Positions 1-12,581 of a stretch of 12,581 nt of DNA are shown here, piece by piece; position 1 is the first letter of the stretch, and the number at the start of each line of letters is the position of its first letter. The DNA is taken from assembly GCA_019057635.1 (NCBI GenBank), contig DXJL01000189.1, forward strand, positions 1-12,581, in the 5' to 3' direction. A program made the translations under genes and the position numbers. A model generated the notes under the pieces. That model had not been told where the DNA came from and searched no databases. It saw only the letters and a program-made list of their open reading frames with translations. Source of the DNA: Candidatus Heimdallarchaeota archaeon (GTDB lineage Archaea; Asgardarchaeota; Heimdallarchaeia; Hodarchaeales; Hodarchaeaceae).

Positions 1-125
1 AGATCAGATGACAGCGGTTATCACGTCTTCTATAGTTGTTGTTTACATGCTTTACACTGTTGACGCAAGAACGGTAAAGGTTTTTGGATCAAATCATTTG
101 ATTTACACAATACCATTTGTATATT

Positions 126-1841
126 ATGGATCAAGCAGTTCCTTTTCATGGCCATTCGTCAATGTACGTTATGCACAAGTTTTTTGGCCGAAATCAAGGA
201 CGAATCATACAAGAATACATTAAGTACTACACCCATAAAGAAGGAGAGATCGTTTTAGACCCATTTTGTGGAAGTGGAGTCACTATTGGAGAAGCCTTGC
301 ATTTGGGAAGAAAAGCTATTGGGATTGACATTAATCCAATTTCTATATTTGTCACGAGAAATACATTGCTTTATATCTCACATATGCGACTACTAGAAGA
401 ATTTAAAGCTATAGAAGCAGATATAAAAGTAGACATTTCGAATCTTTATTCAACTCAATGTCTGAAATGTGGAAATGTTATTCCTGCAACCTGTTTTTCT
501 TGGCAAGAATCAAAGTTATTCGACAGGCGTTATGTCTGTCCTCAAGATGGAAAAAGTGTGGAAAAAGTAAAGTCATTTGATCGCGATAGGTATAATGAAA
601 TAAATAATCATTCCATAAACGGTTTTTTTAATTCTACAGGGCTCTTGAACTATTGGTTCCCTGAAAATCCTCTTTATTATTCAGGTGGGAAAGCTTTCCT
701 TAAAAAAGAGCGGTATGACAACATTAGTGATCTTTATACGTATAGAAACCTGATTGCACTTGCTAAATTGCTTGATCGGATTAAAAAGATCCACGAATCC
801 GACCTTAGAGAATCATTTCTTTTTGCTTTTTCTAGTCTGGTTCACTTAGCCTCAAAGATGACCCCCGTGCGTCCATCCCGCCCCTTTAGTTCGTCTTGGA
901 TTCAACCTAGCTATTGGTACTGCCCCAATTATATGGAATCAAATGTTTGGCAATTATTCGAACGTGCAGTTATGGGAAAGCAAGGATTATATCGGGCTAA
1001 AAAGGACTTGAAACTGAAGATAAAACATGTAAAAGAAGTAGACAGTTTTGAAGAGCTCCAGGAAGCAACTCTACCAAGCTTTTTATTATTAAATTCCAAC
1101 ATCACTCAATTAGAGCTCATTCCTCAGAATTCAGTAGATTTTATTATTACTGATCCTCCATATGGACATTCCATCCAGTATGGGGAACTATTATACCTTT
1201 GGGGGGCCTGGATAAACATCCTAGAGGGGTATAATGATATCTTACGGAATGAAATAATCGTTAATTCCAGACAGAACAAAGACCTTGCGATTTACGAACA
1301 TCTTCTCGGACAGGCTTTTCACAAAATATATTCAATTTTAAAACGGGAAAAATACTGTACGGTAACATTCCAAAATCCAAGTTTGTCAATTCGTAACATT
1401 CTATACCGATCCGTTATTCAAACTGGGTTTTTGTTTGAAAGGATAGTTTATCATCCTCCAGCTCGTGCATCGGCTAAAAGTTTGCTTCAGCCTGTGGGGT
1501 CTCAACAAGGAGACTATTTTTTCATCTTTAAAAAACCATTGACAGAAGTAAAAAGAATTTATCATCCAATTACAAGCGAAGAACTGGAAGAATGGATAAT
1601 AGAAATTGTTAAAGATATTCTTACCGCAGAGGGAAAACCACTACCTTATAATCAACTCCAAAATCAACTTGATCCTTTTTTGTACAAGAAATTGTATGAG
1701 TCAAACCTTCTTTTAGCGTTTAATCCCAAAGAAGTCAAAAAAACATTAATGAAATTTATTGGAACTGAATTATCGGTAATCGATAACACACGTAAAGATT
1801 CACCCTATGAAAAACTTTGGTGGCTAAGTGATGGTTCCTAA
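126..1841 (+). CDS. Amino (N6-adenine/N4-cytosine) DNA methyltransferase with Cys-rich (Zn-ribbon-like) insert
   Basis: SAM-binding motif I VLDPFCGSGVT near the N-terminus, catalytic motif IV DFIITDPPY far downstream, and CLKC...C...CP in between. First ATG is 126 (ORF track uses TTG at 117). An in-frame TGA at 99-101 shows the gene is complete. Confidence 0.88.
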   Translation: MDQAVPFHGHSSMYVMHKFFGRNQGRIIQEYIKYYTHKEGEIVLDPFCGSGVTIGEALHLGRKAIGIDINPISIFVTRNTLLYISHMRLLEEFKAIEADIKVDISNLYSTQCLKCGNVIPATCFSWQESKLFDRRYVCPQDGKSVEKVKSFDRDRYNEINNHSINGFFNSTGLLNYWFPENPLYYSGGKAFLKKERYDNISDLYTYRNLIALAKLLDRIKKIHESDLRESFLFAFSSLVHLASKMTPVRPSRPFSSSWIQPSYWYCPNYMESNVWQLFERAVMGKQGLYRAKKDLKLKIKHVKEVDSFEELQEATLPSFLLLNSNITQLELIPQNSVDFIITDPPYGHSIQYGELLYLWGAWINILEGYNDILRNEIIVNSRQNKDLAIYEHLLGQAFHKIYSILKREKYCTVTFQNPSLSIRNILYRSVIQTGFLFERIVYHPPARASAKSLLQPVGSQQGDYFFIFKKPLTEVKRIYHPITSEELEEWIIEIVKDILTAEGKPLPYNQLQNQLDPFLYKKLYESNLLLAFNPKEVKKTLMKFIGTELSVIDNTRKDSPYEKLWWLSDGS

Positions 1842-2019
1842 TGTTTTTCCTTGTGAAGTAACTAGTCCTACATTATTCAGTGAACTACTATATCAAATTA
1901 TCCAGAAATAATTAAATAGATAATTATTAATAAACTGTTAATCGTACCTATTATTAAAGATATAAACACCTTCTATTCAGAAGTTCTAATGAAACTTTAG
2001 AATTAGGAAAGAAAATATC

Positions 2020-2568
2020 ATGTCAAATGACCTAAAACAGGTAATAGAGAACTATAACGAATCAGGATTAAATAAATTGATTGTTAAATTGGATCACGTT
2101 GCTTACAGGGTGAAAATGGGAGAACGAATACCAACAATGCAAGCTATGATGAATTTATTACCCTATCGTGAATTTAAGAACTTTAAAATCCTCAGAGCGA
2201 ATGCCATTACCACATGTATCAAACTTCATGACACTTCGCCTGTAATAGTCATTTCTGAGGGGTTAAATGAAGATTCTATTGTAGAGAAATATTGTCAAAA
2301 ATATGGTTCTCGCGTGCATCATCTGGCATACCTCGTGAAAGACATAGTTAAGGTTGTGGAAATCCAAAAATCTCGTGGTGTGCAATTTACATCTGATGGG
2401 GTAATTGGAAGTGAATCAGAAGGAATTAAACAAATTTTTACAATGCCAATAGGAACAACCAATCATATTATTGAATATATTCAACGATTTGGGGATTTTG
2501 ATGGCTTTTTTACACTTAATAATGTAGAAAATTTAATGATCTCAACAGCAAAGCTTGGAAAAGCCTGA
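2020..2568 (+). CDS. VOC (glyoxalase) superfamily metalloenzyme resembling the C-terminal catalytic domain of 4-hydroxyphenylpyruvate dioxygenase
   Basis: LDHVAY (H26), VHHLAYLVKDI (H101), KQIFT, IIEYIQR (E152) and a GFF..NN...L C-terminal helix. Together these give a 2-His-1-carboxylate metal triad in HPPD-like spacing. Confidence 0.8.
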   Translation: MSNDLKQVIENYNESGLNKLIVKLDHVAYRVKMGERIPTMQAMMNLLPYREFKNFKILRANAITTCIKLHDTSPVIVISEGLNEDSIVEKYCQKYGSRVHHLAYLVKDIVKVVEIQKSRGVQFTSDGVIGSESEGIKQIFTMPIGTTNHIIEYIQRFGDFDGFFTLNNVENLMISTAKLGKA

Positions 2569-2602
2569 TGCTCCTTTTCCTGAATTAGGGATAGTATCGC
2601 AA

Positions 2603-3694
2603 ATGACAGAACATGAACACTGGGCAATCTTTATTGAGGGAGAGGAAGTGAAGTGGACATTCGGCGAACCAAGAGACGACTTTCAACAAATAGTTGTAGA
2701 TTTTTTGAAAGGTCTTGGAACATTCGGAGAGGAGATATTTGGTGAAGGCATTGCGAGTATAACATTCGATCTTCCGCAGTACTCGGGTACAAAAACGGCA
2801 GAAATTTTTATTGTCTCACTACATAATCATTTTTATTTCACTATTAGTAATCCAGCAACAACTCTTATGTTAATCTCAGCAAAAGAGGGAATTCCTTTCA
2901 ATGTTAAGGAAATCATGACTGCTGTATTGGTTGGTCAAGCGTCAATACTTTATGCCACGAGTATTGAAGACGCAAACCAGCAAGATCAAGAAAAAATAAC
3001 CAAGCAGCTCCAAAATATCATCCTTGATATCAATCCATCTTACATTGAAAATAACCAAATTGAAGTCATTGTTGGAAAATCAGGATCAAATTTTGGAATT
3101 CTATCCTTGGAGGAATGTTTGTTATTCCATTATTATTTAAGAAAAAAGGCAGAAAAAGCTGATTATATTTCTCCTACGAGTTGGTGTTTAATTTCTCATC
3201 AAGATGGGGGAGATATTCCCTTTTCTTATGATGTCGAGGATGATGTACTTCTTGGAGGATATTTTGCAGCAATTATCGGATTACTTTCAGTATTATTTAA
3301 CTCTAAGCCTCGATTTATTGCATTTGGTAGTTCTAGTATAAGGAAACTCCGTTTTATTTATGGAAACGAGTTTTTTATGGTAATTGATAAATCTTTCATG
3401 CTTGATCTTCTTCTAACACGAAAATTTCAGAAACAATTCTTTGAAACAAGCTATTCCGTAATAAAAGATATCGCCATTGGGCTCAAAGATCTAATCATTG
3501 AAGAGATCGCACAACATAGTGAGGAGAAACTCAGATTATTTTCGGCTGAGGCATTACTCGATCTTTATATTGGTGAAACAACAGAAACAATGAAGTTTTC
3601 CTTTGGTGATGATGAAGAAGAGTCAGAACTTATACGGGAAGAACAAATTAATCAATTATTAAGAGTCTGGGGAAGGCTTTTAGCAGATTTATGA
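2603..3694 (+). CDS. Hypothetical protein with two putative longin-like domains (Asgard-type)
   Basis: Long ORF, probably starting at ATG 2603 (the track's TTG 2555 overlaps the upstream gene). Two segments show the beta-beta-helix-beta-beta-beta longin pattern: WAIFI...VDFLKGLGTFGEEIFGEGIASITF and WCLIS...DVLLGGYFAAIIGLLSVLFNSKPRFIAF. The CDS is solid; the fold assignment is inferred. Confidence 0.55.
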   Translation: MTEHEHWAIFIEGEEVKWTFGEPRDDFQQIVVDFLKGLGTFGEEIFGEGIASITFDLPQYSGTKTAEIFIVSLHNHFYFTISNPATTLMLISAKEGIPFNVKEIMTAVLVGQASILYATSIEDANQQDQEKITKQLQNIILDINPSYIENNQIEVIVGKSGSNFGILSLEECLLFHYYLRKKAEKADYISPTSWCLISHQDGGDIPFSYDVEDDVLLGGYFAAIIGLLSVLFNSKPRFIAFGSSSIRKLRFIYGNEFFMVIDKSFMLDLLLTRKFQKQFFETSYSVIKDIAIGLKDLIIEEIAQHSEEKLRLFSAEALLDLYIGETTETMKFSFGDDEEESELIREEQINQLLRVWGRLLADL

Positions 3695-3729
3695 GATTCC
3701 TCTATTATATCGTTATTTTAACGACTTAA

Positions 3730-4266
3730 TTATTCTGAATTAATATCACACGAACCTTGAGTTGTAGATTGAAAAGATTTGGACTTAGTGATAACAGATC
3801 GAATAAGTTGAGTGAAAGAATAATTCTCGATCTGTTCAAGCTCTTCTAGAGTGAAGTTCATTTCTCTTAGTGTTTGATGGATTTGTTCTGCTACTTCTGG
3901 ATCTTGTTTATTTCCAACTCCTAGAAAAATAGGTTGGATATCCACAGTCTTATAAAGTTGCTCAAAGGTATGAAAATCAGTTTTGATTTCATTAAAGGCA
4001 TATGAATCGTTTTTTTTAAAAACATATATCATTCCTATGGATCCTCGAAATTCTTTAAAACGAGAAGTCGTAATTTGACTTCCTAGATGGAGATGCTTGA
4101 GATGGAGGCGAACGGGAATGCTACTGACATCCATCTTTATCTCATAACTAGGAGGCGATATATCATCGCTTGGTTTTAATTCTATGAAGTTTTGCAACAC
4201 AGACTCTGCTAGTTTATCTGGGAAACTTGCTACTGAAATTTTGAAAGGAAATTCGCTACGTAGCAT
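3730..4266 (-). CDS. Degenerate Ras/Rab-like small GTPase (pseudo-GTPase)
   Basis: About 178 aa with Rab-like order of elements: FKISV (beta1), VRLHL (beta3), FRGSIGMIYVF (cf. YYRGAxGxxxVYD), AFNEIK (cf. SFxxVK) and LGVGNKQD (G4 NKxD, 3901-3912). No GxxxxGK(S/T) P-loop and no DxxG. Start is ATG 4266 or TTG 4275. Confidence 0.6.
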   Translation of the reverse strand: MLRSEFPFKISVASFPDKLAESVLQNFIELKPSDDISPPSYEIKMDVSSIPVRLHLKHLHLGSQITTSRFKEFRGSIGMIYVFKKNDSYAFNEIKTDFHTFEQLYKTVDIQPIFLGVGNKQDPEVAEQIHQTLREMNFTLEELEQIENYSFTQLIRSVITKSKSFQSTTQGSCDINSE

Positions 4267-4341
4267 GATTATCAATAGAATTTAGTTTTTTAATAAGAAT
4301 TTCATTAGATTTACGAATTTGAAGCTTGATAATTCGAAACA

Positions 4342-4608
4342 CTAACAGCACTGCTTGGATTTCTCAGGTAGATGTAACAATTTACGAACCTTCTTCCGTA
4401 CAACACTAGAAACACAACCACATCCAAGTGGATGAGCTAGTATTGCATCTCTTGGACATTGTAATGCACATGCCCCACATTCTATACATCGTTCACCATT
4501 AACGATCTCAGCCCTTTTATCGTGATTTAAAATGATTATTTGATGGGGACAGACATCTAGACACCAAGCACATCCATTACATATCTCAGTAAATATAACA
4601 GCTACCAT
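4342..4608 (-). CDS. hgcB: HgcB-like 2[4Fe-4S] ferredoxin with Cys-rich tail
   Basis: Two CxxCxxCxxxCP motifs (C10-C20, C41-C51), the second being the HgcB signature CIECGAC. Also GCGC (C63, C65) after the ferredoxin core and a terminal C87-C88. Lies 12 nt downstream of an hgcA-like gene. Confidence 0.88.
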   Translation of the reverse strand: MVAVIFTEICNGCAWCLDVCPHQIIILNHDKRAEIVNGERCIECGACALQCPRDAILAHPLGCGCVSSVVRKKVRKLLHLPEKSKQCC

Positions 4609-4620
4609 CTATACCATCTT

Positions 4621-6285
4621 TCAAAATAATAAATGTTGAATTTCTGAACTAACCAACGGAATAAATATTGCAATAAGACAAAGGATTAATGCCGGTACCA
4701 AAAACAGAGTAAGATCACTTTCGACATCTAAGTGATTAGTATAAGGGGTGTTCCCAGCAAGATCTAGAACTATGAATAAACTCACTACAGTAACCAATGC
4801 TATCCAGAAAATAAAATTATATGGTGAAATGGTTTTTGTCTGAGTTATAAGATAAAGTAAAACCACAATTGAGTTGATTATTGCCACTGAAAGGCCCTTT
4901 TTAAAGAAAGAAGATGTGAAGCTGAAAATTGGGTAGACCCAAATAAATAGCATATTAATAATCAAACCAAGAATAAACAGCTGTAATACCACAGAAACCC
5001 AAAAAGTTGTCAATGGAATCTCTATAGCAGCTAAAATACCAAGAATTAGTAACAAAGGGAGGAAAAGAACACAACTAATGAAGAACGCATGTTGTATTCC
5101 CATTAGAGTTCTAAATGAGAAGTTAAACTCAACTATCGCTGTTTCAGATTCTTTTGTGAATGATTCTAGAAATGGTTCAATATTTTTGATATCTACGGGG
5201 CCAAAAACAGGTTTCCAACCGGCTTTAGACAATTCCTTTCGATCTACTCCTGTTGCTGATAATTGAGGTAATATTAAGGTAGAATGATCAATCCTTTCTT
5301 TGACATCAAATAGCCTAATTGCTTCTAATATTTGTGTATGTGTAAAATGGCCTCCCCCTGCAGCACACCACACATTTATTCCATTCGAATCCACTATTAA
5401 TAGAAAACAATCAACCTTCTCCTTGTTAAGAAGTTTAAAGACAGAATCTACTGTCCAATAGTAATTCGCAGTTACCAGAACCGGTGAATTTCTTCGTGGA
5501 TTCCCAATCCGATATAAGCCAGGAGGTACGCTCTTTCTTGTCAATATTCCATTGACAATACAATAAGCAGTTTTTAATTGTGAAAATGATCCTAAAATAG
5601 CTTTAATGGAGGGAAGTTCTTCAGATATGGCTGAATCATCAACTTTCTTGGTGATTTCGAATAACTTGATTGTTTTCTTTTGAAAAAGAACCGTGCTTTC
5701 AAAAAAGGGATCGATTTTGGTTTCTACTTTCTTTACAGGATTTGTGGAGGGGATGTCCTTAAAAATCGAAACTTGTGCACGGATGAAATTACTAATCGAA
5801 AAACCGATCTTGGATATGCCTGAACTGGGGGCTGTATCGGTAGCAAGAAGGCAAATTCCTTTTTTTTTTAGTAAAAGAGATATCTGTTTCAGGAATAAAG
5901 TTTGTTGAAGAGGAGAAATTTCAGAAAGAGCAAAGGTGGAGATAATAAAATCAAATGAGCCAGATTCTTGAAGTTGTTCGAATATAGGAAAAGCAAGGAA
6001 GTTACCAAGGATGAACTCCAAGTTTATATTCTCTTTTTCAGCCGTTTTTCTTGCATGCACGATCATCTTATCAGAAACATCAATTGCAGTTACTTCTAAC
6101 CCCCGATTAGCCAGATCAATAGCTAATCGTCCTGTTCCACTCCCAATCTCAAGAACACGTCCCTGTTTCCCAATTTTAGTTCTTATTATATCATAAATAT
6201 GTTCAGCTTCAGGGAATCTCTTTTTAAACTCCCAATCGTATGTCTTTGGATCTTTCTCCAATGCTTTCATGTAAACTAAAGACAT
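4621..6285 (-). CDS. hgcA: Class I SAM-dependent methyltransferase fused to an HgcA-like corrinoid-binding membrane protein
   Basis: aa 1-~215 is a methyltransferase (VLEIGSGTG, VTAIDVSDKM, FDFIISTFALSE, LLKKKG). aa ~253-375 is a CdhD/HgcA corrinoid domain (VPPGLYRIGNP, SPVLVTANY, GINVWCAAGGG, LILPQLSATGV, FGPVDIKNI). The C-terminus has about 5 hydrophobic helices with the HgcA-like loops PIFSFTSSFFKKG and AGNTPYT...DVESDL. The symbol means hgcA-like; Hg methylation is unproven. Confidence 0.88.
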   Translation of the reverse strand: MSLVYMKALEKDPKTYDWEFKKRFPEAEHIYDIIRTKIGKQGRVLEIGSGTGRLAIDLANRGLEVTAIDVSDKMIVHARKTAEKENINLEFILGNFLAFPIFEQLQESGSFDFIISTFALSEISPLQQTLFLKQISLLLKKKGICLLATDTAPSSGISKIGFSISNFIRAQVSIFKDIPSTNPVKKVETKIDPFFESTVLFQKKTIKLFEITKKVDDSAISEELPSIKAILGSFSQLKTAYCIVNGILTRKSVPPGLYRIGNPRRNSPVLVTANYYWTVDSVFKLLNKEKVDCFLLIVDSNGINVWCAAGGGHFTHTQILEAIRLFDVKERIDHSTLILPQLSATGVDRKELSKAGWKPVFGPVDIKNIEPFLESFTKESETAIVEFNFSFRTLMGIQHAFFISCVLFLPLLLILGILAAIEIPLTTFWVSVVLQLFILGLIINMLFIWVYPIFSFTSSFFKKGLSVAIINSIVVLLYLITQTKTISPYNFIFWIALVTVVSLFIVLDLAGNTPYTNHLDVESDLTLFLVPALILCLIAIFIPLVSSEIQHLLF

Positions 6286-6290
6286 AATGA

Positions 6291-6328
6291 AACAATTTTT
6301 GAAAAACTTGTTAGGTTTTAAAATTGTT
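6291..6328 (-). promoter_or_regulatory. Putative TATA box (TTTTAAAA, 6316-6323) overlapped by an inverted repeat, upstream of the hgcA-like gene
   Basis: AACAATTTT (6291-6299) and AAAATTGTT (6320-6328) are perfect reverse complements. The TATA-like octamer lies about 31-38 nt upstream of the ATG at 6285. AT-rich context raises the chance rate. Confidence 0.4.
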
Positions 6329-6397
6329 CGTCAATCTGATTAATTAGCGGAAATATATAAGAAATCTAATCAAGCAACAAAACAGTCGCCAAAAACT

Positions 6398-6979
6398 TCA
6401 TTCCATATTCTTAATGGCGTTATATCGAAAACAATTTACTACGTGGTCATTAACCATACCTATTGATTGCATATACGCATAACAGATCGTCGGACCAATA
6501 AAATTAAAACCACGTTTTTTCAGATCCTTGCTTATTCTTACTGAAAGAGGTGTTGATGCTGGGATTTCAGAAAGCGAAAAAAATTGGTTATGGATGGGTT
6601 TATGGTCAATAAACGACCAGATATATTTGTTAAATGAACCAAATTCGTTTTGTACTTCAATGAATCTCTGTGCATTATTTATTGCACTCTTGACCTTCAA
6701 TTTATTACGTATTATGGCTTCATTCACAATTAAACGATCGAAATCTTTGTCTGAAAATTGAGCTACTTTTTTGATGTCAAAATTAGCGAATGCTTTACGA
6801 TAACCTTCTCGTCGTTTCAAGATAGTAGCCCAGCTCAAACCAGCCTGTGCTCCTTCTAAAATTAGTAATTCAAATAGCTCTTGATCATCATGAACTGGTT
6901 CTCCCCACTCCTCATCATGATAATTACGCATTTGTTGTTCCTCACCAGCCCATTCACATCGTTGTTTCTTCTTACTCAA
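6398..6979 (-). CDS. tag: DNA-3-methyladenine glycosylase I
   Basis: RCEW...YHDEEWG, LFELLILEGAQAGLSW, IIRNKLK, GPTICYAYMQSIGMVNDH...C (Zn ligands present). TTG start preceded by GGTG. Confidence 0.96.
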   Translation of the reverse strand: MSKKKQRCEWAGEEQQMRNYHDEEWGEPVHDDQELFELLILEGAQAGLSWATILKRREGYRKAFANFDIKKVAQFSDKDFDRLIVNEAIIRNKLKVKSAINNAQRFIEVQNEFGSFNKYIWSFIDHKPIHNQFFSLSEIPASTPLSVRISKDLKKRGFNFIGPTICYAYMQSIGMVNDHVVNCFRYNAIKNME

Positions 6980-7142
6980 CCTGTTGCACCTGTTAATACA
7001 GAAAATTCAATATAGGTTTCTTCTTATTATAAATCTCCCTCGGTTGTTTCTGATTATTATTCATTAGAGGTTAATAAATAGAAACTAGATATTCTTCTTA
7101 TTGACATCCATAATGAAATCAGAATTTGTTTGAGCACAAGTA

Positions 7143-7147
7143 GGTGA
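7143..7147 (+). promoter_or_regulatory. Archaeal-type Shine-Dalgarno GGTGA of the agmatinase gene
   Basis: GGTGA ends 4 nt before the ATG at 7152. Confidence 0.55.
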
Positions 7148-7151
7148 ATCT

Positions 7152-8054
7152 ATGAGTGATTTTTTCAGTTTAACTTCAAATAGTAACAAAGAAGCGCAAG
7201 ATCTACTTGTTCTTGGAATTTCATGGGATAAAGCATCCTCTTACAGATTCGGCTCTTTACAGGGTCCGAATTATATTAGAAACGCTACATCATCAAAGAT
7301 TTACAACACTTTTACAGAAACAGGAATAGATTTATCGCAACGATGGAAAGTAAATGATCTTGGAAACATTGATACAAAAGATAAGAATTTTAGTGAGATT
7401 ATCAATAGTATTAGTGACCAGGTAGAAGAACATAGGACCGAAGAACCAATATTATTCTTAGGTGGCGATCATTTAATCACCTATTTTTGTTTACATGCAA
7501 TAAACCCAAAAAATATGGGTATCATATACTTTGATGCTCATCCTGATCTATATAATCATTATGAAGGAAATAAATATTCCCATGCATGTGTTTTAAGAAG
7601 GGTATTAGAGTATACAGATATTAAACCTCACAATTTAGTTCAAATTGGCATTAGAGCGTTTACAAACGAGCAAAGTGTTTTTGCGATTGAGAACGATATT
7701 TTGGTCTTTCCACGAAAGGAAGTGCAAAAGCTTGAAAGTAAGGAAATAGCTACTCAAATTAAAAACAAATTAGGCCATTTAGAACAAATATACCTTTCTA
7801 TAGATCTAGATGTTTTAGATCCCGCCTATGCCCCAGGTGTAGGAAATCCTGAACCAGCGGGTCTATCAACGTCTAACATTATAGATCTAATACATGAATT
7901 AGCAGGATTACCAATAAAGTTCTTTGATATCGTAGAAATTAACCCCAAACATGATTACTCAAAGGTTACAGGATATACCGCGGCTAAAATCATCAAAGAA
8001 ATTCTTGGGATAATTCCACAGAAATCTGTCAGAACGCCTCCCTATAAGGTTTAA
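7152..8054 (+). CDS. speB: Agmatinase (ureohydrolase/arginase family)
   Basis: GSLQGPNYIR, LGGDHLIT, FDAHPDL, SHAC, QIGIR, SIDLDVLDPAYAPGVGNPEPAGL and DIVEINP provide the complete binuclear metal-binding set. Confidence 0.92.
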   Translation: MSDFFSLTSNSNKEAQDLLVLGISWDKASSYRFGSLQGPNYIRNATSSKIYNTFTETGIDLSQRWKVNDLGNIDTKDKNFSEIINSISDQVEEHRTEEPILFLGGDHLITYFCLHAINPKNMGIIYFDAHPDLYNHYEGNKYSHACVLRRVLEYTDIKPHNLVQIGIRAFTNEQSVFAIENDILVFPRKEVQKLESKEIATQIKNKLGHLEQIYLSIDLDVLDPAYAPGVGNPEPAGLSTSNIIDLIHELAGLPIKFFDIVEINPKHDYSKVTGYTAAKIIKEILGIIPQKSVRTPPYKV

Positions 8055-8068
8055 TAAGTGAAGCAAAA

Positions 8069-8650
8069 GTGTCTGTTCCCTTAAACATTAAATTAAAGAT
8101 TAAATTTTCTCTTGAAAATGGTTATTCTAATCGACAATCAGTAATTGTTCAAAAGGGGAAATCTGAATCATTAACACATATAATCCTGAAACTGTTCGCA
8201 TTCCTTTATTTCTACAAGAGTAATCAGGAACTAATTATAGAACCAAGATTTCGATATCGCAGATTTAAACCTGATTTAATAGCTTTCAAAAATCCAGAAA
8301 TTCCCCAAGAGATGAATTCTGATATAGATATCTGGATCGAGTGCAAGAAAGTGAAGATCTCTAAACTAAAGAAACTTGCCCGATATTTACCTACGTCGAA
8401 AATTTATTGGTTCCATCTCAATCATAATATCACACGAAAAATGAAACCTATTTTGGATTCGAAGAATGTAGAGCTAGTTGAGGTCAGGATGAGGAGAAAA
8501 GATCAAACTCGATTAGAAAATAGCTTATTAAATCATTCCCCGATCTGGAATGTAAAGCAGTATGAGCCTTCTCAAGTTATTATTAGTACTTTAAACAACG
8601 AAATTAATGTCGAATTTCAAGTTATCAATTCTCTCTCTTCGGTTGGATAA
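8069..8650 (+). CDS. YaeQ-like PD-(D/E)XK-fold protein
   Basis: ESLTHIILKLFAF, KPDL and IWIECKK...KLKKL match the YaeQ-like pattern. GTG start 14 nt after the agmatinase stop suggests an operon. Confidence 0.65.
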   Translation: MSVPLNIKLKIKFSLENGYSNRQSVIVQKGKSESLTHIILKLFAFLYFYKSNQELIIEPRFRYRRFKPDLIAFKNPEIPQEMNSDIDIWIECKKVKISKLKKLARYLPTSKIYWFHLNHNITRKMKPILDSKNVELVEVRMRRKDQTRLENSLLNHSPIWNVKQYEPSQVIISTLNNEINVEFQVINSLSSVG

Positions 8651-8656
8651 AAAAAA
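8649..8656 (-). terminator. Possible oligo(T) terminator for the surface-protein gene
   Basis: A8 run on + (T8 on -) about 25 nt downstream of the 8681 stop, in a convergent gap. Confidence 0.35.
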
Positions 8657-8680
8657 GAGATTAAGTTGTAAGAAATATTA

Positions 8681-10000
8681 CTACTTTTTACGACTATTAT
8701 AAATCCAATAAAATATTCCAAATGCAATTAGTACGATTGGGAGAGAAAAACCAGGGGAGATCGATGGAGCTGTCAACTCTTCTGTCGTGGATGAATCGTC
8801 ATCTTCTGTGGTTGTATCTGTTTCAGAACTCGTAGAATCCTCTGTTGTAGTGGTTGTAGAATTACCTATTATAGGATCTGTTGTTTGCGGTTCAGGGATG
8901 ATAGTTTCTGTAGTTGTTTCAGGGGTTGTAGTAGTAATTACAGTAGTTGTCGTTTCAGTTCCAATTAGGGCATTTGTGTCGTCAAGGTAGTGATATTCAT
9001 CAGAGAGGGTATAAGCGATTAGAAGACCCGAGCTGACTTCATACCAATAAGTACTATTCTCAAGGGGCCTTGAAATATTCCACACTTCGAAATCACCAAC
9101 AGGTACTGAAATGTTTACCTTGTCGGTAACCTGAAAGCTCTCCATACCGAGTGTTACATTTTCTCCAAGAGTTAATTCATTCACATTAATCCATAAAGGC
9201 CAGCCCAAGTCAAAACCTAGCGAGACGAATGTCCATAAATACACACGATCCGTCCAAATAAATTTTGAAATGCTGGACTGGTCAATCAGACTCCCATCAC
9301 CAAACATGTCAACAAAATAATGGGAAACATTCTCACCTGTAACTATAACAGTTTCATTGAGAAGAATAGTTCCATTAACGTCTGTATAAAGGTAAGCTGC
9401 TCTATATCCCACAAAAGGAATATTTGTTTCATCTTGAGATGATGATTTACTTAGATCTCCATTTGTTGTAAGCAAATAGTTTAATCCTTCACCTGAATCA
9501 TATCCAAGCAGAAGACCTGTTGTAACATGGTAATTGTAAAGTCGACCATCGGTCGTATTTATGATAAAGACTGGAAATGTGCCTAACGGGATAGTAAGAT
9601 AATCAACACCAATAACCTCAAGAGATACATCTCCTAGTGTAACATTTTCTCCAACGGTAAGTCTATCAACACTGATCCAACCTGCCCATCCCCATCCCGC
9701 GGGTTGACCAAAATCCCACAAATAGGAATAATCGACCCATACGTCTTTACTAATGACAGATGAAATAGGTAATGAATCATTAGGATATAACTCAAGAAAA
9801 AAGTGAGTCGAATTTTCATCAACGATTTCAACCGTTTCATTATATCCGATGTCATTTACCCATGTAGCAACCAAACCAACTGAAGGAATTGGAACAGAAG
9901 AAGAAACTTGTTTAATCGTTCCCTTTCCAGCAGTAAAAATGGATAAAATAAGAAGTAAACCAAGGAAAATTAAGAATAAATTATTTTTATGCGATACCAT
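8681..10000 (-). CDS. Secreted cell-surface glycoprotein with two beta-rich repeats, Thr/Ser/acidic linker and PGF-CTERM-like sorting signal
   Basis: Hydrophobic N-terminal signal, two homologous ~145 aa domains, many N-x-S/T sequons and a Thr-rich stretch (aa ~348-410). The C-terminus is SPGF + TM helix + RKK. Confidence 0.85.
   Translation of the reverse strand: MVSHKNNLFLIFLGLLLILSIFTAGKGTIKQVSSSVPIPSVGLVATWVNDIGYNETVEIVDENSTHFFLELYPNDSLPISSVISKDVWVDYSYLWDFGQPAGWGWAGWISVDRLTVGENVTLGDVSLEVIGVDYLTIPLGTFPVFIINTTDGRLYNYHVTTGLLLGYDSGEGLNYLLTTNGDLSKSSSQDETNIPFVGYRAAYLYTDVNGTILLNETVIVTGENVSHYFVDMFGDGSLIDQSSISKFIWTDRVYLWTFVSLGFDLGWPLWINVNELTLGENVTLGMESFQVTDKVNISVPVGDFEVWNISRPLENSTYWYEVSSGLLIAYTLSDEYHYLDDTNALIGTETTTTVITTTTPETTTETIIPEPQTTDPIIGNSTTTTTEDSTSSETDTTTEDDDSSTTEELTAPSISPGFSLPIVLIAFGIFYWIYNSRKK
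8972..9889 (-). repeat. Intragenic tandem domain duplication (aa 38-180 and aa 194-343)
   Basis: Colinear matches: IPSVG/IPFVG, NETV/NETV, ENSTHF/ENVSHY, ISKDVW/ISKFIW, YLW/YLW, WISVDRLTVGENVTLG/WINVNELTLGENVTLG, IPLGTF/VPVGDF, TGLLLGY/SGLLIAY, YLLTTN/YLDDTN. Confidence 0.9.
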
Positions 10001-10216
10001 AGCAAAATCACTCTGTTAATTACAATCCAATCAGCTTAAAAAACTAACTGTAACCGAAGAATAAACTTTTAGAGAGAATTTTTACTCTCTTAACGTATTT
10101 GATCACATTACAGCTCACAAATAAAACAAAAGAGAACAATACTTGCCAAAATTAAAGAAAGATGTTTTTGGTCTATCTCTCACGACATTATAAACAAATG
10201 TCAATTCTGTAGATAT

Positions 10217-11185
10217 TCATTTTTCCAAAAGAGGAATTATCTCTCCTATCTTTTCCTTTAATTTACTAGCAGACTTTTTTAATAATAGCTGTTCTTGTTC
10301 ATTTAACTTGATTTCCAGAACTTTTTTAACACCTTTCTTAGTAATTATTGCAGGTAAACTCAGATATACATCATGAATGTCCTGAAAGCCATTTACCAAG
10401 CAGGAAACAGGTAAGATTGAATTTTCATCATTAAAGATTGCAGCAGTGATCCTTACAAGGGCTAATCCAATTCCATACGAAGTCTCTCCTTTCTTCTTGA
10501 TTATCTTAGCACCTGAATCACGTACCTCAATAAAGATTTTCTCAAGTTCCTCTTCATGATTACAGATATTACAGTTCTCACAGATAGGACAGTATTCTTT
10601 AATCAAGTTACCCCCAACTAGAACTCTACTCCAGACAGGAAATTCTGTTTCACCGTGCTCTCCTAAGATATAGCCATGAACATTCCGAGGATCAACTTTA
10701 CAATGAGCAGCGATTAGATTACGAAAACGAGCAGTATCTAACACTGTACCCGCACCGATTACTTCTGATTCGGGTTTTTTTGAAATTTTCTGGGCCACAT
10801 AAGATAGAATATCAACAGGATTTGTCACTACCAGAAAAAGAGCTGCAGGAGCATGCTTCGTGATTTTAGGAATAATTTCTTTGTAAAGGGTGACATTAGC
10901 TTTAGTTAATTCTAAGCGTGATTCTCCAAGTTTACGATTTCTTCCTGCAGTAATCACAACAAGATCAGATCCTTGGATATCTTCATATTCTCCTACTTCT
11001 AGCTTAACAGGTGAAGTATACGGAATACCATGTGATAAATCCATGATTTCTCCTTGCACTTTTTGTTTATCGATATCTACAATTATAATATGACGTGCAA
11101 GTCCTCTAATCATTAAAGCATAAGCATAACGGATCCCGACATTTCCCCCCCCAATTATGGCGACTTTAGGGCTCAGTTCTCGCAT
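10217..11185 (-). CDS. ldh: L-lactate/malate dehydrogenase family protein (LDH-like scaffold with Arg at the specificity position)
   Basis: IIGGGNVG (NAD binding), DLSHG, VITAG, VTNPVD, GTVLDTARF, GEHG (catalytic His) and KGETSYGIG. The substrate is uncertain (see findings). Confidence 0.9.
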   Translation of the reverse strand: MRELSPKVAIIGGGNVGIRYAYALMIRGLARHIIIVDIDKQKVQGEIMDLSHGIPYTSPVKLEVGEYEDIQGSDLVVITAGRNRKLGESRLELTKANVTLYKEIIPKITKHAPAALFLVVTNPVDILSYVAQKISKKPESEVIGAGTVLDTARFRNLIAAHCKVDPRNVHGYILGEHGETEFPVWSRVLVGGNLIKEYCPICENCNICNHEEELEKIFIEVRDSGAKIIKKKGETSYGIGLALVRITAAIFNDENSILPVSCLVNGFQDIHDVYLSLPAIITKKGVKKVLEIKLNEQEQLLLKKSASKLKEKIGEIIPLLEK

Positions 11186-11229
11186 AAAGAAAGTTAGATT
11201 TCAACGCTTATTATCGTTTAGGAATGAAA

Positions 11230-12321
11230 TTAGTAGTAAAACTCCCTTGCTTTTTCTGCAAAGCTAGCATCAGTGAGAATATGTGTATTATCAATGAATT
11301 GATCTACGGATCCTATAGAGTATTTCACTTTATCAAGTGGAGGTCTTAGCAATTTTTTTAATTCTACGATTATCTTCTGGACATCGATAACAGTTTGATC
11401 ACGAGAGTGATACTGAGTAGGCTTCAATTTTATTTCGGGTGAAATTTTAAGAGAATTTTGATAATTAAGGAGAATGAGATAGGCTTTACTCAATAATTCC
11501 TCCCGTTTTTGCCAACTATTTTGGTCCAAAATGGCCAGCAGGACAGGTTGTAAATCAGTGGCAATTGGTAGAAACGAAAACGAATAGGCGAACCATTTAG
11601 GATAAGGTATGTATTTTTTGCTTAAAATAAACGCCAGTCTAATAATATATCTCACAAGTCGAGCTGCTTCAAGTTTGGATCCTAAATCATCTCCTCTAGG
11701 AGCGGATCGTCCAACAAAAGCCATTTCTTCAGCAATATGATCCCATTCAGACACTAGTTTGTAGTACCAGACATTGTCAGGATAATAATTAAAGAATTTT
11801 CTTACTTTCAGTATTTTTCCATGGCCATGATGATACACTCTGCCAGATGTTATCTCTAACAGTCTTTGTTCAGGTAAAATGAGCCAATCAATATTTGTTA
11901 ACTCTATTGTTTCAATGTTTAAAACCTTCATTAAATAAGCACTTATGCTGTAGATTTTCACACGATGGTTTACTAGGCCTGAAGATCTTGGTTCTAAGAA
12001 CTGATTCATGGCGTCTGATGGGTCAGGTTCGCTCCAATGAGTCGAATAACCTCGGATACAATAAGGTAATTTTTGCTGTAGCAGTAAAATTATCTCATTT
12101 TTGTTCTTTGAGTAGTCTGTTTCTCCTAAGAATAACTGCAGACGGGGCCCCCAGTGATGATCTGAGGATACGGGATCATCGAACTCCAACACCTCGGATC
12201 CAGGACCGATTAATGCCGCATCATACCTCAATAAAGGATAATTTTCAGTTAAAATTGGTTTAACTGCTTCTTCAAAAAAAATACGAGACAATTCCAATCC
12301 AGGGATAAAGGAAGGTACCAT
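11230..12321 (-). CDS. DUF4037-domain protein (putative nucleotidyltransferase-like fold)
   Basis: GLELSRIFF, LIGPGSEVLEFDDPVSSDHHWGPR, PEQRLLEITSGRVY, YYPDNVW and YIPYPKW match the DUF4037 family as I recall it. Confidence 0.8.
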   Translation of the reverse strand: MVPSFIPGLELSRIFFEEAVKPILTENYPLLRYDAALIGPGSEVLEFDDPVSSDHHWGPRLQLFLGETDYSKNKNEIILLLQQKLPYCIRGYSTHWSEPDPSDAMNQFLEPRSSGLVNHRVKIYSISAYLMKVLNIETIELTNIDWLILPEQRLLEITSGRVYHHGHGKILKVRKFFNYYPDNVWYYKLVSEWDHIAEEMAFVGRSAPRGDDLGSKLEAARLVRYIIRLAFILSKKYIPYPKWFAYSFSFLPIATDLQPVLLAILDQNSWQKREELLSKAYLILLNYQNSLKISPEIKLKPTQYHSRDQTVIDVQKIIVELKKLLRPPLDKVKYSIGSVDQFIDNTHILTDASFAEKAREFYY

Positions 12322-12581
12322 AGATTAATATTCTCTCCCATTGATTGCCACTTTGGGGCTAAGTCCTTGCATAACGAGAGAGTTTCCCTCGAGCTTATAA
12401 TAAATGCTAAACTGTGAAATCCTTTGAAAAGACATCACATTGGATAATAGAATAAGTATGCTGTTTAGAGAAGAGAGATTGATATACTCACCGTAAGATT
12501 TCGTTAATAGGGATTCACCTAATAGAAAAAAACCTTTTAACAGAGATCAAATATTAATTTGAACAAATTATTTTGAGCAAA

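Follow-up and report, generated by a model that had tools for sequence, protein, structure and literature searches.

A methyltransferase–HgcA-like corrinoid protein fusion with an adjacent HgcB-like ferredoxin in an Asgard archaeon, and a proposed route for its methyl group

What proteins of the HgcA family do natively is still an open question; many suspect that mercury methylation is only a side reaction, and the way in which HgcAB employs SAM has yet to be understood. The window analyzed here, a stretch of 12,581 nucleotides from a Candidatus Heimdallarchaeota archaeon, carries on its minus strand a gene in which an HgcA-like protein is joined to a SAM methyltransferase, followed by a gene for an HgcB-like ferredoxin, and thereby raises the question of whether this pair is a mercury methylase with an added domain, a different methylation system, or an artefact. 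We consider it to be probably the Asgard form of a three-module system, composed of a CpaM-type SAM methyltransferase, an HgcA-like membrane corrinoid protein, and an HgcB-like ferredoxin, in which a methyl group would pass from SAM to the corrinoid and on to an acceptor. In the branch to which it belongs, HgcA-like proteins and SAM methyltransferases are linked, as neighboring genes in bacteria and as fusions in Asgard archaea and Chloroflexota, and this linkage suggests a specific path for the methyl group that can be put to the test.

The fusion gene and the ferredoxin gene

The fusion gene (4621..6285, minus strand, as are all features described below) is one uninterrupted ORF of 554 aa, in which Pfam and NCBIfam domains mark a CpaM-like methyltransferase, an HgcA-like corrinoid domain, and a membrane domain; an alternative 549-aa form of the protein, starting at Met6 (6270), is on database record P0001. 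A sequence-only reading of this DNA, made before the present analysis, had described a single 554-aa ORF with the motif VLEIGSGTG at 6130–6156 and the codon of Cys307 at 5365–5367, and the ORF list and translation agree with it in each respect. Its assignment of a SAM-methyltransferase domain, an HgcA-type corrinoid domain, and about five helices is borne out by Pfam, NCBIfam, and an AlphaFold2 model, and the Asgard origin that it suspected by the 89% identity of the fusion protein to a protein of Candidatus Heimdallarchaeota B3_Heim. The model of the whole 554-aa protein has a mean pLDDT of 90.8 and a pTM of 0.86, with blocks of lower pLDDT (74–84) in the linker (5545..5640, residues 216–247) that lies between the domain matches of the methyltransferase and the corrinoid domain.

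The class I SAM-dependent methyltransferase domain (5641..6285, residues 1–215) is assigned from profiles, folds, and invariant residues. Pfam Methyltransf_25 aligns with residues 44–143 (E 3.9e-18), the fold matches are the SAM methyltransferases 9fd3, 6mro, and 1ve3, and the class I SAM-binding motifs are intact, including motif I (6130..6156, residues 44–52); among 106 fusions, G50, G52, D69, E122, and G143 are invariant, and L45 and G48 are kept in at least 90%. The domain is related to NF043040, ‘corrinoid protein-associated methyltransferase CpaM’, named by NCBI for its association with the ‘HgcAB-like fusion protein’ NF043039. The CpaM profile aligns with residues 2–191 (profile 1–191 of 216) at 123 bits, below the NCBI cut-off of 180; Asgard fusions score 126–137 bits, and the Chloroflexota fusion P0096 scores 269.9 bits.

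The HgcA-type corrinoid-binding domain (5131..5544, residues 248–385) is assigned from PDB matches, from the alignments of NF043039 (HgcAB_like, 217.7 bits) and NF040863 (HgcA_corrinoid, 173.1 bits), which run from residue 252, and from Pfam CdhD, which covers residues 252–370 (E 2.8e-17) with only the last third of its profile (267–384 of 387). Within it lies Cys307 (codon 5365..5367), the predicted cobalt ligand, in the cap motif NVWCAAGGGH, W306 and C307 being invariant in 24 fusions and again in 106 fusions. As in HgcA, the corrinoid domain is followed by about five transmembrane helices, the membrane domain (4651..5121, residues 389–545) consisting in the model of five long helices at residues 389–420, 426–449, 460–482, 488–512, and 518–545, and the HgcA_corrinoid alignment extends through residue 546. 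The top PDB fold match of the C-terminal half of the model is 9a0b_A, a deposited HgcAB model (E 7.1e-13, 303 columns). A complex prediction for residues 1–215 and 245–554 with SAM gave scores of 0.10 and 0.28 (mark 0.32), which weigh neither way on binding.

The second gene (4342..4608) encodes the HgcB-like ferredoxin of 88 aa, whose translation contains two CX2CX2CX3CP motifs (C10–C20 and C41–C51), GCGC (Cys63, Cys65), and a C-terminal Cys87–Cys88, so that the two cluster motifs, the extra Cys, and the C-terminal Cys pair of HgcB are all present. Fer4 families of Pfam match this ORF, and NF040864 (HgcB_ferredoxin) aligns with residues 7–88, the tail included, over profile positions 13–93 of 93, at 63.1 bits (cut-off 99). 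At the gene boundary (4609..4623), the TGA of the fusion gene (4621–4623) is followed by 12 nt holding an in-frame TAG and then by the ATG of hgcB; the 12-nt gap and the Cys tail had been noticed from the letters alone, and both are confirmed. Although the fusion ORF and hgcB share a frame, the TGA and, three codons later, the TAG intervene, and these are therefore two genes; the HgcA-like and ferredoxin parts do not form one polypeptide here as they do in the HgcAB-like fusion NF043039. When read across the boundary (one TGA, one TAG), the HgcAB_like profile gives 263.1 bits over positions 15–349 of 350 (cut-off 285).

Linkage of the three modules and the proposed methyl route

The closest known system is the pair of NF043040 CpaM and the NF043039 HgcAB-like protein, which shares all three modules and their order and both of whose profiles are matched best or near-best by the window's fusion; the fusion point is shifted here, however, the ferredoxin is separate, and the scores are 123 versus 180 and 217.7 versus 285 bits. 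A CpaM-type partner thus accompanies the HgcAB-like protein here in fused form. The arrangement of the window, with methyltransferase and corrinoid protein fused and the ferredoxin separate, is that of most Asgard loci in this analysis; many bacteria have a stand-alone methyltransferase and a fusion of the HgcA-like protein with the ferredoxin, and in some organisms all three are fused.

The sequence-only reading had mentioned that some fused HgcAB-like paralogs have a neighboring methyltransferase gene, and this proved to be the prevailing arrangement. Of 80 metagenome loci of the HgcAB-like type, 65 have a CpaM-like ORF immediately upstream in the same orientation, 6 have it fused, and 1 has it at a distance of 937 nt; the remainder have no room upstream (7) or lack the ORF despite room (1). 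It is thus directly upstream or fused in 71 of the 73 informative loci, the 72nd being the one at 937 nt. Of 80 loci related to the fusion, 72 have a ferredoxin ORF after the fusion gene, and 6 of the other 8 lie at contig ends; the fusion–ferredoxin pair is the only conserved unit. The triple fusions P0100 and P0093 reach 334 and 355 bits with HgcAB_like (cut-off 285) and 234 and 250 bits with CpaM (cut-off 180), and the tree requires 16 changes among the four architectures, indicating repeated fusion and fission. The Rosetta-stone logic of the earlier reading is upheld by these repeated changes of fusion state and by the single polypeptides that pass both the CpaM and the HgcAB-like cut-offs. 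Because of the conserved pairing, the CpaM adjacency or fusion, and the triple fusions, the three modules almost certainly work together. Near true hgcAB, no CpaM-like ORF was found in flanks of about 1.3–1.5 kb at either of two loci, the only ones found in 301 Chloroflexota genomes and too few to carry weight.

In the mechanism that we infer as the best, a corrinoid bound beneath Cys307 would have its cobalt reduced to Co(I) by the ferredoxin, the fused methyltransferase domain would methylate this Co(I) from SAM to give the methyl-corrinoid, and the methyl group would then pass, at the membrane, to a soft acceptor; a metal or metalloid on the Cys tail of the ferredoxin is the probable one. 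No class I SAM methyltransferase is known to us to act on a corrinoid bound to a protein, and the literature searched revealed no experiments on any member of the methyltransferase-linked branch. In methionine synthase, the activation domain, with a low-potential electron donor and SAM, methylates a protein-bound corrinoid and so re-methylates cobalt that has fallen to Co(II), SAM serving for repair only; this domain would work similarly to the proposed mechanism but has a different fold.

By analogy with it, the methyltransferase and the ferredoxin may form a repair module only, re-methylating cobalt fallen to Co(II), with a different routine methyl donor. An electron donor paired with a module that binds SAM would fit such reductive methylation, and the coupling of the modules in triple fusions and by CpaM adjacency fits it equally well. 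We nevertheless regard it as rather unlikely, as no second methyl-donor methyltransferase gene is conserved beside the pair in the 80 loci, no other CdhD-family protein was found in the genome, and SAM is reported to be the stoichiometric donor for purified HgcAB (PMC11588087). SAM as methyl donor of purified HgcAB, which the sequence-only reading had cited as a report, is in print. It also bears on the favored SAM-to-corrinoid-to-acceptor route, in that the methyltransferase domain is not obviously required, because canonical HgcAB reportedly uses SAM without such a domain.

Relation to HgcA, CFeSP and ArsM

Although related to the mercury methylase HgcA, the fusion protein is not its orthologue. 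It shares with canonical HgcA/HgcB the cap-Cys corrinoid domain, the five helices, and the adjacent two-cluster ferredoxin with an extra Cys and terminal CC; however, canonical HgcA is without the methyltransferase domain and forms a separate clade, and its cap-helix motif, N(V/I)WCA(A/G)GK, ends in GK, whereas that of the window ends in GG, with the Cys present and the canonical Lys absent. Proteins that have neither a methyltransferase nor a ferredoxin domain most often carry NVWCAAGKG (50 of 65 in the motifs listed). The HgcA_corrinoid score of 173.1 bits compares with an NCBI cut-off of 275 and with 382.3 and 386.9 bits for the true HgcAs P0159 and P0216. The fusion protein falls outside the true-HgcA clade with supports of 100 in the unrooted and 89 in the rooted tree, both trees being quick searches and the rooted one built without eight rows on long branches and with one third of the true HgcAs. 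The earlier description as HgcA therefore does not stand in the strict sense, given the score, the missing cap Lys, and the tree, and the protein belongs to a non-canonical branch.

For these reasons, it is very unlikely that the locus encodes a true mercury methylase, that is, an HgcA orthologue with an extra domain together with its HgcB, even though the cap-helix Cys, the five helices, and the Cys-tailed ferredoxin are all present and the top PDB fold match is the deposited HgcAB model. Fusions of the sister Asgard clade (Loki-type, cap motif WCAARG) also adjoin true HgcA in the unrooted tree, with an SH-aLRT of 84, below the mark of 95; in the rooted tree this clade lies with other methyltransferase-linked forms (support 85), and its position, unstable between the trees, supports no conclusion. 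Moreover, cultured carriers of fused HgcAB, from the same non-canonical branch, made no methylmercury according to the available parts of two reports (PMC4646819, PMC10087281). The cap motif NVWCAAGGGH is common to the fused HgcAB-like proteins and the window's fusion, but the window's ferredoxin keeps GCGC and the C-terminal CC, whereas 21 of 43 fused proteins are without a Cys after the second cluster. The three family scores of the fusion (HgcA, HgcAB-like, CpaM) are all below their NCBI cut-offs, which was counted against the best explanation.

With the CFeSP large subunit (CdhE, AcsC; 2h9a, 4djd) the fusion shares a homologous corrinoid domain, residues 252–374 matching its C-terminal 120 residues (E about 5e-10); however, the fusion is without the N-terminal cluster domain or the barrel and has a membrane domain and the cap Cys. 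An identity as CFeSP or CdhD/CdhE was rejected, since only profile positions 267–384 of 387 and 323–448 of 450 match, leaving the barrel and the cluster domain unmatched. Nor does the corrinoid domain group with CdhD/CdhE, an outcome that the sequence-only reading had allowed for: the corrinoid-protein outgroup (CFeSP) is separated with a support of 100 in the rooted tree. CFeSP and other CdhD-family proteins were not found elsewhere in the 91.6%-complete genome, and, because it is the sole CdhD-family domain there, the C-terminal part is placed outside the acetyl-CoA pathway. CobS was not found in this genome either, which counts against the proposed mechanism.

In another reading, the corrinoid protein and the ferredoxin would perform redox chemistry, such as reductive dehalogenation or reduction of a methylated metalloid, and the methyltransferase would act directly on the same substrate. 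Arsenic methylation needs methylation and reduction in alternation, which counts in favor of this reading. So does the dechlorination of CCl4 by HgcAB, as described in the available part of a 2026 preprint (10.64898/2026.04.26.720869). We hold it to be highly improbable, as the invariant Cys307 and the cap motif are features tied to methyl transfer in HgcA and the methyltransferase does not resemble a metalloid-binding one, residues 1–215 having a single Cys and the comparison of 106 fusions revealing no conserved one. The domain has the class I SAM methyltransferase fold in common with ArsM, and the sister Asgard clade resides in arsR-acr3 operons, where arsM could be expected; as ArsM itself, however, the domain was rejected, with 28.9 bits against the NF040539 cut-off of 240.

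Distribution, genomic context and arsenic

That the fusion is an assembly or gene-calling artefact, the chimera that the sequence-only reading had warned of, is next to impossible and already refuted by database relatives and full-length genome matches: although the only contig over the whole stretch may come from the source of the window itself (run X1), fusion is seen in 137 of 267 related database proteins (122 with methyltransferase and corrinoid domain, 15 more also with ferredoxin), 201 relatives occur in species-representative genomes, full-length matches are found in many Asgard genomes, some of them single-contig, the linker region is overlapped by contigs of three other studies (5568–5736, 5471–5620, 5421–5625), and the full-length model is confident. 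Contig cover in runs X2–X4 is incomplete (e.g., 4584–4796 is uncovered), and these gaps carry no evidential weight.

On the acceptor of the favored three-module system, the sister Asgard clade is informative: among its 66 loci, a divergent arsR is present in 36 and acr3 lies directly upstream in 31, and these arsR-acr3 operons point to arsenic and name a candidate substrate. The Cys-rich protein of 142 aa and the protein of 105 aa downstream of the Loki-type pair gave no credible family match with E up to 5, nor did the 181-aa ORF of the window. In the window's own clade (9 loci), no arsenic genes are near the fusion and the neighbors vary, being conserved only in the four closest loci (L009–L012); those of further relatives are unrelated (a Na/Ca exchanger, a beta-lactamase family protein, a radical SAM protein, and an aldo-keto reductase), and the context there therefore yields no inference on the acceptor. 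We may speculate, as a possibility that we ourselves find doubtful, that the pair is a self-contained machine for metalloid methylation from SAM via the corrinoid, which in the Loki-type arsR-acr3 operons would be a second, ArsM-independent pathway for arsenite (or antimonite), and that the canonical mercury-methylating HgcAB would have branched off from this older system with loss of the methyltransferase.

In the hgcA literature, no account of a methyltransferase fusion or an arsR-acr3 context was found among the parts available, and supplementary trees of PMC10083202 might show Asgard architectures; one evolutionary study with Asgard sequences, in its available part, labels them fused hgcAB and trims its alignment by the first 327 columns. 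None of the 15 papers listed of 1,892 matches uses the phrase ‘corrinoid protein-associated methyltransferase’, the ‘CpaM’ matches listed being unrelated acronyms. The architecture, for which the sequence-only reading knew of no characterized protein, is nevertheless neither rare nor unrecognized, since an NCBI family name exists for the methyltransferase partner and numerous assemblies of Asgard archaea and Chloroflexota carry this fusion. The locus is a common, misannotated variant of a gene pair already flagged in the NCBI database, database annotation of these genes giving only ‘methyltransferase domain-containing protein’ or ubiquinone methyltransferases. They are common in Asgard genomes from marine sediments, and surveys for mercury methylators can take the fusion genes as hgcA-like matches or discard them.

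Architecture of the fusion gene and its surroundings

The sequence-only reading of a SAM methyltransferase fused to an HgcA-like protein, with a separate ferredoxin gene, is confirmed by the open reading frames, the domain matches and the structural model, and its motif coordinates proved exact when checked against the ORF translation. The window is one complete contig of 12,581 bases from the genome of an Asgard archaeon (3.19 Mb, 91.6% complete). Among public sequences, the fusion gene is most similar (89% identity) to one from Candidatus Heimdallarchaeota archaeon B3_Heim, and the relatives that follow carry Hodarchaeota labels. The fusion gene (4621–6285, minus strand, 554 aa) and the hgcB-like gene (4342–4608, minus strand, 88 aa) share one frame, but a TGA stop and, three codons on, a TAG separate them, so that they are two genes and no read-through candidate. 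The six starting bases of hgcB occur again just upstream, ahead of the TAG (4609–4623), a pattern that suggests recent fission or a boundary prone to fusion.

Pfam assigns residues 44–143 of the fusion protein to the class I methyltransferases and matches residues 252–370 to the final third of the CdhD profile. In NCBIfam, residues 2–191 match "corrinoid protein-associated methyltransferase CpaM" (123 bits, cut-off 180), residues 252–516 "HgcAB-like fusion protein" (217.7 bits, cut-off 285) and residues 252–546 "mercury methylation corrinoid protein HgcA" (173.1 bits, cut-off 275), and the HgcB match spans the whole 88-aa protein with its tail (63.1 bits, cut-off 99); every one of the four scores lies below its family cut-off, and every one indicates clear homology. 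The AlphaFold2 model, based on 106 homologues, has high confidence along the whole chain (mean pLDDT 90.8, pTM 0.86); it predicts a Rossmann-type domain at the N-terminus, then an alpha/beta domain, and a set of five long helices (residues 389–545). Its top fold match in the PDB is the deposited HgcAB model 9a0b_A (E 7.1e-13), with many SAM methyltransferases next; a sequence search of the PDB gave no solved HgcA, the nearest chains being the corrinoid iron-sulfur protein C-terminal domain and small methyltransferases. The SAM-binding residues G50, G52 and D69, together with E122, W306 and C307, are invariant across 106 fusions.

Upstream of the fusion gene, at a distance of 112 nt and on the same strand, is a gene for DNA-3-methyladenine glycosylase I (Tag; 6398–6979, minus strand; 236.7 bits, cut-off 232.5), which is kept there only in the four closest loci (L009–L012); a tie to alkylation damage drawn from this neighbour would be speculation. 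A 181-aa ORF (3730–4275, minus strand), 66 nt downstream of hgcB, is likewise conserved only in L009–L012 and gave no family match, nor did the family search match a 439-aa ORF (8681–10000) with a Thr-rich stretch and a hydrophobic C-terminus. The other genes with family matches (117–1841, 7152–8054, 10217–11185 and 11230–12321) are ordinary, comprising an N6/N4 DNA methylase, an arginase-family enzyme, a lactate/malate dehydrogenase and a DUF4037 protein.

Evidence for coupling of the three modules and distribution of the fusion

The value of the system lies in strong evidence for coupling, a broad Asgard distribution and a lead towards arsenic. The ferredoxin gene is the sole conserved neighbour of the fusion gene in 80 genome loci, lying downstream within 400 nt in 72 (both cluster motifs in 68, one in 4), and six of the eight loci without it are contig ends; the remaining window neighbours recur in the four closest loci only. 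Of 80 metagenome loci of HgcAB-like fusions, 65 have a CpaM-like frame immediately upstream in the same orientation, 6 have it fused into one open frame and 1 has it 937 nt off. In 7 others the contig is too short, and 1 lacks the frame despite room for it. In triple fusions, one chain clears the NCBI cut-offs for both CpaM and HgcAB-like, and on the tree the fusion state requires 16 changes for four architectures. The Rosetta-stone argument made earlier for this gene is thus sound, and the name CpaM, given by NCBI curators, already reflects this association; among the papers listed in a literature search, none uses "corrinoid protein-associated methyltransferase". In two related loci on contigs labelled Thorarchaeota (L015:4858-6000) and Heimdallarchaeota (L016:4858-6000), a radical SAM gene abuts the fusion gene start.

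The fusion is real, since the same architecture occurs in many relatives and contigs of three other studies overlap the linker, but it is not unique, with many members in Asgard archaea and Chloroflexota. Domain scanning of 267 related proteins pooled from two database searches gave methyltransferase plus corrinoid domains in 122, these plus ferredoxin in 15, corrinoid plus ferredoxin in 42 and the corrinoid protein alone in 88. With each species represented by a single genome, a scan gave 201 relatives; the top 80 come almost entirely from Asgard archaea (Promethearchaeota/Loki-, Hod-, Heimdall-, Thor-, Hermod-, Odin- and Sigynarchaeota) and include four from Anaerolineae. When a profile built from 24 fusions was run on 400 Asgard-phylum genomes, 292 gave a match with E no higher than 1e-20, among them 63 of the 90 of high quality and 17 of the 21 that belong to the window's genus; most of the best-scoring matches listed cover the entire profile, and the weaker ones are probably partial. 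The ESM Atlas holds the same architecture in one archaeal cluster (140 members) and two from Chloroflexota (110 and 67 members), one of the three being auto-named mitochondrial ubiquinone methyltransferase. Triple fusions of methyltransferase, HgcA-like and ferredoxin modules span 582–644 aa (proteins P0093, P0100–P0103 and P0131–P0153; in a genome, e.g., G353:C39:7861-9615), and open frames of 645–672 aa also occur in Asgard genomes. At 5359–5391, which codes for the cap motif, contigs of 38–54 nt from all four runs stack and then diverge, probably reflecting the conserved motif in homologues of other organisms.

Place in the HgcA family

The groups can be told apart because their cap motifs differ: NVWCAAGKG in true HgcAs, NVWCAAGGGH in the window and the fused HgcAB-like proteins, and NVWCAARGN/D in the large Loki-type fusion group. 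In a tree of 135 corrinoid-plus-membrane regions, with clade labels anchored on NCBIfam scores, 53 true HgcAs form a single clade (support 100), and the window falls into a small fusion clade (support 99) in the opposite half, alongside the HgcAB-like fusions, the triple fusions and those of Anaerolineae. A tree rooted on four Asgard CdhE corrinoid domains splits first into true HgcA (support 89) and all methyltransferase-linked forms (support 85); the position of the Loki-type clade is not the same in the two trees. The two-clade picture of Lin et al. (PMC10083202), who place Thor- and Lokiarchaeota in an "HgcAB subtree", agrees with these trees. However, they take that subtree as an hgcA–hgcB fusion, the first 327 alignment positions having been dropped as poorly aligned, whereas most Asgard genes in the loci examined here are methyltransferase fusions with a separate ferredoxin. 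The window's pair belongs to the CpaM plus HgcAB-like system, a kind known from a database, as an Asgard form that is both permuted and divergent, and it is not canonical HgcA; the earlier interpretation is thus supported in part.

Proposed methyl transfer and candidate acceptors

In the simplest reading, the ferredoxin would reduce the corrinoid, the fused methyltransferase domain would then methylate Co(I) using SAM, and the methyl group would pass to an acceptor held near the cysteines of the ferredoxin. No class I methyltransferase is known to load a corrinoid that is bound to a protein, and by analogy with methionine synthase, whose reactivation is SAM-dependent, a role of the methyltransferase in repair only is a live rival. 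SAM is a plausible donor in this family because purified HgcAB is reported to use it (PMC11588087). A role in the acetyl-CoA pathway is excluded, as no second CdhD-family protein was found in the 91.6%-complete genome. Neither CobS nor a corrinoid iron-sulfur protein was found there, and because CobS is missing from this set, the corrinoid cofactor is probably salvaged, unless the gap reflects genome incompleteness.

The gene neighbourhood of the window's clade yields no clue to the acceptor. Of the 66 loci of the Loki-type clade, its sister Asgard fusions, 36 have a divergent regulator of the arsR family and another 15 a MarR regulator; in 31, the gene immediately upstream in the same orientation encodes an ACR3-family arsenite exporter (ArsR 67.8 bits, cut-off 55; acr3 269 bits, almost full length, cut-off 282.8). 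These arsR and acr3 neighbours point to arsenic or antimony as the acceptor in this clade; extended to the whole family, they suggest soft metalloids. This fits two earlier reports, one noting ars genes close to canonical hgcAB (PMC7438021) and the other an arsenic-responsive hgcAB expression (preprint 10.1101/2022.10.17.512643). In culture, organisms that carry the fused HgcAB are reported to make no methylmercury (PMC4646819, PMC10087281).

The Loki-type operon recurs among loci L017–L087 (e.g., L084:6001-8843 and L080:2918-5308) as a divergent arsR, at times DUF166, acr3, the fusion gene and hgcB-like, with a tail encoding a Cys-rich protein of ~130–142 aa and then one of ~105–115 aa, both without a family match. 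The window's own genome carries an acr3 gene above cut-off (C111:6640-7599), outside the fusion gene neighbourhood. The Loki-type gene also occurs on contigs labelled Nanopelagicaceae bacterium (L025), with the arsR–acr3 operon upstream, and Bathyarchaeota (L071), a short contig with downstream genes only; both contigs are probably mis-binned.
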